This document shows, one piece after another, positions 1-64,000 of a DNA stretch of 64,000 bases; positions within the stretch are counted from its first letter, which is position 1, and each line of letters begins with the position of its first letter. A program made the translations under genes and the position numbers. The stretch lies in the IMG/VR virus record IMGVR_UViG_3300025000_000085. One strand, given 5' to 3'. The notes beneath the pieces are model-generated. The model made no database searches. It saw only the letters and a list, made by a program, of their open reading frames with translations, and had not been told where the DNA came from. The stretch comes from an uncultured virus (IMG/VR IMGVR_UViG_3300025000_000085). Its lineage: Duplodnaviria; Heunggongvirae; Uroviricota; Caudoviricetes.

Positions 1-290
1 CCTTGTCGCCCGCCGTGGCCGTCCCCCTGTCGCCCGCCGTGGCCGTCCCCCACGTGCCCGCCGTGGCCGTGCCCCTGTCGCCCGCCGTGGCCGTCCCCTC
101 GTCGCCCGCCGTGGCCGTCCCCCTGTCGCCCGCCGTCGCCGTGCCGCTGTAGCCCGCCGTGGCCGTCCCCCTGTCGCCCGCCGTCGCCGTGCCGCTGTCG
201 CCCGCCGTGGCCGTCCCCCTGTCGCCCGCCGTGGCCGTGCCGCTGTAGCCCGCCGTGGCCGTCCCCCACGTGCCCGCCGTGGCCGTGCCG
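1..290 (-). repeat. 24-bp tandem repeat, about 12 copies, encoding AG(D/Y/T)(R/S/W/E/K)GTAT
   Basis: Unit gccgtggccgtccccctgtcgccc and variants, in frame with the 1-682 CDS. Confidence 0.95.
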
Positions 291-682
291 CCGACGATGC
301 TGGTGCCCGCCGGTGCGTGCTGCGCCACAAGAGCGGTGGCGCCCAGGCGGTCGCCGCAGAAGATCACGGTGCCCGAGGGAAACTTCACCTTGCCGGACAG
401 CTCCACGCAGGCGGCCGCCTCGACCTCCACCACCATCCACTTTGCCTCGGCGTTCCAGCTCACCAGGTCGCCGTCTCCCTGCCCCCAGAGCAGCCCGTGC
501 AGCCCATTGCCGCACTTGGGCTTCGGGTCCCAGTCCGGGCAGCTGACCGGGCCAGACTCGGGCCACTGGAATCCGCCGTGGGCCTGCAGCTCGGCGTTGC
601 AGGTGCGCAGCACGAGAGCCTTTCCGTCGGGGAGGCAATAGAGCTGCGCTGGATTGTGCTGCTGGCTGGCTGTGTCGCTCAT
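1..682 (-). CDS. Ice-nucleation-protein-like protein: INP N-terminal domain plus octapeptide AGxxGTAT repeats (3' end off window)
   Basis: Not in ORF track. Hand translation from ATG 682 (ATGA overlap with the upstream gene): MSDTAS...KALVLRTCNAELQAHGGFQWP...NGLHGLLWGQG...AKWMVVEV...GKVKFPSGTVIFCGDR...GTATAGDRGTATAG; open to the window edge. Confidence 0.85.
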   Translation of the reverse strand, partial: MSDTASQQHNPAQLYCLPDGKALVLRTCNAELQAHGGFQWPESGPVSCPDWDPKPKCGNGLHGLLWGQGDGDLVSWNAEAKWMVVEVEAAACVELSGKVKFPSGTVIFCGDRLGATALVAQHAPAGTSIVGGTATAGTWGTATAGYSGTATAGDRGTATAGDSGTATAGDRGTATAGYSGTATAGDRGTATAGDEGTATAGDRGTATAGTWGTATAGDRGTATAGDK

Positions 683-1464
683 CGTCCGCTCCGATTGCAA
701 GGCTCGCAGTCTTTAGCCGGCACGAACTTGTGGTTGTCCGTGCGCTGATGTTCAGTGTTCCATTTGTGGTACTGGATGATTGCGCCGATGGCGCTCCATG
801 CCCTTTCGTATTGTTCTGTGCTTATCTCTGCGATGAAGATATGCCCAGACTTGCACCTGATTGTTTCTGCTCTGCTGCCGGCGACCCACCCCGTTGGCGC
901 TCCGCATTGGCAATTAACCATTTGAACAGATTTTTTTCGGTGGCTACCACATCCGTTCACAGACGGAGTCGTGAGCGCCATTTCGATTGTCCAGCCGATC
1001 CGCAATCGTCCCTTGACGTTATTTGGGCGGACTTTGTTAATCTCTGCCAATTCCGTGATCGTCTTTGTTTCGTTGTCGATAGTAGCAAAGCGATTACTTC
1101 TGGTGTTGCGCATCTGTTCGTACTGATATGCCCATCGACAATTGAACGGTTCGTAGTTTCCTTCGTTATTGATGCGGTCAATTGAATGACTAGTCGACGG
1201 CCGGAGTCCCATGTCTCCGAGAAATGCTAGGAAGCTGCTGCGCCATTCTGTGCAGACAGAAATGCCACGTTCGCCATAGTTGACGTAGGCTGGTTTTTTT
1301 GCATTGTGGCACCGTTCAATCATTTGCCGCCAAATGTTATATTCGCTCATCTTTGTGGCGCTAGTGAAGTTGCTGCGCATCGTGACGCCGGTACTTTTGG
1401 GCAGCAAAGGTTTTGCTCGTTTTTTCCTCTGCCTGTAAACCGATGTATTTTCAGCGGAACTCAT
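679..1464 (-). CDS. HNH homing-endonuclease-like protein with Cys-rich C-terminal extension
   Basis: Motifs YNIWRQMIERC..YGERGISVC..SIDRINNEGNYEPFNCRWA..N; RBS-like AAGGTAGG before ATG 1464; lower GC than flanks. Confidence 0.8.
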   Translation of the reverse strand: MSSAENTSVYRQRKKRAKPLLPKSTGVTMRSNFTSATKMSEYNIWRQMIERCHNAKKPAYVNYGERGISVCTEWRSSFLAFLGDMGLRPSTSHSIDRINNEGNYEPFNCRWAYQYEQMRNTRSNRFATIDNETKTITELAEINKVRPNNVKGRLRIGWTIEMALTTPSVNGCGSHRKKSVQMVNCQCGAPTGWVAGSRAETIRCKSGHIFIAEISTEQYERAWSAIGAIIQYHKWNTEHQRTDNHKFVPAKDCEPCNRSGR

Positions 1465-1984
1465 ATCTTGCCTACCTTTGGCGCCGTGGCACACTGGAAA
1501 GGGAGCCCGAAGGCAGCGCCGCCCGGTCTGCAGGTCGCAGGAAGGGGGCGTCGAGGGGGCAGGCATCGCCTGGGCGGATGCCTCCGGGCTGTTTTTGCCG
1601 GCGCACGAGCCGGAGAGGGGGCAATGGTGGGGCGGGGAAAGAGAAGCGCTCTGCTGGACCGTTTTGACGGTGAAGGCGGCCCATCCGCCTCGCCGGCTGC
1701 CACTGCGGGCCCCTTGGGTCCGTCGCTTCTCCTGGCCCGGCTTCGCCCTACCGCCATCGGCGCTGTCGTCGGCCGTGCACCGCAGGCATGTATTCGCCCG
1801 GTGCAGGCCTCGAGTCACCATGGACGGGACAGGCTGAGCCCCCCGGGCCGAGCATGTCTGGGGTGGGATCATCTCCAGGGTGCCGGCAGTGATTGGCCGG
1901 CGGTGCATGTAGGAAAAACCCTCCTGCCGGGGTACCCTCCGGGCAACAGAAAAACCGCCGGCACCGCCGGCAGGAGGGAAGAGC

Positions 1985-2239
1985 ATGGACGAGAAAACAC
2001 GGTTGGCCGCAGAGCTGGCAGCACAGATGATCGCAGCGCGGGCGTTCTCGCCGACGTACAGCGTCAACCTGCTGCGAGAAGGCAAAGACACGCCGGAGGA
2101 TGTGGTGCGGGCCGCACTCGACGGCATGGCGTTTGGCACTGGCGATGCGCTCGGCCGCATCTTCCAGGCGACATTCGCCCTGGTATTGGAAGCGCTGGAA
2201 GACCCGCAAGCCATCGCTCAGCGCCGCTCCAGGCAGTAA
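1985..2239 (+). CDS. Small hypothetical protein, antisense to the cro operon (paralog A, MDEKTRLAAE)
   Basis: RBS GGAGGG, 84 aa, N-terminus resembles 3083-3262. Confidence 0.7.
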   Translation: MDEKTRLAAELAAQMIAARAFSPTYSVNLLREGKDTPEDVVRAALDGMAFGTGDALGRIFQATFALVLEALEDPQAIAQRRSRQ

Positions 2240-2373
2240 CCAGGCGACCGCATCACCCACTGCACGATCTCCCGGCGCACCAGGTCGCGAATCTCGTCTG
2301 CCGCCAGTCCGGCTGGAACAACGATGGTAAGCTCGTCTCGGTCAGGCCGACTGCTGCTGCACGGTTCGGACAT
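2218..2373 (-). CDS. Small hypothetical protein (51 aa, MSEPCSSSRPDRDELTIVVP...)
   Basis: Hand translation; RBS AAGGAG; follows the 48-bp element; converges on 1985-2239. Confidence 0.55.
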   Translation of the reverse strand: MSEPCSSSRPDRDELTIVVPAGLAADEIRDLVRREIVQWVMRSPGYCLERR

Positions 2374-2394
2374 CGCTCACTCCTTCGTTGCCGT

Positions 2395-2442
2395 GGCGCC
2401 GCCCCGACGGGCAGCAGATCAGGTTCAGGCCGCGGCGCCCTG
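2395..2442 (-). repeat. 48-bp dispersed element, copy 1 (QGAAA-stop plus hairpin)
   Basis: Identical to 2953-3000; diverged copy at 3601-3651. Confidence 0.95.
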
Positions 2443-2913
2443 CGGCTGCTCCGAGCCACCTTCGGGCCGCGGCGTCTCGTCGATGAGAGAGCGAATCACC
2501 ACACCGGCCTCACGCTCCTCGTCGGTCAGCTCACAGTCGTCGCAGTTGCCCCGCAGGTCCGAGCAGTCGCCCCGCAGGCCCGAGCAGTCGCCCCACAGGC
2601 CCGAGCAGTTGCCCCACAGGCCCGAGCAGTTGCCCCGCAGGTCCGAGCAGTCGCCCCACAGGCCCGAGCAGTCGCCCTCCAGGCCCGAGCAGTTGCCCCG
2701 CAGGCCCGAGCAGTCGCCCCGCAGGCCCGAGCAGTCGCCCTCCAGGCCCGAGCAGTTGCCCTCCAGGCCCGAGCAGTCGCCCCGCAGGCCCGAGCAGTCG
2801 CCCTCCAGGCCCGAGCAGTTGCCCTCCAGGCCCGAGCAGGGTCCGTCGTGCCGGATGCCGTCGATGTAGTGGTGCAGACCGGACGTATCGCTGAGCCTCA
2901 GCGCTTTTTTCAT
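2425..2913 (-). CDS. Cys-rich heptapeptide-repeat protein (G[DN]CSGL[RWE] x ~14)
   Basis: RBS GGAGGG; 21-bp tandem repeat at ~2541-2838 flanked by unique N- and C-termini. Confidence 0.85.
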   Translation of the reverse strand: MKKALRLSDTSGLHHYIDGIRHDGPCSGLEGNCSGLEGDCSGLRGDCSGLEGNCSGLEGDCSGLRGDCSGLRGNCSGLEGDCSGLWGDCSDLRGNCSGLWGNCSGLWGDCSGLRGDCSDLRGNCDDCELTDEEREAGVVIRSLIDETPRPEGGSEQPQGAAA

Positions 2914-2952
2914 CTCACCCTCCTGGCCGGCGGCGCCGGCCGTTCGCTCTGC

Positions 2953-3000
2953 GGCGCCGCCCCGACGGGCAGCAGATCAGGTTCAGGCCGCGGCGCCCTG
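2953..3000 (-). repeat. 48-bp dispersed element, copy 2
   Basis: Exact match to 2395-2442. Confidence 0.95.
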
Positions 3001-3082
3001 GCGCTCGTTGCTGAAGCCCTCCTCCCCGTGGCAGGATGCAGATGCCCTGACCACACGCCCCGACACGGGGAGGAGAAACGAC

Positions 3083-3262
3083 ATGACAAAGGACGAAAAA
3101 ATCAAACTGGCGGCGGAGATCGGTGCACGGCTGACGACGTCGATCCACGATCGAACCAAGTACCGTGGGGAAACCTTCGAGGATCGAACGATTGCAACCT
3201 GGCTTCTCATGTCGAAAAAGGTCCTCAGTTCGTTGGACGAGTTGGAGTCCGACATCCGCTAG
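3083..3262 (+). CDS. Small hypothetical protein, antisense to the cro operon (paralog B, MTKDEKIKLAAE)
   Basis: RBS GGAGGAG; 59 aa; converges on 3259-3561. Confidence 0.7.
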   Translation: MTKDEKIKLAAEIGARLTTSIHDRTKYRGETFEDRTIATWLLMSKKVLSSLDELESDIR

Positions 3263-3561
3263 GCAAAGCGGAGCGAAAACAGTACGCTCGCCACCTGGTC
3301 ACACGCGTGCGGCGCGTCGATGAGTCCAAGATTCAGGAACAGGACTGCCCATTTCAGGGTGGTCTCGACCTGATCCCGGGCCGGACCTTTCTCTGGATGG
3401 CCGCTGGCCTTCAGGAGATCGGGCAGCTTGGCCAAGACGCCGAGGTAATGTGCAACGAGCCGCTGCTCCGGCGTTGTCGGATCGTCGAAGGAGGTCTGCT
3501 CGCTCTGCTCGCTCTGCTCGCTCTGCTCGCTCTGCTCGCTCTGCTCGCTCTGCTCGTTCAT
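3259..3561 (-). CDS. Hypothetical protein with N-terminal (EQS)n tract
   Basis: 9-bp repeat ctgctcgct x ~6-7 at ~3497-3556; RBS-like GAGAGGCGAGAG. Confidence 0.7.
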   Translation of the reverse strand: MNEQSEQSEQSEQSEQSEQSEQTSFDDPTTPEQRLVAHYLGVLAKLPDLLKASGHPEKGPARDQVETTLKWAVLFLNLGLIDAPHACDQVASVLFSLRFA

Positions 3562-3600
3562 CTCTCGCCTCTCGCCGGCCTTCCGGCGCACTCTTGGATG

Positions 3601-3651
3601 GCCGCCCCGACGGGCGGCTGTTCAGGTTCAGGCCGCCGCGCCCTGGCGCTC
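3601..3651 (-). repeat. 48-bp dispersed element, copy 3 (diverged, overlaps the cro stop codon)
   Basis: gccgccccgacgggcggctgttcaggttcaggccgccgcgccctggcgctc. Confidence 0.9.
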
Positions 3652-3942
3652 GGCGGCGGGCTCGTCTTGCCCCTCTGCGGGGGAGGGAGGGGAGGCCTCC
3701 GCGGCTGCCGACCGTTCTTTCGGTGATGAATCGGCATGTTCGGCCGCAGGAGAAGGCAACCAGGCTTCCGTTGGAATGCCGATCTTGTCCATGATGGCAT
3801 GAGCAAGAGCGAGTCCGGCGGACCGCTTGCCTGCGAGGATGAGCCAGATGGTCGGACCAGAACACCCGATCATGTGAGCCAGCTGCCTGGTGCTGAGGCC
3901 CTGTTCGGCCTGGTATTGGGCGAGTAATTCTCTCCCTGTCAT
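3628..3942 (-). CDS. Cro-like XRE HTH regulator
   Basis: GLSTRQLAHMIGCSGPTIWLILAGKR HTH; divergent from the repressor; RBS GGAGG. Confidence 0.85.
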   Translation of the reverse strand: MTGRELLAQYQAEQGLSTRQLAHMIGCSGPTIWLILAGKRSAGLALAHAIMDKIGIPTEAWLPSPAAEHADSSPKERSAAAEASPPSPAEGQDEPAAERQGAAA

Positions 3943-3963
3943 GGATGGCACCTCCGAGGTAGA

Positions 3964-4018
3964 GGAATACCCGGGCTGCTAGCGTTAGTCAACAGCGCAG
4001 TTGCTAGCCCTTGATAGC
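3964..4018. promoter_or_regulatory. cro promoter (TTGACT-N17-TATTCC, minus strand) with two 16-bp operators (3978-3993, 4003-4018)
   Basis: GCTAGCGTTAGTCAAC and GCTAGCCCTTGATAGC; same architecture at 8109-8161. Confidence 0.75.
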
Positions 4019-4030
4019 GAAGGACGTGCG

Positions 4031-4555
4031 ATGGAAGAAGACATGGTCAAGCTGGCCGAAATCGTGCGCCTCAACATCATAGAGCTGCGTCGGCAGCGCG
4101 GGATGTCTCAGGCCGACCTGTGCCGCGCGTCCGGGATCACGACTGCGGCGCTATCCCTGATTGAACGAGCGGAGCGGGCTGCCCATATCGACACCATCCA
4201 GGCTCTCGCTCGCGGCCTCGGCATCCCCCCTGATGCAATGCTCCGACCGCTCACCGCAGCAGAGCGCGGCGAGCTGGCCGAGCTGCCTCCTCCCCTGCCT
4301 CCCGACGAGCACTCCCTGCTGACCCACTACCGCATCATCTCCGCCGACGAGCAGCGCCGGGTGCGCTACCTGGCTGCGGGCTTCGCCGGCACGGCCGACC
4401 AAGTGGAGGCAGCCGTGCCCGCGCCCCCTGCTGCCCCCCCGCCCCTGCCCGAGGACGAGCAGGAGCTGCTGGAGCGGTGGCGCCAGCTCTCCGGGGAGCG
4501 GAAGGGGAGGGTGCTGGCCTACCTCGACGGGATGCTGGAGGCAGCGAAGGAATGA
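4031..4555 (+). CDS. CI-like repressor (XRE HTH) with two tandem short C-terminal helical repeats
   Basis: LRRQRGMSQADLCRASGITTAALSLIERAER; repeats LPPDEHSLLTHYR and LPEDEQELLERWR; no S24 peptidase domain seen. Confidence 0.85.
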   Translation: MEEDMVKLAEIVRLNIIELRRQRGMSQADLCRASGITTAALSLIERAERAAHIDTIQALARGLGIPPDAMLRPLTAAERGELAELPPPLPPDEHSLLTHYRIISADEQRRVRYLAAGFAGTADQVEAAVPAPPAAPPPLPEDEQELLERWRQLSGERKGRVLAYLDGMLEAAKE

Positions 4556-5037
4556 CCGACGAGGAGATCCAGCGACTCCTGCAAGAGGTCAAGCGGCCGG
4601 TCGGGCGTCCCAGGCGCTCGGTAGGCTTCGGTGAGCGCTTCGACGTCAACCTGACGGGCGCGGACACCGAAACGGCCTATGTGCTCTACGGCAGGCAGAA
4701 CTCAGAGGTGCCCGAGGACTTCCGGGTCGGCCTTCGGATTCGGCGAGCAGACAGCGCAGACCGCCAGCTGCGCACCTACAACGGCGAGGCTCACTCGCAC
4801 AACAACCCCCTCGAGGGCGAACGGTTGCCGAAGGGGTTTCACATCCACACGGCGACGCAGCGGTACCAGGCCCGCCGCAATCGACTGGACGGTTACGCCG
4901 AGGTCACGGATCGCTATAATGATCTGCGCGGTGCGCTGTCGGCCATGCTGGTGGACTGCCACATCGCTGGGTTGACCGTCGAGGAGCTGCTTCCCCCTAC
5001 CCAGGGGAGCTTGCTCGAGCTGATGGATGAAGATTGA
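4552..5037 (+). CDS. Conserved hypothetical protein, partner of the DUF1828 gene (His-rich YNG..HSHNNP..FHIH)
   Basis: ATGA-coupled to cI; overlaps the next gene. Confidence 0.7.
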   Translation: MTDEEIQRLLQEVKRPVGRPRRSVGFGERFDVNLTGADTETAYVLYGRQNSEVPEDFRVGLRIRRADSADRQLRTYNGEAHSHNNPLEGERLPKGFHIHTATQRYQARRNRLDGYAEVTDRYNDLRGALSAMLVDCHIAGLTVEELLPPTQGSLLELMDED

Positions 5038-5797
5038 CCTCCCGGATCGCATCGTTCACCTCTGTCCAGGCGTCCGGTCTGCACGGCTGCGCCAAGACGG
5101 CTGGACGGAGATCGACTCGATGTTCGCCTTCCCGGATGGCGACGAGTTCCTGATCCACGCCAAGGAGCTGCCCGGGAGCGGGCTGCGGTTCTCGGACCGG
5201 GGCCACACGCTGATGCGGCTGAGCTACGACATGGACGTGGACCAGCTGCGCAGCGGCAAGCGAGGGCGCCTCTTCGAGTCGATCTTGGCCAACCGCGAGG
5301 CAGACGGAGTGTTGCAGCTCGACGTGCCGCTGGATCAGGCCACCGAGGGGCTGTTTCGCTTCGGCCAGGCGCTGACCCAGCTGCACGACCTGAGCTTCCT
5401 CGAGCAGTCCAGGGCGGAGTTCACCTTTTACAGCGATCTCCGCTCGCTGCTGGATTCCATCGTCCCGGCCAGCCTGGTGCAACCGGACTTCGTCGTGCCC
5501 CAGATCGAGCACGGCGAAGACTACCCGATAGACTTCCGGATCGAGGGGAAGCTCGACCCGCTCTTCCTCTTCGGCATCCCCGGGCGAGACAAGGCCCGGC
5601 TGGTCACCATCGTGCTCGAGCACCTGCTGCGGGCAAGCGTGCCCTTCGAGTCGTTGCTCGTCTTCGCCAACCAGGAGGAGCTTCCGCGAAGGGACCTCGC
5701 CCGGCTCTCCAACGTCGGCGGTGAGATGGTGGCGTCGCTCGGCGCCATGGACGACCTCCGGCGCAAGCTGTCGCGCAGGGTCCCCGCCCTCGCATGA
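5027..5797 (+). CDS. DUF1828-family-like protein
   Basis: I.S.F.FPDGD...FSDRGHTLMRLSY N-terminal motif; C-terminal YPIDF.IE region. Confidence 0.7.
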   Translation: MKIDLPDRIVHLCPGVRSARLRQDGWTEIDSMFAFPDGDEFLIHAKELPGSGLRFSDRGHTLMRLSYDMDVDQLRSGKRGRLFESILANREADGVLQLDVPLDQATEGLFRFGQALTQLHDLSFLEQSRAEFTFYSDLRSLLDSIVPASLVQPDFVVPQIEHGEDYPIDFRIEGKLDPLFLFGIPGRDKARLVTIVLEHLLRASVPFESLLVFANQEELPRRDLARLSNVGGEMVASLGAMDDLRRKLSRRVPALA

Positions 5798-5997
5798 TCC
5801 TCGCTGGCCGGCCTGGGCGGGAGGCGCGGTCGGCAAGGTGCCCATGGAGCAGCGGGGGCGGGTGAGGGTGATGGTCGAGGGCGTCGTCCGGGCGGCCGGG
5901 GCGGGGTGATTGTGCCGGTCATTGCACGGTGGCTCGACGCGACGATCCCCAGATGTTACCTTGGTTTCTGGACGGATCGCGGAGTTCCGAAGGCATC

Positions 5998-6834
5998 ATG
6001 AAGACCAAGGACGACGAGTTCAGCGGCCCAAAAGAGACCGCCAGGTTTGCCTGCGATGCGCCGGCATCACCCGCCCGTGTGCGCTCGCTCGCCAAGATGA
6101 TCGAGGAGAGCCTGACAGGGATTTTGGGCCGTCCCCCTGCTGATCACGAGTTCACCCTCGTGGTGTCCAACCTCGACATGAGCGCCAAGCTGCGCGCTCA
6201 TACGCCGGAAGCTGCCGACGCCGGCCGAGCCCTCGAACGTATCGCCAGAGACCCAACGCTGCTGCGACGGTTGCCTGCCGGACGCAGGGCGCCGGTGGCC
6301 AAGGCTCTCCGTCAGGGGCTGGAGGCATTCAAAGACACCGACTTCGTGATCCAGGACGGAAGCAAGCGCCACGCTACGCGGGCGGATGCCATCCTGATCG
6401 GCGCGCTCAGAGGCATCGAGTCCGAGCCCGTCGCTCCGCTGGTGCTTCGTGGAACGACCGAAACGGTGACCCCGATCCTCGGCGTGATGCGGAGGGTGGA
6501 TGGATCGACTCGCCTGCTCGCCCGTCTGCGCGTTGAAAGCGCCATCCGCGAGGTGCCCCTGGATGATAGCGTCGTGGATCTGGCCATCGAGGCGGTCAAG
6601 CGCAGCTGCGAGGTTCGGGCGTCGGTCGACGCCGTATGGGAGTCGGCAGAGGGAGACGACTTCTCACTGAATTCTGCGAAGTCGGTGATCACGGGGGTCG
6701 TACTCCTGGAGAGCGTCCTGGCCGGCGATGAGCTGCTGGCCGCCTTCGGCAAAATCATCGATGCCGATGCGGCCGACGCCGCAGCTCGGATGGTCTATGA
6801 AGAGCGCGGCATCGACTGGCAGGAGCTGCAGTGA
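5998..6834 (+). CDS. Hypothetical protein coupled to the PIN gene
   Basis: Long ORF; GTGATG overlap with the downstream gene. Confidence 0.7.
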   Translation: MKTKDDEFSGPKETARFACDAPASPARVRSLAKMIEESLTGILGRPPADHEFTLVVSNLDMSAKLRAHTPEAADAGRALERIARDPTLLRRLPAGRRAPVAKALRQGLEAFKDTDFVIQDGSKRHATRADAILIGALRGIESEPVAPLVLRGTTETVTPILGVMRRVDGSTRLLARLRVESAIREVPLDDSVVDLAIEAVKRSCEVRASVDAVWESAEGDDFSLNSAKSVITGVVLLESVLAGDELLAAFGKIIDADAADAAARMVYEERGIDWQELQ

Positions 6835-7415
6835 TGGCCCGGCGGATCGCCCTGGACACGAACATCCTATCTCACGCTCTGGGTGTCAGGCGGGTCGATG
6901 TCACCTCCGAGTGGCGGCAGCGCGCCCAGGCCTGCCAGCAGTTCATCTCGAAGAACAGGGACCTCTGCATTCCCGCTCCTGCCTTGACCGAGGCGCTCCG
7001 CACCGCACCTGCCGAAGAGCAGGCGGAGCTGCTCAAGCTGGCAGAGAGCGTGCGGACGCTGGCGCTGACGGTGCATGGCTCGGTGCTGGCCGGCAGGCTC
7101 CTGGCACGGCTGGACGGAGCGAAGGACGCGTGCCCGAGGTGCCACGAGCCCATGAGTTCGTCAGCCTGCAGCAAGTGCGGCAGAATGCGGGCTCCATCGT
7201 CCAAGGTCGTCGATGCGCAGATCGCCGGGTGCGTGCTCTCCCAGGCCGGCGAGTGGATCATCTACAGCTACGACGTCCGCCACTTCGCACCCCTGCTGGC
7301 CGGACAGACGCGTGTGACCGTGTCGGAGCCGCCGTCGTACGTGTCGAGCGCCCCGTTGCTGGACTTCATCGAGAACCAGCCTTCCACCGAGGAGTCAGAC
7401 GAAGGGACACCCTGA
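6834..7415 (+). CDS. PIN-domain (VapC-like) ribonuclease with inserted CxxC-CxxC zinc ribbon
   Basis: IALDTNIL, LTEAL, VDAQIAG and YSYD acidic motifs; CPRC...CSKC insert. Confidence 0.75.
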   Translation: MARRIALDTNILSHALGVRRVDVTSEWRQRAQACQQFISKNRDLCIPAPALTEALRTAPAEEQAELLKLAESVRTLALTVHGSVLAGRLLARLDGAKDACPRCHEPMSSSACSKCGRMRAPSSKVVDAQIAGCVLSQAGEWIIYSYDVRHFAPLLAGQTRVTVSEPPSYVSSAPLLDFIENQPSTEESDEGTP

Positions 7416-7714
7416 TCCCCGCCCGAGCTTGCCTCCCCCGTCCTTTCCTGGTACAAATGTTCAGTGGTCGACGATGGCCGGCCCGAGCAGGCGAGCGCCG
7501 ATCATGGGGTGATCCGGCGAGGCAGTCTGCGTCGCAACTCTTGTGAATTCATAATGTTGGCAGGTCCGCCCAGGTGCGGTGCACGGCCAGGGCCATGTTC
7601 GTCTCCGGTGGAACTTTCCTCGCTGCGGACTGCTGGATCCTGTTGCCGAGCCTGCACCTTGCCGCTAAGGCTGTAAGGGTACCCGGACCGAAAAATGGAC
7701 GAGGAGGCACCCGC

Positions 7715-8113
7715 ATGCTGCACGCCGTCGACCATGAGCCCCCCGCGGGCCGCTGCGCCGCTGCGCCAACCGCCTCCTCGCCGGCCACTGGCCCCGCCCC
7801 GATGCCCGAGACGGCCGCAGCCTGCCGCGCCCTGCTGCGCACCGTGGGCCTCGAGCAGCGCTGGCTGGACACCGGCCCCGACGAGCAGGCGCAGGCCTGG
7901 CTCGACCAGGGCGATCGCCGGGAGGATCGCCCGGCCGAGCTGGACGCCGACCAGTGGACCATGCTGCGGGTCTGTGGTGGGATCTGGACGGGGAAGGGGC
8001 TGGTCGGCGAGCTGCTCGTTCTGCGCCGATCCGCAGCGTACCGGGCCGGTGGCTTCCTGCAGGCGTGGGCGCTGAGCGACGGCGCATGTTCTGCTTGGGC
8101 GTCCTGCTGCTAA
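7715..8113 (+). CDS. Hypothetical protein (paralog of 20212-20526)
   Basis: RBS GAGGAGG; shares W..GP...A..WL...RPAEL..DQW. Confidence 0.7.
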   Translation: MLHAVDHEPPAGRCAAAPTASSPATGPAPMPETAAACRALLRTVGLEQRWLDTGPDEQAQAWLDQGDRREDRPAELDADQWTMLRVCGGIWTGKGLVGELLVLRRSAAYRAGGFLQAWALSDGACSAWASCC

Positions 8114-8161
8114 CGTTCGCTAGCGAATCCTGTTGACTCCTGATAGCACTCCCGACATACT
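8109..8161 (+). promoter_or_regulatory. Early promoter TTGACT-N17-CATACT with two 16-bp operators (8109-8124, 8132-8147)
   Basis: GCTAACGTTCGCTAGC and GTTGACTCCTGATAGC; -35 at 8133-8138, -10 at 8156-8161. Confidence 0.8.
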
Positions 8162-8567
8162 CACCCCATGAGCCCGACGGCGCCAGCGACGGCGCCCTGG
8201 AAGCGGCTCCCTGACAAGCTGAAACGGCAGGACGGAGCGAGGTCAATGCGACCCCGGGAACCCGGCAGCGGGCACCGGAGAGAGGATGGGCGGCGGACGA
8301 GGGGCGGTCGCAGGGCGTAGCCGGGGGTGGTGCCCCATCCGGACCTGACGGATCAGCGAGCCACGGAGCAGCAGCCCAGGGTGCCGCAGCGGGCCAGGCG
8401 GGCGGCAGCAACAGACTAGACAGGACCCCGAGTGCGAGTCGAGCAACAGGGCTCGGCCGCACGCCCCGGGCGATGACGCAACCGGCGAATCCGGCAGGCA
8501 CCGATCCGCCCATGCGGCGTCGCCCGTGTCGTGGGGCTGAGTCCATTGGAAGCAAAGGAGACGAGTC

Positions 8568-8789
8568 GTGCCGCAGCTACTCACAGACCAGGTCGAGGCC
8601 ATCGGGCAGGCCGCCTACCGTTGCGATGACCTGCTCGACGAGCTGGAGCAGGCAATCAAGGACCTGGACGCAACGCGCACGGTGGCTGATGGCCCGCAGC
8701 TGTCATCGGTCCGCGTCGAGTCGATCCAGCGCCAGATCGATAGCCTCGTCTACCAGCTGGAGCGCGCCGGCTTCGTGGTGGCCCGATGA
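8568..8789 (+). CDS. Hypothetical early protein
   Basis: RBS AAAGGAG, GTG start, coupled to the next gene. Confidence 0.75.
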   Translation: MPQLLTDQVEAIGQAAYRCDDLLDELEQAIKDLDATRTVADGPQLSSVRVESIQRQIDSLVYQLERAGFVVAR

Positions 8790-9241
8790 GCGCCAGCCGC
8801 TGCCCCATCGCCACCAACAGCCTGCTGCCCGTGGCCACCCTCCTCCGGGAGCTCGCCGACCGCATGGACCGGGCCGAGACCTCGGCGCACCAGGCCGGCC
8901 TCGCCGAGCACCGCCAGGCCGACGAGGACGAGGCACGCGGGCAGGCGCTGCTGCTGCTCGAGCAGCTCGAGGCCGCCCGCATCGTCGACGAGGCCGTCTA
9001 CACCGCCCGGCTGGCCGCCCTCCGCGACGGCGCCGAGCCCTACGCTCCCGAGCTGCTCGACGCCGAAGGCCTGCCGCTCTGCTGCACGGACGACCCGGAT
9101 CAGCCCTGGGACGACGCGATGCGGCGCTACCAGGATCGGCAGGCCGCCGAGGCCCGCCGGGAGCTGCCGGGGGACGTGGACCCGATGGCCGTGGCCATGG
9201 CCATGCAGGCGAGCTCCACTCGCCGGGAGCAGCTGCACTGA
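8786..9241 (+). CDS. Hypothetical early protein
   Basis: ATGA overlap, GC3-rich codons. Confidence 0.75.
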   Translation: MSASRCPIATNSLLPVATLLRELADRMDRAETSAHQAGLAEHRQADEDEARGQALLLLEQLEAARIVDEAVYTARLAALRDGAEPYAPELLDAEGLPLCCTDDPDQPWDDAMRRYQDRQAAEARRELPGDVDPMAVAMAMQASSTRREQLH

Positions 9242-9468
9242 TGCCCGGCAGCAATGTCCCCGACGACTGGAGCAGCCACTACCGCACCTGCAGCCGCTGC
9301 AGCAGACGCTACCACGCCAGCGAGGGCTGCGGCTGCGACGAGCTGTCGGACGAAGAGATCGAGCGGGCCCAGGACCTCGAGAGCGACCGCAGCGACGCCC
9401 GGGCCGAGGCCGCCCGGGAGGAAAGAGGGGCGGTCTGGGACGCACCCACGGCAAGTGACTTTTTGTAG
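9241..9468 (+). CDS. Small Cys-rich hypothetical protein (MPGSNVPDDW..CSRC..CGC)
   Basis: TGATG coupling with the upstream gene. Confidence 0.65.
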   Translation: MPGSNVPDDWSSHYRTCSRCSRRYHASEGCGCDELSDEEIERAQDLESDRSDARAEAAREERGAVWDAPTASDFL

Positions 9469-9481
9469 GAGGAGGCCGCAG

Positions 9482-10489
9482 ATGCTGCCGAGAGCCATCG
9501 CACTGGACATCGAGACCGCGCCGGACCCCGTGTCATTCGGCGCCTACCTGAACAGCGCCCAGCGCCCGGACTTCCAGCCTCAGACGGCCGATGGGGTCTG
9601 CAAGCTCTTCGTCGATCAGCTCAAGGGCATCGGCGACAAGAAGGCCCCGGAGCTGCTGCAGGCCTTCGGCGGCGTGGAGCGCTTCTGGCAGCTGCTGGGC
9701 GGCTGCGAGTACTCGGCCTTGCTCAAGGCCGGCATCGACTCGGGCGTGATCGCCGGGCGGGTGAAGCTGAGCACGGCCGACCTGGCCGGCCTCAAGGAGT
9801 ACGTGGACGGCGGCGAGCTCGCCTGGATGGCGGAGCAGATCAAGCGCGCCTCCTTCGACCCCCGCCTCTGCCGCGTCGTCACCGTCGGGCTGGCCAACGA
9901 CGAGCTCCGCTCCGTCCACTCGATCAACGAGTGCGACGGCGACGAGGCCGAGCTGCTGCGCGGCCTCTGGACGGGGCTGTCCCGCTACTTCGGCAACCAC
10001 AAGCCCTGCCTCGTGGCTTACAACGGCGTGGAGTTCGACGCCAGGGTGCTCACCCTGCGCACCCTGCGCCACCGGGCCCGGGGCCTGCGCATGCCGTGGA
10101 CCCTGGAGACGCTGCGCTACCGCTACCAGCCCGTCGCCGACCCCTACCAGTACCTGACCCACTGGGGGAAGCACACCGGCGGCAAGGGCGAGAACACGCT
10201 GCTGACCTGGCTGCGCTTCTTCGGCATCGAGCACGAGACCAAGGAAGCCGGCATGGATGGGTCGCAGGTGGCCCAGTACGTCGATGAGGGCCGCTGGGAC
10301 GAGATCAACGCCTACTGCCTCGAGGACGCGGTCAAGGAGTGGGACCTGGCCCGGGTGCTCTGGGACGAGATGTTCCCTGAGGTCAACCAGGCCAGACGTG
10401 CCGCGGCCGCCCCGCCGCAACAGACCACCGTCCCCATCATCCCCCGCAACGGAAACGGAACCACCGCGGCCGCCCAGGCGGCGGCGTGA
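9482..10489 (+). CDS. PolB-like DEDDy 3'-5' exonuclease with helix-hairpin-helix insertion
   Basis: ExoI IALDIET, ExoII AYNGVEFD, ExoIII YCLED; insert LKGIGDKKAPELLQAFGG; RBS AGGAGG. Confidence 0.85.
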   Translation: MLPRAIALDIETAPDPVSFGAYLNSAQRPDFQPQTADGVCKLFVDQLKGIGDKKAPELLQAFGGVERFWQLLGGCEYSALLKAGIDSGVIAGRVKLSTADLAGLKEYVDGGELAWMAEQIKRASFDPRLCRVVTVGLANDELRSVHSINECDGDEAELLRGLWTGLSRYFGNHKPCLVAYNGVEFDARVLTLRTLRHRARGLRMPWTLETLRYRYQPVADPYQYLTHWGKHTGGKGENTLLTWLRFFGIEHETKEAGMDGSQVAQYVDEGRWDEINAYCLEDAVKEWDLARVLWDEMFPEVNQARRAAAAPPQQTTVPIIPRNGNGTTAAAQAAA

Positions 10490-10500
10490 AGGAGGATAGC

Positions 10501-11628
10501 ATGTTCGACGAGCTGACCCCCACCGGCGGCGCGCCGGCCGAGGCCGCCGCAGAGGCCGCCGCAGAGTTCGAGCCCAAGCTGTACGAGCAGCCGGCTGCCG
10601 CGCCCGCCGGCACGGCCCTGGTGACCCGCCCGGCCGCTGGGCTGCAGGCCGCCATCGACCTCGCCAGCCTGCAGCTGCCCGCGGAGATGCTGGGCGACGC
10701 CCAGGCGCTGGCCCTGGTGCTGCAGCAGGCCGCCGAGCTCGGCCTCGATCTGGCCGACGAAGAGGCCTTCAATGAGTCCGCCCCCTTCGTCGGGGTGAGC
10801 GTGCCCCGGATCATCATCCAGCAGCGCGCCGACGACAAGCACGCCGAGCTGGAGATCGGGCTGTACACCCTGAACATGCCGCTCGAGCAGTTCGAGGAGT
10901 TCGGCTTCGTGGCGCTGGCGAGCAAGTTCCAGCGCCAGTACCGGCCCAAGTACGACCCGGACAAGGAAGAGCAGGATCCCACCTACTGCTGGAGCCGGGA
11001 CGCCCTGAAGGCCACGGGCGGAACGATCTGTGACGAGCGCCACTGGGCGGGGCAGCACTCCTGCGGCGACAGCAGGAAGCCCGGCAGCGCCTGCGAGTAC
11101 AACAAGTGGCGGGACGGGAAGAAGGCCTGCGAGGACGCCTACGTCCTGCTGGTGGCCCGCCTCATCGACGTGGAAGCCGGGCGCTACGAGCCCGCGGTGC
11201 TCGTCGGCCGCAAGAGCTCCGCCGGCATCTTCAAGGCGATGCTGCAGCAGCGGCAGGCCTACAGCTACCGCTTCGGTGCCGCGCTGCCCGCCCAGCTCGG
11301 CGCCTTCCGCCCGCTGACCGTCGGCTTCAGCATGTCGCTCAAGCGCATCCAGGAGCGGGGCAAGGACTACTACGTCCCGGTGGTCTCGCTGCCCTGGGAG
11401 ACGCCGAAGGCGCACATCCCGGCGCTCGCTTCGCTGGCCGTGGCCAACAAGAAGCTCTTCGAGGAGGAGATCCACGTCGAGTTTTTGGTTGAAGAGGGCG
11501 ACGAAGAGGGCAACGAAGAGGGCAACGAAGAGGGCGCCGCCGCCACGCCGCCGGCGTCCGGCAAGCAGCCCGCGGCCCCGGCCCAGCAGCCCCCCTCCGG
11601 CCAGGGCAGCCGCCCCGCCCGCTGGTAG
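10501..11628 (+). CDS. Putative phage ssDNA-binding/recombination protein
   Basis: PTYCWSRD..C..GKKAC Cys pattern, acidic C-terminal tail, position between exonuclease and helicase. Confidence 0.5.
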   Translation: MFDELTPTGGAPAEAAAEAAAEFEPKLYEQPAAAPAGTALVTRPAAGLQAAIDLASLQLPAEMLGDAQALALVLQQAAELGLDLADEEAFNESAPFVGVSVPRIIIQQRADDKHAELEIGLYTLNMPLEQFEEFGFVALASKFQRQYRPKYDPDKEEQDPTYCWSRDALKATGGTICDERHWAGQHSCGDSRKPGSACEYNKWRDGKKACEDAYVLLVARLIDVEAGRYEPAVLVGRKSSAGIFKAMLQQRQAYSYRFGAALPAQLGAFRPLTVGFSMSLKRIQERGKDYYVPVVSLPWETPKAHIPALASLAVANKKLFEEEIHVEFLVEEGDEEGNEEGNEEGAAATPPASGKQPAAPAQQPPSGQGSRPARW

Positions 11629-11672
11629 CAGCCACCTGAGCAACGAAGCAGCGACGCAGGAGGAGCAACTCG

Positions 11673-13019
11673 ATGTCCGTCACCACGCCCCGCCGCAGCA
11701 GCCCTCGACGCCCGGCCGGCCCTGCCCGAGCCGCAACCGTCGAGGCCCCCGCCCCGGCCGAGCTGCGCGGGGTCGTGGTGAAGGTCATCGCCCGCAAGCC
11801 GAGCTTCTGGACGGCCATGCGGATCCGCCCCACCTCCACCATCCCCGACGAGGAGAAGGCCGCCGGCGCCATCGCCACCGATGGCACGGTGTCCGTGGCC
11901 GGCATCATCCCCGTGGTCGAACCCAACGCCGAGATGCAGTTCTCCGGCCGCTGGGACAGCAGCAAGTTCGGCCGGCAGTTCGTGCCGCAGGACAGCGAGA
12001 TCCTGCACTCCAGCGATGAGCGGGGCATCGCCCTCGAGCTCGAGGGCGCCCTGCCCAACGTCGGGCCGGTGCGGGCCAGGCAGATGATCGAACTGCTCGG
12101 CCGCGGCCCCGAGGGCCTCCCCGGCGTCTGGACTGCGCTGGACCGGACGGACCTGGCCGACGTGCTGACCGCCGGCCGGGTCTGCTCACCCGACCATGCC
12201 GCAGCCATCGCCGCAGCCTGCCAGGACACGAAGCACCAGCGGGAGATGCGGGCGTGGATGCGAGCCCGGGGCTGCGGCCCGGCGCAGTCTGCCCAGATCA
12301 TCGCCGAGTACGGCAACGAGGCGCAGCACCTGGTCGAGCAGGACCCCTACCGGCTGATGGAGCTGGACCGGTGGGGCTTCCTGTCCGCAGACGCCATCGC
12401 CCAGAACCTGCGCATCCCGAAGGAGCACCCGGGCCGGGTGCGGGCCGCGATCGTCCACTGCCTCCAGGAGGCGGCAGACCGCAACGGCCACATCTTCCTG
12501 CCGCTGAACAGCCCGCCCGAGCTGGTCCGCTCGTCCAACCGCCACCGCAAGCTGCACGAGCAGCCGCGTTGCGGCCTGCTGGATCACCTCGCCCCCTGGG
12601 ACGTGGACCCGGAGCGGGCCCTGCTGGCGCTGAGGGAGATGGACGGCCGCAGCAGGGAAGAGCTGGCCCGCAAGGAAGAGGGGCTGCTTGCCGCAGACGA
12701 CCCGCACGCCCTGCGCCGTCGCAAGATCCACGTGATCGTGGAAGGTGGGGGCGAAGAGGCCAGAGCCTACCTGCTGCCCTACTGGGAGGCGGAGCGCGAG
12801 GCGGCCCGTCGGGTGCGCTCCATGATCGGCGGAGCCCGCCCTGCCGCCCCCAAGGCCCGGGCAGTCCAGGTCGAGCTCCCTGCACTTCGCACCACCCAGG
12901 CAGCGAGCCCCGTGCTCGATCTCCTCGAGGAAGGGTCCCGTCCCGCCGCAACGCCTGCAGCGAGCAGCGATGACGACTGGGCCTCCATGCTGGACGAAGC
13001 CGACCGGAGGGCCTGCTGA
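11673..13019 (+). CDS. RecD2-like helicase, N-terminal part (OB-like and HhH domains)
   Basis: G.WDSSKFGRQF, LPNVGPVRA, VEQDPYRLMELDRWGFLSADAIAQNL, GHIFLP, YWEAE. Confidence 0.85.
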   Translation: MSVTTPRRSSPRRPAGPARAATVEAPAPAELRGVVVKVIARKPSFWTAMRIRPTSTIPDEEKAAGAIATDGTVSVAGIIPVVEPNAEMQFSGRWDSSKFGRQFVPQDSEILHSSDERGIALELEGALPNVGPVRARQMIELLGRGPEGLPGVWTALDRTDLADVLTAGRVCSPDHAAAIAAACQDTKHQREMRAWMRARGCGPAQSAQIIAEYGNEAQHLVEQDPYRLMELDRWGFLSADAIAQNLRIPKEHPGRVRAAIVHCLQEAADRNGHIFLPLNSPPELVRSSNRHRKLHEQPRCGLLDHLAPWDVDPERALLALREMDGRSREELARKEEGLLAADDPHALRRRKIHVIVEGGGEEARAYLLPYWEAEREAARRVRSMIGGARPAAPKARAVQVELPALRTTQAASPVLDLLEEGSRPAATPAASSDDDWASMLDEADRRAC

Positions 13020-14320
13020 TGCCGTTGACCGATGAACAGCAGCGAAGCGTCGACCTGGTGTTCGACTCGGCGAGCCGCATCACCATCACCACCGGTGGGC
13101 CGGGCGTGGGCAAGACCTACACGCTCAAGCACACGCTGGATCGTGCCGACCGGCTGGGCTGGGTCGTCGAGGTCGGGGCGCCCACCGGCGCGGCGGCGAA
13201 GCGCGCCTCGGTCATGAGTGGCCGGCCAGCCCGCACCCTGCACCGGCTGCTGGAATACCACCCGGTGCACGGCTTCCAGCGCAACGAGTCCGACCCCATC
13301 GAGGCCGATCTCGTGGTGGTGGACGAGAGCTCCATGCTCGACATGCGGCTCTTCATGGCCCTGCTGCGTGCCCTGCACGACGACTGCCGCCTGCTGCTCG
13401 TCGGCGACAAGGACCAGCTGCCGAGCGTGGCCGCCGGCCGAGTCTTTGGCGACCTCATCGCCAGCGGCACCGTCCCCGTGGCGCATCTGACCCAGGTGAT
13501 GCGCCAGAGCGAGCGGTCGGCCATCCACCAAAACGCCCAGCGCATCAACCGCGGCGAGATGCCGGTGCTCGACCACTACGGCTACGACGACTTCTTCTGG
13601 GTCGAGGTGGAAGACAAGGAGGCGATCCCGGAGCGGATGCTGAGCGTTATCAGCAAGACCTTCGAGCAGGCCTTCCCGACGAACACCGAGACGGGCAAGC
13701 CCTATGACCCGCTCAACGACTTCATGGTGCTCGCGCCCATGCACGGCGGCCCCTGCGGCGTGGCCAACCTGAACAACGCGCTGCGCGAGGCCTTCAACCC
13801 CCAGGTCTACCAGCAGATCCCGATGCCGACGGAAGCCGATCCGGGCTTCGTGGAGGCCGTCGGGGCGATTCCGGAGATCAAGCACCGCAAGCACATCTAC
13901 CGGCTCGGCGACAAGATCATCGCCAACACGAACGACTACAAACGGGACGTCTTCAATGGCGACGGCGGCTTCATCACCGGCATGGACAACCAGTCGTTGA
14001 CGGTGGACTACGGCCGTGGGGACATCCACACCTACAGCCGCGACGAGCTGTCGACCATGGACGGCAAAGACATGCTGCTGCCGGACTTCTGCCGGAGCAT
14101 CCACAAGAGCCAAGGTTCAGAAGCCCCCGTGGTGTTTTTGAGCATCCACTCGACGCACAGCATCATGCTGGCCCGGCAGCTGCTCTACACCGGGATCACC
14201 AGGGCTCGGCACAAGGTCTTCATCTTCGGCGACAAGAAGGGGCTGGAGCGGGCCGTGCGCAACGACAGCCCCGTGCAGCGCTACACCTGGCTGCCGGAGC
14301 TGCTGAAGGAGGTAGCGTGA
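13019..14320 (+). CDS. recD2: RecD2-like SF1B helicase, catalytic part
   Basis: TGGPGVGKT, APTGAAAKR, TLHRLL, VDESSM, GDKDQLPSV, HKSQGSE, LLYTGITRA. Confidence 0.92.
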   Translation: MPLTDEQQRSVDLVFDSASRITITTGGPGVGKTYTLKHTLDRADRLGWVVEVGAPTGAAAKRASVMSGRPARTLHRLLEYHPVHGFQRNESDPIEADLVVVDESSMLDMRLFMALLRALHDDCRLLLVGDKDQLPSVAAGRVFGDLIASGTVPVAHLTQVMRQSERSAIHQNAQRINRGEMPVLDHYGYDDFFWVEVEDKEAIPERMLSVISKTFEQAFPTNTETGKPYDPLNDFMVLAPMHGGPCGVANLNNALREAFNPQVYQQIPMPTEADPGFVEAVGAIPEIKHRKHIYRLGDKIIANTNDYKRDVFNGDGGFITGMDNQSLTVDYGRGDIHTYSRDELSTMDGKDMLLPDFCRSIHKSQGSEAPVVFLSIHSTHSIMLARQLLYTGITRARHKVFIFGDKKGLERAVRNDSPVQRYTWLPELLKEVA

Positions 14321-14580
14321 TGAGGATGAGGACCATCAGAATCACGGTGGCATCCGATGAAACCGGCAATATTCGAGCATCATACATGGACCCCGGAGAG
14401 AACCCGAGCGATGCGCAGAGGCGTGGCGCTCAAGGCTTCGACCGCATGTGCGCCATGCACCTGCATGGCATGAACAAGCTCATCTGCACAGTTACGGCAG
14501 AGATCCCTATCCCGGACCCACCGGTGAGCATGGTCGACGACGTGGTCGGGACGGTCGAGGCACAGGAAGCTCTGTCGTGA
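14317..14580 (+). CDS. Hypothetical protein
   Basis: RBS AAGGAGG; coupled to neighbours. Confidence 0.65.
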   Translation: MMRMRTIRITVASDETGNIRASYMDPGENPSDAQRRGAQGFDRMCAMHLHGMNKLICTVTAEIPIPDPPVSMVDDVVGTVEAQEALS

Positions 14581-14882
14581 GCCAGGTCGACCTCGACGAA
14601 GCGATTGCGAGGGCGTCCGGAGCGGCTCTCGTGCCCGACTGGCTCGCTGCCCGTGCCCTCCGTGCCGGAGCGGTCCGCCTCGTCGACAGCGAAACCATGG
14701 GGGTGAGCCTGCCACGTCACGTCGCTGTCGAGGGTCTCGATCAGAATGAGATACGGGCCGCTGCAGGGCTCACGGGGCGCAAGCGGCCCATGCCGGCACC
14801 AGGCCAGGCCGAATGGCACGCCGCTCCCGACGACCCGTGCAAGCCGGAGCCCGACGAAGACGAGGACGACGACGGCGAGTAG
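14577..14882 (+). CDS. Hypothetical protein
   Basis: GTGA overlap; acidic tail. Confidence 0.55.
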   Translation: MSQVDLDEAIARASGAALVPDWLAARALRAGAVRLVDSETMGVSLPRHVAVEGLDQNEIRAAAGLTGRKRPMPAPGQAEWHAAPDDPCKPEPDEDEDDDGE

Positions 14883-14905
14883 CCAGCGACCGAGGAGCAG
14901 CGACG

Positions 14906-15562
14906 ATGATCGAGACAACGCAGCAGGAGGCCTGGCGCATCGACCCCGGCCACATCGCCAGCTCGTGCGAGGACGGCCACCACTGCAGCCAGGGCATCGG
15001 CCGCTACCGGCCATCCGAGACCTGCCCGCACGTCGTGATCTACCGAGACCACGCGGCGTGCATGGATTCGCTGGAAGCATTCCTCCGGCACAAGGCAGAG
15101 ACCGATCCGCTCGGCCTCACCTACAAGCCGCCCTGGGGCCCCGAAAAAGACAGCTTGAGCGGCCTGCGGAGTTGGAAATTCCGAGTGCGTGATCTCCGCA
15201 TCACCCGGCACGAAAAGGAGATCGAGGTCTGGGCCACGTTCGACTGCCAGACGCTGCACAAGACCAGCGTGCGCGCCTACGCCGAGGTGAACGGCGAGCG
15301 CATCGAGGCGGGCTGGCATCAGGCCTTCAGCGTGGAGACGGACTGGCGGCCGCTGACCCTGGAGGCGATGGGCATGAAGGCCGGCGACAAGGACGACGTC
15401 GCCGATGGCCTCTACTGGCGGTCGTGGACCGTGGAGCCGCAGCGGCTGGTGCTGTTCTGGGGAGACGCTGCGCTGCCCTTGGCAGACGAGAGCAGCAGCG
15501 AGGCCTCCCGGCCGCCTGGCTCGACGAGCGGTGGGCAACCGAGGACGGCATTCGCATGGTGA
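14906..15562 (+). CDS. Hypothetical protein
   Basis: RBS GAGGAG; GC3-rich codons. Confidence 0.7.
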   Translation: MIETTQQEAWRIDPGHIASSCEDGHHCSQGIGRYRPSETCPHVVIYRDHAACMDSLEAFLRHKAETDPLGLTYKPPWGPEKDSLSGLRSWKFRVRDLRITRHEKEIEVWATFDCQTLHKTSVRAYAEVNGERIEAGWHQAFSVETDWRPLTLEAMGMKAGDKDDVADGLYWRSWTVEPQRLVLFWGDAALPLADESSSEASRPPGSTSGGQPRTAFAW

Positions 15563-15849
15563 CCCTCAACCCCATCCACCGGTCCCCCATCGGCCGCAGC
15601 ACGGGGCCGGCCTTCGTCTGCAGCGAGCGCGGCTGCCAGATGCAGCAGGTGACCACGCCCATCTGGGACCCCACCGCCGAGGGCGCCACGCTGCGCCGGG
15701 AGCGGTTGGCCCGACGCGAGGGGCTGCGTGAATGCGCGGTGCGTCTTGGCCTGCTGCCGTCGCAGCTCTCCTCTCTGGAGACCGGCCAGGAGACGCTGCC
15801 GGCCGGCGAATGGGCGCTGCTGCTCGATGCGACGAGGAGGGCGAAGTGA
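15556..15849 (+). CDS. XRE-type HTH protein
   Basis: LRRERLARREGLRECAVRLGLLPSQLSSLETG. Confidence 0.65.
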   Translation: MVTLNPIHRSPIGRSTGPAFVCSERGCQMQQVTTPIWDPTAEGATLRRERLARREGLRECAVRLGLLPSQLSSLETGQETLPAGEWALLLDATRRAK

Positions 15850-16385
15850 GCCGTCCGCCGCTGCGCTACACCATCGACGAGGCGCAAGCAGCCGCCGATG
15901 ACTGGGGCTTCAACTGCGGACCTGGTGCGCTGACTGCCGTCCTCGGCATGACACCAGACGAGCTGCGCCCCCACCTCGGAGATTTCGAGCAGCGCGGCTA
16001 CACGAACCCAACCCTCATGGCGGCCATCCTGCGCCGGCTCAACGTGCCATTCCAGCGCGGGTTCGAGTCGGCCGTGGACCCTGTCCATCGACCGGTGGTA
16101 TGGCCCCGCTTCGGCCTGGTCCGCATCCAGTGGTCGGGGCCCTGGACCAAGCCCGGCGTGCCGATGGCTGCCCGATACCAGCGCACGCACTGGATCGCTG
16201 TCTACGGTGCTCCGGCCGGGATGCCCCCTGCCGAGACGCCGCTGGGCGTCTACGACGTGAATGTGGGGCACTGGATCGCCTGGGAGGCGTGGACGAAGCG
16301 CGTGGCTCCCGATCTGGCCAAAAGCCACGGCAAGGGAGCGGACGGCACCTGGTGGCCAACGCACTGCCTGGAGATCCAGCAATGA
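15846..16385 (+). CDS. Papain-fold (C39-like) cysteine peptidase-like protein
   Basis: NCGPGAL ... HWIAV ... YDVN spacing; RBS GAGGAGG. Confidence 0.5.
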   Translation: MSRPPLRYTIDEAQAAADDWGFNCGPGALTAVLGMTPDELRPHLGDFEQRGYTNPTLMAAILRRLNVPFQRGFESAVDPVHRPVVWPRFGLVRIQWSGPWTKPGVPMAARYQRTHWIAVYGAPAGMPPAETPLGVYDVNVGHWIAWEAWTKRVAPDLAKSHGKGADGTWWPTHCLEIQQ

Positions 16386-17212
16386 GGCCGCCCGTGACCC
16401 GCCCCACCCTGCGCACCATCAGCCGCACCCCCGGCGGCTACCTGCTCGCCGGAGACGCCGGGCCCCAGCTGCTGGCCAACGGCGCACACGATGGCCCCGA
16501 CCCGCTGGCCCCCGGCTGGGCCTGGGCGGCGGAGCAGTACGCGGGCGAAGAATCGGGCAAAGAGGAAGGCGAGGGGGAGGTGGCCAGCAAGGCGCCCGCC
16601 CCGGTCGATGCGCCCGCGCTGCCCGCCTCCCCTTCACTCACCGCTCCAGCCGGATACTCCCGGGATGCGCTCGCCCGGCTGCTGGTGTCTGTTCGCTGCT
16701 GGGCCCGGCGCGCCGTCGAGGCCATCGACGGACAGGATGCGCTGCGCCCCGACGCCGACCCGCAACGCATCCTCGCCGAGGTGGCCAAGCTGCGGCAGCT
16801 GGCCCTGAGCGCCGAGTCGCACGCCAAGGTGCTGATCGAGCAGGCAGCCCGGGGGAGCGCACCGGCGGTCGAGCAGGAGGCGAAGGCGCCGATGCCCGCG
16901 GTGGCTGCGCCCCTGATGCCAGCGCCAGCAGCACCGCCCCGGCCCACCAACCCGGCCACCGTCGATGCCCGCCGCCCCGAGACCTGGGGAGGCATGCAGC
17001 CCGCCGAGTTCGACCCGCCGCCGATGCACCCCGAAGGCCCCGAGTGCGATGGCTGCAAGGCGCGCGGGGGCGGGGGCGTCTGCCCGGGGTGCGCCATCCC
17101 GCTGGCGGAGCGGCCGGGGGCGCAGGTGAAGGCGGGGGCGAAGCAGACCGAGCAGCAGAACGCCAGGCCGGCCAGGACCGCTACCCCCGCTGGCCAGCTG
17201 GGGCTGTTCTAA
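16382..17212 (+). CDS. Hypothetical Pro/Ala-rich protein with C-terminal CxxC..CxxC
   Basis: ATGA overlap; ends QLGLF. Confidence 0.65.
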   Translation: MRPPVTRPTLRTISRTPGGYLLAGDAGPQLLANGAHDGPDPLAPGWAWAAEQYAGEESGKEEGEGEVASKAPAPVDAPALPASPSLTAPAGYSRDALARLLVSVRCWARRAVEAIDGQDALRPDADPQRILAEVAKLRQLALSAESHAKVLIEQAARGSAPAVEQEAKAPMPAVAAPLMPAPAAPPRPTNPATVDARRPETWGGMQPAEFDPPPMHPEGPECDGCKARGGGGVCPGCAIPLAERPGAQVKAGAKQTEQQNARPARTATPAGQLGLF

Positions 17213-17225
17213 AGAGGAGGAGATT

Positions 17226-17522
17226 GTGAGCAACCTGCAGGGCGAAGGCAAGATCGAGTGGTGCGACCGCACCATCAACATCCTGCACGGATGCACGCGG
17301 ATCTCGGCGTGGACGTGCCCCCACTGCGGGCAGACGCCGGGAGGCCCCGCCCCATCGCCAGCGCCAGGATGGCGGCTGCTGGACCGAGGTTTCGAGCACG
17401 ACTGCCCGGTCAAGGGGCGCATCATCGCGGAGAATCACCCTAGCGCCTGTGAGCCGAGTACGGGACCGGACGCACCTCGCCTCGCCACACCAAGGGCGGT
17501 TGAGCGAGGCTGGATGCGGTGA
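17226..17522 (+). pseudogene. Truncated DUF5131 (phage gp37/gp68) remnant or chimera
   Basis: Starts KIEWCDRTINILHGCTRISA, then loses the expected GC.NCYA continuation; only 98 aa. Confidence 0.6.
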
Positions 17523-17880
17523 TCGTGAAGATCCTGACGATCGGCCAGACGCTGCCGATACCGGTCAGGTCGGTGGAAAGTGTAACACCGCGTGTCACAC
17601 GGCGGAGCAGCGGCTGCGGGCGGCGATCAAGGCAGCGCTGAGGGCGCTGAGGGAAGGAAGGCCGGACGAGGCGGAGGCGGTGCTGCGGAGGGCGCTCGCC
17701 AAGTTCACAGCTTGTACTCGACCTTGAGTTTCTGGACCACGACGGTCACGCGGTGGCGCTGGGCGCGGGCAGGTCGGGCATCCTGGCCTCCGTGGGCGGT
17801 GCTGCTTCCTGCGGGGAAGGGTAGGCGGGGGATGGGGAGGGCGGAAGAAACGGGCAGGGGAGTTGAGGAGGGGAGGGAAG

Positions 17881-18429
17881 CTAAGCGGCTGCCGGACTGC
17901 ACAACTCCTGCAGCTGCTTCCTGGCCTTCTGGGCACGAGCGATGCGGGAGCGTCGCTCCACGTGGGTGATCACCCACAGCGGAGGGGACTTTCTGTCTGT
18001 CGACCAGTCGAGGAGCCAAGAGAATATCCGATAGAGACGGCTATAGTCACGGCATAGCCGGTCGAGACTTTCGGCATAATGTATCAAGACTTCACGTTCC
18101 CTGACGGAAATGTAGAATACCTTGCGGTCTTTCTTCGGCTCCAGGTTGAGAATCACGCCTGCTGCGAGTCCATAATCGTTGGGATTGCGCATCAATATGG
18201 TTAGACTGTGATAGACGGATTGAAACAGTTCGTCCTTTACGTCAACGTCGCCTTTTCTGGCCAATTCCATCAGCCTCGTTCTGATGATGCCGAACCTGTT
18301 TCTATTCACGTCACGAACAGCAATATTGCGCAATTCCTTGACCATCGGCCTGCGCAAAAAAATCAATGGCAGCTCGACGCTCCATACAATGACCGTTGCA
18401 GCGGTCAGCAGCAAAAGCAGATCATTCAT
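17881..18429 (-). CDS. Membrane-anchored hypothetical protein (moron)
   Basis: N-terminal hydrophobic helix; low GC; ATGA-coupled to 18426-18797. Confidence 0.75.
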   Translation of the reverse strand: MNDLLLLLTAATVIVWSVELPLIFLRRPMVKELRNIAVRDVNRNRFGIIRTRLMELARKGDVDVKDELFQSVYHSLTILMRNPNDYGLAAGVILNLEPKKDRKVFYISVREREVLIHYAESLDRLCRDYSRLYRIFSWLLDWSTDRKSPPLWVITHVERRSRIARAQKARKQLQELCSPAAA

Positions 18430-18797
18430 GGTCTTTTCCCTTTTGCTTTTCCGTCTGCCTTGCCATTCGTGCCCGGCTTGGACTGCGCCGCAGGCGTCGT
18501 GATGGCTGCCCGCTCCACTTCATCACCGTCGCCCAACTTGCGGATTTCCTCCTCCGACAATCCCCTATGACGCCAGAAGTAGCGCCTCCATTCCAGGTTT
18601 TCGTTGGCAATGCGCTGGATCTGGTCTTCCTTGGTGTCGAGGGCCACCTGGTAGGCCTTGTGCATCTTCCGATCCTGGAGGTACTTCAGAAGGATGATGC
18701 CGGCCAGCAGGATGATCAAGGACGTCAGGGCCACCCACGGACCGACCAGCTCGTAGAGCTTCGTCAGGGCGGTGACGAGTCGCGTGGCTACCTCCAT
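18426..18797 (-). CDS. Membrane protein with coiled coil (moron)
   Basis: TM segment WVALTSLIILLAGIILL followed by a charged helix. Confidence 0.75.
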   Translation of the reverse strand: MEVATRLVTALTKLYELVGPWVALTSLIILLAGIILLKYLQDRKMHKAYQVALDTKEDQIQRIANENLEWRRYFWRHRGLSEEEIRKLGDGDEVERAAITTPAAQSKPGTNGKADGKAKGKRP

Positions 18798-19030
18798 CGT
18801 CCTACGCCGATGGCCGGATGAGGATGATCAACGGCGCCGACGGTCGGCGGCCTCCTCGCAGATCCTTGCGATCCGGCTCACCGAGCTTCCATTCCTTCGT
18901 CATCATCGTGTCCGTGATGCCCTTTCGTCTGCTTCCGGGCTCAATCTAGCGCGATGTCTTGCAACAATGCAACGAAATGTTGACAGCAGTCAACGCGAAG
19001 CGGGACCGCAGATCTAGCCGGGGTGCAACT

Positions 19031-19102
19031 CTCGCCCTCGCCCTCGCCCTCGCCTTCGCCCTCGCCCTCGCCTTCGCTCTCGCCCTCGCCCTCGCCCTCG
19101 CC
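19031..19102. repeat. Hexanucleotide microsatellite (CTCGCC) x12, imperfect
   Basis: Direct reading; (GE)n on the minus strand. Confidence 0.95.
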
Positions 19103-19212
19103 AGCAGCGCTGGCCGGCGGGCCGAGCGGGTCGGGATGTTGCGCTGCAGGGAAGTTACGCTGCGGTGGGCCGGTGTGGCAGGGGTGGGATATTAACGAGC
19201 ATGGAGGGTTCA

Positions 19213-19527
19213 ATGGAATCGATCATGACGCCATATCCCGGAATCAATGCCATCATTGTTATTGGTTTCCTAATAATCGGTCTAATTCTGTTCTTCTATC
19301 CACTCGTAGCACTTGGAAGAATCTGGAACTATTCTGAACAGCTTACAGAAATTATAAAAAAAAATGAACTGCGATTTGACGCTATCGAAGAACATCTTCA
19401 CGTCATACGCCAAGCGATCAGTGAGCAAGTGTTCCTGAAGGAATCAGAGGAACTCAGACGGGCTCAGGAGACGCCTCTGGCGGGGCAGCACTCCCGGACC
19501 GCTCCCCCGCCCCCGCCTCGTTCGTAG
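19213..19527 (+). CDS. Small membrane protein (moron)
   Basis: RBS GGAGG; one TM; AT-rich. Confidence 0.7.
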   Translation: MESIMTPYPGINAIIVIGFLIIGLILFFYPLVALGRIWNYSEQLTEIIKKNELRFDAIEEHLHVIRQAISEQVFLKESEELRRAQETPLAGQHSRTAPPPPPRS

Positions 19528-19669
19528 TGCCCAACCCATCCCCCCTTGCCCCCTCCACGCCCCTCGGCTACCTGATCCCGTAGGCGGTCGGATCCCGACG
19601 ATCCCGACGACGCCAGAGGGGATCGCAGTGAAAAGTGGTGCTGCAGCTGCAATGTGGTATCCTGTCGGC

Positions 19670-20005
19670 ATGACGGAGCCGGAGCGGCCAGAACAACCCC
19701 AGTCACCCACCGTGCAGCACGATCTCGCTGCGCTGTACCAGCAGGCCCTCGAGACCGGCGAGGCCGGGCCGCTCGTGCGGGCGCTGCTCGAGACGTATAA
19801 GGTGAACCTGCGGGGGCTGGCGGAGGTCAGCGGGGTGCATCACGAGACCCTGAGCAGGTGGGGGCGGGGCGTCAACCTGGCCGACCGCCGCACACTCCAG
19901 GGGCTTAGACCGCTCATCTACCCGGACGATGAACTCCTCGACCAGCTGCGAAGGGCCGCCTCCGCGCGTCCGTTGAGCCGCAGAGGCAGGCCCCGCAAGC
20001 GGTAG
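19670..20005 (+). CDS. HTH regulator (possibly leaderless)
   Basis: LRGLAEVSGVHHETLSRWGRG; TGGTATCCT extended -10-like element just upstream of the ATG. Confidence 0.7.
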   Translation: MTEPERPEQPQSPTVQHDLAALYQQALETGEAGPLVRALLETYKVNLRGLAEVSGVHHETLSRWGRGVNLADRRTLQGLRPLIYPDDELLDQLRRAASARPLSRRGRPRKR

Positions 20006-20037
20006 CGCTCTCCACACAACATCCGTGTTGTTTTTTC

Positions 20038-20122
20038 TTGACCCCCCAGATCGGAATGTCCTACGCTTCGTGACAGGTGCTGAAAAGACAAAGGGCCCGG
20101 GTGTTGGTAGCACCCGAGCCCC
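20038..20122 (+). promoter_or_regulatory. Putative antirepressor-operon promoter (TTGACC-N18-TACGCT) and leader hairpin
   Basis: Hairpin AGGGC-CCGGGTG-TTGGTAG-CACCCG-AGCCCT at 20092-20122. Confidence 0.55.
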
Positions 20123-20211
20123 TCTGGACTGCCGGAAAGCCGAAGCCACCAGACCGCCCGTTCAACGGTCATGGTAGCCCAAGCCTCCCGGCCTCGCAAG
20201 GAGGTACTCCC

Positions 20212-20526
20212 ATGGCTCAGATCCAGATCCAGACCACTCCCCTCATCGTCCAGCGCATCCGCGGCATGCTCGCCTACTGCGACCTGGCCGACGCCTGGAC
20301 GGCCAGCGGCCCCACCTTCTCGGCGCTCGTCTGGCTCTCCTGCGAACACCGCCCGGCCGAGCTCACCGAAGATCAGTGGGACGTGCTGCTGCTGGCGTGG
20401 GCCACCTGGGACGCCGCCGGGCTCGCCCCCCGGCCCCAGGTCCACTCCCGCAGGCTGGCCGGCAGCATCGCCCGCCGCGCCGTCTCCACCCTCGTCCAGG
20501 CCCCGGCCTGCGCGGTGGGGAGGTAG
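20212..20526 (+). CDS. Hypothetical protein (paralog of 7715-8113)
   Basis: RBS AAGGAGG; shared RPAEL..DQW motif. Confidence 0.7.
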   Translation: MAQIQIQTTPLIVQRIRGMLAYCDLADAWTASGPTFSALVWLSCEHRPAELTEDQWDVLLLAWATWDAAGLAPRPQVHSRRLAGSIARRAVSTLVQAPACAVGR

Positions 20527-20528
20527 CC

Positions 20529-22082
20529 ATGGGCACCGAGACGACCCCACGCACCCCTCGCCCCTACCGTCGCCGCGGCAACCTCGTGCTCGTGCCACCG
20601 CCCCAGGGGCTGTCCCATCTCACCCTCGCCGCGCTGCTGACCGTGGAGGTCCTGCGCGACCTGGGCTCCCGCTGCACCGGGGCCGGCCGGGGCGCGCTCT
20701 CCAACTACCTCGGCTACCTCGCCGACAGCTTCCGCAGCGGCACGCAGGACGAGCAGGTGCAGCAGGCCCGGCGGGAGTTCGACGACTGGTGCTCGTTCAA
20801 CCTGCCTCGGGTGCCCTTTCCGGAGCCCCGGGGCATCCTGGCCGAGGATGCAGTCCCCAAGATCGGCGAGCTGCTCGGGCTGAGCAGGCAGGGGGCGGCC
20901 ATCGCCGTCGTCCCGCCAGCGCAGGTCCCGGTGGCACCCCTCGCAGCCCAGCAACAGGCCATGATCCGCCTCTGCCGGGTCTTCGAGGGCAACCCCTTCA
21001 CCACCCTCATCTGGAAGGACGAGCCCGTCTGGGTCTGCGTCCAGGTCGGGCGGTGGCTGGAGTACAGCGCGGACGGACGGAGGCTGGCCAAGCTGATCGC
21101 TGACGAGTGGTCCGAGGAGTTCAAGGAGGGAACCCACTACCAGGTACTCCAGAACGGCGCTCTCGCCGAGTTCAAGGAGCTCGTCCGGAAGGCCGGAGAG
21201 GAGTCCGACGACGACGATGGTGGTCCGTCCGACGGACCTGGTGAAAAGCTGACGCGCGCCTCCCGCCTCCTCCTCCTGACCGAGCTGGGCTTCTACAAGG
21301 TGTGCATGAAGTCGGGCAAGCCGGTGGGGTCGCGGCTGATGGACTTCGCGGCGGAGATGCTGCGGGAGTACCGCAAGACCGGCGCCTACGTCCCGGCCGG
21401 CCAGGCCCCTGCCCAGCCCATCCGCCCGGCCCACCCCCAGCAGCCCTCCTCCATCCCCGGCCCCTCCCCCTCCTTCGCCGCCGGCCCCGCCCCCTCCTTC
21501 GCCCCCTCCTCCGGGGACCCCTGGGCGCCGATGGTGATCGAGCAGCTCGCCGGCCGGGACGAGGTGCGGCTGGAGGAGCTGACCTCGGCGGTCTCGGAGC
21601 AGCTCGGGGTGGACGACGGCTGGCACGCCAAGATGCGCATCACGGCCATCCTGCACGCCGCCGGCTGGACCCGGCGAAACCGGCGCGTGGGTGGGGAGGT
21701 GTACAAGGCCTGGCTGGCGCCGTGGCACTCGCTGGCTGGTCCGTCCGCCCCCTATGCCCCCGGGAAGATGGCGCGCTTCATCGCCCAGGGCTACGCCACG
21801 CAGGCCCAGCAGCTCGAGCAGCTCGGCCCTTACGCTCAGCCCCAGCACTACCTGCAGGACCCGGGCCCGCCCCCGCGCCCGCAGCGCCCGGCGCCGGTGC
21901 AGCTCTCCGCCGCCGAGGTGGACCTGAACAATCGGCGCTACCGGGCCGGCCTCGCCCAGCGAGTGGCCAACCGGCTCTACAAGGATGGGGCGATCACCCG
22001 GGAGGAGTGGCGGGCTCGGCTCGACAAGGCGGTGGCGATGGGCACCGGGGAAGAGATGCCTGGGGCGGAGACGAAGAAGTAG
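20529..22082 (+). CDS. Bro-N domain antirepressor-like multidomain protein
   Basis: FEGNPFTTLIWKDEPVWVCVQVG..LLLTELGFYKVCMKSGKP..EMLREYRKTGAY. Confidence 0.8.
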   Translation: MGTETTPRTPRPYRRRGNLVLVPPPQGLSHLTLAALLTVEVLRDLGSRCTGAGRGALSNYLGYLADSFRSGTQDEQVQQARREFDDWCSFNLPRVPFPEPRGILAEDAVPKIGELLGLSRQGAAIAVVPPAQVPVAPLAAQQQAMIRLCRVFEGNPFTTLIWKDEPVWVCVQVGRWLEYSADGRRLAKLIADEWSEEFKEGTHYQVLQNGALAEFKELVRKAGEESDDDDGGPSDGPGEKLTRASRLLLLTELGFYKVCMKSGKPVGSRLMDFAAEMLREYRKTGAYVPAGQAPAQPIRPAHPQQPSSIPGPSPSFAAGPAPSFAPSSGDPWAPMVIEQLAGRDEVRLEELTSAVSEQLGVDDGWHAKMRITAILHAAGWTRRNRRVGGEVYKAWLAPWHSLAGPSAPYAPGKMARFIAQGYATQAQQLEQLGPYAQPQHYLQDPGPPPRPQRPAPVQLSAAEVDLNNRRYRAGLAQRVANRLYKDGAITREEWRARLDKAVAMGTGEEMPGAETKK

Positions 22083-22084
22083 CC

Positions 22085-22972
22085 TTATTTCGGCGGAGAC
22101 AGCTGAGCCGGCGCTTCTACAGCGGCAAGCAGAAGTTCGGCAGTGCTCGGAGGCAAGGCCCCTTTCTTCACTTTCCCATCGAGGTATGCCGGGAACTTGA
22201 TGGGAATGTAGTCCCGGTGCATCCACGTCCTGAAGTTTCCCAGAGCGCTGACTGGATAGACCCAGATGTCCTGCGGGTTGGACAAAGCCTGCGGAAAGTA
22301 GTTTGGGTAGTTGTGCTCGTGCTTGATGCGCTTCCCGTGCTCAGCCTCCAAGCTGTTTGCCGTCCAGTGCTTGCTCCATGCCTGCCCGACGCTGATGTCG
22401 GGCACTGTATGAGCGTCAATGCGCAAACCCTTCTGGATGGCCAGCAGGGTGAACTCGGACATCTCCCGAAAGACGCTGAAGTAGCCGACTGGGAGGATGT
22501 GAAGAGCGAGCCGGTCGTGGAACTCCCGCCATGGCTGCGGGACCAGATTGTTCGGATCGTACCCGATAGCCCCGTAGACGAACAGGCGGAACCCGGCGCG
22601 GCCGAGAATACGGTAGTTCGCCAACGCCTCTTGCTTGTTGAGCTCGAAGGCGTAGTACTCCAGGAAGGCCATCACGACTCGCTCGGGGTAAGCGAGCGCT
22701 TCCGCTCCCACGCCGGTTCCGGCTGGCAGCTTCGTAGGGACGGCGATGCGCGGCTCATCGAACCCTGTCGAAGCGAGGAGCCGAGCGAACTTGCCGGTGC
22801 GCACCCCGGCCTCCCATAGGTCCTTGTGCTCCCGGATCGTCTTCTGGTCCACGCCGCAGAGGCGTGCGAGGCTCCGTCCGGTCAGGAACGCCGTGCCGTC
22901 CTTCAGTACACCCATCTCCAGGTTGTTCACTGTGCGCTGGGCTACAATTTCAGGTATCTCCAACTGCTTCAT
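22085..22972 (-). CDS. bstA: BstA-family abortive-infection (phage defence) protein
   Basis: EMGVL.DGTAFLT.R.LARLCGV; AFLEYYAFE; FHDR; GYFSVF.E; PDISVG; HEHNYP.YFPQA.SNPQ; KFP.YL (motifs recalled from the BstA family). Confidence 0.8.
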   Translation of the reverse strand: MKQLEIPEIVAQRTVNNLEMGVLKDGTAFLTGRSLARLCGVDQKTIREHKDLWEAGVRTGKFARLLASTGFDEPRIAVPTKLPAGTGVGAEALAYPERVVMAFLEYYAFELNKQEALANYRILGRAGFRLFVYGAIGYDPNNLVPQPWREFHDRLALHILPVGYFSVFREMSEFTLLAIQKGLRIDAHTVPDISVGQAWSKHWTANSLEAEHGKRIKHEHNYPNYFPQALSNPQDIWVYPVSALGNFRTWMHRDYIPIKFPAYLDGKVKKGALPPSTAELLLAAVEAPAQLSPPK

Positions 22973-23238
22973 CGAACTCCCCCTTCCCCCTCGCCTTGGC
23001 GATAGCAATTTCATGTGGTTGCAATGGTTTCCCCCCCCGCGCAGCCGTCCTTCTTGGCGGTAAGAGTATCGTGAAGGTGCATGTGCGATATCAAGGGCGA
23101 TGCACCGGCACGGCCAAATCGGCGGGGATCGCCACCTGCGCGTAAGTGCTCTGGGCATAGCCGCCCGTCCGAGCTCTCGGTCGCTGGTGAGATCGTCGGC
23201 TTGGTGGAGGAGACGAAGAAGTAGCCCGGGCCCTCCCC

Positions 23239-24060
23239 CTACCTCGCCCCCATCCCCTCGAGCAGCCTGCGCACCTTCTCCTCCGCCGGCACGCTGTCGT
23301 CGTGCGCCAGCTGCCGAGCCAGATCGAGGGGCCCTGGGGCCACGGGCGAGGCCAGGCTTCCCAGCTTCACCCAGCGGCACTGGCCGGCCATGCGGAAGCG
23401 GCAGAAGGGCGGGTCGCAGGCCTCCAGCTCGTCCCGCTTCGGACAGAGCCGGTCGAAGAGGGGGCCGAGCCGCAGCCTGGCGAGCACCTGGTTGGTGATC
23501 TCCTCGGGCGGCTGCAGCCCGTCCACGACGAGCAGGTAGGGCCGGTCGATGGCTCGGAAGATCTCGCCCGAGCGCTGCAGCAGCTCCTCGTGCTCGAAGA
23601 GGTTCTCTTTGTCCCCCCGGGCCCGGATGCGAGCCACGCCCGCCGCCGCCGGCACGTCCAGCAGCACGAGCAGGTCCGGCTGGGGAGCGAAGGCCTCGTT
23701 TTCGGCCAGGATGGCCTCGGGGGACATGCCCCGGGCGCCCTGGTAGGCGGCCGAGGAGAAGTAGTAGCGGTCGACGATGACCACCTTGCCCGCAGCCAGG
23801 GCCGGGGCCAGCTCGAGCTGCACGTGCTCCCGCCGGTCCTCGAGGAAGGCCTCCAGCTCCTCGGCGGGAGAGAGCCGGCCGTCCTGGGCGGAGGCCCGCA
23901 GCTTCCGACCCCAGGGGCCGTCGGTGGGCTCCTTGGTCAGCAGCACGTCGAGCCCGGCGGCCTGCAGCCTGTCGCGCAGCGCCCGGGCCTGGGTGGTCTT
24001 GCCGGCGCCGTCGATCCCTTCGACCGCGATGAGGATTCCCGTGGGAAGCTGGATGCTCAT
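23239..24060 (-). CDS. tmk: Thymidylate kinase with Cys-rich C-terminal extension
   Basis: IAVEGIDGAGKTTQ, TKEP, VIVDRY..SS.AYQGA, PDL.VLLDVP. Confidence 0.92.
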   Translation of the reverse strand: MSIQLPTGILIAVEGIDGAGKTTQARALRDRLQAAGLDVLLTKEPTDGPWGRKLRASAQDGRLSPAEELEAFLEDRREHVQLELAPALAAGKVVIVDRYYFSSAAYQGARGMSPEAILAENEAFAPQPDLLVLLDVPAAAGVARIRARGDKENLFEHEELLQRSGEIFRAIDRPYLLVVDGLQPPEEITNQVLARLRLGPLFDRLCPKRDELEACDPPFCRFRMAGQCRWVKLGSLASPVAPGPLDLARQLAHDDSVPAEEKVRRLLEGMGAR

Positions 24061-24175
24061 GAGGCCCATGTAGCATGGGGAAGGGTGGGGTGCAATCCGC
24101 ACGGGCGGGCTGCTCTTCCTCGGTGGTGCAGCAGCAGGCATCGGCTGGCTGCTCGACCAACGAAGGGTCGGGGCC

Positions 24176-25069
24176 CTACTGTCCGATCGCTGCAGCGACG
24201 GCCGGGGCAATCACCTCGAGCACGAGCAGCACCGCACCACCCCCGGCCAGCGCTCCCCCGAAGCCCCAGGCCAGCAGCTGCGCCCTGTCGTCGCCGCCCG
24301 CCGAGCTCGCTGGCGACGGCGCCGGCACCTGCACGATCACCGGCTCGGCCGAGACCTCCGGCGCCAGCAGCCGAGCATGGCACTCGCCGAGCTGCCCGTT
24401 GCAGCGCAGGAAGTCACCGGCCCCGGCCACCAAGGCCTGGTAGCGGGGAGGCCAGACGAGCATCCCGGTGCGCAGCTGGCCGTCGACGGCGCAGGTCGTC
24501 TCTGTGGCAGGGAACGGCCCGGGCGCCGGGGCCCACGCGGGAACGGTCGGCTCGGAGGGCTGGATGGCGACGGCCTCCGCCTCGGCGACCTGGTGATCCG
24601 CCGCCGGATCCACCCCGGGATCTGCCCCTGCGGCGCGGGCTGGCCCGGGGGCGAGGGGGAGCAGGAGGGCGAGGGGGAGCAGGAGGGCGAGCACGAGAGG
24701 GATGACCTGGCCGGGCGGCTTGCCCGGGCGCGCCGCGGCCAGCAGCTCGTCGGCGATGCGGTCCCCCTCGGCGCCGAGCTCGTCGGCGGTGAGCTGCTCG
24801 AGGCGGGCGTGCTCTGCAGCTGCAGCCTCGGCCTCATCGGAGCGTTGGCGGGCCACGAAGGCCTCGTTGCGCGCAGTACGCAGCGCCGCCTCTGCCTCGG
24901 CTGCTCGCCGCGCCAGGCCGGCGACCTTGGCCCGCTCCACGCCGAGGGCCGTGGCGGCCCAGTCCGCCTCCTGCTTCCAGCTGGCCCGGCTGCGCAGGGC
25001 CCAGACGAGGAGGGCGGCGAGGGCGATGCAGAGGGCAGCGAGGAGGATGATCCAGGCGGCGGGGGTCAT
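24176..25069 (-). CDS. Spanin-like multi-TM lysis protein (putative)
   Basis: N-terminal TM, Ala-rich coiled coil, second hydrophobic segment, Cys pairs and C-terminal TM; last gene of the lysis block. Confidence 0.5.
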   Translation of the reverse strand: MTPAAWIILLAALCIALAALLVWALRSRASWKQEADWAATALGVERAKVAGLARRAAEAEAALRTARNEAFVARQRSDEAEAAAAEHARLEQLTADELGAEGDRIADELLAAARPGKPPGQVIPLVLALLLPLALLLPLAPGPARAAGADPGVDPAADHQVAEAEAVAIQPSEPTVPAWAPAPGPFPATETTCAVDGQLRTGMLVWPPRYQALVAGAGDFLRCNGQLGECHARLLAPEVSAEPVIVQVPAPSPASSAGGDDRAQLLAWGFGGALAGGGAVLLVLEVIAPAVAAAIGQ

Positions 25070-25095
25070 GATGCCTCCAGAGAACAAGCCGGAGA

Positions 25096-25377
25096 TCAGC
25101 GCTCGGTCGGGAAGCGCCAGAAGTTGCGGGGGGCTGGCTGGCCGCTCTCGTGCACCGCAGAGGTCACGGTGAGCACGGGCGCGCCGCAGTTGTCCTCCGG
25201 CGCCGAGCACCCCTCGGCGTCTGCGCCCGTGGAGACGTAGCAGCAGTTCAGGCCGGGCGGCTGCTCGTGGCCGTACTCTCCCGGCCAGACGGCACGCACG
25301 AGGGCCGGGTGCGCCTGGCCCTCGCTGTCGACGTACTCCACCACGCTTCCAACGGTCGGATCTTGCTTCTCGCTCAT
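25096..25377 (-). CDS. Hypothetical protein
   Basis: RBS AGGAG; PTVGSVVEY..PALV..W pattern. Confidence 0.7.
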   Translation of the reverse strand: MSEKQDPTVGSVVEYVDSEGQAHPALVRAVWPGEYGHEQPPGLNCCYVSTGADAEGCSAPEDNCGAPVLTVTSAVHESGQPAPRNFWRFPTER

Positions 25378-25446
25378 GGATTCGCTCCTGGTCCAGAGGG
25401 GGTCGGGGCACCCCGCCGAAACGAGGCGCCCCGACCGATGGTTGGG

Positions 25447-26121
25447 TCAGCCCGCCGTCGTCGCGGGCACGGCCAGCGACAGCATGCCCGGCTCGGACCC
25501 GATGGCCCGGCTCCCGGTGGCCCCCACGCCGGCCATCGCTGCGAGCTCCTCGTGGATGACCCGCTGCAGGTCCTCGGGTGCCATCTTCGGGAACTGCTTG
25601 GACAGGGCGTCGGTCAGCATCTTGAGCTTGGCTGCCGACTCGATGGGCTTCATCTGCAGCTTCAGCCGGGACGCCGACAGCTCCTCGAGCCAGCCGATGC
25701 CCTTCCTTGCCGCCGTCCGCAGCATCGAGTCCTGCGCTACGCCGAGGTCGACCTTCCACCTGGCCTGCAGGACCAGCAGCGCCCAGCCAAACAATCCGAG
25801 GATGAGCACGCCCAGCCCCTGGATCACGTAGGGGATCACGCCCTGGCCCAGCTGCGCCAAGAGGGAGGGGGCCGACGGCACCGCCACCGTGAGCTGCTCG
25901 GCCACGGAAGGCGCGACCCCGGAGGGGGGCAGGGCACCCGGGGAGACGGCCGGTGCGCCCGGCTGCCCCTCCGCGGTCGCAGGGGAGGCCACGCCCACGG
26001 CTGCCTGGACGTCGGCCACGCCCACGGTGGCGCCGTCGTCGGGGGGGGCCTGCGCGTGGGCCAGGGGGGTGAAGTTGACCAGCAGGGCCAGGATGAACAG
26101 AGTCCTCAGCACGCTTCCCAT
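25447..26121 (-). CDS. Holin-like membrane protein with N-terminal signal peptide
   Basis: Signal ...PLAHAQ; TM VIQGLGVLILGLFGWALL; amphipathic tail; adjacent to the endolysin. Confidence 0.55.
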   Translation of the reverse strand: MGSVLRTLFILALLVNFTPLAHAQAPPDDGATVGVADVQAAVGVASPATAEGQPGAPAVSPGALPPSGVAPSVAEQLTVAVPSAPSLLAQLGQGVIPYVIQGLGVLILGLFGWALLVLQARWKVDLGVAQDSMLRTAARKGIGWLEELSASRLKLQMKPIESAAKLKMLTDALSKQFPKMAPEDLQRVIHEELAAMAGVGATGSRAIGSEPGMLSLAVPATTAG

Positions 26122-26141
26122 CGTCTCCTCCTCGGCGGCGG

Positions 26142-26786
26142 TCAAGCCGCCCATGCCATGAGCCGGCCGCCGCGCTCATCCGCGGTGGCCATGTTGGTGT
26201 CGATCTGCAGGCCGCAGGCCTCCACCTGCAGGCCCTGCCAGCACTGGTACCCCCGGGCCCCGACGGTCAGCGGCAGGCCGGCGCCGTAGCTGTTGCCGTG
26301 CCAGTAGGCAGTGGCCTCCGGGATGGCGTAGAGCTCCGCCTCGGTGAGGCCGCAGGCAGCCCCGACGTAGATCCCGCAGCGGTAGCCCGCGGCGATGACG
26401 GCCTGCCCCCAGGCCCGGACGTAGGCGATGACCGCGGCGTGGTCCGCCCCCTGGCGCACGCCCTCGAGGTCGACAAAGAGCGGCTGGCCCTTGGGCGCTC
26501 CCAGGGCGCTGGCGTGCCGGGCCGCCCTGGCGCCGTAGAGCGCACCGGCCTTGGCAGAGGGGAGCCACCCCCATCGCAGCACCCGCTGCACGAGCACGAT
26601 GCGCAGGCCTGCACGGTGGAAGTCCGCAGCCTCTTCCCGGGAGAGGTCCGTCTGCTTCGCTCCGAGGGAGAGGTAGCGGGCGATCCAGCGGTAGGCCGCA
26701 GCGTGCAGGGCCTGGGCTTGGGCCAGGGTCACCCGCGCCACGGTGTCGCAGCCCAGGGTGCCGGCGGGGATCTTCTCCAGTTTCAC
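26142..26786 (-). CDS. Endolysin, DUF1906 (Rv2525c-like / GH25-like) glycoside hydrolase
   Basis: GCDT, ARYLS, LSREEA..AGLRIVLV, LFVDLE, GIYVG, WQ, IDTN. Confidence 0.85.
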   Translation of the reverse strand: MKLEKIPAGTLGCDTVARVTLAQAQALHAAAYRWIARYLSLGAKQTDLSREEAADFHRAGLRIVLVQRVLRWGWLPSAKAGALYGARAARHASALGAPKGQPLFVDLEGVRQGADHAAVIAYVRAWGQAVIAAGYRCGIYVGAACGLTEAELYAIPEATAYWHGNSYGAGLPLTVGARGYQCWQGLQVEACGLQIDTNMATADERGGRLMAWAA

Positions 26787-27160
26787 GGCGCACCTCCATC
26801 CGCCACCCCAGCGGGGGGCGGGTCTGCCGGCCGGGCCGTCCCGGCGTAGCGCTCCAGCCTGTCCAGCGAGCGCACGAGCCAGCGCACGTCATCGCCCACC
26901 CGGATCTGCGCGGTCTCGACGGACCCCAGCCGCGCCCCGTGCGAGTCGATGCGGACCTCGAGGACGGTGCAGCGCGCCTCCGCCCCGGCGATGGTCTCCA
27001 GCCCCGCAGCGGAGGCCGCAGAGGCCGTGCAGCCGCGCAGCGTCCCCGCCCCGGCGGAGAGGGTGACGAGCGCCCCCACCACACCGGCGAGGGCGAGCAG
27101 GCGCCGGTGGAGAGGGAGCAGGCGGTCCCAGGCAGAGCGGGCTCGTTTGGCTGCGGACAT
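26783..27160 (-). CDS. Small membrane protein (holin/antiholin candidate)
   Basis: One TM plus coiled coil; coupled to the endolysin. Confidence 0.55.
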   Translation of the reverse strand: MSAAKRARSAWDRLLPLHRRLLALAGVVGALVTLSAGAGTLRGCTASAASAAGLETIAGAEARCTVLEVRIDSHGARLGSVETAQIRVGDDVRWLVRSLDRLERYAGTARPADPPPAGVADGGAP

Positions 27161-27172
27161 GGTGGTCTCCTG

Positions 27173-28024
27173 CTAGAAATTGAACAGCTTGATCCAGTCG
27201 ATCACATAGGTCGAACTGTATGAACCACTGTAGAAGCTGATCCCGAAAGTATTAGAGACATTGCACGGCGCATCGACGGTTGATCCCGCTGGAAACGAAC
27301 TGTCATCCAGAATAAAAATTGGTACAGAGTCCCCGAGTCTCCATAACTCCGTGGTTTTCGTAGCTGCCCTATGCGCAATCATGTAGTTGGCGTAAACGCT
27401 ATTGTCTGGCGTCGTAACGCCACGGGCCAGCGTGTTGAACGGAGCGGCTGGAGCCATGTTGCCGACTCCGAGCGCCGGCCCGCCCGCCATTCTGGTCCCC
27501 GTCTGCGTGGTGGCGGTGCCCCACGCGTATCCCATCCACTCCTTGCCTCCAGCGGTATCGGCACTCTGGGCGGTCACTTTCATCCTGACGATGGCTGCCA
27601 CGTTTTTGGTTGCAATGATGTTGGCCGTATCTCGGAAGCAAAGGCACATATAACCCGCAGTCGTGTCCGTCAGGGTCAGTTCGCCGCCTGCAACTGCAGC
27701 AGTATCGGTCCCAAACACCCCCAGCAGCCAGCCGACGGTATTGGGCATCACGGACCCGTCATAGTCAGATAGCAGCGCCCCCACGGGACAGGTTCCGGGT
27801 GGCTGCCAGTAGCCACCAGACCCTGTGCAGTATTCCCAGGGGGTGGTGGTGTCCTCCGCCGTGCAGAGCGTCCCGTCCGCCGGGGCGGGGAGCGCCGCGA
27901 TTGCGGCGTAGGTGGCGGCCGTGCAGGCGGGGGTGCCGGAGGGGCGGGGCGGCACGATGATCTGCGCACCCGGCAGGAGCAGCAGGCAGAGCAGGGCCAG
28001 CAGGAGCATCGTCAGGCGGCGCAT
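27173..28024 (-). CDS. Signal-peptide-bearing beta-rich (lectin-like) protein
   Basis: MRRLTMLLLALLCLLLLPGAQ; C-terminal YVIDWIKLF strand; lower-GC 3' half. Confidence 0.7.
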   Translation of the reverse strand: MRRLTMLLLALLCLLLLPGAQIIVPPRPSGTPACTAATYAAIAALPAPADGTLCTAEDTTTPWEYCTGSGGYWQPPGTCPVGALLSDYDGSVMPNTVGWLLGVFGTDTAAVAGGELTLTDTTAGYMCLCFRDTANIIATKNVAAIVRMKVTAQSADTAGGKEWMGYAWGTATTQTGTRMAGGPALGVGNMAPAAPFNTLARGVTTPDNSVYANYMIAHRAATKTTELWRLGDSVPIFILDDSSFPAGSTVDAPCNVSNTFGISFYSGSYSSTYVIDWIKLFNF

Positions 28025-29292
28025 CACTGCAGCTCCGAAAAGCATGCCACGGTGGCCGCTACGTTCTGAGTTTCGTTATAGAAGTACACGGTCACTCCGT
28101 GCAGCTTGATCACGGCAGAGCACCCCAGTCCGTCCCCTGCGGCGCTCTCTGCGCAGAGCCGGATCGCTCCCGCTGCCGATGCGGCCGAGCCGACCTTGTA
28201 GGCAATGACGTCGACGCTCTGGTTCTGGCAGATGGTCTCGGTGGCCGTCGCAGGGATGGCGTAGGTGTCGTCGTCTGACTGGTCCACTGCCACGTCTGCG
28301 GCGGATGCATCGTCCCCGCCGAGCAGGACAGGCAGCGAGTCCACCTCCACAAGCCAGGGGTCCAGGCCTGCGGTCCCCTGGTCTGCAGTGACGGTCCCGG
28401 TGGACACCACGTGCAGGTTGCCAGAGGCATCCATGCTGAGCAGGCCGAGGCCTCCGGCGCTGTTGAGCACGCCAATGAGGGTGGCCCGGTCCGAGAGGGC
28501 GCCTCCGGGGGCTCCGGTGGAGGCGGCGAGGGTGGATGCGTGGCCGGCGATCGTCGCTCCTGAGGCCTCCGTGAAGGTCCAGCCGCCAGTGGTGTCCTGG
28601 ACCACGCTCAGCGATGCGGCAGGAGCGGCGGCGCCCAGCGCATAGGCGTCCCCTCCCACGCTGTCGAGATCGAAGAGCCAGGGGGCCGTGCCGACGTTGC
28701 CCTGGTTGCATGCTGGCATGGTGATGATGTCCGCCTGAATCTCCGAGCCTGCGACGGTCCCGGCGAGGGTGGAGGTGTCAGCGTCGATCGTGGCCAGCAG
28801 GGTCACCTCTGGCGAGTTGGTGGCGGCAACGCACCGCTGGGTGAGGGCGTCCACTGCACCTGCCCCGGCGGCGACGCCTGCCTGGCCTGCGATGGGGCTG
28901 GAGGGCCACCTCGTGCCGCTGCTGTCGGGGACCACGCTGAGGGAGGTGGCGGCGGTCCGCTGGCCCTGCCCAAAGGGCGCGCCGCCGACCCGGACGAGGT
29001 CGACAGGGCCGGGGTATGATGCCGGGAAGTAGACCGGGAGCGGTGAAGTCGGGCCGACCGCCGCGCCGCCGCCGGCGTCCGGGGTCACCAGCACGCAGGC
29101 CTGGCGCATCTTCGTGTCGGCGGCATCGGTGTCGGCGTCCCATCCGTAGATGGGTGCTCCGGAGGGGTCGGCCAGGACCTTCTTCGTGGGGTCGACGCCC
29201 GGCGCCCTCGCCTGCGCCATGGCGGAGGGAGTCAGCAGCACCACGATGCCGGCGAACAGCAGGGCGAAGAGGGCAGGGAATCGGCAGCGCAT
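28024..29292 (-). CDS. Signal-peptide-bearing Ala/Thr/Gly-rich protein
   Basis: MRCRFPALFALLFAGIVVLLTPSAMAQ; internal repeats QG..G..PWL and A.SLSVV.D. Confidence 0.75.
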   Translation of the reverse strand: MRCRFPALFALLFAGIVVLLTPSAMAQARAPGVDPTKKVLADPSGAPIYGWDADTDAADTKMRQACVLVTPDAGGGAAVGPTSPLPVYFPASYPGPVDLVRVGGAPFGQGQRTAATSLSVVPDSSGTRWPSSPIAGQAGVAAGAGAVDALTQRCVAATNSPEVTLLATIDADTSTLAGTVAGSEIQADIITMPACNQGNVGTAPWLFDLDSVGGDAYALGAAAPAASLSVVQDTTGGWTFTEASGATIAGHASTLAASTGAPGGALSDRATLIGVLNSAGGLGLLSMDASGNLHVVSTGTVTADQGTAGLDPWLVEVDSLPVLLGGDDASAADVAVDQSDDDTYAIPATATETICQNQSVDVIAYKVGSAASAAGAIRLCAESAAGDGLGCSAVIKLHGVTVYFYNETQNVAATVACFSELQ

Positions 29293-29387
29293 GGCTCCTC
29301 CAGGGTGCTTTGGGCGGGCGGCCCGCTGCCGGCAAGGCCGGGAGGCGAGCGCGGCGACCCGCCGCCATCAACACCCTCAAGGTGGGC

Positions 29388-29403
29388 GCTAGGAGCGCTA
29401 GAG
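29388..29403 (-). promoter_or_regulatory. Late-promoter motif copy (CTCTAGCGCTCCTAGC), upstream of the secreted/lysis block
   Basis: One of 4 co-oriented copies. Confidence 0.65.
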
Positions 29404-29503
29404 TGCAGCGGTGGCGTAGAATTCAGCGCAGTTGCGCTGCCAGCCGATGGTGGTAGGATGCGACAAGGTGAGAGCGATCGACGCTTGCCCCGGAGAAAAA
29501 GAC

Positions 29504-29992
29504 ATGCCGAGCGGGAAGCCGACGGTCAAGTGGCCGTTTTGGGTCGGTGGAATCCTTGTGTTTGCTTTTATTGCATACGGATCAAAGGATAAAACAGAAA
29601 AACACACCCGGCCAGAAACTCAGCCAAAGACATTGACGGCTGCTCCTCCGCCAAATGAAACAGCCCACATTCAAATACGAATAGAAGATTTACTTGAAAG
29701 CTACCAAAGCAACGAACTCGCCGCTGATAACAAATACAAGGATCAGCAGATTGCCTTTGCTGGAATTGTTGAAGAGATAAAAAAAGACGCTCTCGGCAAG
29801 GCCTACGTGGTGCTCGGATCAGGTCAGCAATTCCAGCATCCGAAAGTGCAGGCATTACTAGCTGAATCTGAGGTCGGCAAGGCGGCCGAGTTGAAAAAGG
29901 GCCAGGTGATTGGAATTTCAGGCCACTGCGCAGGACTGATGTTCAATGTGCTCGTCAGGGATTCCCGGATCGTCCCCGTCATCCAGCAGTAG
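29504..29992 (+). CDS. Membrane-anchored OB-fold protein (tRNA_anti-like family), moron
   Basis: LLESYQSNELAADNKYKDQ.I...G.V..I; LKKGQ.I.ISG.C.G; low GC; opposite strand. Confidence 0.8.
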   Translation: MPSGKPTVKWPFWVGGILVFAFIAYGSKDKTEKHTRPETQPKTLTAAPPPNETAHIQIRIEDLLESYQSNELAADNKYKDQQIAFAGIVEEIKKDALGKAYVVLGSGQQFQHPKVQALLAESEVGKAAELKKGQVIGISGHCAGLMFNVLVRDSRIVPVIQQ

Positions 29993-30063
29993 CCGAACGG
30001 CTTGCCAGGGGGGCTCCGTGTGCTACGCTGAAAATATATACGCACCTTTCCCGGAGGTGAATC

Positions 30064-30876
30064 ATGCACTCATCGTCGACGTCCCCGCTGGCCTTCGCTG
30101 CTGCGATCTTCGCTGCGATCTTCACGGCCTCATGTGCCCTTCCCGAAGGGGACAGGGGCGACCCAGGGAAGCCGGGGCTGATGGGCAGCGCCGGTGATGT
30201 CGGCAAAACCGGCGTGCGGGGAGCGCAAGGGGAGAAGGGAGAGCCGGGAGACCCCGGGCCGGCCGGGCCGGCCGGGGCGACCTGCAGCGCCGACGACGTG
30301 GCGCAGCTGCTGGCGTCCAGCCCGCAGTTCAGGGCTCAGCTGGTCGAGATGCTCGTCGCTGGCCACGGCGAAGCGCTGAGGGGGCCGCAGGGGGAGCGGG
30401 GGGCGGTCGGCGAGAGCGGGCTGCAGGGGGAGCCGGGAGAGCGGGGGGAGCAGGGGGCGGCAGGGATGAGCGCCCAGCAGCTCTACGCCTTCAACGGCCA
30501 TGGCGATGCGATTGGGTGGGTCACGAGTGTAGATGATAGTGGATATATTATTTATATTGAACAAGATGATGTTTTCTACAGAATACCAACAGGACTCGGC
30601 GGTTGGGGAGTAAGAAACGTTCGAATCTATTATGATTCGTTGAATTGCACCGGAACGCCATACATCAATGAGCCTCCAAGAAGACTGACCAACGTAGATG
30701 GGTCTGGATTCTATAGAACAACGAATGTCGGCTGGCAAGTGATGATCCCGCAATCCACCTTATCACCAGATGGGATATGTGGTCCAGGAAGCGGCGGAAT
30801 GGAGATATATGTAACCATGGCGGAACAGGTGCAGAGACCAGATTATTTGATCGGTCCGTTCACGATCGGACGATGA
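30064..30876 (+). CDS. Collagen-repeat lipoprotein (moron)
   Basis: Lipobox-like FTASC; two Gly-X-Y tracts; AT-rich C-terminal domain; RBS GGAGG. Confidence 0.75.
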   Translation: MHSSSTSPLAFAAAIFAAIFTASCALPEGDRGDPGKPGLMGSAGDVGKTGVRGAQGEKGEPGDPGPAGPAGATCSADDVAQLLASSPQFRAQLVEMLVAGHGEALRGPQGERGAVGESGLQGEPGERGEQGAAGMSAQQLYAFNGHGDAIGWVTSVDDSGYIIYIEQDDVFYRIPTGLGGWGVRNVRIYYDSLNCTGTPYINEPPRRLTNVDGSGFYRTTNVGWQVMIPQSTLSPDGICGPGSGGMEIYVTMAEQVQRPDYLIGPFTIGR

Positions 30877-30877
30877 T

Positions 30878-32356
30878 CTATGGAGCGGCTCCAGGAACAG
30901 AGGCGGTGTCGTAGACGCTAACCATTATTCGAGCAGCGTCCGAATCATCATCCGCAGGATCTAGCACTGCCCCAGATGCATGGTATAGAACTCGAAGTGT
31001 TTTATTTACAGCCGAACGCAGAGAAACATCTTCGGTGGCCTGCGCATAAGCAGCCGAGCTATGGCCTGATGCTGAAAGCTGAACGGTCAAGTTGGCGTAC
31101 CCTCCGGCAGGGTCTGCTGCCAGTTTGATATCGAACACCCCGGCTCCGGCCAGTACGATCGGCGCAGCAGCGTCCCACCCGTAGCCCTTCACCAGCTGGG
31201 TGGCGCTGCCCAGGTGGTTCCCCAGCCGAAAGATCCCCTGGGCGATCGGGGTGCGATACTGCTGACGAACCAGCTCGTCATTGTAGTTGTTCAGCGTCGT
31301 CTGGGCGCTGCCTGCCGAGTGAAACCCGCCCACCCCTTCGTCGTCGATCTCCGTCGCGTCGTGCTTGCCCGCCCCGCCGTTGAGGTGCGAGGTCAGCGTC
31401 GTCTGCAACGGCGCCGCCAGGTTGGCCACCCCGTCGCCGTCGAGCGTCGGGGTGGTGTAGATGTCCCGGGCCAGCTGCAGCAGGTTTGCCGCCAGCGTGC
31501 CGATCGTCGACTCGAAGCGGTAGACCCCGCTGACGTCCACGGCGCCGATGGGCCCCGGCGACCCGGCCCCGGCGAAGTTGCCGAGGTACAGGTAGTCGTC
31601 GTCGACGCTGAGGTCCGCGGTGCTGCAGGTCAGGCCGTCGATGAGCACCCAGTAGTCCGCTGCCGTGGTGCTCACGCTGCCGATGGCCTGGCCCAGCGCG
31701 TTGCAGGTCATGGTGTAGTGGCCGGCGGCGTACTCTACGGTCGCGACACCAAAGGCGCCCGATGTGGCGGTCACGGGGGTAACCAGCCACGCGGTTCCGT
31801 CGCGGTCCCCGTGGTCGCGCAGAGCTCCGCCGGCCTGCGTGATCGTGTCGACCGTGATGGTCACGGTGCCGTCGCCGTTGTCGACCACGGAATCCGGGTG
31901 GCCCAGCTCCCCGATCTTCACCTGAAGGGCGACATAGCTGATCTGCCCGGTGCGGCCGTTCTGCGCCACGCCCAGCGCGGTCGGAATCGGCACCTGCTGC
32001 AGCCTGGCTCCGACGTGATAGGTGGTGCCCGCAGCGTTCTCGCATTCGACGCTCCCCGGGCTCTCGTAGTCTGCGAGCGGGGTGTGGACGATGCTGCTGT
32101 TGTAGATCAGCCCGACGAACGACGCGACCTTGAAGGAGTCGTCCACCGTGCCAGCCTGCAGCAGCCCCGGGGCTGGCGCCGCGCCGGCCGGCAGGGGTAG
32201 GACGCCCGTGCGCCCGTAGGCGAGGGCGAACAGATCCCTGGCCAGATTGTCGAGCCTGTCGGCGACGTAGGTCTGCACCTGCGTCGGGGTCAGCTCGTGC
32301 TTCGTCAAAGCGGCGTTGACGCGGGGGAACGGAGCGCCCTTCGTGATCGGTGCCAT
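30878..32356 (-). CDS. Tail fibre / receptor-binding protein (putative)
   Basis: Follows the baseplate wedge; HDATEI fibre-like motif; lower-GC C-terminus. Confidence 0.6.
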   Translation of the reverse strand: MAPITKGAPFPRVNAALTKHELTPTQVQTYVADRLDNLARDLFALAYGRTGVLPLPAGAAPAPGLLQAGTVDDSFKVASFVGLIYNSSIVHTPLADYESPGSVECENAAGTTYHVGARLQQVPIPTALGVAQNGRTGQISYVALQVKIGELGHPDSVVDNGDGTVTITVDTITQAGGALRDHGDRDGTAWLVTPVTATSGAFGVATVEYAAGHYTMTCNALGQAIGSVSTTAADYWVLIDGLTCSTADLSVDDDYLYLGNFAGAGSPGPIGAVDVSGVYRFESTIGTLAANLLQLARDIYTTPTLDGDGVANLAAPLQTTLTSHLNGGAGKHDATEIDDEGVGGFHSAGSAQTTLNNYNDELVRQQYRTPIAQGIFRLGNHLGSATQLVKGYGWDAAAPIVLAGAGVFDIKLAADPAGGYANLTVQLSASGHSSAAYAQATEDVSLRSAVNKTLRVLYHASGAVLDPADDDSDAARIMVSVYDTASVPGAAP

Positions 32357-32362
32357 GATGGT

Positions 32363-33565
32363 CTACGCCTCGTCGTCTACGGCCCCGGAGGGGGCCAGCC
32401 AATTGTACGCAAGAGGGGGCTGCCACGTCGCAACCCTGCTGATCGCTGCTGCGCCGCCCGAGCACCCAACCCCGAACGACCCAGCAAACGACAGCAGCGC
32501 GCTGGAGATGGCCGAGTCAACGACTGCGTCGCCATCGACCCGCAGGGCCACGGCGAGAGCTGGAATGGCGCCGGCCCATTTCCTGCCGAGCTCCAGATCG
32601 TACCGGTAGGATACCCCGACGGCGGGGAAGGCCGACGGGGTGGAGGTGGCCACGAGGGCAGGCGCCGCGGGCGGCTGCAGCCGGTAGAGCTTCACCGTGC
32701 CCGCCGAGAAATCGACGTCCACTCGGATAGCTCGTCCGGTGGTCCCGTAGTGAGCCAGCAGCTGCAGCACGGTCGCCGAGCTCTCCGCCGTCGCGTGCAC
32801 CTGCACTGTGTAGTAATCGTACGTGGATCCCAGCCCGTCGTAGCGGATGCTCCCGCCGTCGGGGACCGTGGCCAGCTTGGTCGAGGTGTCCAAGGTCACG
32901 TCCCCACTGCGCGTCCAGCGCTCGAGAGCCGCCACCCTATCCCACGTCTCGAGGAAATCGGGCCAGCGGACCCGGACGCGCTCCGAGCTGGGCCGGGTCA
33001 GGTCCACCAGGTCGACGATCAGCTGCCGCAGTGCCGAGTCCTGCGGGTCTTCCACGTAGAGGTCGGACTCATAGGCCCCGTAGGTGGCGCCGCCCGAGCG
33101 GTCAGGGTCCCACGGCTCGATCAGTAGCGTCTCGCCCAGGAAGTCCTCGGCGAGCAGGGTGCGGCTGGAGAAATAGCCGGCGTACCACGCCCCCCGTCCG
33201 GTGAGCAGCCGGATCCAGCGCAGCCAGCCGTCGGGCAGCCCCTTTTTCTTCCAGAGTGCCACGGCGCTGCGGATCAGCAGCCGCTTCTGGTCGGAGCTGA
33301 GCTGCGCGGCGAGACCCTCCAGCTCGTCCACGAAGCCCTGCCGCCAGAGGGCGTAGTCGAGCGTGGTCCGACCGTCCGTGCCGACGACCTCCGGCATGCG
33401 GAAGGGATCCAGCAGGTAGGGGGTCAGCACCAGCGCCGCGATCGTCGCATCCTGCTGGTCCTGCCATCCGGTCAAGAATCGCTCGAGGAACCTGGACGCA
33501 TCGCCCCGGCGCACCTCCTCGGAGATGAGGTCGACGATCCGGACGGGGTTGGCCGGCAGCGTCAC
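32363..33565 (-). CDS. Baseplate wedge protein (P2 gpI-like)
   Basis: LERFL..LLDP..KRLLIRSAVALWKKKG; follows the J-like gene. Confidence 0.75.
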   Translation of the reverse strand: MTLPANPVRIVDLISEEVRRGDASRFLERFLTGWQDQQDATIAALVLTPYLLDPFRMPEVVGTDGRTTLDYALWRQGFVDELEGLAAQLSSDQKRLLIRSAVALWKKKGLPDGWLRWIRLLTGRGAWYAGYFSSRTLLAEDFLGETLLIEPWDPDRSGGATYGAYESDLYVEDPQDSALRQLIVDLVDLTRPSSERVRVRWPDFLETWDRVAALERWTRSGDVTLDTSTKLATVPDGGSIRYDGLGSTYDYYTVQVHATAESSATVLQLLAHYGTTGRAIRVDVDFSAGTVKLYRLQPPAAPALVATSTPSAFPAVGVSYRYDLELGRKWAGAIPALAVALRVDGDAVVDSAISSALLSFAGSFGVGCSGGAAAISRVATWQPPLAYNWLAPSGAVDDEA

Positions 33566-35769
33566 GGCAGCACCACGATCGTCACGGTCCAGCTGGCGTC
33601 GCCGGCATAGTCCGGCAGCTCGTCGGCGGCAAGGGAGATGGCTGTTGCTCCTCCGCCGTTGATGTCGGTCACCTCCACCTCGACGGCCCGACGGATCGTG
33701 AGCTGCTCGGCGATGATGGCCTCGATCTGGTTTGGGGCCACCCGACCGCCGTAGCGCCCCGGCTCCCAGCGGTAGGCGCCGTCTTCATAGACGGCAAGCG
33801 GACGCAGGTTCGCGGCGAGGATCGCCTTCACCGCTGCCTCGACGCCGGCCGAGCTGCGCCGCACCGTCACCGTCACTGCGCCGGAGACGGCCAACGGATT
33901 GAAGTTGGCTGTGGTCAGCTCGTAGTTGGCCAGCAAGTGCCGAGCCGGGTCGTTCTCTGTGGTGCCATTGAAGAAGGTATTGATCTCGAGCAGCACCGCC
34001 GCGCTGAGCGTCCCCCCGCCGGCCCCGATGACCACGAGGCCGAAGGTCTTCAGCCCGAAGGCCTCGACGGCGCACCACGCCCGGGCCACGGGGCGCGAGC
34101 CCGCTGAGCTGTAGAAGTCGTTGATCGCCAGGGCGACGCAGTCGCCGTCGTTGATGGCCCTCCCTCGCGTGCGCATGGCCGCTGGCTTGACACGCTTGAC
34201 TCGCTCCAGGTCGGCCGCCGTGCCGCCCTCGGCCACGGTCCAGCCCGCTGCAGCCCGGGGGTTGTTCACGTCGGTCAGGTGGCCGACCCCGGAGACGTTG
34301 CGGGCGATGGCGCCAGCGCCCACGTTGCCGTCGCTGTCCGACCCGATGCGGTAGGACGCCACGATGGCATCGCCCACCGGTGGGATGGCCCCGTGCGTCC
34401 CATCGCCGAAGAGCACCTGGTAGGCGCCGTCGGGCATCATCTCCAGCAGCGCGACCTTTTCCGTCGGAGCTGCCGTGTACAGGTCCGTCGGCTCTTCGGT
34501 CACGGACCATCCGTCATCGGTGCCCACGGTCAGCGCTGTCAGCGTGGACTCGATGAAGCCCGTGCGGTTGAGCGGGAAGGCCTGGCTGGCCGAGCCATCC
34601 GAGGTGCCCAGGGTGTCGTCGATGGTCTGCCCCTGGGTGCCGAGGAAGCGCACGAAGAAGTCGGCCGCGCCGGGGCCGATGTCGGCCGAGAGCTGGGGCT
34701 CGACGGGGCCGGACACCGTGACCACCCGGAAGCGGACCCAGTAGCCCTCCACGTCGTCCACAGTGGTCGGCTGCCAATCATGGGCCAGCGTCTGGGGCAG
34801 CGTCCAGGTCACCTCGCTGCTGCCCGTGCTGTCCAGCCCGTCGTTGCCGCCACCGATGCCCGGGAGCTCCACCCAGTCGACGCTGCAGAGGTAGTCCGCT
34901 ACCGACGTGCTGGGGGATGCCTGCCCGAACCACTCGGTGGTGCTGATGACGTTCTGCGTGCCCCAGGTCGATGCGAACGTGACGCTCTGCCCCGTCGGCA
35001 GGCAGGTGATCGTCACCTGGGCTCCGCTGCGCCTGGCTGCGCCCAGCAGGCCGTTGATGATGAAGGTCAGGTAGGGGCCGACCACGCCGACGGCATCTGG
35101 CAAGGTTTCCTTGCCACCGAAGTACTCCCAGCAGCCTGAGATGCCCGAACCTGCCAGCCCCAGGGCGATCTGGGCCTCGTCGAACATCAGGTCGGGGTGG
35201 CCGATGTAGAGCATGTCGCCGGCCGCTGCCGCCGATGGCCACAGGTCGGCGCCCACGGAGGGCGTGGCGTAGCTGCCGGCGCCGCCCCCCCCGCTGGCAT
35301 CGAAGGCAGCAGAGAGCAGCCGATCGGTTCGGCTGGGACCGATGTCCGTGGCGGGCGACTCGAAGCTGATCGCCGGCGCACCCGGAGCGGCCACGGTGGC
35401 AAAGCGGGACAGGGCAGGCACGAGCGCTGCGAGATCGGCCGTGAGGATGCGGGTGAGCTTGGCCACGATGTCCGCCGTGGCCGGCGAGGCAGCGGCCAGC
35501 CGCTCGTCGATGGTCGCCAGCTGCGCAGCCACGAGCGGGCGGTACAGACTCGTGGGCAGGAAGAGGTGGCGGGCAAGCCAGTCCCCGAGGACCGCGGCGT
35601 CGTGACCCATCAGCGCAGCGGCCTGCTCGAGCTGCATGAAGGGGTCCTTGTCGTCCTCGACGGTCAGCTCCGGAGCGTTGACGCGCCCCCGGCGGCGCAG
35701 AGCTGCTCGCAGCTCCGGGAAGAGCGCCGGCATGAAGTTGAAGTCGGGGACCTGGATCTGGTTGGCCAT
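33562..35769 (-). CDS. Baseplate J-like wedge protein
   Basis: LGTSDGSASQAF.L, FGDGTHGAIPP.G..IVASYRIG..GNVGAG, RAI..D. Confidence 0.9.
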   Translation of the reverse strand: MANQIQVPDFNFMPALFPELRAALRRRGRVNAPELTVEDDKDPFMQLEQAAALMGHDAAVLGDWLARHLFLPTSLYRPLVAAQLATIDERLAAASPATADIVAKLTRILTADLAALVPALSRFATVAAPGAPAISFESPATDIGPSRTDRLLSAAFDASGGGGAGSYATPSVGADLWPSAAAAGDMLYIGHPDLMFDEAQIALGLAGSGISGCWEYFGGKETLPDAVGVVGPYLTFIINGLLGAARRSGAQVTITCLPTGQSVTFASTWGTQNVISTTEWFGQASPSTSVADYLCSVDWVELPGIGGGNDGLDSTGSSEVTWTLPQTLAHDWQPTTVDDVEGYWVRFRVVTVSGPVEPQLSADIGPGAADFFVRFLGTQGQTIDDTLGTSDGSASQAFPLNRTGFIESTLTALTVGTDDGWSVTEEPTDLYTAAPTEKVALLEMMPDGAYQVLFGDGTHGAIPPVGDAIVASYRIGSDSDGNVGAGAIARNVSGVGHLTDVNNPRAAAGWTVAEGGTAADLERVKRVKPAAMRTRGRAINDGDCVALAINDFYSSAGSRPVARAWCAVEAFGLKTFGLVVIGAGGGTLSAAVLLEINTFFNGTTENDPARHLLANYELTTANFNPLAVSGAVTVTVRRSSAGVEAAVKAILAANLRPLAVYEDGAYRWEPGRYGGRVAPNQIEAIIAEQLTIRRAVEVEVTDINGGGATAISLAADELPDYAGDASWTVTIVVLP

Positions 35770-35770
35770 T

Positions 35771-36196
35771 TCAGCCTCTCGCTCCCGCCGGGCCCACCCG
35801 GGTCGTGATCTTCTGTCGCAGATCAGCGCTCAGCCGCAGCGGCTGCCAGTCCACCTCGGCGTACAGCTGCGCCGCCTTCGTGTCGCCGCCGGACTGGTCC
35901 CCGCGCACGATGCGCACGGAGAGCAGGCGGGCCAGCTCTTGCGCCTCGAGCTGCGCCAGCACGGAGCGGATCCGCAGCTCCAGATCATGAGCGCCCTGCG
36001 CCATCTCCTGGAACATCGTCGAGGACAGCTGGTCCTCGCGCTGCATCCACGGGTTCGTGCTGCGCCCGGGACCCAGCACGGCCAGGGCGAGCTGCTGCTC
36101 GATGGCGGCGACCCCCTGGCTCTCGATCGATGTCAGGGCGGCGCCGCCGCGCGCATCGACGCCCGGGGGGATGGTCAGGGTGCGGGGGGTGGCCAT
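35771..36196 (-). CDS. Baseplate gp25/gpW-like protein
   Basis: Size and position between spike and J. Confidence 0.55.
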   Translation of the reverse strand: MATPRTLTIPPGVDARGGAALTSIESQGVAAIEQQLALAVLGPGRSTNPWMQREDQLSSTMFQEMAQGAHDLELRIRSVLAQLEAQELARLLSVRIVRGDQSGGDTKAAQLYAEVDWQPLRLSADLRQKITTRVGPAGARG

Positions 36197-36199
36197 CTG

Positions 36200-36805
36200 C
36201 TACTCCACCTTTGCCTTCTCGCTGTTCAGGCCGGCCAGGCCGTCCGGAGCAGCCTCCATCAGCGCCTTGACCGCTTCGAGGCCGCCGACGCCGTAGGCGT
36301 TGACGCCGGTGAGGTCGGAGGTCAGGGCCACGCCGCCCACTCCGGGAACGACGAGCACCATGGACGCCAACAGGTCCAGGATGCCCTGGAGCAGCTTCTG
36401 GTCGTAGTCGCCCCGGGGAATGGGGTGCGATGCCCCCTTGCCGATGAGGATCTCCGTCTCCCCCTCGAGGATGGCCTTGCCTGCCCCGACCACGAGGTAG
36501 CACTTGCGCGACGGGGCCACCGTGCATGCCACATCGGGATGGGCCGCCCTGGCTTCGGCGGGGAGCCGGTTCGGGCGGGTGGCGATCTTCACCCACTCGA
36601 AGCGGCCGGGCTCCCGGGCCCGCTCCGCCACCTCGACGAAGTCGCCAACCGCCGGCATCTCGAATGCCCCCCCGCTGCCGCCGTGGTCGAGCCAGCCCGG
36701 GTACTCGCCGCCCATGTCGGGCCACACAGCTTTGATCTGGCCGATCTGGTCCGCAGCCGTCCCGACAGCGGTCACCTGCGCCCACCATGCCCGTTCGCCG
36801 GCCAT
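36200..36805 (-). CDS. Baseplate spike (gpV/gp5 OB-like)
   Basis: IGQIKAVWP..W...MPAVGDFVEV; TGATG coupling. Confidence 0.65.
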   Translation of the reverse strand: MAGERAWWAQVTAVGTAADQIGQIKAVWPDMGGEYPGWLDHGGSGGAFEMPAVGDFVEVAERAREPGRFEWVKIATRPNRLPAEARAAHPDVACTVAPSRKCYLVVGAGKAILEGETEILIGKGASHPIPRGDYDQKLLQGILDLLASMVLVVPGVGGVALTSDLTGVNAYGVGGLEAVKALMEAAPDGLAGLNSEKAKVE

Positions 36806-38046
36806 CAGCGCACCGCCTCCGGAGCGTCCTTGGCGTCCGGCACCCTGTTGGCCGTGATGTCCATGGCGAAGGCGAGGTCGCCGCCGCCCCAGACATCCTC
36901 GACCGACGTGATCATGTAGCGGCCGTCGAGGCGGCTGGACATGCCGCGCAGCAGGTGAAGGCCCCACGGCATCAGGGTCTCGACGCCGACCACGGCGGCC
37001 TCCAGGGAGACGAAGGCCAGCTGCTGCTCCCGGAAGAGCGCCAGCCCGTAGGCTGCTGCCTCTTCGCCGTTGCGGAACATCAGGTGCCCGAGGAAGGCGT
37101 CCCGGCCGCCGAAGGCAGTGACCGCAATGGCGGCGCCATCCTTGATCTCCTGCTCGATCTTGGCCTTGCCGGCCTGCCCGACGAACAGCACCGAGGGGGC
37201 GCTGGACTGCTCGGTGAGCTGGATCACGATCTCCCGCTCCTCGCCGGCGGTCAGGTCGGTGTAGCGCAGCACCATCTTGGATGGCATGCCCTTGAGCGAC
37301 GGGGTCGCCTCGAAGCGCCGCAGCGTGGCGTGCCACTCGCCACCGTCGTCGTAGTAGGGGACGAAGTTGAAGATCACCTCCTCCTGCGTCGGGTCCACGG
37401 TGAACGGCTGGAAGTGCAGCACGTCTGCCCCTCGCCCGCCGCGGGCGTTGGGGTCGAAGCGCACCCACCAGCGGTACGCCGCGCCCTCCCGGTTGCGGGC
37501 GGTGCGCGCCAGCTCGTCGAGGAAGGTGAAGTCCGAGGTGCCGGCCACCTTCACCCGGGGCTTGCTGCGCGGCAGCGTGCCCGTGTCGATGTCGGCGTCC
37601 AGCCCGTGCGTGGCCGCCAGGGTGGCAACGATCTCATGGTCCAGCGTCTTGGCGTCGGCTGCGAAGGGGTCCGTGTGCGAGGCCAGCCGGTGGTCGGCGG
37701 TGAGCCCGGTGGCCTCCAGGGTGCGGCCGCCTGCGCCCCCGCGGACGGCAGGCAGCATCAGCTCGAAACGGCCTCGGCAGATCGGCGGGCGGAGCGACCC
37801 GCCGCTGACCCAGTACTCGATCATGTTCCCTTCGGCGAAGGCCTTGCCGTCGATTATCTCGGCCGTCGCCTGGCCATCGACGAGCTCGTCGACGGTGAGC
37901 TGCAGCATGCCCGCCTTGTCGACGTCGAAGCGCACCCGGGGTCCGCCGCGGATGTGCCGCAGGTAGTCGTCCCGCAACCTGGTGCCCTCGACCCGCAGCT
38001 CGTAGTACGGCTCGTGGCCGACGGGGATCTGGGCCAACGTCGCCAT
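36805..38046 (-). CDS. Baseplate hub (P2 gpD / T4 gp27-like)
   Basis: SDFTFLDELAR, LHFQP, LDGRYMITSV. Confidence 0.75.
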   Translation of the reverse strand: MATLAQIPVGHEPYYELRVEGTRLRDDYLRHIRGGPRVRFDVDKAGMLQLTVDELVDGQATAEIIDGKAFAEGNMIEYWVSGGSLRPPICRGRFELMLPAVRGGAGGRTLEATGLTADHRLASHTDPFAADAKTLDHEIVATLAATHGLDADIDTGTLPRSKPRVKVAGTSDFTFLDELARTARNREGAAYRWWVRFDPNARGGRGADVLHFQPFTVDPTQEEVIFNFVPYYDDGGEWHATLRRFEATPSLKGMPSKMVLRYTDLTAGEEREIVIQLTEQSSAPSVLFVGQAGKAKIEQEIKDGAAIAVTAFGGRDAFLGHLMFRNGEEAAAYGLALFREQQLAFVSLEAAVVGVETLMPWGLHLLRGMSSRLDGRYMITSVEDVWGGGDLAFAMDITANRVPDAKDAPEAVR

Positions 38047-38930
38047 CAGAGCGGCACCTTGCGGCCGGCGGCCCTGGAGGCCAGGTGGGCCCGGTACGCT
38101 GCAGCGAAGGCACCCTTCCCGTCATCGGTGAAGGCCGCAGAGGAAAATCCGGGCCCCCGCATGCTGGGGTGGTCCCGGTCCACCACCAGCACGCGGGCGC
38201 CGGAACTGAGAATGCCGCCGAAGTGCTCGACGTCCCGCTGCCGCAGGTAGACGCCGAGGTAGGGGTCGCCGAGCTCGTGCGCAGCGATCAGCTCGTGCGT
38301 GTCGCCCGGGCCGGCTGCCACCTCCACGCTCTCAGGGAGCGGGGCCCCGGGGTCGGTGACCTGCAGGTACTGGTCGACCACCTGCACCATGGACAGGCGA
38401 ACGTAGACCTCGGCCAGCCGGCCGGTGATGCTGTTGACCCGCTTGATCGTGTAGGGCGCGCCGAGCACGAAGACGTCTCGGCTCCACTCGGACCCGAAGG
38501 AGAAGCGGCAGCGGGGCGGGCGACGCAGCTTCGGGTTGCGCTTTGCGAGGGCCTCGAGCTGCTGCAGCTCGGCGCGCACGTCGTCCTTCTGGATGAAGCT
38601 GCCACCGGTCAGCAGGGCCCCCAGGTTGAGGTCAGGGATGAAGGGCGTGGTGTCGTGCAGCTCGATGCCGACGGTCACCCGGTCGCTCTTGCCGCCGAGG
38701 AACTGCACCAGCTCGCCCTGGTCGCCGAGCCCCTGGCCGATGGCGTAGCTCGCCGAGACGTCGACATCGACGCCATCCCGGGGGGGGAAGCGCCCAGCAA
38801 TCTCGAAAGGCACCTGGGGATCCAGGCTGCGCAGCGTCCACTGCCCGCCGCCCTCGAGCAGCCGGAGCAACGATCCAGCGGCTGCGCCGCCAAGGGCATA
38901 GAGATCCGAAGCCGGGCTGACCGGCCTCAC
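38046..38930 (-). CDS. Tail tube initiator with LysM/gpX-like domain
   Basis: RPPRCRFSFG; GDTHELIAAHELGD. Confidence 0.65.
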   Translation of the reverse strand: MRPVSPASDLYALGGAAAGSLLRLLEGGGQWTLRSLDPQVPFEIAGRFPPRDGVDVDVSASYAIGQGLGDQGELVQFLGGKSDRVTVGIELHDTTPFIPDLNLGALLTGGSFIQKDDVRAELQQLEALAKRNPKLRRPPRCRFSFGSEWSRDVFVLGAPYTIKRVNSITGRLAEVYVRLSMVQVVDQYLQVTDPGAPLPESVEVAAGPGDTHELIAAHELGDPYLGVYLRQRDVEHFGGILSSGARVLVVDRDHPSMRGPGFSSAAFTDDGKGAFAAAYRAHLASRAAGRKVPL

Positions 38931-41341
38931 GACTTCGCTCCGTAGGCCACGAGCACGTTGCCGCGTAGGTAGTAGGCCCGCTCCGACGGCGAGGTCGGCG
39001 TGCCCGTGCGGTCGCGCTCAGCGGCAGCCCGGCGCCCGGCGGCCTTGTCCATGGCCCTGCCGTCGAGATTGACGTTCACATTGTGCGGTGCGGACGATGC
39101 GCCTGCGGCGGTGCCTTTGGCTGATCCCTTTTCGATGGCGTTCATTAGATTATCCATGAAACCACCAGACTCGCCGGCCTTGTCAGGCCGAAAGAATCTC
39201 CCGCTTTCGCTGGCTTCTTTTGCTCCTGGCACGGCGTAGGAGCCATACGACATTGGCAGCGTCCCGCCATATACGTCGTTGAACTGCTTTGCGAACTCAG
39301 GGATATTTCCCCAGATAGGCAGCTGTTCGGGATGCCATCCTTTAGGCCCTCCGAATTTTGATTTACCTATCCAACCATTGATCGTATTGATCGCAGAAGC
39401 AATAATATTAAGCATCCTTCGCACGATACCCTGAAATGGTAAGAGGATGAGCCCCATGGCACCCTTAGCGAAGCGCCCAATTCCACCAAGCACGTCCTTT
39501 CCAGTCAAGATGTCCACAACTCCAGACCATTGCAACTTCAAAACATTAATGAACGGCTTGATGATTTCTCCAGCAATAAGATTAAATGCGAATCCAAACA
39601 CATTAATTAACACCTCTGCGACAGCACCGATGGCAGCAACAAGGGCCCCGGCAGCAACACCAATCTCTCCCCATGTGCTCTTCGCCTGAGCCCCATCGCC
39701 AATGATCAAGGCAAAAATCCCAGATAGCGTGCTCTTCACGCTCCGCAGAGCGGGAAGCAAGTTCGTTTTGGTGTCTTCGGCTACTCCACCCATAGTAGAC
39801 AGAAAGCCTGCGGCAAATTTGCCCGCAGAATCCCGGACGTAATCCCAGTTGTCTGCAACGGCCATCCCGGCGCCGGCAACGGCCAGCACAGCGGCGAGGA
39901 TCGGCGGCGAGGCCATAGCTGCCAAGGCTCCCCCCGCCCCCTGGGCAGCGCTGGCAATTCCGCCCAGCCCAAAGACGACCGGTCCGAGCACCGCGGCCAC
40001 GGTGCCAATGGCCACACCAAGCGCGCCGACGGCCAGCACGCCTTGCAGCAGCCGCTTCTTCGTCTCTGGGCCAAGGTCGGCCAGCCACCCGGCGAAGCGA
40101 TGGAAGGCGGGCTCGATGTACTCGACGATGAAGCCGCGCACGTCGGCCACGGTGGACTTGAGCGCGCCGCCGAGTCCGTCGGGGTCGATGAGGCTCTGGG
40201 TCAGTGAGTCCAGCGCCCTGCTCACCGGGTCCAGCATCTGCGAGATGACCGGCAGAATCGCCGCACCCACGGCCCGCAGGGCAGACAGGCCGATCTGCTG
40301 CATCCGCTTCATCTGGAAGCTGGAAGTCTTTTCGACCAGGCGGAATGCGCTCTCCGTCTGCCCCCCCGTCGCCATCTCCTGCAGGCCGGCGGCGAAGTCG
40401 GTCAGTCCTTGATCGCTCGTCAGCTTCAGCATCATATTGAGTGCTTCGGACGAACCGAACAGGTTGTTCAGGCTATTGCTGGTGAACTTCTCACTTTTTA
40501 CGATGCTTTGCAGATAAGGAAGCAGGCCGCCGGCCCTTGCGATCCCTTCTGGGCCCAGCTGCAGACCGAGCCGCTTCGCCTCGTCCTTCGCGTCCTGCGT
40601 CGGCTTGAGGATGTTGGTCAGGGCCGCCTTCAGGCCTGTAACCGTCTGGCTGGTTGTGATTCCGTTCTTCGTCACGGTCGCCACGACCCCGGCCAGCTCC
40701 TGCATGTGGACGCCCATGGACTTCGCCATCGGTGCCACGCCGCCCAGTGTTCCTGCCAGTTCTGCGAAGGTCGTTTTGCCTCGGCGGTTGGCCACGAAGA
40801 AGGCGTCGGAGACCTCGATCGCCCTGTCCATGTCCATTTCGTACGCGTTCAGGACGTTGGTCAAGCCATCGACAGCGACGTCGATCTGCGTGTAGCCGCC
40901 CACCGCGGCTCGGGCGGCGACGTCGAGGAAGCGCCCCAGATCTTGCACGGGCACGGAGGCGGAGAGGGCCTGGAACCCGGCGTTCTGCATGACGTCGGCG
41001 GCCATGCCGAATCTGCGAGTCATGGCGTCAAGGTCGGAGCCGATGCGAGGCAGCTGCCCCATGTCCGACCCGGTCAACAGGGTGCCGATGCGGGCCATGC
41101 CATCTTCGAAGTCGACAGCTCGCTTGATCCCCATGCCCAGAACGGCCGTAACGGGAGCAGCTGCGATGCCCATCTGGGCGAGCCCGCCCGCTCCCTTGCG
41201 GGCCCCAACCCCGATGTCGAGCATGCCCTTGCGCAGATGCCCCGCTGCGCGCTCCGCAGTGCCCATGCGAGCGACAGCATCCCGGCTGTTGAAGTCCAGC
41301 ACGGCGCCGAGCCCAAAGAGCTTCTGCATCAGGGTCGACAC
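38927..41341 (-). CDS. Tail tape measure protein (TP901 family core)
   Basis: AVDFEDGMARIGT, SDAFFVANRRGKTTFAELA, TGLKAALTNILKPT, LFGSSEA. Confidence 0.92.
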   Translation of the reverse strand: MSTLMQKLFGLGAVLDFNSRDAVARMGTAERAAGHLRKGMLDIGVGARKGAGGLAQMGIAAAPVTAVLGMGIKRAVDFEDGMARIGTLLTGSDMGQLPRIGSDLDAMTRRFGMAADVMQNAGFQALSASVPVQDLGRFLDVAARAAVGGYTQIDVAVDGLTNVLNAYEMDMDRAIEVSDAFFVANRRGKTTFAELAGTLGGVAPMAKSMGVHMQELAGVVATVTKNGITTSQTVTGLKAALTNILKPTQDAKDEAKRLGLQLGPEGIARAGGLLPYLQSIVKSEKFTSNSLNNLFGSSEALNMMLKLTSDQGLTDFAAGLQEMATGGQTESAFRLVEKTSSFQMKRMQQIGLSALRAVGAAILPVISQMLDPVSRALDSLTQSLIDPDGLGGALKSTVADVRGFIVEYIEPAFHRFAGWLADLGPETKKRLLQGVLAVGALGVAIGTVAAVLGPVVFGLGGIASAAQGAGGALAAMASPPILAAVLAVAGAGMAVADNWDYVRDSAGKFAAGFLSTMGGVAEDTKTNLLPALRSVKSTLSGIFALIIGDGAQAKSTWGEIGVAAGALVAAIGAVAEVLINVFGFAFNLIAGEIIKPFINVLKLQWSGVVDILTGKDVLGGIGRFAKGAMGLILLPFQGIVRRMLNIIASAINTINGWIGKSKFGGPKGWHPEQLPIWGNIPEFAKQFNDVYGGTLPMSYGSYAVPGAKEASESGRFFRPDKAGESGGFMDNLMNAIEKGSAKGTAAGASSAPHNVNVNLDGRAMDKAAGRRAAAERDRTGTPTSPSERAYYLRGNVLVAYGAKS

Positions 41342-41356
41342 GGGGCCTTGCTCCTC

Positions 41357-41590
41357 CTACCTGCCGAGCAGCATCAGGGCCGCCAGGGGGTTGGTCCTGG
41401 ACAGCTCCTGCGCCTGCTTCTCCCGCTGCACTGCCCGGACCACGAGGTCTCTGCGCAGCCAGTCGGGCATCGACATCACCGCCTCCCAGGACTGCCCGGC
41501 ATGCCGGCCGAGCAGCTCTACCTGGGCGACGATGTCTTCCCGCGTCCGCTCATCCTGCGAGACCTGCGGTCCCGCGACCCCCCGAAAAAA
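41357..41590 (-). CDS. Tail assembly chaperone -1 frameshift extension
   Basis: Slippery T TTT TTC at 41584-41590 leads into FFRGVAG...WEAVMSMPDWLRR; no own start codon. Confidence 0.7.
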   Translation of the reverse strand, partial: FFRGVAGPQVSQDERTREDIVAQVELLGRHAGQSWEAVMSMPDWLRRDLVVRAVQREKQAQELSRTNPLAALMLLGR

Positions 41591-42477
41591 GCGGCAGACT
41601 GCCACGGGTACAGCACGGGCCATGTATGACCCTGGCACTGCGCCTCCACGACCGACAGCGGGCCGCCCGACAGCAGCGTGTGCTCCCTGTCCAGCAGGTC
41701 GATGTCTCGCTCGCTGAGGCCGCCAAGCGCCGCCTCGTCGGGGGTCACGATGCCCTCGTGGCTGTCCAGCCGGCAAATCGCCGATCGAAGGGCCGACCGG
41801 AGCACCACCGGCGCCTTCTCCAGGTTCCCGTCGGCCAACCGGGCCATGAAGTCCCAGCGGGCCGGGCGGATCGTGACCTGCGAAGCCACCTTGCCGCCGA
41901 AACGCAGCCCGTCGTACAGCTCCAGCGTCTCCTCGGGGAGCTGTTCCAGCTGGCCGTAGGCGCGCACCCGCATGCTCCTCAGGGACGCCACGGCGTTGCG
42001 GTGCGGCCGGCCGCAAAGCGTGCACTTGCGCTGGCCCAGCTGCATCGTGTCCTCGCCGGCCATCTTGGCCAGCTGCAGCTGGTAGGTCACGAACGTGACG
42101 GAGGTCCAAGGCAGCTGCCGCAGCAGCGCCACGATCTCCTCCAGCTTGGCGCCGGCGACGTCCTGTCCCTGCATGCTCTCCAGCGACGCGGCGATGGCAA
42201 AGGTGGCCAGCCCCGTCGCGGTCTCCCGCTGGCGATGTTTGTCCAGCACTTCACTGACCTTGGCTCGCAGATCCAGGTTCATCGTCTTGAAGCTGAAGCT
42301 GCGGTCCGGACCCACGGCGAGCGGGAGGGTGTTGCCCAGCTCGCCCAGGGTGGTCCAGCGCTGGCCGAGGTCTTCGAGGACCTCCTCACCGTCGTCGATG
42401 ACCTCTTCGTCCGGCTCCGAGCCTTCGAAGCCCTGGGGGGGGGATGGTGTGGTGTCTCTCTGCAGCGCGTCGCTCAT
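41518..42477 (-). CDS. Tail/baseplate assembly chaperone
   Basis: Between tube and tape measure; CTLCG motif; RBS GGAGG. Confidence 0.75.
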   Translation of the reverse strand: MSDALQRDTTPSPPQGFEGSEPDEEVIDDGEEVLEDLGQRWTTLGELGNTLPLAVGPDRSFSFKTMNLDLRAKVSEVLDKHRQRETATGLATFAIAASLESMQGQDVAGAKLEEIVALLRQLPWTSVTFVTYQLQLAKMAGEDTMQLGQRKCTLCGRPHRNAVASLRSMRVRAYGQLEQLPEETLELYDGLRFGGKVASQVTIRPARWDFMARLADGNLEKAPVVLRSALRSAICRLDSHEGIVTPDEAALGGLSERDIDLLDREHTLLSGGPLSVVEAQCQGHTWPVLYPWQSAAFFGGSRDRRSRRMSGRGKTSSPR

Positions 42478-42523
42478 GTTGCCTCCGGGATAGGCTTCAT
42501 GGGTTGCGCCCGCCGGCTGCTCG

Positions 42524-42943
42524 TCAGCTGGGCAGGCTGGTGACCTTTGCATGGCAGGAGAACTCGACGTTCACGGGGTCGCCTGCCCCTTTGGTGTCGA
42601 GGTCCTGCGTGGGCTTCTCGTCGCTGACGCAGAAGTTGGACAGCTGGTAGACCAGCACGGGCTTGGTGCCCGAGTTGTCCAACACCTGGAGCGTGCCGTC
42701 GACCCGCTTCTGCGTGGCCTTCAGGGCCCGCATGATCGCCAGGTCGACCACGTTGTCCGAATCGAAGGTGACGGGGAACTCCGCCGACTCCTTGCGGTCG
42801 GTGGGCAGCTTGCTCAGGTCCGACAGCTCGACGACCTTCTGCGCCTGGGTCAGGCTGGTGATCCCGGCCTTGATGAGATCCAGGTCGACGCCGTCCAGCG
42901 TCAACTTGTACTTGTGCGCCTGGGCGGGATTGGTACCGGGCAT
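42524..42943 (-). CDS. Tail tube protein
   Basis: 139 aa, directly after the sheath; gp19-like pattern. Confidence 0.75.
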   Translation of the reverse strand: MPGTNPAQAHKYKLTLDGVDLDLIKAGITSLTQAQKVVELSDLSKLPTDRKESAEFPVTFDSDNVVDLAIMRALKATQKRVDGTLQVLDNSGTKPVLVYQLSNFCVSDEKPTQDLDTKGAGDPVNVEFSCHAKVTSLPS

Positions 42944-42979
42944 GCGATCCTCCTGCTACTGGGGCAGCAGCCCCACTCC

Positions 42980-45649
42980 TCAGCCGACCAGGCCCTGCTC
43001 GCCGAGCTTGATGTAGACCTGCTCGATGGTGTCGGGCGCCACGTAGCCGATGACCAGCACGGCCCTCCCCTGGGAGGTCTCCGCCTCCGGCGTCGTCTCG
43101 CTGTCGATGCGCACGGACACCGCGTCCTCGAAGCCCCGGGGCAGATCCCGGCGAAACCACCCGGCTCGGTAGTGCTGCTCGAGCAGTCCCCGCACGGCCA
43201 CCTTGAGGGGGGCCCAGGTCAGGGCGTCGTTGATCCGGAAGATGTAGCCCTTGATCGGACTCCCCTTCCAGAGCAGCTCCCGGGCCAGCTGGTAGGCCAG
43301 GCAGGCCTTGTGCAGCCAGGTGCGCGTGCGGCCGGGCATCCGATCGCCCCAGACGAGCGGCTTGGCCGTCCCATAGGGGGTCAGGGCGACGATCCCTGCC
43401 CGGTTGATCTGCTCGGCGTCGGCCGGCACCTCGTAGTCGGCCTTCAGCCAGCGATTGATCCCGGCGATCTGCAGCTCGTCGCCGGCCGGGGCCTTGCCCA
43501 TGCCGTACTTGGCCCAGCTGTAGGCCCGCAGGCCGAGCACCTTGCCAGTCACCGGCAGCAGCAGGTCGCGCTCACCGGTCTCGGGCCGGTCCATGTAGGC
43601 CCAGGACGGCCAGTGCGGCTGGTAGAAATCGCTCTCACCCCAGACGCCGGCCACCTGCGCCACCGCGGCCTCTTCGGTCAGAATGGCCTGGCCGAAGTCG
43701 GGGACGTAGATGCCGAGATCTGCCTCGGCGAGCGACTGGCCGGCGGCGATCACGGCGTCGTCGGTCCAGCCCGGGGCGGCGATCTGCGGCATGCCCACGT
43801 TGGCATCGAACAGCTGGGCGATCGAACCACTGGGGTCCATGGCCGAGACCATGTGCGAGTTGGCGAGGTTGGCCAGGCCGGCGTAGCCGCCGCCGAGCTC
43901 CTGGGTGTGCTCGACGAGGATCAGGCTGCCGTCGGTGCCCGTCACAGCCTGGGGCGCAGCGGGGACGATCACGCCGCACATCGTGCCGCCGGTGTAGCCG
44001 AAGGAGGCGCCGGCCCCCGTGGAGCGGCCGCCGAGGAGCACGGTGCCGTCGGCCTGGATGGTGGCCAGCAGCCGGGCGTCGTGGGCCTCCCAGTCGATCT
44101 TGAGTAGCGCGGCAGTCTGGGCCGCTTCGATGCTCGTGGTGAAGTCGGCCACGGCGACGCCGTCGACGGTGATCCCGGTCAGGGTCAGGGCCGGATCGCA
44201 GTCCCAGGGGCCGGCGTCCAGCGACTCCACGGCGGCCTCGATGGGCTCGCTGGCGTAGCTGGTCAGGTCGTAGGAGCTGGGCACGGTGATGGTGTTCGCC
44301 GTGTTGCTCAGGATCGGGATGGCCTTGGCGGCGTTGGTCCCGGCCCCGTCGGGGTAGAGCAACGCCCCCTTCATGCTGCCGTCGGTCGGCAGCGGCTTGA
44401 TCCGGATCTTGACCTGGTCGCCCGCCTGGAACGGCGTGCTGCCCGCAGCGATCGTGAAGCCCGCCAGGAACGGGTGCAGCTGGTGGTAGGTCTTGGCGCC
44501 CAGGGCGACCTCGGCGGGGATGTCGTCCACCAGCGTCGAGCGGACGGTGAACGCCGTGGCCCCCGTGAAGTCCAGGGTCAGCTCATCCTCACGGACGTCG
44601 GAGCCGAAGAGGAAGGCGGTCAGGTAGCCGTCGGCGTCACCGGTGGTGATCCGCCACTCGACGATGTGGACGGTGATCGTGTTGGAGCCCAACCCGCCAG
44701 CGGCGAGGATGCCGGCCCAGTTTGCCGGCCGGGCGAGCGGATCGTCGGAGCCCGACCACTCGTTGGCGATGTCGACCTCGTAGTTGTCGGACCGCTTGTC
44801 CGTGGTCGCAGCGACCTCCTTGCGTCCCGTGGCGGACACCATGGCCAGGTCGGCCTCGTCCCAGACCTTGCTGCGATCCAGGTAGATCAGCGCGCCGAAG
44901 TCGGCCGTGGGCCGCCGCTGCCCCCGGGGGACCACCCGCACGCCGATCGCCTTACGGTTTCCGTCGGCCTCGAGGTTTTCGAGCTCGACGTTCCAGCGGA
45001 GGTTGGTCGGATCGTCCGCCGTGAGGTCGGCGGAGAGGTTCAGGTCGGAGGCGAAGGTGAAGACGCCGGCGGCCGTGTTGCTCACCACAGTGTAGCTCTT
45101 GGACGAGACGCCCATCAGGCGGAAGGTGCCGCCCTTGTACTCGTCCTTGAGCATGGTCTTGCCGGTGGCGACCGTGTTGGTCACCACCTGGCCCGCCCCG
45201 GAGAGCAGGCCGCCGTAGACCTTGCGCTTGCCGTCCGCCGAGCCGCCGTTCTTCGCCGTGATGGTCAGGGCGTCGATGTTGAAGGCGGCGTCGGGCTGGT
45301 GGAACAACGTGCCCCGGGGCGGCTTGCGCCCACGCAGGACGATGCTCGCCTTGCGCTCGGTGCCGTCGGTCACGCGGATGGTGTGAAGCGAGCCGGCGCC
45401 GCCGGCGGCCTCCAAGAAGTCGCGGGCAGCGTCCCGGCCGAAGTAGTCGGCCATGAAGCCGCCGCGCCGCCGCTGCAGCGCTCCTTTGGTGCTCGTCCGG
45501 ACCGGGGGCACGCGGGGGGCGCCCACGGGGCCGCGTTCAAAGGCACCGTACAGCACCGTGGTGCCCAGGGCCGCCGCCGGAATGCCCTTGTCCGGGGTCT
45601 GCAGCTCGAGGGCGGTGCCGGGCGCGTTCTTCGCTCCGTAGACGGTCAT
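42980..45649 (-). CDS. Tail sheath protein (large, with extra beta domains)
   Basis: GAFERGPVG, IRVTDG, WPSW..D, PVTG..LG, KAPAG, VWGDR, IFRIND. Confidence 0.9.
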   Translation of the reverse strand: MTVYGAKNAPGTALELQTPDKGIPAAALGTTVLYGAFERGPVGAPRVPPVRTSTKGALQRRRGGFMADYFGRDAARDFLEAAGGAGSLHTIRVTDGTERKASIVLRGRKPPRGTLFHQPDAAFNIDALTITAKNGGSADGKRKVYGGLLSGAGQVVTNTVATGKTMLKDEYKGGTFRLMGVSSKSYTVVSNTAAGVFTFASDLNLSADLTADDPTNLRWNVELENLEADGNRKAIGVRVVPRGQRRPTADFGALIYLDRSKVWDEADLAMVSATGRKEVAATTDKRSDNYEVDIANEWSGSDDPLARPANWAGILAAGGLGSNTITVHIVEWRITTGDADGYLTAFLFGSDVREDELTLDFTGATAFTVRSTLVDDIPAEVALGAKTYHQLHPFLAGFTIAAGSTPFQAGDQVKIRIKPLPTDGSMKGALLYPDGAGTNAAKAIPILSNTANTITVPSSYDLTSYASEPIEAAVESLDAGPWDCDPALTLTGITVDGVAVADFTTSIEAAQTAALLKIDWEAHDARLLATIQADGTVLLGGRSTGAGASFGYTGGTMCGVIVPAAPQAVTGTDGSLILVEHTQELGGGYAGLANLANSHMVSAMDPSGSIAQLFDANVGMPQIAAPGWTDDAVIAAGQSLAEADLGIYVPDFGQAILTEEAAVAQVAGVWGESDFYQPHWPSWAYMDRPETGERDLLLPVTGKVLGLRAYSWAKYGMGKAPAGDELQIAGINRWLKADYEVPADAEQINRAGIVALTPYGTAKPLVWGDRMPGRTRTWLHKACLAYQLARELLWKGSPIKGYIFRINDALTWAPLKVAVRGLLEQHYRAGWFRRDLPRGFEDAVSVRIDSETTPEAETSQGRAVLVIGYVAPDTIEQVYIKLGEQGLVG

Positions 45650-45682
45650 GCTGCCTCCGGGCCGGGGAGGCGGCGACAGCCA

Positions 45683-47026
45683 CTACTCCACCGGGATCTC
45701 CTGCGGATCGACCGAGACCGAGCCGATGAGGAGGGCCAGCTCGTCTGGGCCGCGCAGGGCCTGCATGCCCCGGGCCTGCCACATCGACGTCGCTGACAAT
45801 CCGCCATCCTGCTCAGTCCATCCTGTGAGCCGACGCAGCCTGAGCGGCTCGCCGGTGATCGCACTGACAGGGTGACCGCTAGGAGCGCTAGAGGGGGCAG
45901 CCTGGCTCACCTCCAGGGCGCCGATGAAGCGATGCAGGTCCGTGTCGTACTGGGCCACGAGCCTCAGCTGGAACGTGGCCGTGAGGTGCAACGGGGTAGG
46001 GATGCGCCGGGCCGTCAAGGCTGAGGTGTCTCGGACCAGCGTCCTGCCGTGCAACCCGTGGGACTGCCCCCAGGGTTCGAGCCGCAGCTGCTCGAGCACG
46101 ACGGCCGGGAGCCGGGCCAGCTCGAAGAAGTCCTGGCTCGTGGCCCGAGCGGCGATGGGCCGCACGAGCAGATCCAGCTGCAGCAGATCTCCTTCGGTCT
46201 GCGCCGCCACGAGCGTCGCCAGTGCTGTCGCTGGGCTCCAGGCGGACAGCAGCTCCGTCGCCTCCCCGGGGTCGCCGGTGACGTTGTGCACGGAGACCAC
46301 CTCCAGGGCGAAGGCGTTGGTCTCGTCCCGCAGGCGATACTCCTCCAGGCCGGACAGGTCCACGAAGCCCGAACCATCGGCCCGCACCTGCAGCCGTGCC
46401 GAGATCTGCAGCTGGGCCAGCCAGGGGAGCAGGGTGCGGTGCACGAGGTCTTCGTCGGGGCTCGGCGAGAAGATGCGCACCAGCGCCCGGGCCCCATAGA
46501 CGACCGGCGTGACGGTCTCGTCCGAGGTCTCCAGGCGGAACAGCACCCGGAGCGCCGTCCCAGTCCAGAAGGGGAAGCCTGCGGCCACCTCGGCGGCGGT
46601 GTTCCAGCTGGCCTCCACGCTCAAGTTGGTCACGACGGCCCATGCTGCCCCTGTCCAGCGTTGCGCCAGGCCTGCGGCGTTGCCGAGCAGGAAGCGAACG
46701 GACGTCCCGTCGGGCTCAGAGTGGAGCATCTCGAGCGCCGCCCACTGCTTCGCCGCTGGCACGGTGCGCAGGTAGGTGCCAAGGATTGCTGCTCCGGCTG
46801 CACCCGTAGCGTAGATGCCGGAGAAGGGGGCCGTGGGCCGCAGAGTCACCCTGTCGCCGTAGCTCTCTCGCAGATCAGCATCCCAGGCGGGCTGGTCCCC
46901 TGAGGACAGGAGCACCCGGTGCAGCAACTCGCGCTGCCCGTTGGGGTAGAGCAGGCCGCCGAACAGCTCCGCCCGCTGCTCGTCGAGGGTGAGGTCGAGG
47001 ACCATGCCGGTCAGGGTGCGCGCCAC
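45683..47026 (-). CDS. Tail completion/terminator-like structural protein
   Basis: Position upstream of the sheath; LPAVVLE motif; RBS GAGGAGG. Confidence 0.55.
   Translation of the reverse strand: MARTLTGMVLDLTLDEQRAELFGGLLYPNGQRELLHRVLLSSGDQPAWDADLRESYGDRVTLRPTAPFSGIYATGAAGAAILGTYLRTVPAAKQWAALEMLHSEPDGTSVRFLLGNAAGLAQRWTGAAWAVVTNLSVEASWNTAAEVAAGFPFWTGTALRVLFRLETSDETVTPVVYGARALVRIFSPSPDEDLVHRTLLPWLAQLQISARLQVRADGSGFVDLSGLEEYRLRDETNAFALEVVSVHNVTGDPGEATELLSAWSPATALATLVAAQTEGDLLQLDLLVRPIAARATSQDFFELARLPAVVLEQLRLEPWGQSHGLHGRTLVRDTSALTARRIPTPLHLTATFQLRLVAQYDTDLHRFIGALEVSQAAPSSAPSGHPVSAITGEPLRLRRLTGWTEQDGGLSATSMWQARGMQALRGPDELALLIGSVSVDPQEIPVE
45878..45893 (-). promoter_or_regulatory. Late-promoter motif copy upstream of the tail sheath (inside the preceding CDS)
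   Basis: Exact GCTAGGAGCGCTAGAG. Confidence 0.6.
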
Positions 47027-47035
47027 ATTGCCTCC

Positions 47036-47704
47036 TCAGAAGTGCAGCAGGGCCTCCCCGACTGCCTTTTCCCAGTTGGTCCGGAGCTGCTGCTGGATCT
47101 CCGGGTCTTCGATCACCTGTCGGACGAAGGGCCGCGAGGGGATGACCCACGTCTCGGCGCCCTGCCCTTCGACGCGGATCTTGGCCCCCTTGACGAAGCG
47201 GCCGTCGCCCCCTCTGGTTGCCGGGCCGCTCTCGACCCTCGCCCCCGGAATCTTCGCCAGGTGCTGCTCCTTCGCCTTGCTCCGGTTGGCCCGCATCTTG
47301 GCGAACACGGCCCGGCGCATGGCCGGCGTGACCTTGAGCGTGAAGCCCTCGTGCAGCGCCAGGCCGACGTTGACCAGGTCCTGCCGGTCCTTGCCCTTGG
47401 CGCCGAACTTCAGGCCCACGAAGGCGACGAAGTCGCTGGCGAGCTCCTGCGTGATGGCCTGAAACAGGCCGCCGGACACCACGAGCGGCTTGCTCTTCGG
47501 TGCCTTGATCGCCAGGGTCAGCGGGGAGTTGGCAGCGTAGTCGCCTTCCTGGATGCGCTTGCGGATCGCCCGCTGCACGATGAGTGCGTTGCGCTGCGTC
47601 GCCCGCCGGACCTCTCGGCGCAGCCGCTGCTCGAAGGCCTTGGGATCCAGGGCGCGCAGGAAGTTGTTCCAGTTGCCCGTCAGGCGCAGTCCGGAGGTGG
47701 CCAT
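47036..47704 (-). CDS. Neck / virion morphogenesis protein (HK97 gp10 / P2 gpS-like)
   Basis: NSPLTLAIK..SKPLVVSGGL..I; HEG; IPSRPF. Confidence 0.75.
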   Translation of the reverse strand: MATSGLRLTGNWNNFLRALDPKAFEQRLRREVRRATQRNALIVQRAIRKRIQEGDYAANSPLTLAIKAPKSKPLVVSGGLFQAITQELASDFVAFVGLKFGAKGKDRQDLVNVGLALHEGFTLKVTPAMRRAVFAKMRANRSKAKEQHLAKIPGARVESGPATRGGDGRFVKGAKIRVEGQGAETWVIPSRPFVRQVIEDPEIQQQLRTNWEKAVGEALLHF

Positions 47705-47707
47705 CCC

Positions 47708-48109
47708 TCAGTCCCTCCTCGCCCCGCGGTCCCGGAAGAAGACGCGGACGAGGTTGTGACGGCCCTGATACTGGCCGCGCTGCTGGGCATTGGGCTGCAG
47801 GTAGAGCAGCGCTTTGACGCCCTCGATCGCTGTCACCCGATCCCCGTCGGCGGGGGCATAGCTGTACTTCTCCAGATCTGCCCGCTCGAAGGCCAGCCAG
47901 CCGTCGTAGTGCTCGACGTTGCCTGTCATCGTCTGCTCGACGTCCAGCAGCCTGGACCAGTGCACCTGCGCCGGGATGGTCACTGCGGCCTTGCGGGCCA
48001 CGCTGGGGATCTGCTCCCGGGCGCCGGTGTCGTAAGACGTGGTCGCCGGGTCGATGGGCTGGATCGTCACCTGGACGGGGTGGATCAGCTTCGGTCGAAT
48101 GCCTGGCAT
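47708..48109 (-). CDS. Head closure protein
   Basis: Size and position; GDRV motif. Confidence 0.6.
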   Translation of the reverse strand: MPGIRPKLIHPVQVTIQPIDPATTSYDTGAREQIPSVARKAAVTIPAQVHWSRLLDVEQTMTGNVEHYDGWLAFERADLEKYSYAPADGDRVTAIEGVKALLYLQPNAQQRGQYQGRHNLVRVFFRDRGARRD

Positions 48110-48110
48110 G

Positions 48111-48848
48111 TCACGCCCCCACGTAGTGCGGCCGCAAGGCCTGGTAGCGAGCAATGATGCGATCCACGCTGCGGATGCCCGAGGGGCCGCCGCTGGCCGC
48201 GGTCTTGGACAGCTGGTAGTGGTGGCCCTCGGTGGTCTCGCTCAGGATGAAGCGGCGCAGCGGCTCGTCGATGCTGCTCGGACGGGTGTCGTTGGCCAGC
48301 TGCCAGGCGTCGTCGCAGATCACCAGGGTGGCCACGGCCCGCTGCACGTCCAGCGGCGCCACCTCCTCGTCGCCGACGCTCACGGTCCACCCGAAGCTGC
48401 CCACCAGGTAGACGTTCTTGCTCCCCTTTGGGAAGACGCTGCTCACGAGCGACTGGCCACCGAAGTAGGTCAACGAGCCAGTCCCTGCCCGGACCATCAC
48501 GATCTTGGGGTTGCTGCGGTCGTCGTCCCCCCGTCGCCCGCGCCGGTTGTAGACCTCGTAGCGGTAGGAGGGGAATGCGACCTTGGTGTCGCCGGAAACC
48601 CCTCGCTTGTACTCACCCATCTCCGTCAGCGAGATGACCGGCTGCTCGAGGAAGAGCGTGTCGTGCCCGCTCCCGTCGACCCGCAGGGGATCGTCGGCCG
48701 TGTAGACGCTGGGAGAGAAGTCCATGCCGACCTCGTCCTGGAAGTACTCGGACGCCAGCGAGATCCCGGCGCTGACCTGCAGGTCGGAGGCCTGCGCCTC
48801 CGTGAGGCCCTGGGCCCGGATGTAGGCGAGGGTGACGAGGTCGGCCAT
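48111..48848 (-). CDS. Head-tail adaptor
   Basis: LVTLAYIR..DGSG..L.L..PVIS..FPKG..NV...FGW..P.DV..A. Confidence 0.75.
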   Translation of the reverse strand: MADLVTLAYIRAQGLTEAQASDLQVSAGISLASEYFQDEVGMDFSPSVYTADDPLRVDGSGHDTLFLEQPVISLTEMGEYKRGVSGDTKVAFPSYRYEVYNRRGRRGDDDRSNPKIVMVRAGTGSLTYFGGQSLVSSVFPKGSKNVYLVGSFGWTVSVGDEEVAPLDVQRAVATLVICDDAWQLANDTRPSSIDEPLRRFILSETTEGHHYQLSKTAASGGPSGIRSVDRIIARYQALRPHYVGA

Positions 48849-48911
48849 GGGCTCAGCTCCGTGGCCGGGAGGGCGGTACCGGAAGGGCGCCGCCCTCCCG
48901 GCGGGTCAGGA

Positions 48912-49688
48912 TCAGATGTGCGCCACCCGGACGGCCAGGTCCTGCAGCTTCGCCACGTTGCCGGCGTCGGCGACGGCGAAGGTGACGGACATGCGGATCG
49001 TCTGCGCCACCGCGGGGTCGATGGTCAGGCCGGTGGTGCGCTTCACCGTCGCCACGGCGGTCCCCGGAGCCCCCGTCGCAGAGATCTCCTCGACCACTGC
49101 GGCGTTGGCTGCACGCAGCTTGATGCGGACCTTGCCGGCCGCCCGATCGTTCTGCGCCGCGGCGAAGGCGCCGGAGGTGTAAACCACCTGCGTGCCCACG
49201 TAGATCTGGAAGGTGGCATTGCCGCCGCCGCCCATGGCGCCGCTGACCAGGGCGTCGAAGTCGATCTCGATCTCGTCGCCGGCCTTGCCCTTGCCCGCCG
49301 CCAGAACGTAGAGGGCGTCGAAGAACTGCTCATCGACCGAGTTGCCGGCCTCGGTGGAGTCGGCCGTGTTGGTGTAGAGCAGCTCGACGCCGGTCCTCGC
49401 GATGGCGGCAGCGATCGCCTGCAGCGCCGCCTCGGTGCCACCGCCGGCCTGCAGCGCGGTCTTGATCGACTCGATCTCGGCGAAGAGGTCGCCGCCGCTC
49501 TCCAGGAGCTTGGTGAGAGCTCCGCCGGTCTCGAAGACCTTGGTCAGCGCACCACCGGTCTCCAGGGTCTTGGTCAGCGCGCCGCCCGCTTCCAGGACCT
49601 TGGTCAGCGCTCCGCCGGTGGCGAGCGCCTCAGCGAGGGTGGCCAGCAGCTCCAGCCCTCTCTTCTGCTCTTCGGTCGGGTACGACAT
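48912..49688 (-). CDS. Hypothetical virion protein with four 10-aa repeats (GGALTKxxEx)
   Basis: 30-bp repeats at ~49495-49620; RBS GGAGGGAG. Confidence 0.7.
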   Translation of the reverse strand: MSYPTEEQKRGLELLATLAEALATGGALTKVLEAGGALTKTLETGGALTKVFETGGALTKLLESGGDLFAEIESIKTALQAGGGTEAALQAIAAAIARTGVELLYTNTADSTEAGNSVDEQFFDALYVLAAGKGKAGDEIEIDFDALVSGAMGGGGNATFQIYVGTQVVYTSGAFAAAQNDRAAGKVRIKLRAANAAVVEEISATGAPGTAVATVKRTTGLTIDPAVAQTIRMSVTFAVADAGNVAKLQDLAVRVAHI

Positions 49689-49746
49689 CTCACTCCCTCC
49701 TGCCCGCCCTGGCGAGCTGCTGGGACTTCAGTTCATGCACCCAGGC

Positions 49747-50292
49747 TCAGAGGGAGCTGGTGCGCATCAGGCCATCGGAGCGGGGCACGCCGAAGGGCCG
49801 CTCGGCGTTGTCGTAGGCCAGCGCCACGACCGCATCGGCCGAGCGGTACACCGTGACGACGTACAGCGAGATCCAGGGGTTGCCGTCGCCCACGGCCGCC
49901 TGGATCGCTGCCGGCGTCGCGGCCACCGCGGAGCCGTGGGCCGCCTCGGCGCCGAAGACGTTGACGTAGGCGATGGCGCCGGTGTCGTGGCGCCGGTAGG
50001 CCACCCGGGTGATCTTGCGGTCGTACAGCAGCGTGATCCAGTTGGCCTCGTTGACCAGCACCACGTCGGCCGTGGCGACCCGCTCGGCGAGCGCGGGGGA
50101 GCCGTTGCCGTCCTTGCCGGGCAGCACCGCATGGCCCGCACTCTCGTTGACGCGGATGGCGCTGTTGTTCCCCCCCAACAGGGCTCCCTGGACGCTGGGG
50201 GTGGAGGCCGCTGCGGCCAGGATCCCATCGACCTGGTAGCGGAAGAAGCTCGCCGGCAGGTCGGTCCTGCCCAGAAACTTGTCTGCGTTCAT
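49747..50292 (-). CDS. Hypothetical head-associated protein
   Basis: RBS AAGGAG; downstream of the MCP. Confidence 0.7.
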   Translation of the reverse strand: MNADKFLGRTDLPASFFRYQVDGILAAAASTPSVQGALLGGNNSAIRVNESAGHAVLPGKDGNGSPALAERVATADVVLVNEANWITLLYDRKITRVAYRRHDTGAIAYVNVFGAEAAHGSAVAATPAAIQAAVGDGNPWISLYVVTVYRSADAVVALAYDNAERPFGVPRSDGLMRTSSL

Positions 50293-50353
50293 CGCTCTGC
50301 TCCTTCGCTCCCCTCAGCGGAGCGCCGGTTTTTTGTTGTCCTGCCAGGCGTCC

Positions 50354-50830
50354 CTACGCCTGCGCCCCGCCGCCCTCTCCCTTCTCCTGCTTCGCCCCTC
50401 GCCGCCCCTTGGACGTCCCCGGCTGGTCGCCGGCCGCGGCGATCTTGGCCTTCAGCGCCTCGATCTCCGCCTGCAGCCTGGCCTGCTGCTCGGCGTTGTC
50501 CTGCTTGTCCTTGGCCCGGGCGGCCCGCTCCTGCTCGGCCTGCTTCGCCAGCTCGGCCTCCCGGATGTCGCGCCGCTTGCGGTCGATCTCCGCCGCATGC
50601 AGCGCCTCGGACGCCGCCTTCTCTCCGCCGGCCACGACGATGGTGGGCCCGGAGAACGCCTTGTTCTCCCTCAGCCACTTGTCGAAGTCCGTCCCGGGGT
50701 GAGCATGGCAGCTCTGCCCGGGGACGAACGTGCGGCCGTTGGCCGTCATGCTGGCGCGGCCCTTGTAGTCGTAGCGGTAGATGATCTTGCCCACCGCCAC
50801 GGCGTTCTGCTGTCCGTTGCGCTCTTCCAC
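50354..50830 (-). CDS. Hypothetical protein with coiled-coil tail
   Basis: RBS GAGGAGG, GTG start at 50830. Confidence 0.7.
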   Translation of the reverse strand: MEERNGQQNAVAVGKIIYRYDYKGRASMTANGRTFVPGQSCHAHPGTDFDKWLRENKAFSGPTIVVAGGEKAASEALHAAEIDRKRRDIREAELAKQAEQERAARAKDKQDNAEQQARLQAEIEALKAKIAAAGDQPGTSKGRRGAKQEKGEGGGAQA

Positions 50831-50911
50831 CGTTGTCCTCCTCAGCCGGGATCTGAGGGATCGTGCCGGCCCAGCCACCTCAGCGGCCGGGCCGGCACAG
50901 GGTTACCTGCC

Positions 50912-52171
50912 TCAGGCTGCCAGGTTGGGGTAGAAGTACCCCTTGAGCAGCACGGCGGCCTCGGGCCGCACGATCACGCTGTCCATCCAGCAGTGGACCT
51001 TGGTGATCTCGGACGGCTTGTCGCTGTCCAGCGCGGCCAGCGCCAGGATCTGGTCGGCCAGCGCCAGGACGAGGTTGTTGGGGTCGCTCAGGATCAGCGA
51101 CCGCTCGTCGGCGACCTGCACGTCGTAGTCGCTGGCCACGGCGCTGATCACCGTCTGGCCCAGGGCGCCCGTGGTGTAGATCAGGTTCTGCCCGCCCACG
51201 TGCGCCACGGTGCAGAGCTCGTAGGCTCCGGTGGCCTTCAGGGTGATCCGCACCCGACGGTTGTCGGCTCCGGCGTCGTAGGCGTCGGGGAGGATGGTGG
51301 CCACGCGGACCGTCATCGTGCCGTCGCCGTCGTCGACCACGGCGGTGGGAGCGCCGTTGGGGCCGATGAGCTCCGGCCAGTGGTCCACCTCGACGACGGG
51401 CATGCCCCACGGGCCGGCGGTCATGCCGTTGTCGAGGATCTGCTTGACGAGCGTGTCCGCGCTGGGATGCTGGGCCTGCTTCCAGTTCCCGTAGTGGATG
51501 ATCTCGTCGGGGGGGGTGTAGAGCCGCAGCGCCTTGGAGCGGAAGGGCCGCTCCAGCGCCTCGAGCGCCCGGGGGTAGATCTTGGTGGCGTCGTAGCTCT
51601 GGGCCACACGCACGCCGCCGATCACCTGGGACAGGTCGACGATCTGCATCCCGCCGGCCTCGGCCCGGGTGCAGATGCCGTCGGAGCCGTTCAGCCCGCT
51701 GTCGCTGCTGGTCTTGTCGCCGTTGATCAGCGTGCGGGCCATGCTGTTGCCGAAGGCGGCCTTGAAGCCCTCGCGAGCCTGGGCCTTCAGGTCGCTGCCG
51801 GTGAGGGACTGCACCCGACGCTGGGCGTAGCGGGTGAGCTCCAGGTCCATCTTGTAGTGGCCCGGATCCACGTCGACCTCGCGGTAGGTCGGTTCGCGGC
51901 TGACGGCGATGGCGTCTCCGTCCTCGGGGACGTGCTGCCAGAACTGGCCGTCGAAGTTCAGGAAGTCGATGGTCGACTGCCCCGGGGCGATGGTCGCCAT
52001 GCGGCAGCCGTGCCGCAGCACGTTGCTGCGGTTGACCGTCTCGTTCAGCAGCGCCACGAAGCGGCGGCCGGTGAGCATGCGCGCACCACCGCTGTTGCCC
52101 GCGGTCATCGGCCCGGCAGCCTTGTGGGCATTCACCAGCCGGGCGAACTCCTCTTCGATCCTCGTTCCCAT
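50912..52171 (-). CDS. Major capsid protein (HK97 fold) with inserted domain
   Basis: LINGD..SD..L...DG, GMPVVEV..WP, LILSDPNNL; follows protease/scaffold. Confidence 0.85.
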   Translation of the reverse strand: MGTRIEEEFARLVNAHKAAGPMTAGNSGGARMLTGRRFVALLNETVNRSNVLRHGCRMATIAPGQSTIDFLNFDGQFWQHVPEDGDAIAVSREPTYREVDVDPGHYKMDLELTRYAQRRVQSLTGSDLKAQAREGFKAAFGNSMARTLINGDKTSSDSGLNGSDGICTRAEAGGMQIVDLSQVIGGVRVAQSYDATKIYPRALEALERPFRSKALRLYTPPDEIIHYGNWKQAQHPSADTLVKQILDNGMTAGPWGMPVVEVDHWPELIGPNGAPTAVVDDGDGTMTVRVATILPDAYDAGADNRRVRITLKATGAYELCTVAHVGGQNLIYTTGALGQTVISAVASDYDVQVADERSLILSDPNNLVLALADQILALAALDSDKPSEITKVHCWMDSVIVRPEAAVLLKGYFYPNLAA

Positions 52172-52247
52172 CTCGCCCTCCTCAGGCTGTTTCTGCACGG
52201 GTCCAGCGGAGTCCTTGCCGCTTTAGGCCCGTCCGGGTCGTTCTTGC

Positions 52248-53843
52248 TCAGCCCAGCAGATCGTCGATCGCCGAGTCGCCCTCGCCCAGCCCGCCGGCCT
52301 TGACCGCGGGGGCTGCGCCCGCCGCCGGGAGAGCACGGCCGGCACCGGAGGCCTCGAGCCGCAGGGCCTCGAGCAGGAGCCCGCCCACCTGCGCCTTGAG
52401 GGCGGTGAGGGGATCGGCCGCCTGGCCGCCCGCTCCCTTCTGGGCCCCGAGCACGCCGAAGGGGCCTTCGCCGCCGGCGGGGGCCGAGCTGCTCAGCGGG
52501 CTGCCGAGGTTGAGCGAGCCGCTGAACATGTTGCGCAGCGCCTGCTCCGGGCTGTCCGGGTTGTCGATGGGCGCGGTCTGCGAGGCGGCCGGGCTGTCGT
52601 CGCCGGGGATGGCCAGCCCCGGGATGGCCTTCTGCGCCACGGCCTTCAGTCCGTCCCAGAGGGGCTTGACCGCCTCGGCCACGGCCGCCTTGATGGCGTC
52701 CTGCATCTCGACCTTGGGGTCGGGCGTGCCCTTGAGGGCGGCTTCCATCTTCTGGTACGCTGCCGCCCGCTCCTTGTCCGTCTTCGCGCCCTTCACCGCC
52801 TCCAGAGCCTGGAGGGCGGCCTCGCTCGCCTTCTTTTCGGCCATGGCCTGCTCCTCTTCCTCGCCCTTGGCGGGCGCGCTGCCGGCCGTCGGAATCTCTT
52901 CCCCGTCGGCCGTGGTTTCCGTCTTGCCCTTGCCCGCTTCGCCCTCGGCCTCGCCGGATTCGGTGCCGCCCTCGCCCTCGGACTTCGCATCGATCTTCGC
53001 CTGGATGAAGGCGGGCATCTTGCCCTTCTCGGCGCCTTCGCCGGATGCCTCGGCGGCGATCTCGACGGCGGGAGCTGCGCGGTCCAGGATGCCCTGCAGC
53101 GCGGTGGCTGCGGCCTGCAGGTCCGCCAGGTTGGCCTGGCTCAGCATCTTGCCCGCCTTCTGGGCGACGGACTTCGAAGCCTCGACGTGCTCGGACGGCA
53201 GCACGGGCTCGCCTGCGCTCTTGAGCCCTTCCAGCTGAGCCTGGCCCAGCAGCTGCAGCGCCTTGGCGTGGAACTCGTCGAGGATCTGACGCATCGACTC
53301 GGCGCGGCGACCATCGAAGTTGCTGCCCCAGCTGGAGGTGACGTCGCACATCGCGTCGTCGAGAGCGTCCCGCAGGTTCCACCACTTCTCCCGCCACTCC
53401 CTGAGGACGAACTTGTCGACCAAGCTCGGCACCGGGGGAGCAATGACGACGGGAGTCGCTGCGGCCCCTTCCTTGACGGCCTCCACCGGCTCGATCCCGA
53501 ACGGAGCGTCGTCGCTGCTGCCGGAGAACCAGGACATGAAGCGCTGGAAACGGCCGGCGGCCTTCTGAGCCTGCTCGGGGGTCTGCTGCTCGGACGCTGC
53601 GGCGGCTTCGTTCCTCTCGGCCACGGGGACCTCCTGCTTCGCTGCCCGCTGATCGCCAGCGGGTTCGCTGTCGCCCTTGAGCGCTGCGATGGGGGTGTGG
53701 TTGGATGGCAGCCCCACGGACGAGATCCGCCGCGCCTCATTGACCGGGATCAGGAAGGGGATCTCCCGACGCACACGCACACTGCCGTCGTCCAGCGTCT
53801 CCAGGACCTCGTCGGCTGCCAGCTTGTACGTGCCGGTCTTCAC
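52248..53843 (-). CDS. Capsid scaffolding-like protein
   Basis: N-terminal ISSVGLPSN..K motif, KAGKMLS..N..L motif, low-complexity acidic region. Confidence 0.65.
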   Translation of the reverse strand: MKTGTYKLAADEVLETLDDGSVRVRREIPFLIPVNEARRISSVGLPSNHTPIAALKGDSEPAGDQRAAKQEVPVAERNEAAAASEQQTPEQAQKAAGRFQRFMSWFSGSSDDAPFGIEPVEAVKEGAAATPVVIAPPVPSLVDKFVLREWREKWWNLRDALDDAMCDVTSSWGSNFDGRRAESMRQILDEFHAKALQLLGQAQLEGLKSAGEPVLPSEHVEASKSVAQKAGKMLSQANLADLQAAATALQGILDRAAPAVEIAAEASGEGAEKGKMPAFIQAKIDAKSEGEGGTESGEAEGEAGKGKTETTADGEEIPTAGSAPAKGEEEEQAMAEKKASEAALQALEAVKGAKTDKERAAAYQKMEAALKGTPDPKVEMQDAIKAAVAEAVKPLWDGLKAVAQKAIPGLAIPGDDSPAASQTAPIDNPDSPEQALRNMFSGSLNLGSPLSSSAPAGGEGPFGVLGAQKGAGGQAADPLTALKAQVGGLLLEALRLEASGAGRALPAAGAAPAVKAGGLGEGDSAIDDLLG

Positions 53844-54382
53844 TCGACCTCCTGCAGACGGACCTGGTTGGCGGGGATCACCATCTCGACGTGCTCGATG
53901 AACACGATCACGTCGGCCTCGAACGAGAAGCCTGTCAGCTTGCCGCTCTTGACCTGCTCCCAGACCGCTGGGTCGTGGTAGCGAAGGGTCACGACCGACG
54001 CGTCCACGGGGAACAGTGGAGAGGCGATTCGCTCGTCGTTGACGAAGATCTCGACGAGGCGGGCGGCGTCGGTCTGCTTGTCGTGCTGAACGTCATGACC
54101 AGCCAGCCGGCCCTGCAGCATGTACGCCCGTGCCAGCTCGTAGACGGCCGCTGCCGTCATCGCCTCGCCGTCCACGTCCAGCGTGCCCAGGGAGCCGTCG
54201 AAGGCACGGGCGAGAACCCCCGTGGCCTCCATGCGCTCGACGTTGGACGGAGAGAGCTGCTCGACGGAGAACTTGATCGCCACCTGAGCCGTCTCGGCCC
54301 CGGTGGACGCAGGGGTGCCGGCCGGTCCGGCCCCCTGCTCCACCAGTTGCTCCCAGGCTCTCCGATCACCCATGCCGCTCAT
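53840..54382 (-). CDS. XkdF-like prohead serine protease
   Basis: DVDGE, HDVQH, VWEQVKSGKLTGFSFEA. Confidence 0.85.
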   Translation of the reverse strand: MSGMGDRRAWEQLVEQGAGPAGTPASTGAETAQVAIKFSVEQLSPSNVERMEATGVLARAFDGSLGTLDVDGEAMTAAAVYELARAYMLQGRLAGHDVQHDKQTDAARLVEIFVNDERIASPLFPVDASVVTLRYHDPAVWEQVKSGKLTGFSFEADVIVFIEHVEMVIPANQVRLQEVE

Positions 54383-54442
54383 CGCTCCTGCACTCGTTGC
54401 TTGGCCCCAGCACGGGGCCCATCTCAGAGCCTCATGGTGAGT

Positions 54443-54458
54443 GCTAGGAGCGCTAGAG
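54443..54458 (-). promoter_or_regulatory. Late-promoter motif copy upstream of protease/capsid genes
   Basis: Exact GCTAGGAGCGCTAGAG in an intergenic gap. Confidence 0.65.
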
Positions 54459-54561
54459 GGGTGCGGTGCAGCGTAGGGGGTGCAGAGAAAGCCGGCGGTG
54501 TGGGCGGGAAGGCGTGCGGGAATGTCTCCTCATCCCCTCAGGCTACGAAGTGCTCGATGCG

Positions 54562-54783
54562 CTACTCCCCGGCGACGAACGGCTCGATGGTGCCCGCCTC
54601 GAAGTCGACGAGGACGACCTTGCCGAGGTAGGGCAGCAGCATCTCGTACGTCACCTGCAGGATGGACTCGCCCGGGGCAACGAGGCTAGGAGGAATTTCG
54701 CAAGGGAAGTCTGGCCGACTGATGCTCAGCTTGCCGTCTGCCCAAGAGCAAGTGCCAACAACCACCTTGGATTTCGTGCTCAT
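54562..54783 (-). CDS. Small protein, candidate immunity protein for the MuF toxin domain
   Basis: 73 aa, ATGA-coupled to muF. Confidence 0.5.
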   Translation of the reverse strand: MSTKSKVVVGTCSWADGKLSISRPDFPCEIPPSLVAPGESILQVTYEMLLPYLGKVVLVDFEAGTIEPFVAGE

Positions 54784-56447
54784 CGACCTTTAGGATAGAC
54801 GATGGACTGGACGTGCGCAAGCACGCCGGGGAACGTCTCGCGGAAGGCCTGCTCCCTTGGAGCGTCCATCGACGATTTCCCGCTCACAACAATGTTATAG
54901 GCCTCGGCGAATGTCTCTTCATTCCCGCCGTCCCCGGACAAGAAGTAGTCAAGTTGAGCCCGTTTTTCTTTCTTCATCGCGCTGATGTCGCTGGCGTAGG
55001 CCTTCATGAAGGGCTTCCTGGCGCTCAGCGGATTCTTGCGCGATAAGTCGAAAGCATGCCCGATCTCATGATGGACGACTCGCTCTACAGGGCGATCGCC
55101 GATCCACTGCCCGGTTGTGAAGTCCTTCCACTTCTCTGCGCAGATCACCTTGTTGTCGTAGAACACGGCCTGGACGTGCTCGAAGGTGGTTCCAGGAAAG
55201 AAGTTGCGTGGGCGCTGCGAGGCCAGCTCGGGCGCATGGTCAACTACCTTCTCTCCGACGACGTACTCGACTTTGGCCGCCTTGAGCCGCCTCCTTACAT
55301 GATCTGGCGTATTTCGGAAGGCCTCGTGCACCTGCTCCACTGTGCTCTCCTGCACGGGGCTGGCCATCTCGAGCTTGCTCCCTGGGATGACCGGTCGAGG
55401 GACGGATGCTGTTGGAGGCAGGACGGGCGCCGGCGGATAGCTCGGCGTGTACTCGCTCGCCCCCTCCACCCAAGCGTTCGCCGTGCACCGGCATCGCCCG
55501 TGGTACGGCGGCAACACGGTGCCCTGGCTCGCCAGCTCGGCCGCACCCTTGCCCACCACGTCCGCCGGCGGACGCCATGGTGCGACCTGCTTGGCCTCCT
55601 CAGGGCTCCCAGCCTCCATCATGGCGTTGCGCTGGCCCACCACCTGGGCGATCTCGAAGCGCTGCCCGCTCAGGTGGCGGCAGGTCGGGCAGGTGGCCTC
55701 GTCCTCGGGGTTGAGGATCTCGACCACGCTGATGCCGCCCTGGACGAAGGACTCCACGGCGCCGAAGGAGCGCGACCGCACTGCTGCGGCGTTGGCCACC
55801 ACCTCCCAGTAGGACAGCGGCTTCTCGCCGACGAGCTCCGGGCCGAGCTGCGTCTGCAGCACCTTGGCTGCGTCCTTGTAGCTCAGCCCCTGCTGGACGA
55901 CGTGTTCGTCGACGATGCCAGCGATGCGCCCACTGAACTGGTCGGGGTAGGCCTTGCCGACCCAGTACAGGTGGTGGTCGGCGAGCCATCCCTTGGCCTG
56001 CTGGTCGACGGTGTTGAAGGTCACGCTCTGCTTCAGGTCGGCCGCCACGCCGTCTCGGCCAATGCCGTACGCGATGCCAATCTTGTCCTCGTAGAGCGGC
56101 TGCAGCGACTCCTCGAGGCCGTCGAAGCGTCGAGCGATGATGCGCAGCACCGTGCGGGCCATCGCTGGCTTCGTCGATGCGAGCTTGCCGATGGCCTTGA
56201 GTGCCTTGCGGGCCCGGCGGTCCCATTCTTCGGCGCTCAGCGTGGCCAGGTCGTGCTCGACACGGACGAGCTTCCGCAGCCGGGCCTGCTGCTGGTCGTC
56301 GTCCTTCTGGGCCAGCAGGACACAGTCCTCTGCGAGCCGGACACCCTTCTCGGCTGCGGTCTCGAGCGACCACGCCCCGTGGGGGGGCCAGAGGGACGAT
56401 GCCGCAGCGAGGGCGGAGAGTGGGTGGTGAGCGCAGGAGCAGGTCAT
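54780..56447 (-). CDS. Mu gpF-like head morphogenesis protein fused to an HExxH (lethal-factor-like) metallopeptidase
   Basis: DEATCPTC..L.G, LPPYHGRCRC; C-terminal VVHHEIGHAFD..EETFAEAY. Confidence 0.85.
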   Translation of the reverse strand: MTCSCAHHPLSALAAASSLWPPHGAWSLETAAEKGVRLAEDCVLLAQKDDDQQQARLRKLVRVEHDLATLSAEEWDRRARKALKAIGKLASTKPAMARTVLRIIARRFDGLEESLQPLYEDKIGIAYGIGRDGVAADLKQSVTFNTVDQQAKGWLADHHLYWVGKAYPDQFSGRIAGIVDEHVVQQGLSYKDAAKVLQTQLGPELVGEKPLSYWEVVANAAAVRSRSFGAVESFVQGGISVVEILNPEDEATCPTCRHLSGQRFEIAQVVGQRNAMMEAGSPEEAKQVAPWRPPADVVGKGAAELASQGTVLPPYHGRCRCTANAWVEGASEYTPSYPPAPVLPPTASVPRPVIPGSKLEMASPVQESTVEQVHEAFRNTPDHVRRRLKAAKVEYVVGEKVVDHAPELASQRPRNFFPGTTFEHVQAVFYDNKVICAEKWKDFTTGQWIGDRPVERVVHHEIGHAFDLSRKNPLSARKPFMKAYASDISAMKKEKRAQLDYFLSGDGGNEETFAEAYNIVVSGKSSMDAPREQAFRETFPGVLAHVQSIVYPKGR

Positions 56448-58894
56448 CCCTGCTGCTCCGGGGTGGAGACGCTGCGCTGCTGCAGCGCTACCTTCTGGAC
56501 CAGCACGCCCTTGAGGGCCCTCAGCGCGACCACGATGTCCTGATCGGCATCGAGTTGCGCTGCAGCCAGATCGGGAGCGGCAAAACCTCCGGCTCCCTTC
56601 TCGGCGCGGCCCCGCTCAGTGCCCGGGGTGTTCCCCTCGCTCGAAGCGGACGCAGCCGAAGGCTTGGCCGGTGGCTGCGCCTCCGGCTGCTGTCCGGCCT
56701 GGGCCGTCGGGGCCTGGGGTGCGCCGGAGGTCCCCCCGGGCAACCCGTGCTGCGCTCCGGGCTGCGGCTCCTGGCCGGGGATCTGCCCCATCTTCGCCGC
56801 TGCCAGCGTGAGGTCCCAGGGCTGGTCGCCCCAGTCGCCTTCGATCTGCGGCCAGTCCTCGCCAATCTCCCGAGAAATGAGCTGACGGCTTCGCTCCGGC
56901 GTGTCTGCGCCCAGCTCCTTGGCCAGCCGCAGCCACTTCTCCCGTTGATCGCTGCTCATGATCTTCGGGCCACGCAGGGTCATCTGGTGGAAGCGAACGC
57001 GCATGGCGTGCCAGAGCGGATCCAGCCAATTCATGGTGCGGCGACGCTCTGGGCCGTAGACTTGGTGGTCGTCCATGATCAGCGAGCTCTCGGCGCTGGC
57101 GAAGCTGTCGTCCTCGCTCTCGCCGAGGGCCTTGTTGCTCAATCCTTTGGTGCCGCGGATGATCTTGCGGGCCCGGTCGATGAAGGGACCGTACATGTCG
57201 TCAGGGATAACCTTGATCTGGTCCACCGAGACGGGGCGCCCCTTGTTCCCCCCGTCCTCGCCCAGATCGATGTCGCCGGGCGGCGTGACCTCGAGGTAGA
57301 GCACCTCGTTGGTCTTCTCTGGGGCGTTCTCCCTTGCCTTGTCGCTGATCTCCTTCTGTCGCTGGATCTGCTTGGCGACGGCGGTGCCGAGTACACTGAT
57401 GATCACCCGAGGGATCTTGGGGCTGACGATCCCAGAATGGACGGCGGCTTCGGCGCCCATCAGCCCGAGCACCAGCTCCTGGTCGCCCCACCACCACGGG
57501 GCGCCGTAGGGACTCCACGTCGGCTCGGGGTTGATGTCGATGAGCAGCTCGTTGGCCCAGACCGAAGGAGGGAAGACCTTCATGTCCGGCCACTGCCCGA
57601 GGGCGTAGTTGCCGATCACGGCGCCGGTGCGGCTGTCGACAATCCGGGGGTCGCCGAACTGCTGGAAGTAGACGTACTGGCCGCGCCGCTCGTGGATGAT
57701 GAGCCGCCACCGGCGGGTCTCGTAGGCCTTCTCGTAGCGAGGCACGGGCTCACCACCGATGAGCAGGTTCTCGGGATCGTCCTCGTCTCCGTCGATGAGC
57801 CACCAGACCGGCGACAGGATTGGAGCGCAGGCGGGACACCAGCGCAGCGTCTCTGCTTCGACGTGGCGCAGCCCGTATGGCCGCCCCCGATAGTCGACCT
57901 TCGACCAGTCGGGCTGCTGGCCGGACTTGACGGCGTTGAGCGCCCACGCAGCGGCCTGCGCGTAGAGGGCGGCAACGGCAGGATCGGCGGGCGAGGCGTC
58001 CCCTGCCGACTTCATCCCCATGACCGCCGGCACGGAGAGCATCGGGCTGGTTCCGCCGAACAGACCGAACAGCGCTCCGCTGGCGGTGGCCGTTGCGTCG
58101 ATGCTCGAATCGGAGCCCAGCGGCAGACGCAGGTGCGGAGGTGGCGTGCGCAGCGCCTCGAGGGCCCGCATGCCGATCCCCTCCCGATCGCGCCGAGCCT
58201 TGCTCAGGCCGGAGACCCAGTCGTCCTCGCTGCCGAACGAGTACTCGAGGAAGCGCTTGAGCAAACGCCGCTCCGCACGCACGGCCTTTTTCAATGCCTC
58301 GGGCGTGCCCTCCTTGACGGTGACCGTCTCCTTGGGATCGTTGGCTCCCTGCATCTCGACGTTGCGGGCGATGGCGTTGCCGCAGCAGGGCAGGATCGAG
58401 CTCCAGGCGTAAATCGAGGACAGCACGCTGAGGTTCTCGACGGAGGCGATCGGCCAGGTGTCGGCCTTGGCCTGCCCGTCTCCCGCCTGCTCCTGCGTCC
58501 AGTAGAAGCCGGAAAACGGATCGGACTCGAGGTAGCGCGACACGCCGCCCCGCACGCTCAGGCTAGCGTCATCCGGCGCTCCCTCCTCGTAGGCGGACTT
58601 GCGTGCCTCCTCGTGTTGCTGACGCACGCTGGCCAGCTTCTCGCTGCAAGCCTTGTGCGCGGCCTCGACCAGGGAGGGGCTGCCGCCCCCCTCGCCGAGC
58701 AACTCCGCTCCATGGGGCCCGATGATCTCAGCCAGCGTCTTCCCTTTGGCGGCCTCGACGAAGAACATGCTGCCCGGCATGCTCTCGGGGTCGAGCCGGC
58801 CCGGAGCACTCGGGGGGGCCAGCGGATCGTGCACCGTGGCAGCGTTCATGGCCATCAGGGCGCCTGGGGCAGTGGTCGGATGCGAGTCGCTCAT
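56444..58894 (-). CDS. Portal protein (PBSX-like) with insertions
   Basis: DREGIG..LE.LR, YFQQFGDPR, ANELL, YGAPWW; follows TerL. Confidence 0.85.
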   Translation of the reverse strand: MSDSHPTTAPGALMAMNAATVHDPLAPPSAPGRLDPESMPGSMFFVEAAKGKTLAEIIGPHGAELLGEGGGSPSLVEAAHKACSEKLASVRQQHEEARKSAYEEGAPDDASLSVRGGVSRYLESDPFSGFYWTQEQAGDGQAKADTWPIASVENLSVLSSIYAWSSILPCCGNAIARNVEMQGANDPKETVTVKEGTPEALKKAVRAERRLLKRFLEYSFGSEDDWVSGLSKARRDREGIGMRALEALRTPPPHLRLPLGSDSSIDATATASGALFGLFGGTSPMLSVPAVMGMKSAGDASPADPAVAALYAQAAAWALNAVKSGQQPDWSKVDYRGRPYGLRHVEAETLRWCPACAPILSPVWWLIDGDEDDPENLLIGGEPVPRYEKAYETRRWRLIIHERRGQYVYFQQFGDPRIVDSRTGAVIGNYALGQWPDMKVFPPSVWANELLIDINPEPTWSPYGAPWWWGDQELVLGLMGAEAAVHSGIVSPKIPRVIISVLGTAVAKQIQRQKEISDKARENAPEKTNEVLYLEVTPPGDIDLGEDGGNKGRPVSVDQIKVIPDDMYGPFIDRARKIIRGTKGLSNKALGESEDDSFASAESSLIMDDHQVYGPERRRTMNWLDPLWHAMRVRFHQMTLRGPKIMSSDQREKWLRLAKELGADTPERSRQLISREIGEDWPQIEGDWGDQPWDLTLAAAKMGQIPGQEPQPGAQHGLPGGTSGAPQAPTAQAGQQPEAQPPAKPSAASASSEGNTPGTERGRAEKGAGGFAAPDLAAAQLDADQDIVVALRALKGVLVQKVALQQRSVSTPEQQG

Positions 58895-61068
58895 GCGGTT
58901 GCTCCTGCCCTCGCGGGCCTCTGCTGCAGTGCGGCGAGCTCGGCCTCGAGCTGCGCCTTCATGGCCTCCAGGTTGGCGACGTCGAGCGGCTCGTGGCCCT
59001 TGTCGTTGTTCCCCTGGCGATTGCCGCTGGCTGGCCCATCCCCGGCCGAGTCGTCATCCAGCGCCCCACCCTGCCATCTGGCGTCTGTCGCTCCGCCCTG
59101 CTGCCGGCGGCGGTCCAGGGCCCGCAGGAACTTGCGGACGAGCGTCATGAGGAACCAGAGCATCATCACGCCGTCGTCGTGGCCCTCTTTGCCCCAGCCC
59201 CAGAGCTCGTTGCAGAGCACGTCGACGAGGGCGCGCTGCTCGATGGCCTGCGGATCATCGCCCTCGGGGTAGGGCAGCTCGATCTGGCCATTCTCGAAGT
59301 AGGCGCTGAGCCCGGGGACGCCGTCGCGCAGATGGCGCTTGCGCTTGTCGGTGTTGATGGCCTTGAGCGGCAGGTCGGACGAACTGCGCACGCCGTGGAA
59401 GTAGAGCTCCTTCTGCAATCCGACCGTCTCGACCGCCACCCGGAACATCACGTCGAGCTCATCGGGGCGGATGTAGGCGGCCTCGGCCTCCATTCGCTGG
59501 CGCGTCTGCGCGGGCGTCATGCCGCGCTCGCGGTACAGCCGCAGCACCACGAGGTGACGGGTCTCGGGATGGATGGCCACCGCGCCAGAGAACGTGTAGT
59601 TCGAGTCCGAAGCCTCGGCGTGGTCCTTGTCCCGCACCCAGCCGAAGTCCCATGCCTGGAACACGGCGAGAGGTTCGACGCCCCCCATGGCCCGAACGAC
59701 GTCGTCCCAGGACTCGCAGAAGCGCCGGCCCCGCCCGCGCTCCTTGGCCGCCTTCAGTCCCTCGAGCTTGAACGCTGAGGCCTCGTCGGCCATCGGCTCG
59801 TTCTGGTATTCAGCCTCGAAGGCGACGGGGCCGATGTCCCAGCGCTCCTGCAGCAGCCTGGAAACGGGCCAGCGGGACGGCCAGAGCGACCACTGGACGA
59901 GCTTCTCGATGTAGCCGAGGGCAGCCTTGCGGCTCGGGACCTTGCGCACATCCTGGTACAGGGCGCGGTAGAGCCGCTTGCGCCAGGTCTTGAAGTGGTC
60001 CTTGCTCAGCAGCCTGGCGAGCATGCTGTCGTGGTGCAGGATCGTGCCCACGACGATGAGCACGCCTGCCTGGTTGTCCAGGCAGGGGATCAGCACCTTG
60101 GTCAGCCAGTCCAGCGTCTTCTGGCGCTGGGCCTCGGTATCCACGAACTCGTCGTTCTCGCCGTCGTCGAGGATCACCAGGTCGGGCCGGTAATCGCCGT
60201 ATTTCGCCCCGCGGATCTTCGTTCGGGTGCCGAACACCACCACCCGGATGCCGGTGCTGGTGATGATGTCGACCTCGGTCCACTTGCCGCCCTTCTTCGG
60301 CACCAGGTCGCCGAAGTCGTCCCGAAAGCGCTCGTTGCCCTCCAGTTCCGCCTTCAGCGCAGAGAGGTAGGCCTTCCCCTGCCCCATGGTGTCGGCGCCG
60401 ATCATCATGAACCGGGTCAGCTTGTAGGCCACGGCGTGCAGGCGCAGCAGGTCGTAGATCGAGGTTTTCCCGTGCTGGCGGGGGCAGGCGTCGGCGGCCG
60501 AGCGAGGAGCGGCATCCAGTGCCTGCTCTCGAGTCAAGGCCTCCCACTCGTCGGGGGAGTAGTAGACGGACGGCAACCGCTTCGCTGCGTCCTCCTCGCT
60601 CTCGCCCTCCTCCCGGTCGATGTTGGCCCCGGCGGGGATGCCGTCCCGGTCGACGAGAACCTGGACGCTCCTCCAGTCCCGGGTGTCGGTCTGCGGGGCG
60701 CTGGGCAGCGTTCGGTCAACGACCATCTCCACGTAGTCGTTGACGATCTGCTCGTGATGCGGGCCGAACGCGCAGGTGAACTTCTCCGGCAGGTAGTAGG
60801 CGCCGAACCAGAGGGGGTCGCTCAGGCCCCGGGCCTTGCGCTCCTCGCGGTCGAGGACGTCGAGCTCGATCTCCAGATCCTCGACCTCCCTGCTGACGCT
60901 GATCAGCTCCGCAGGGGTGAGGAACTGAGCGGCCTCAGCCCACGCTGCCCGAAGACGAGCGATCTTCGCCGCCAGAGCCTCCCGGAATGACTCCCTGGAT
61001 GCGGGCGGAACGGGCTCGGTCCTCGAGACGGGCGCTGATGGCGTCGATGCGGCTGCCAAGCTGCTCAC
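58891..61068 (-). CDS. terL: Terminase large subunit
   Basis: PRQHGKT, IRG....RPDLVILDDGEND, VGTILH.DS, AEYQNEP, HDDGV. Confidence 0.93.
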   Translation of the reverse strand: MSSLAAASTPSAPVSRTEPVPPASRESFREALAAKIARLRAAWAEAAQFLTPAELISVSREVEDLEIELDVLDREERKARGLSDPLWFGAYYLPEKFTCAFGPHHEQIVNDYVEMVVDRTLPSAPQTDTRDWRSVQVLVDRDGIPAGANIDREEGESEEDAAKRLPSVYYSPDEWEALTREQALDAAPRSAADACPRQHGKTSIYDLLRLHAVAYKLTRFMMIGADTMGQGKAYLSALKAELEGNERFRDDFGDLVPKKGGKWTEVDIITSTGIRVVVFGTRTKIRGAKYGDYRPDLVILDDGENDEFVDTEAQRQKTLDWLTKVLIPCLDNQAGVLIVVGTILHHDSMLARLLSKDHFKTWRKRLYRALYQDVRKVPSRKAALGYIEKLVQWSLWPSRWPVSRLLQERWDIGPVAFEAEYQNEPMADEASAFKLEGLKAAKERGRGRRFCESWDDVVRAMGGVEPLAVFQAWDFGWVRDKDHAEASDSNYTFSGAVAIHPETRHLVVLRLYRERGMTPAQTRQRMEAEAAYIRPDELDVMFRVAVETVGLQKELYFHGVRSSSDLPLKAINTDKRKRHLRDGVPGLSAYFENGQIELPYPEGDDPQAIEQRALVDVLCNELWGWGKEGHDDGVMMLWFLMTLVRKFLRALDRRRQQGGATDARWQGGALDDDSAGDGPASGNRQGNNDKGHEPLDVANLEAMKAQLEAELAALQQRPARAGATA

Positions 61069-61615
61069 GCTGCCCCTCTTCTCCTGAAACGGCGATGCTG
61101 CCGCCGATGATCATGGTGGCCTTGCCACGCAGCAGGCGCTCTGCGTCGACGCAGACCTTGAGCGCTCCGCTGATCTGCTTCACGTCGCCGAACGGAATCA
61201 CCGCCCTCAACGCTGTCGTCAGGTCCCACGAAAGCACGGCCAGCCGGTCGGCCATGGCTCGCGGATCGGCGATGGCCGGGTGATTCTCGTCGGCCGGCGG
61301 TTCCTTGCTCAGCGACTCCAACTCGGCGATGACCTTGAGCGTCGCCTCCTTGAGCTGCTCGCTCGCCTTCTGCTTGGACTGGGGCTGGCTGGTCGCCTGC
61401 GCTTCGGTTTCGCTTTTCGGTTTTCGCCCTTCGGTTTTTGACCCGGATAACGAAGATTCGTCAGGCAGTTGGACGACGACCTTTTCCTCGCTGTTCACCC
61501 AGGCGTGCACTGTAGACAAAGAACGCACATTCAGTTCATTGGCGATCTGCTGGTAGCTGTTCCCTGCGGCATGCAGCTCTCGTGCCTTCTTCCTGTGGGT
61601 GGGCGGGTAGGCCAT
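60935..61615 (-). CDS. Terminase small subunit (N-terminal HTH)
   Basis: ARELHAAGNSYQQIANELNV.SLSTVHAW; ERLLRGKAT; upstream of TerL. Confidence 0.75.
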   Translation of the reverse strand: MAYPPTHRKKARELHAAGNSYQQIANELNVRSLSTVHAWVNSEEKVVVQLPDESSLSGSKTEGRKPKSETEAQATSQPQSKQKASEQLKEATLKVIAELESLSKEPPADENHPAIADPRAMADRLAVLSWDLTTALRAVIPFGDVKQISGALKVCVDAERLLRGKATMIIGGSIAVSGEEGQREQLGSRIDAISARLEDRARSARIQGVIPGGSGGEDRSSSGSVG

Positions 61616-61618
61616 CGC

Positions 61619-62323
61619 TCAGCCCTCCCCGCCGGCCACGGACGACCCAACTCTGCGCTGCAGCTGCTCGACCATGTCCTTCAACTCCTCTGGCAGGGTC
61701 CCGATCACGATCACGCAGGCAGCGCCCACCCTCGACCTCGCACCTCCTCCAGCTTCACCCTGACCGCTAGGAGCGCTACGAGGTTCGGTGCCCTCCCGCA
61801 TTGGCCAGCCGACGGAGACGGCCCACTCGTCGAGCTCGTGGCGAAGAGCCTCGGCCTCTTGCATCCGCCCGCGCTTGCGCAAGTAGCTGATCCTCGCTCG
61901 GATCTTGTCCGTCTCTTTCCTGCAGCTCATGGAGCAGTAGCGAGGATCGTGCGAGGATCCGCCGCCCCGGCCGCGCTTCTCTGCTCGCTCCCTGGCATGG
62001 CCGGGACAAGACGGTCGACAGCATCCGCGCGGAGGCCTACTGCTCGGGAGCGCCGTTCCAGGCTGCTGCAGCACCCGCTTCGCCAGTTCGGCCGACACGG
62101 ACACCATGTCCCCGCTCGCAAGGCAGCGCTGTTCGCCGACAGCGCAATGCTTGCAGGCCATCAGGTCCTCCGCCTGCAGCCCCTTGGCCCGGCCCATGCG
62201 CCGATCTACGCAGAGGCGCAGCTGGAGCCGCACCTTCAGTCGCTGGCAGTCGACGAGCATCATGCTGCCCATCTGGACCTGCAGCTGCTGGTCGAGGCGC
62301 CGACGATCATCCGCCACGGTCAC
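61619..62323 (-). CDS. Cys-rich hypothetical protein
   Basis: C..C..G and YCSMSC motifs; GTGA coupling. Confidence 0.6.
   Translation of the reverse strand: MTVADDRRRLDQQLQVQMGSMMLVDCQRLKVRLQLRLCVDRRMGRAKGLQAEDLMACKHCAVGEQRCLASGDMVSVSAELAKRVLQQPGTALPSSRPPRGCCRPSCPGHARERAEKRGRGGGSSHDPRYCSMSCRKETDKIRARISYLRKRGRMQEAEALRHELDEWAVSVGWPMREGTEPRSAPSGQGEAGGGARSRVGAACVIVIGTLPEELKDMVEQLQRRVGSSVAGGEG
61766..61782 (-). promoter_or_regulatory. Late-promoter motif copy upstream of the terminase
   Basis: GCTAGGAGCGCTA-C-GAG, ~150 bp before terS. Confidence 0.6.
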
Positions 62324-62706
62324 TCCCCTACCGAGAAGTGCCGCCACCCTTCCCGCTCCCGATGGCGCCACACCTCCCGCCAGGGCTCGGGCTTGTCTTC
62401 GAGGGCTCTGGCCTCCTGCTCGAGCCGGATGGCCCGGTAGGCCATGGCTCCGGCGTCCTCCTGCCAGCGCAGCGCCCAGCGGGCCCGCAGCCAGTCGAGG
62501 ACGTAGAACCAGCCGAAGCGGAGCAGGCCGAGCTCCTCGAACTGCAGCACGTGCACGGCCTCGTGGCGCAGCAGCCGGTCAGAGGCCTCGACGCCCCCGC
62601 GCACGAAGATGTGCCTGCCGATGGTGACGGCCGCCGGACGGATCACGAGGGACAGCAGCGCGGGCACCCAGCTGTTGAGGTGGAGGATGGGGACGACCTT
62701 ACTCAT
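62320..62706 (-). CDS. DUF4157-like HExxH metallopeptidase
   Basis: AVTIGRHIF..LLRHEAVHVLQF..LEQEA. Confidence 0.75.
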   Translation of the reverse strand: MSKVVPILHLNSWVPALLSLVIRPAAVTIGRHIFVRGGVEASDRLLRHEAVHVLQFEELGLLRFGWFYVLDWLRARWALRWQEDAGAMAYRAIRLEQEARALEDKPEPWREVWRHREREGWRHFSVGE

Positions 62707-62803
62707 GCTGCTGCTGCTCCTCCGCCGGCGCACCGCAGCGCTACCGGCAACCAGTCCGCACCCCACCGCTCGAACGGGATGGCAAAGCCTGCAGCTCGAT
62801 CGC

Positions 62804-63208
62804 TCACTGCACCGCCCCCCATCTCCGCAAAAAGTCGAGCATCTCTGCCTCGCTCCGGGCCACGCACCCTCGAGCGCCGAACGACACCTGCCACACCGCC
62901 TGCTCCGGCCGCAGCTTGCCGCTCTCGGTCTTGAGCTCGATGCCGAGCACCACGCCCCGCCCGGGCAGGCCGATGATCAGGTCGGGGAGCCCCCGGCGCT
63001 TCGCCTGCTGCCTCCCGGCCACGCCACGCTGCATCGCCACGTCGGGGATGTGGGCCCAGATGAGCGGCACGCCCCAGGACTGCAGCTCCCGCAGCACGGC
63101 CTCGCAGCGGGCCTGTAGGGTGCGCTCCTCGCCGGAGGGGGCAGGCGCCCGGGGCCCTTCCTGCCACTCTGCAGCAGCGGCGCGACGGCGGTAGCGGGGC
63201 AGGGGCAT
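62804..63208 (-). CDS. VRR-NUC family nuclease
   Basis: GLPDLII..IELKTESGKLRPEQ..W. Confidence 0.85.
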   Translation of the reverse strand: MPLPRYRRRAAAAEWQEGPRAPAPSGEERTLQARCEAVLRELQSWGVPLIWAHIPDVAMQRGVAGRQQAKRRGLPDLIIGLPGRGVVLGIELKTESGKLRPEQAVWQVSFGARGCVARSEAEMLDFLRRWGAVQ

Positions 63209-63834
63209 CAGGCGGCCCTCCGTCCCTTGCCTCGCCCATCCGCAGCTGCAGCCGCTCCAGCCGCTGCAGCTGCCGGGCCCCGCTTCTGACGTACGGCAAC
63301 GAGCTGCTCCCTCCAGATCTGCGCCAGCGTCTTCGCCGGGGGCAGCTGGGCAAGGTCCTCGGCCACGACCTTCTCCCAGCTGCCGGTGGGTCCCGAGGAG
63401 ACGATGCGGCCGCCGCTGGAGGCCTTCAGTGCCAGCGTGGAGGGGAGGAGGCCTTGGCGGACACGGTCCTTCGCTCCTTCGCCCACGAGGCGCACGGACC
63501 ACTCGCCAGTCGCCTCGTCGCAAACCCAGGCTGTGTCGCCCATGCCCCGGCGGGCCATCTCATCGGCGACCTCGGCGTGGAGCATCAGCTCGAGCAGCGC
63601 CTCGTGCTCGAGGGGGGAGACGGGGACGGGAGGAGAGGCCGGGACGTCTGGGGCTCCCACGGGCCGCCCTGCCATCAGCGCCTGCTCAGCATCCTCGCAG
63701 AGCGCCGCGTAGGTGGTGCGGCTGCAGGTCAGCGTGCAGCGGTGGCCGGCGAGCTGCAGGCGCAGGTCTGGGGCCTCGCCATCGGGCAGGTCGAGCCACT
63801 GATCGAAGGTCGTCTCCGCTGGCGTCATGGGCAT
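63208..63834 (-). CDS. Hypothetical protein
   Basis: TGATG coupling to VRR-NUC; GC3-rich codons. Confidence 0.65.
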   Translation of the reverse strand: MPMTPAETTFDQWLDLPDGEAPDLRLQLAGHRCTLTCSRTTYAALCEDAEQALMAGRPVGAPDVPASPPVPVSPLEHEALLELMLHAEVADEMARRGMGDTAWVCDEATGEWSVRLVGEGAKDRVRQGLLPSTLALKASSGGRIVSSGPTGSWEKVVAEDLAQLPPAKTLAQIWREQLVAVRQKRGPAAAAAGAAAAADGRGKGRRAA

Positions 63835-64000
63835 TGTTCAATCCTTCCCGGGATGTACCCCTGTTCCCCTTGTGTACCCCATCTTTTTTGGAGAAGGGGT
63901 ACATGTTTTCCTTTGAAATTTCCGGCAGTTATATCCGATGTAACCCTGTACCCCTTCTTTTCCGGAAAAAAGACCCTGCTAGAAGAAACACGAAGAGGTG

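What the first reader, a model, noticed from the sequence alone, without database searches (positions are those of the whole stretch)
1..682. Phage early gene built like a bacterial ice nucleation protein (missed by the ORF track)
Seen: a minus-strand ORF with KALVLRTC..GFQWP..NGLHGLLWGQG..AKWMVVEV..GKVKFP..GDR, followed by at least 12 octapeptides AGxxGTAT that continue past the window edge. Knowledge, recalled from memory: the Pseudomonas syringae InaZ N-domain reads DKALVLRTC..GLIWP..NGLVGLLWGAG..ARWIVCEV..GMVKFP..GDR and is followed by AGYGSTxT octapeptides whose TxT motifs order water. Here every octamer carries TAT. Inference: this is a TxT-rich beta-solenoid, either ice-active or a phage relative of INPs with another role. 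Its place in the early cro operon, not in a moron, fits a non-ice intracellular function.
Basis: partly seen in the sequence, partly recalled or inferred. Interest (0 to 1): 0.8.

Follow-up and report, generated by a model that had tools for sequence, protein, structure and literature searches.

The report
Phage-borne short ice-nucleation-protein relative
A temperate-phage early gene encodes a 298-residue miniature relative of bacterial ice nucleation proteins, with the same head and tail domains but a short rod of eight-residue repeats whose number varies, and its job in infection is still unknown.

Summary
Window 2-682 (minus) holds the first 227 codons of a 298-aa protein (P0001): a DUF7666 head, 15 GTATAGxx octapeptides (12 in the window) and a C-terminal cap.

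True INPs fetched from metagenomes (PF00818, 1147 bits) match it in both end domains. The head gives 43% identity over 109 aa and hhalign probability 99.8%. The cap gives 97.7%. AlphaFold2 (pLDDT 93.8) predicts a two-sheet beta-solenoid.

It is not an INP in the strict sense. It does not match PF00818, has no 16-residue periodicity and no separate Arg-rich block, and has about 7.5 coils.

It belongs to a known phage family: phrog_18079, Bordetella phage BPP-1 Bbp36 with its VR2 repeat, and the phage Mica "ice nucleation protein". The family has 2166 clusters at 50% identity. It lies in the immunity and recombination arm of temperate phages.

The repeat number varies among near-identical alleles (12, 15 and 18 units for this same phage).

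New lead: the head resembles the C-terminal domain of phage rIIB proteins in predicted fold and in a C-x-x-G-L-H motif that INPs have lost.

Most likely it is an accessory, envelope-associated early protein and not an ice nucleator. Its function is inferred, not shown.

The parts
2..682 (-). First 227 of 298 codons of the mini-INP gene (P0001). It runs off the window start.
   Evidence: phrog_18079 E 3.3e-95
293..625 (-). Head domain (residues 20-130): DUF7666, homologous to the INP N-terminal domain
   Evidence: Pfam PF24703 33.6 bits against a cut-off of 27; BLASTP to an INP 43% over 109 aa; hhalign 99.8%; AF2 pLDDT 91.9
497..514 (-). C-G-N-G-L-H motif (C57...H62). It is invariant in 28 phage heads, present in canonical DUF7666 proteins and in rIIB, and replaced by H-E-N-G-L-V in INPs.
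2..289 (-). 12 of the 15 tandem 24-bp units (a near-constant 19-base core plus about 5 variable bases), each encoding GTATAG plus a variable dipeptide (TW, YS, DR, DS, DE, DK). Two units make one predicted solenoid coil.
679..682 (-). ATGA overlap of the gene's start codon with the stop codon of the upstream HNH endonuclease gene
679..1464 (-). Upstream neighbour: HNH endonuclease (context, same strand)
   Evidence: phrog_3377 E 1.8e-48
3628..3951 (-). Small HTH regulator at the head of the minus-strand early operon (context)
   Evidence: HTH_31 and phrog_1373
4001..4555 (+). Divergent HTH_3 regulator, repressor-like (context)
   Evidence: HTH_3 E 1.2e-12; phrog_4, phrog_3 and phrog_8

Best explanation
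Identity (shown). The gene encodes a phage 'mini-INP' of the Bbp36 / phrog_18079 family. This family is a true homolog of bacterial ice nucleation proteins in the head domain, the octapeptide array and the C-terminal cap.

Structure (predicted).
- The globular DUF7666 head is followed by a flat two-sheet beta-solenoid.
- Each GTATAGxx unit forms half a coil.
- By inference from the T-A-T-A strand pattern, both sheets should carry outward Thr-x-Thr ladders, with Ala in the core and the variable dipeptide at the corners. No coordinates were examined.
- An INP-type hairpin cap closes the rod.

Variation (shown for the alleles; mechanism inferred). The DNA array is 24-bp units with a near-identical 19-base core. 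It gains and loses units in frame. Because the two half-coils are equivalent, any whole number of units should be tolerated, so the rod length changes in steps of about 0.24 nm.

Function (inferred, about 40% for this specific reading).
- It is a dispensable accessory protein made from the immunity and recombination arm of temperate phages.
- The head brings it to the cell envelope. This rests on the INP N-domain doing so experimentally and on rIIB, which the head resembles, being annotated as membrane-associated.
- There the variable rod takes part in phage-host or phage-prophage conflict (exclusion or protection from exclusion), not in ice nucleation.

Evolution (inferred). INPs are a derived branch of this superfamily. 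They lost the C...H motif of the head, gained a linker, split the octapeptide into 16-residue coils with TxT and SxLT faces, and expanded to more than 50 coils.
For: Homology
- BLASTP of P0001 against a 1248-aa INP (PF00818, 1147 bits): head 43% over 109 aa, E 8e-26; repeats plus cap 35% over 176 aa, E 2e-16.
- Cap alone: 30% over 40 aa, E 1e-5.
- hhalign of the phage-only profile against the INP-only profile: head 99.8%, E 1e-29, 106 columns; cap 97.7%, E 1.6e-12.
- INP heads are 41% identical to P0001. That is within the 41-64% range of phage members.

Family
- phrog_18079 E 3.3e-95.
- 8 phage records match, including BPP-1 Bbp36 with its annotated VR2 and the Mica gene annotated as 'ice nucleation protein'.
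- 2929 proteins reach E<=1e-3 among 8000 candidates scored.
- 2166 clusters at 50% identity reach E<=1e-3.

Fold
- AF2 pLDDT 93.8, with 4-residue strands every 8 residues from 133 to 248.

Variation
- The window phage's own 90% cluster has 274, 298 and 322 aa. Head and cap are 100% identical; only the units differ, at 12, 15 and 18.
- Paraburkholderia fungorum alleles have 284, 332 and 340 aa.
- GTATAG counts are 3-28 in 77 viral loci and 2-23, median 14, in 119 proteins.
- VR2 has 9-20 copies and bbp36 is non-essential, as stated in passages of PMC2884959 citing Liu 2004.

Context
- The window is a phage genome.
- Neighbours in relatives are cI-type repressors, RecE/ExoVIII-type exonucleases, RecT/Sak4/Gam-type proteins, ParB, helicases and integrases.

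Envelope lead
- InaQ-N alone brings GFP to the E. coli outer membrane. Deleting its first 18 aa abolishes this (passages of PMC3445048); in the alignment those residues include the strand matching KALVLRTC.
- In the head model's Foldseek search of BFVD, 13 of the 50 matches listed are named rIIB, protector from prophage-induced early lysis, lysis inhibitor or membrane integrity protector; E 1.6e-4 to 8.6e-2, TMq 0.43-0.62.
- The C-x-x-G-L-H motif is invariant in 12 rIIB sequences.
- hhalign of the phage head against rIIB gives E 8.5e-4 over 75 columns with the motif aligned.
- That is stronger than the same test between two groups that both match Pfam DUF7666 (E 0.015).

Against an ice role
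- Hosts include Bordetella, P. aeruginosa and Burkholderia, and locus GC spans 0.32-0.74.
- Relatives replace TAT by NAS/SSG octapeptides (P0126) or by pentapeptides (L096).
- In Pseudomonas borealis INP, cutting the 12 Arg-rich coils to 6 dropped activity sharply (T50 -35.7 deg C), and the authors postulate that at least eight are needed for multimers (passages of PMC10727499).
Against: - No experiment or localisation signal places this protein at the envelope. The N-terminus shows no signal peptide, lipobox or hydrophobic helix (sequence).
- The InaQ-N data come from overexpressed fusions. INPs lack the C...H motif, so the heads may not act alike.
- The rIIB link is weak by sequence. hhalign probability is only 23.7% and 0.9% against T4 rIIB alone. 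T4 rIIB has no DUF7666 Pfam hit at E<=1. No rIIB PHROG is hit by any of the 28 heads at E<=0.5.
- The rIIB mechanism is itself unknown, so the analogy gives a place and not a mechanism.
- Double TxT faces on a flat solenoid are what ice-binding proteins use, and this phage comes from groundwater and soil metagenomes. An ice-related role cannot be excluded.
- The tree of heads is an unresolved polytomy, so 'INPs are derived from within the phage family' is not shown by phylogeny.
- Copy numbers from short-read assemblies may be wrong, because this array shatters in assembly.
Confidence: 0.55

Rival explanations
1. It is ice-active. The two Thr-x-Thr faces bind ice or order water, so the phage gives its host, or the lysate, antifreeze, recrystallisation-inhibition or weak nucleation activity.
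For: - Every unit carries T-A-T on a predicted flat beta-sheet.
- It is a true homolog of INPs.
- The source is cold-prone groundwater and soil.
Against: - The family is common in prophages of warm-blooded-host bacteria such as Bordetella and P. aeruginosa.
- It has about 7.5 coils. Pseudomonas borealis INP lost most activity when its 12 Arg-rich coils were cut to 6, and INPs act as large multimers (passages of PMC10727499).
- Relatives with the same head and cap carry non-TxT repeats.
- It does not match PF00818.
Confidence: 0.12
2. It is a soluble cytoplasmic host-takeover or anti-defence protein. The rod is a binding or decoy surface for a host or prophage factor, the variable corner dipeptides and rod length track a variable target, and the envelope is not involved.
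For: - The gene sits among recombination, Gam-like and regulatory genes, where lambdoid phages keep dispensable takeover genes.
- There is no export signal.
- The repeats are hypervariable.
- Canonical DUF7666 proteins carry Pentapeptide_2 repeats. From general knowledge, pentapeptide-repeat proteins include DNA mimics.
Against: - Net charge is only about -0.19 per unit (median) and the median pI is 6.0. That is unlike acidic DNA mimics.
- There is no PADLOC hit and no hit to a PHROG of known function.
- Homology of the head to INP-N and its likeness to rIIB point to membranes.
Confidence: 0.25
3. The head is an enzyme with an ADP-ribosyltransferase-like fold, using the conserved Arg, Cys, His and Lys residues, and the solenoid is a scaffold or targeting rod.
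For: - R26, D50, C57, H62, K98 and K100 are invariant or nearly so.
- An Acinetobacter phage protein with a DUF7666 start is annotated 'putative ADP-ribosyltransferase'.
Against: - Foldseek against the PDB finds nothing at E<=1e-3.
- No canonical R-S-E or H-Y-E motif set is conserved.
- INPs keep the fold but lose C57, H62, D50 and K98.
Confidence: 0.06
4. It is a virion part, such as a fibre or decoration protein.
For: Solenoid rods are common in tail fibres and spikes, and some tailspikes appear among the weak matches.
Against: - The gene lies in the regulatory and recombination arm, tens of kb from the structural module at about 30-61 kb. The same holds in BPP-1, Mica and D14O.
- bbp36 is reported as non-essential and not linked to tropism.
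Confidence: 0.02

Closest known systems
Bacterial ice nucleation proteins (InaZ type; Pfam PF00818)
   Same: Homologous head (41-43% identity), octapeptide-based A-G-x-x-G/S-T-x-T array, predicted beta-solenoid, homologous C-terminal cap including the W-D-G-K-R-Y-R stretch seen in several phage caps.
   Different: - 298 aa against about 1200 aa.
- Pure 8-residue periodicity with no 16- or 48-residue order.
- TAT on both half-coils in place of TxT plus SxLT.
- No Tyr ladder, no linker and no separate Arg-rich block.
- Does not match PF00818.
- Keeps the C...H motif that INPs lost.
- Phage-borne.
Bordetella phage BPP-1/BMP-1 Bbp36 with variable region VR2 (phrog_18079); Burkholderia phage Mica gp52; Pseudomonas phage D14O
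   Same: Same three-part architecture, same 24-bp unit (19 + 5), varying copy number, and the same kind of genomic place.
   Different: The head is 39-47% identical. The dipeptide repertoire differs (DR/YS/TW here; YR/ES/EK in Bbp36). The host is an unknown high-GC groundwater bacterium.
Canonical DUF7666 proteins with Pentapeptide_2 repeats (e.g. L096; Rheinheimera Barba phages)
   Same: Head with the C-x-x-G-[FL]-H motif followed by a tandem-repeat array whose variable dipeptide uses the same [D/N/Y][W/R] vocabulary.
   Different: 5-residue NSGxx repeats, a different C-terminus, and only about 25% head identity.
Phage rIIB proteins (T4 rIIB, 'protector from prophage-induced early lysis')
   Same: The predicted fold of the head matches rIIB models (best E 1.6e-4, best TMq 0.62). 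The T-C-S-x-G-L-H motif and a K-x-R strand are shared. Both are early, accessory, non-structural phage proteins.
   Different: In rIIB the domain is C-terminal, behind an HTH-like start, and there is no solenoid. Sequence similarity is marginal. Function is not comparable yet.
Beta-solenoid antifreeze and ice-binding proteins (Rhagium, Lolium, Marinomonas)
   Same: A short flat solenoid with Thr ladders.
Mycobacteriophage Tweety gp54 tetrapeptide array
   Same: An in-frame, copy-number-variable repeat in a dispensable phage gene, compared with VR2 by its authors.
   Different: An unrelated sequence with 4-residue repeats that its authors liken to those of intrinsically unstructured proteins.

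Membership tests
Ice nucleation proteins (InaZ type) | N-terminal domain homologous to INP-N | tested here: met
   43% over 109 aa, E 8e-26; hhalign 99.8%
Ice nucleation proteins (InaZ type) | Central array of 16-residue coils (TxT + SxL[T/I], Tyr ladder) matching Pfam PF00818 | tested here: not met
   No PF00818 hit at E<=1, while true INPs score 1131-1147 bits. The dipeptide at i+2 is the same in 285 of 1250 pairs against 319 of 1428 adjacent pairs, so there is no 16-residue order.
Ice nucleation proteins (InaZ type) | Separate block of 10-12 Arg-rich coils next to the cap (definition from passages of PMC10727499) | tested here: not met
   DR units are spread along the whole array; the array has about 7.5 coils in all.
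Ice nucleation proteins (InaZ type) | Conserved C-terminal cap | tested here: met
   30% over 40 aa, E 1e-5; hhalign 97.7%, E 1.6e-12
Ice nucleation proteins (InaZ type) | Ice nucleation at high sub-zero temperature | not testable with these tools
   Needs droplet-freezing assays.
Bbp36 / VR2 family (phrog_18079) | Profile match | tested here: met
   phrog_18079 E 3.3e-95; tblastn to Bbp36 41%, E 4e-15
Bbp36 / VR2 family (phrog_18079) | 24-bp unit of a 19-bp repeat plus a 5-bp spacer, with variable copy number | tested here: met
   Units listed; definition; 12, 15 and 18 units in otherwise identical alleles
Bbp36 / VR2 family (phrog_18079) | Non-structural place beside the immunity and recombination genes of temperate phages | tested here: met
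Bbp36 / VR2 family (phrog_18079) | Dispensable for phage growth | not testable with these tools
   Reported for BMP-1 in passages of PMC2884959. The primary paper is not held.
Pfam DUF7666 (PF24703) | Score above the gathering cut-off; C-x-x-G-[FL]-H motif | tested here: met
   33.6 bits against 27; 27 of 28 heads match; motif aligned
rIIB C-terminal domain | Shared fold and sequence profile | tested here: inconclusive
   In BFVD, 13 of the 50 listed matches are rIIB-type, E 1.6e-4 to 8.6e-2. hhalign gives probability 23.7%, E 8.5e-4. T4 rIIB has no DUF7666 hit at E<=1.
Beta-solenoid ice-binding / antifreeze proteins | Flat Thr-x-Thr array on a solenoid; ice binding | tested here: inconclusive
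ADP-ribosyltransferase fold | Fold match and catalytic motif | tested here: inconclusive
   Z at or below 5.2; no conserved canonical motif

The most novel reading that the evidence does not exclude
Bacterial ice nucleation proteins descend from a widespread phage family that joins an rIIB-like membrane-associating head to an octapeptide solenoid and a cap.

- The phage proteins preserve the 8-residue ancestral state that the 8/16/48-residue hierarchy of INP repeats has long implied (that hierarchy is recalled, not drawn from a call).
- The head's envelope association, shared by rIIB, this family and INP-N, is the common function.
- The puzzling signal-peptide-independent surface anchoring of INPs would then be an inherited phage trait.
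- The phage rods would act at the envelope in phage-prophage conflict.
Probability: 0.3. Interest if true: 0.8.

Novelty: new member of a known kind. Interest (0 to 1): 0.58.

Why it matters
The origin of INPs, and the way their N-domain reaches the outer membrane without a signal peptide, are open questions. INP-N is also a workhorse of bacterial surface display.

This work shows three things:
- A large phage family (2166 clusters at 50% identity) shares the head, repeat logic and cap of INPs.
- The head is a DUF7666 domain with a conserved C...H motif that INPs lost.
- The domain may be the one found in rIIB.

Together these give small, tractable proteins of 200-350 aa on which to test both questions.

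The family is also a clean example of an in-frame contingency repeat whose structural unit is half a solenoid coil, which explains why any copy number is tolerated.

For the phage itself the gene is an ordinary accessory gene of unknown role. I found no paper describing the family beyond annotations: searches, and DUF7666 occurs in 0 papers.

Tried and rejected
- Own assembly: not held. The nearest virus record, G001, has no relative of the protein.
- Finding INPs with the search for homologous proteins: 'longer' searches gave 5 hits, then 1, and none was an INP. E-values are harsh against 5.8 billion sequences.
- Other routes to INPs: PF00818 was found in 0 of 401 sampled genomes and 0 of 14 controls. 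tblastn against plasmids gave 3 P. aeruginosa family members and no INP. INPs were finally reached with a degenerate pattern for a motif quoted in the finding.
- Foldseek against the PDB: nothing at E<=1e-3 for the whole model or for the head.
- Trees of the head. A quick tree placed the 4 INP rows in one clade inside a 15-row set with 95% SH-aLRT. With two distant DUF7666 outgroups they looked deeply nested, but support was low. The careful tree of 100 rows (one INP row) is a basal polytomy. Nesting is therefore not claimed. Rows dropped: P0124 (long branch), and near-duplicates above 62% identity.
- Complex prediction with two copies of P0001: no verdict (score 0.30, mark 0.42).
- The look-up of sequencing runs: no RNA holder listed. 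15 DNA runs were listed, from groundwater or soil metagenomes of 6 studies.
- Read laying on contigs of 4 runs: in all 4 the long contig stops at 260-306, and the array is covered only by pieces of 43-126 nt. No joints were reported. This shows assembly fragmentation, not heterogeneity. It probably explains why 15 of 77 viral loci end inside this gene.
- Other look-ups: PADLOC has no family for P0001. NCBIfam has none. The ESM Atlas returns only DUF7666 clusters. The search of earlier findings returned nothing.
- Literature: Liu et al. 2004 (PMC344406) is not held, so VR2 facts come second-hand from PMC2884959. PMC12978214 and PMC10727499 do not contain the word phage. PMC11515562 mentions ice nucleation only in its references.
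- rIIB and related profile tests: hhalign of the heads against T4 rIIB alone gives probability 0.9%. Canonical DUF7666 against rIIB aligns only the 14-column motif.
- The DUF4774 and Prion_octapep Pfam hits on the repeats were rejected as low-complexity matches.
Full report
**What is in the sequence**

On the minus strand an ORF starts at the ATG at 680-682. This ATG overlaps the TGA of the upstream gene (ATGA at 679-682). The ORF stays open to base 2, which is 227 codons. It is listed only with open_ends, which explains why an ORF track missed it.

This is followed by 12 exact-register 24-bp units at 2-289. Each unit encodes G-T-A-T-A-G plus a dipeptide: TW, YS, DR, DS, DE or DK. Tandem Repeats Finder reports period 24 (11.8 copies, score 429) and a 96-bp higher order (score 472).

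All six frames are open across the array. Three things pick the frame: continuity with the head, GC3 of 0.93, and thousands of homologs. The whole protein was recovered as P0001: 298 aa, 100% identical over the window part, with 15 units and then a 47-residue tail.

**Is it INP-like?**

The window's assembly is not held, and my first routes to real INPs failed. A degenerate DNA pattern for one INP motif quoted in the finding hit 4 metagenome contigs. Two of them carry complete genes of 1248 and 1230 aa that score 1147 and 1131 bits on Pfam PF00818, so they are bona fide INPs.

- **Pairwise BLASTP, P0001 against the 1248-aa INP.** The head gives 43% identity over 109 aa, E 8e-26. The repeats plus tail, against the INP's last coils plus cap, give 35% over 176 aa, E 2e-16.
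- **Tail alone.** 30% over 40 aa, E 1e-5.
- **Profile against profile, with the INPs kept out of the phage profile.** The head gives probability 99.8%, E 1e-29, over 106 columns. The cap gives 97.7%, E 1.6e-12, over 50 columns.
- **Cap motif.** Several phage caps even carry W-D-G-K-R-Y-R, as INPs do.
- **Range of identity.** INP heads are 41% identical to P0001. Phage members are 41-64% identical to it.

**Why it is not an INP in the strict sense**

- P0001 and its relatives do not match PF00818 at E<=1.
- The array has only 8-residue order. The variable dipeptide is the same two units on in 285 of 1250 cases, against 319 of 1428 for adjacent units.
- There is no SxLT half-coil, no Tyr ladder, no linker and no separate Arg-rich block.
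- There are about 7.5 coils, against more than 50 in INPs.
- In the opposite direction, INP heads do not reach the DUF7666 model at E<=1, and they have replaced residues that the phage heads keep. C57, H62, D50 and K98 are invariant in 28 phage heads. In INPs they are H, V, Y and M.

**What family it is**

- It matches phrog_18079 at E 3.3e-95 and Pfam DUF7666 at 33.6 bits against a cut-off of 27.
- Among 50,697 phage records, 8 match. These include Bordetella BPP-1, BMP-1 and BIP-1 (gene bbp36, with an annotated 'variable region 2'), Burkholderia phage Mica (annotated 'ice nucleation protein' from a BLASTP hit of 4e-10 to Swiss-Prot Q47879) and Pseudomonas phage D14O.
- The Mica announcement only speculates about a virulence role (passage).
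- Passages of the Tweety paper say that VR2 is a 24-bp element (a 19-bp repeat plus one of three 5-bp spacers) present 9-20 times depending on the isolate. They also say that bbp36 is not essential and not tied to tropism, and that its role is unknown. The primary paper is not held.
- The family is large. 2929 proteins reach E<=1e-3 among 8000 candidates scored. 117 of 156 viral stretches were confirmed as relatives. 2166, 1576 and 472 clusters at 50% identity reach E<=1e-3, 1e-10 and 1e-30.
- Named members come from P. aeruginosa, Paraburkholderia and Singulisphaera. MAG loci come from several phyla. Locus GC runs from 0.32 to 0.74.

**Structure**

AlphaFold2 on a 60-sequence alignment gives pLDDT 93.8 and pTM 0.76.

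- **Head (21-122).** An alpha/beta domain.
- **Rod (133-248).** Four-residue strands occur every eight residues, so two units make one coil and two flat sheets lie back to back.
- **Cap.** Two longer strands follow at 253-260 and 265-272.
- **Inferred surface.** The strands are T-A-T-A. By inference, both sheets carry outward Thr pairs and inward Ala, with the variable dipeptide at the corners. I had no coordinates to measure this.

**Repeat dynamics**

The window phage's own 90% cluster holds proteins of 274, 298 and 322 aa on contigs of 70.5-71.1 kb. Head and cap are identical letter for letter, and only the units differ, at 12, 15 and 18.

Other clusters also differ by multiples of 8 residues:
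- Paraburkholderia fungorum: 284, 332 and 340 aa, with the 332- and 340-aa alleles on Mb-scale contigs.
- One metagenome cluster: 274 to 378 aa.

Only cluster 1 was checked by alignment.

Counts of the core hexapeptide are 3-28 in 77 viral loci and 2-23, median 14, in 119 proteins. Position 7 is D 45%, Y 28%, N 9%. Position 8 is R 30%, G 15%, S 13%.

The array breaks short-read assemblies:
- 15 of 77 viral loci end inside the gene.
- In 4 of 4 runs laid, the long contig stops at 260-306.

Copy numbers from such assemblies therefore carry that caveat.

Because the two half-coils are alike, odd and even unit numbers both occur (12, 15, 18). This fits a rod that tolerates any integer. In INPs the differentiated 16-residue coil would not.

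**Context**

The window is a contractile-tailed phage genome with terminase, sheath, tape measure, baseplate and endolysin. The gene is the last seen in a minus-strand operon that starts with a 107-aa HTH gene (3628-3951). This gene is divergent from a 184-aa HTH_3 gene (4001-4555). An HNH endonuclease gene lies just upstream.

I scanned 150 neighbour proteins, one per cluster chosen from 384 clusters of 494 neighbours, against PHROGs. The hits were cI-type repressors, RecE/ExoVIII-type exonucleases, RecT/Sak4/annealing proteins, Gam-like and ParB-like proteins, helicases, integrases and anti-repressors.

So 'early, non-structural, accessory' is supported. 'Cro operon' is not decided. In several relatives a long cI-type repressor lies upstream on the same strand. 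In the window, the plus-strand HTH gene is followed by weak PDC-M24-like genes.

**The head: a wider superfamily and an rIIB lead**

Canonical DUF7666 proteins join the same head to pentapeptide repeats (Pfam Pentapeptide_2). Examples are a genome locus scoring 87.9 bits and 179 phage records, including the Rheinheimera Barba phages. Their variable dipeptide uses the same D/N/Y + W/R vocabulary. Another relative has NAS/SSG-type octapeptides (P0126). The head therefore caps several kinds of solenoid, and TxT is not a family constant.

The head model alone (pLDDT 91.9) has no PDB match by Foldseek. By VIA-align it gets only weak rows, mostly of ADP-ribosyltransferase fold, with Z at or below 5.2.

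The evidence for an rIIB link is as follows.
- **Predicted viral structures (BFVD).** After one DUF7666 protein, 13 of the 50 matches listed are rIIB-type proteins from unrelated phages, at E 1.6e-4 to 8.6e-2 and TMq 0.43-0.62.
- **Shared motifs.** T4 rIIB carries T-C-S-R-G-L-H-V-C in its C-terminal domain. In 12 diverse rIIB sequences C, G, L and H are invariant, and a K-x-R strand follows, like K98-x-K100 here.
- **Profile test.** hhalign of the phage heads against rIIB gives E 8.5e-4, probability 23.7%, over 75 columns with the motif in register.
- **Calibration.** The same test between two groups that both match Pfam DUF7666 gives only E 0.015. These shallow profiles therefore understate real relations.

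Against the link:
- T4 rIIB alone gives probability 0.9%.
- T4 rIIB has no DUF7666 hit at E<=1.
- No rIIB PHROG is hit by any head.

I rate this remote homology probable, not shown.

**How it most likely works**

Shown:
- homology to INPs;
- family membership;
- repeat polymorphism;
- genomic place.

Predicted:
- the capped two-sheet rod.

Inferred:
- The head brings the protein to the envelope. InaQ-N alone takes GFP to the E. coli outer membrane and needs its first 18 residues (passages); in the alignment these include the strand that aligns with KALVLRTC.
- rIIB proteins are annotated as membrane-associated protectors against prophage-induced lysis.
- A dispensable, early, hypervariable protein at the envelope fits a role in exclusion or counter-exclusion.

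I give this specific reading about 40%. A soluble takeover or anti-defence role gets about 25%, an ice-related role about 12%, and an enzymatic head about 6%.

**Novelty**

The gene is a new member of a family already present in Pfam, PHROGs and GenBank, and its BLAST likeness to INPs was already noted in an annotation. What I did not find in print is:
- the three-module homology;
- the 8-residue 'undifferentiated' state of the phage array;
- the size of the family;
- the loss of the C...H motif in INPs;
- the rIIB lead.

DUF7666 occurs in 0 papers. The supplements of the INP papers were not read.

Noticed in passing
window 679-1464 (-): An HNH endonuclease gene (phrog_3377, E 1.8e-48) lies directly upstream with an ATGA overlap, and its GC3 is lower than its neighbours'. 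In the contigs laid, loose ends occur at 715, 1130 and 1161, so variants of this stretch may exist in the same samples.
   Followed up: partly
window 2542-2839 and 3495-3556: Two more in-frame tandem arrays lie in the same early operon. One is 21 bp x 14.2 copies inside ORF 2425-2913(-), giving a C-S-G-L-x-G-D/N heptapeptide; the only family hit is a weak Pfam MSG match. The other is 9 bp x 6.9 copies (E-Q-S repeats) in ORF 3259-3591(-). That makes three repeat-bearing early genes in a row.
   Followed up: partly
window 4477-5037 and 5027-5797 (+): The two genes after the 184-aa HTH gene weakly match the PADLOC candidate defence pair PDC-M24A (E 0.0087) and PDC-M24B (E 4.5e-7). They also match phrog_27326 and phrog_5059. 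This may be a prophage defence cassette beside the repressor.
   Followed up: no
L096:1486-2403 (+) (genome handle G264); Rheinheimera Barba phages (H53-H67): A canonical DUF7666 head (85.9 bits on the ORF) is fused to Pentapeptide_2 repeats N-S-G-[D/N/Y]-[W/R]. The variable dipeptide alphabet is the same as in the octapeptide family. 179 phage records carry such heads.
   Followed up: partly
P0126 (533 aa, metagenome protein): Architecture: DUF7831, then DUF7666, then about 30 octapeptides of the N-A-S-S-G-D-Y-S type, then a cap-like end. The head and cap are kept while the Thr faces are replaced.
   Followed up: partly
L124 (Acinetobacter phage fLi-Aba03, CDS fLiAba03_30c): A protein that starts with a DUF7666-like head is annotated 'putative ADP-ribosyltransferase'. 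This echoes the weak ART-fold rows for the head model.
   Followed up: no
L008 and L056 (both from IMGVR_UViG_3300005590_000044): The same 43.7-kb viral contig holds one complete copy of the gene near one end and a second copy, cut off in the array, at the other end.
   Followed up: no
cluster of P0007: A partial member of the Paraburkholderia fungorum cluster is filed under the fungus Aureobasidium melanogenum (KAH0438441.1). This is probably bacterial contamination of that assembly.
   Followed up: no
PMC10688885 (passage): Caulobacter CCNA_02815, annotated 'ice nucleation protein', is listed in a gene cohort in which multiple members carry phiCbK TgrL ChIP peaks in their promoters. Whether it belongs to this family was not checked.
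   Followed up: no

Follow-up and report, generated by a model that had tools for sequence, protein, structure and literature searches.

Why would a phage set two small genes against the direction of a row of minus-strand genes, each with its ribosome-binding site (RBS) inside a perfect palindrome? The locus belongs to a tailed phage of 71 kb that occurs in groundwater and soil metagenomes, and of which a stretch of 64,000 nucleotides (the window) was analysed. Two plus-strand open reading frames, here called P84 and P59, each follow a 12-bp inverted repeat. An earlier note on this DNA had interpreted them as paralogous cassettes whose RBSs are locked in stems. We asked what the palindromes would do on either RNA strand, whether the small frames resemble genes and which described systems the arrangement most resembles.

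Leader hairpins and their geometry

Both perfect 12-bp inverted repeats were found where the earlier note had placed them. The 5′ (anti-SD) arm of hairpin 1, CCCTCCTGCCGG, occupies positions 1919–1930 of the plus strand, and its 3′ arm, CCGGCAGGAGGG, occupies positions 1967–1978 of the same strand. The corresponding arms of hairpin 2 are CTCCTCCCCGTG (3019–3030, plus strand) and CACGGGGAGGAG (3064–3075, plus strand). The Shine–Dalgarno (SD) cores, AGGAGG at 1972–1977 and GGAGG at 3069–3073, lie within the 3′ arms, so the RBS does belong to the right arm in each case. The loops measure 36 nt in hairpin 1 and 33 nt in hairpin 2, and the stems end 6 nt before the ATG at 1985 and 7 nt before the ATG at 3083, respectively. 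A second CCCTCC copy of the anti-SD is present in the loop of hairpin 1 (1935–1940, plus strand), where it overlaps the hexamer TACCCT (1933–1938). On the minus strand, the 1919–1930 arm becomes the 3′ arm and is followed by UUUUUCC (1918–1912).

The two stems differ in sequence yet both pair perfectly, as had been observed: the inner halves are GCCGG/CCGGC in one and CCCCGTG/CACGGGG in the other, and they are still complementary. In DNA alignments, the outer halves, which contain the SD and anti-SD, are similar between the two hairpins. Four perfect inverted repeats of at least 12 bp with loops of 3–60 nt were counted in the 64-kb window, against a mean of 0.7 in 200 first-order Markov simulations, only one of which reached four. 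When both strands of the window were scanned, hairpins 1 and 2 proved to be the longest Watson–Crick stems over SD-plus-start sites. Only one SD stem is longer (13 bp, with G-U pairing); it lies on hairpin 1's mirror arm and precedes an ATG at 1908 that is itself doubtful, and the remaining sites have stems of at most 10 bp. The pairing is real, far above chance and kept in two copies with different inner stems. Since they are free of mismatches, these stems could be evolutionarily young.

Two other identities for these sequences were considered and set aside. A minus-strand gene starting from the ATG at 1908 and using the mirror SD has a codon score of −0.141 per codon, and its translation resembles non-coding sequence. 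Integron attC sites and MITE-like repeats were ruled out, as the hairpin repeats have no further copies and no attC-like core was seen on reading the sequence.

The small plus-strand genes

P84 (1985–2239, plus strand) and P59 (3083–3262, plus strand) are orphan ORFs of 84 and 59 aa. Each is the best of the six frames by codon score, with log-likelihoods per codon of +0.108 for P84 and +0.051 for P59 and negative values for the overlapping antisense frames. Each also begins with ATG and has a strong SD at canonical spacing. Judged by these features, P84 and P59 look like genuine genes.

The term paralogous holds for the leader layout and for the first ~13–17 codons, and it fails for the remainder of the two proteins. 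BLASTP aligned 17 aa at 47% identity (E 4e-4). The N-terminal motif DEK-x-(R/K)-LAAE-(L/I) is common to both, with eight identical residues in 13 codons, four of which are encoded with synonymous third-base differences; it has no other occurrence in the six-frame translation. AlphaFold models made without alignments have mean pLDDT values of 73 (P84) and 76 (P59) and are entirely helical, with five helices in P84 and a helical hairpin in P59. Both proteins are predicted to be soluble. Maximum Kyte–Doolittle means over 19 residues are 1.06 for P84 and 0.63 for P59, and GRAVY values are −0.13 and −0.55. By these measures neither P59 nor P84, with its 84 aa, has the character of a small hydrophobic transmembrane toxin.

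No relatives of either protein were found among viral contigs. A search of 5.8 billion clusters with P84 returned only copies that are 99–100% identical; one metagenome copy (P0002) carries a frameshift, to be put down either to misassembly or to weak constraint. Across 1.84 billion cluster representatives and the 5.8 billion clusters, P59 retrieved nothing but itself, two further matches having been discounted as repeat-driven. A fold search of PDB and BFVD with the P84 model gave no match at E ≤0.001, and the best scores in the ESM Atlas (0.76–0.79) were under lead level.

The minus-strand row and its repeats

The row is headed by H (3628–3942, minus strand), a gene for an HTH_31 regulator that is divergent from an HTH_3 gene at 4031–4555 on the plus strand. 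G (3259–3561, minus strand) encodes 100 aa with (SEQ)n 9-nt repeats and is convergent with P59. E (2425–2913, minus strand), a gene of 162 aa made of 21-nt tandem repeats, lies between the two modules. D (2218–2373, minus strand) is a 51-aa ORF convergent with P84; it has GGAG 7 nt before its ATG and a weak codon score of −0.077 per codon. The tail-to-tail overlaps reported earlier are present, 22 nt for P84/D and 4 nt for P59/G, the stop codons of the latter pair having CTAG in common. The convergent partners D and G show no similarity to each other (E 3.0), and PADLOC, Pfam and PHROGs gave no match for either of them or for P84 and P59. P59 is flanked by co-oriented minus-strand genes (G-[P59]-E) and D precedes P84 (D-[P84]), so the layout has opposite-strand genes placed as in a noncontiguous operon or excludon.

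The earlier note had also described a 48-bp element before each convergent gene. There is indeed a repeated element, and it is a 53-nt direct repeat in three minus-strand copies, two of which match the reference copy at 96% and 83% identity. The copy at 2395–2447, upstream of D, takes in the 3′ end of the E reading frame (...QGAAA, stop) as well as a 7-bp hairpin. The copy at 2953–3005 is upstream of E, 13 nt from hairpin 2. The third, at 3598–3650 and upstream of G, likewise includes the end of the H frame (...ERQGAAA, stop) and the hairpin. Directly left of hairpin 1 there are ~450 nt of apparently non-coding DNA.

The label of early operon for this row is an assumption. In the window proteins that were compared with PHROGs and Pfam, no integrase turned up. 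Elsewhere in the window there is a homologue of the abortive-infection protein BstA, so this phage carries defence genes. Long spurious ORFs are plentiful in its GC-rich DNA.

Predicted folding of plus-strand RNA

RNA folding, which the earlier note had proposed as a check, gave −38.1 kcal/mol (z −3.9) for plus-strand RNA at hairpin 1 and −29.8 kcal/mol (z −3.2) at hairpin 2. The stems by themselves are predicted at −27.9 and −25.8 kcal/mol, respectively. The structure of the spacer at 1465–1918 is ordinary (z −0.5 and −0.8). Each SD continues to pair with its own 5′ arm, with a probability of 1.0, in 460-nt and 260-nt plus-strand contexts, and SD pairing drops to 0.35–0.45 in hypothetical transcripts that begin within the loops. 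Predicted opening energies of the two RBSs are 16.5 and 16.7 kcal/mol, values that are high but rank only 6–7 among 71 starts, so buried RBSs are common predictions in this phage of 68% GC. In these predictions, as in T4-type leaders, each start codon follows within a few nucleotides of a stable hairpin whose 3′ arm contains the SD, and each mRNA would contain a cis element that sequesters its RBS, as in type I toxin mRNAs.

The palindromes on minus-strand RNA and promoter signals

Palindromes 1 and 2 are present on minus-strand RNA as well, a point that the earlier note overlooked. Their predicted folds are stronger there, at −42.7 and −37.7 kcal/mol, than on the plus strand. Intrinsic (Rho-independent) terminators have a GC-rich stem with a U-tract directly after it. 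Read on the minus strand, hairpin 1 (−42.1 kcal/mol) is intergenic, has TTTTTCCT after it and ranks second in strength among 44 terminator-like sites. A nested 8-bp terminator-like hairpin lies inside it (1945–1973, minus strand), with a stem-loop running from 1973 to 1955 followed by TTTTTCTGTT (1954 to 1945); this nested hairpin includes a U-G pair, whose plus-strand counterpart is a C-A mismatch. Hairpin 2, when extended, likewise gains a U-G pair on the minus strand, and no U-tract follows hairpin 2 on either strand. The combination of GC-rich hairpin, U-tract and position after the last gene is found in hairpin 1 only. The U-tracts that come after it on the minus strand make hairpin 1 a likely intrinsic terminator for the leftward operon. 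It may be that the hairpins are under selection on the minus strand and that burial of the SD is a by-product.

Promoter scans added little. No sigma-70-like promoters were found in 1300–4200 with a consensus that may not be the host's, and the H/I divergent region, which must contain promoters, has a single TANNNT, so that consensus scans are uninformative here. The weak TACCCT in loop 1 (1933–1938) is the only plus-strand TANNNT near P84. There is no TANNNT hexamer in 2914–3082 on either strand, which, together with the U-less hairpin 2, is consistent with read-through from G to E.

Searches for conserved copies

Contigs from four DNA runs over 340–2470 are identical in the hairpin 1 region wherever it is covered and therefore carry no information on covariation. 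Among the 16 sequencing runs listed as containing the phage, none was an RNA run. Single-protein searches with H and J retrieved no syntenic relatives. An alignment search with J detected three viral loci (L006–L008) that have only the J–K pair in common with this phage, the hairpin-gene region being absent. The 53-nt element, used as a DNA pattern, had no matches in viral contigs; in metagenome contigs it retrieved the phage itself (L002 and L003) and three chance matches in unrelated coding DNA, and in genome contigs three matches at chance level. In run X5, a 757-nt contig has a copy of the element with a variant anti-SD-like stretch after it; a degenerate anti-SD motif designed to retrieve this presumed relative returned 10 unrelated loci. 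DNA searches of phage GenBank records retrieved nothing matching, the region is absent from the nearest virus record among those compared (G001), and scans of the locus gave no Rfam families and no tRNAs.

A proposed double lock and competing explanations

Our tentative preference, held at somewhat less than an even chance, is for a double lock at the RNA level, in which a translational lock acts in cis on plus-strand RNA and the minus-strand operon overlaps the same genes in antisense. From the sequences, predicted folds, statistics and gene layout we infer the transcripts, terminator activity, silencing and protein function that enter into it. In cis, a plus-strand transcript that includes the 5′ arm would form the perfect 12-bp GC-rich stem over the SD, and with the SD inside this stem ribosome loading is proposed to be blocked. 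Translation of P84 and P59 would then need a transcript that begins inside the hairpin, as in T4 late and homing-endonuclease genes; another route would be an opener, whether RNA processing, a pairing RNA or a protein. In trans, P84 and P59 are antisense within the row H-G-[P59]-E-D-[P84], so a leftward transcript would span each whole gene including its RBS. Such a noncontiguous-operon or excludon layout would lead to mutually exclusive expression, and a terminator at hairpin 1 would stop the antisense RNA just past the RBS of P84. P84 and P59 may be products that are required to be off while the leftward operon is on.

The idea of a duplicated module under RNA-level control, put forward in the earlier note, is reasonable. 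The pairing, the two copies and the antisense layout speak for it, and of the three mechanisms then offered the antisense switch fits the gene layout, type I toxin-like silencing matches in part and the thermometer is rejected. The case is built from well-known principles in a doubled arrangement, as read from the DNA of one uncultured phage. We give a slim chance to a bolder proposal, namely that one palindrome does two jobs by ending the antisense operon RNA and locking the RBS, and that the soluble orphans stay strictly off until a specific opener acts, such as a processing step, a phage RNA or a protein. The pair would then be an undescribed non-membrane type I-like kill-or-exclusion switch or a lysis–lysogeny checkpoint. 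Should the lock and the antisense overlap of our preferred explanation both operate, a single palindrome would end one transcription unit and silence translation of the gene opposed to it, an arrangement present twice in this phage; noncontiguous operons would thereby gain a further level of control in cis, and the case might hint at accessory proteins that are kept tightly off.

Alternatively, the palindromes could be selected for minus-strand RNA only, the overlap with the SD being a by-product of tight packing. Hairpin 1 would then be a leftward terminator, hairpin 2 a 3′-end stabiliser, a processing site (e.g. for RNase III) or a U-less terminator, and the P84 and P59 messages would begin in the loops and be freely translated. 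We regard this as rather unlikely, even if the U-tracts after hairpin 1 on the minus strand only, the nested U-G pair that is mismatched on the plus strand, the greater minus-strand stability of both hairpins, the U-G pair that hairpin 2 gains there when extended and the position of the sole nearby TANNNT in loop 1 all agree with it. It does not predict a stem made from the SD that ends 6–7 nt before an ATG twice; the ~450 nt to the left of hairpin 1 could house a terminator clear of the SD, and hairpin 2 lacks a U-tract on both strands. The shared stem geometry could, for its part, be due to descent of both leaders from one duplicated leader. It is also conceivable, and in our judgement improbable, that the plus-strand ORFs are not genes and that the region is untranslated RNA of the leftward operon, with palindromes of a structural or DNA-level nature such as young template-switch quasi-palindromes or protein or recombination sites. 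The orphan status of both frames (P59 matching only itself, P84 only near-identical copies, one of them frameshifted), the abundance of spurious long ORFs in GC-rich DNA and the entirely mismatch-free stems would suit such an origin. Nevertheless, the plus-strand frames are the best of six, both have canonical SD spacing and ATG, they share an N-terminal peptide with synonymous differences, and helical models with mean pLDDT of 73 and 76 were obtained without an alignment. Moreover, arms 33–36 bp apart are unlike operators, and a mobile repeat would have extra copies.

RNA thermometers such as ROSE and fourU have a weak, mismatched SD stem that melts in the physiological range. The pairing of the SD inside a 5′ leader hairpin is what a thermometer freeing the SD at higher temperature would show, but in silico the perfect GC-rich stems hold the SD in pairing with a probability of no less than 0.92 even at 85 °C, which leads us to reject this option of the earlier note; with stem energies of −27.9 and −25.8 kcal/mol, no Rfam match and a source in groundwater and soil metagenomes, it is scarcely credible. 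A type I toxin–antitoxin-like function, in which P84 and P59 would be toxins with translationally inert primary transcripts, kept in check by antisense RNA that the convergent minus-strand units supply, and would serve post-segregational killing or abortive infection, appears quite improbable to us. The modules are duplicated, the phage carries defence genes as its BstA homologue shows, and SD sequestration with convergent overlap is described as typical of such systems, several of them prophage-borne, in the excerpted text of PMC8309996. SD sequestration, as predicted in silico, is the part of the suggested type I-like silencing that the locus shares. The usual small hydrophobic toxin is missing, with Kyte–Doolittle maxima of only 1.06 and 0.63; lacking a hydrophobic or transmembrane segment and giving soluble helical models, P84 and P59 leave a classical membrane type I toxin unsupported. 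Furthermore, P84 is longer than 60 aa, PADLOC, Pfam and PHROGs had no match, no discrete antisense sRNA gene was recognisable and Rfam was empty, and the convergent partners code for protein.

Comparison with known systems

The earlier note could not assign the locus to a described system. There are, however, close analogues that it missed, the closest being the RBS-sequestering hairpins of T4 type and noncontiguous operons. RBS-sequestering hairpins with an internal late promoter are described for T4 I-TevI/II/III, segB, soc and e and for Aeh1 mobE (excerpted text of PMC2988022). As in those leaders, a very stable hairpin holds in its 3′ arm a consensus SD ~7–8 nt before the AUG, long transcripts would be translationally silent, and the genes are small, accessory and phage-borne (PMC2988022, same excerpts). 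The present leaders differ in their promoter signals, since loop 1 offers no more than a weak TACCCT and loop 2 offers none. P84 and P59 are also antisense to their neighbours, whereas the T4 genes, as far as that text describes them, are co-oriented on read-through transcripts, and there is no homology.

Phage 80alpha has four noncontiguous operons, and through one of them an immunity gene is switched off in the lytic cycle (excerpted text of PMC11034616). The likeness to these operons of S. aureus and 80alpha lies in a small opposite-strand gene between co-oriented genes, which the operon mRNA would overlap over its full length (PMC11034616). Here, co-transcription across P59 and P84 is presumed from the layout. 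A cis lock on the SD and a palindrome that doubles as the opposing terminator are not mentioned in the excerpted text of PMC11034616.

Type I toxins are small, usually <60 aa, and hydrophobic with a transmembrane helix, RalR and SymE being cytosolic exceptions (excerpted text of PMC8309996). Like hok/Sok, zorO/OrzO, bsrG/SR4 and aapA1/IsoA1 (PMC8309996; PMC5416894), the locus would produce a primary mRNA that holds its SD in a stem and is translationally inert, and antisense transcription would converge on the gene or overlap it; tandem duplication and a phage location are further points in common. It differs from them in its non-hydrophobic P84 and P59, in having no recognisable antitoxin sRNA and in giving no sequence or Rfam match.

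Finally, hairpin 1 on the minus strand resembles an intrinsic terminator in its GC-rich stem followed by UUUUU, its nested hairpin with a U-tract and its place after the last gene of the operon. Hairpin 2 departs from such terminators in being U-less, and hairpin 1 in the unusual length of its outer loop (36 nt) and in a stem that is formed from the functional-looking SD of a gene on the opposite strand.

Hairpins over the ribosome-binding sites of P84 and P59

Two small plus-strand ORFs, P84 (84 aa, 1985-2239) and P59 (59 aa, 3083-3262), are each preceded by a perfect 12-bp inverted repeat, as the earlier note reported. Hairpin 1 has arms at 1919-1930 and 1967-1978 and a loop of 36 nt; hairpin 2 has arms at 3019-3030 and 3064-3075 and a loop of 33 nt. 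The proposal that the ribosome-binding site (RBS) lies within a hairpin arm holds for both copies: the stem is made of the Shine–Dalgarno sequence (SD) itself (AGGAGG, 1972-1977; GGAGG, 3069-3073), paired with an anti-SD 5′ arm, and stops 6-7 nt short of the ATG. The two stems differ in sequence, as had also been noted; it is their inner halves that differ, and these remain complementary. This, together with the geometry common to both copies, argues that what is kept is pairing with the SD. The common geometry could be inherited from one duplication, and the mismatch-free stems could be young.

With loops of 3-60 nt, four perfect repeats of at least 12 bp were found in the 64 kb, against a mean of 0.7 in 200 Markov simulations, only one of which reached four. 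The other two lie at 48864-48902 and 63892-63958; one, of 13 bp (GCCGGGAGGGCGG), is between two structural genes, and the other, of 12 bp (AGAAGGGGTACA), lies towards the right end, next to a related 10-bp repeat. When every SD-plus-start site on both strands was scanned, hairpins 1 and 2 were the longest Watson–Crick stems over an SD. The sole longer stem, 13 bp with G-U pairs, involves the mirror arm of hairpin 1 and precedes a doubtful ATG at 1908 (minus strand), and no other SD-covering stem in the window exceeds 10 bp. The mirror copy of the arm (CCGGCAGGAGGG) is 10 nt 5′ of this ATG, whose frame is open into the neighbouring HNH endonuclease ORF (409 codons); because the extension has a negative codon score, the start is probably not used.

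Predicted folding energies of the leaders as plus-strand RNA were −38.1 (z −3.9) for hairpin 1 and −29.8 kcal/mol (z −3.2) for hairpin 2, of which the stems alone account for −27.9 and −25.8 kcal/mol. In silico, the SD paired with the same arms at a probability of 1.0 in both 460-nt and 260-nt contexts.

Coding status of P84 and P59

When codon usage was modelled on 14 long ORFs from the window, P84 and P59 scored +0.108 and +0.051 per codon, locally the best of six frames, and the ORFs antisense to and overlapping them scored negatively. Both have a GGAGG-type SD 7-9 nt upstream of the ATG. The proteins share the motif DEK-x-(R/K)-LAAE-(L/I), with eight identical residues in 13 codons; four of these eight show synonymous third-base differences, the pattern that protein-level constraint leaves in codons. 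The motif was found nowhere else in the six-frame translation. The description of the two genes as paralogous applies to the leader and N-terminus, since BLASTP aligned the first 17 residues only (47% identity, E 4e-4); the rest of the proteins does not align, and their convergent partners, the minus-strand ORFs D and G, are unrelated. AlphaFold without alignment predicted all-helical models (mean pLDDT 73 and 76), with no fold matches at E 0.001 or better. Both proteins are orphans: P59 matched only itself, and P84 only metagenome copies 99-100% identical to it. One copy (P0001) carries T36P. Another, on a JGI contig (P0002), is frameshifted after residue 52; either the assembly is wrong there or P84 is under weak constraint.

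Locus layout and repeats

The row begins at two divergent helix-turn-helix genes, H (3942-3628, minus strand, HTH_31) and I (4031-4555, plus strand, HTH_3), which diverge at about 3950-4030. Leftward from H come copy 3 of a direct repeat (3598-3650), G (3561-3259, minus strand), P59, hairpin 2, repeat copy 2 (2953-3005), E (2913-2425, minus strand), repeat copy 1 (2395-2447), D (2373-2218, minus strand), P84 and hairpin 1. The tail-to-tail overlaps of the small genes with their partners are real, measuring 22 nt (P84/D) and 4 nt (P59/G). Further left is a spacer of ~450 nt (1465-1918) in which no frame looks convincingly coding and the RNA structure is unexceptional (z −0.5 and −0.8); a terminator-like plus-strand hairpin is present in it at 1568-1599. 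Beyond is the HNH endonuclease gene (1464-679, minus strand), whose GC of ~50%, against 68% in the phage, suggests a recent mobile insertion.

The repeated element exists as described earlier, at a length of 53 rather than 48 nt. In each of its three copies, the last 5-7 codons of an upstream frame (...QGAAA, stop) precede CCTGAACCTGA, with a CCTGA-A-CCTGA motif, after which comes a 7-bp hairpin; the copies are 27-44 nt upstream of the starts of D, E and G. A U-G pair of this hairpin in copies 1 and 2 is C-G in copy 3, and no double compensatory change was seen among the three. The element was detected in no other phage or genome searched, being unique to this phage across these collections. 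In one metagenome contig (X13 record 8, depth ~3), D is followed by the repeat and directly by the sequence after copy 2, skipping E; it reflects either a naturally occurring recombinant without E or a join made in assembly at a 48-nt exact repeat. Another (X5 record 21) has a diverged copy of the element and then a variant of the anti-SD flank.

Tandem coding repeats occur in three neighbouring genes of this arm. E consists of at least 14 tandem 21-nt units encoding a CSGL(E/R/W)G(D/N) heptad, and its sole family match, Pfam MSG, looks spurious and low-complexity. The start of G has a 9-nt (SEQ)n repeat (3477-3584), and a DUF7666/DUF4774 repeat protein (PHROG 18079), beyond the HNH gene at the left end of the window, finishes in a repeat array (1-330) whose period, judged by eye from the sequence, is ~30 nt.

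Phage setting

The window covers nearly all of a contig of 71 kb from an uncultured tailed phage with a G+C of ~68%. A JGI metagenome contig is identical to it across the 7.6 kb compared (offset 17 bases), and the 3.2-kb stretch 1400-4600 is present in 16 DNA runs from seven studies of groundwater and soil metagenomes. The minus strand encodes large terminase, head protease, tail sheath, tape measure and baseplate proteins at ~22-61 kb (PHROGs), and the plus strand RecD/Dda-like helicases and an exonuclease at ~9-14 kb. A BstA abortive-infection homologue (22085-22972, minus strand; PADLOC E 3e-98; PHROG 6287 E 3.5e-76) ends 2 nt from the end of a convergent plus-strand gene (20529-22082). The scan of window proteins detected no integrase; the phage could plausibly be temperate. 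Directly 3′ of the HTH_3 gene is a DUF6978-DUF1828 pair (J-K, 4552-5797, plus strand). Three unrelated viral contigs conserve this pairing, and K has a further match to PDC-M24B, a candidate defence family in PADLOC (E 4.5e-7).

Possible roles on the two strands

A plus-strand RNA containing the 5′ arm is predicted to be essentially untranslatable. For hypothetical transcripts starting in the loop, SD pairing dropped to 0.35-0.45 in silico, except for a hairpin 1 transcript from 1931, in which a second CCCTCC (1935-1940) held it at 0.85. TACCCT in loop 1 is the sole plus-strand TANNNT near P84, and 2914-3082 has none on either strand. A sigma-70 scan of 1300-4200 returned no sites. The promoter argument is weak, as good matches are missing even between the divergent genes H and I, where promoters must lie.

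Since the palindrome is perfect, either RNA can form the same stem. In the minus-strand RNA, UUUUUCC comes after hairpin 1, which also contains a nested 8-bp hairpin followed by UUUUUCUGUU; a U-G pair of the nested hairpin would be a C-A mismatch on the plus strand. The hairpin 1 structure (−42.1 kcal/mol) is intergenic and the second strongest of the 44 terminator-like sites in the scan. These U-tracts, the nested hairpin, the rank and the position mark hairpin 1 as a good terminator candidate for the leftward operon, with the sequence features of an intrinsic terminator on the strand opposite P84. The strongest such hairpin, at 38148 (minus strand, −46.6 kcal/mol, then TTTTCCTC), is inside a predicted gene (38046-38930) just upstream of the tape-measure region. 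Termination at hairpin 1 would leave an operon RNA antisense to the whole of P84, including its RBS. Hairpin 2 lacks a U-tract on both strands, consistent with transcription running on from G into E; P59 would then be an antisense gene embedded in the operon.

We tentatively favour a double lock, in which P84 and P59 are held by the SD hairpin in cis and by the antisense overlap of the operon. A caution is that the energies predicted for opening the RBS, 16.5 and 16.7 kcal/mol, come no higher than rank 6-7 among 71 starts of this GC-rich phage. That the hairpins serve the minus strand only is rather unlikely: both are more stable there, but such a role does not predict an SD-built stem ending just short of the ATG in both copies, and a terminator could have been placed in the ~450 nt of free spacer. 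It is unlikely that P84 and P59 are not genes, or that the repeats act as DNA-level palindromes; orphan status stands on one side, the codon scores and shared motif on the other.

RNA-level control of a duplicated module, as first suggested, is partly supported, in that SD pairing is real and present twice. An RNA thermometer is effectively ruled out by SD pairing of at least 0.92 up to 85 °C in silico. Membership of type I systems is unsupported. The modules have in common with those systems, as presented in parts of PMC8309996, SD sequestration, convergent overlap, tandem duplication and phage location; however, the defining small hydrophobic toxin is absent (maximum Kyte–Doolittle 19-residue means 1.06 and 0.63), no antitoxin sRNA gene or Rfam family was recognisable at the locus, and PADLOC gave no match for the modules. 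A type I-like toxin module is thus quite improbable; a variant with a cytosolic toxin is possible.

Comparison with known systems

Among known systems, the arrangement comes closest to RBS-sequestering hairpins of the T4 type and to noncontiguous operons or excludons. For T4 late genes and homing endonucleases, passages of PMC2988022 describe a late promoter inside the structure that gives a translatable message. The leaders of P84 and P59 would be alike in logic, predicted to be silent with the 5′ arm present and to be freed if a transcript started in the loop. In phage 80alpha, four noncontiguous operons are reported in sections of PMC11034616; one of them shuts off an immunity gene when lytic growth begins. 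The layout described there is that of P59 in the G-E row, if G and E are co-transcribed. The arrangement of P84 and P59 is known principles in a new combination, at an orphan locus.
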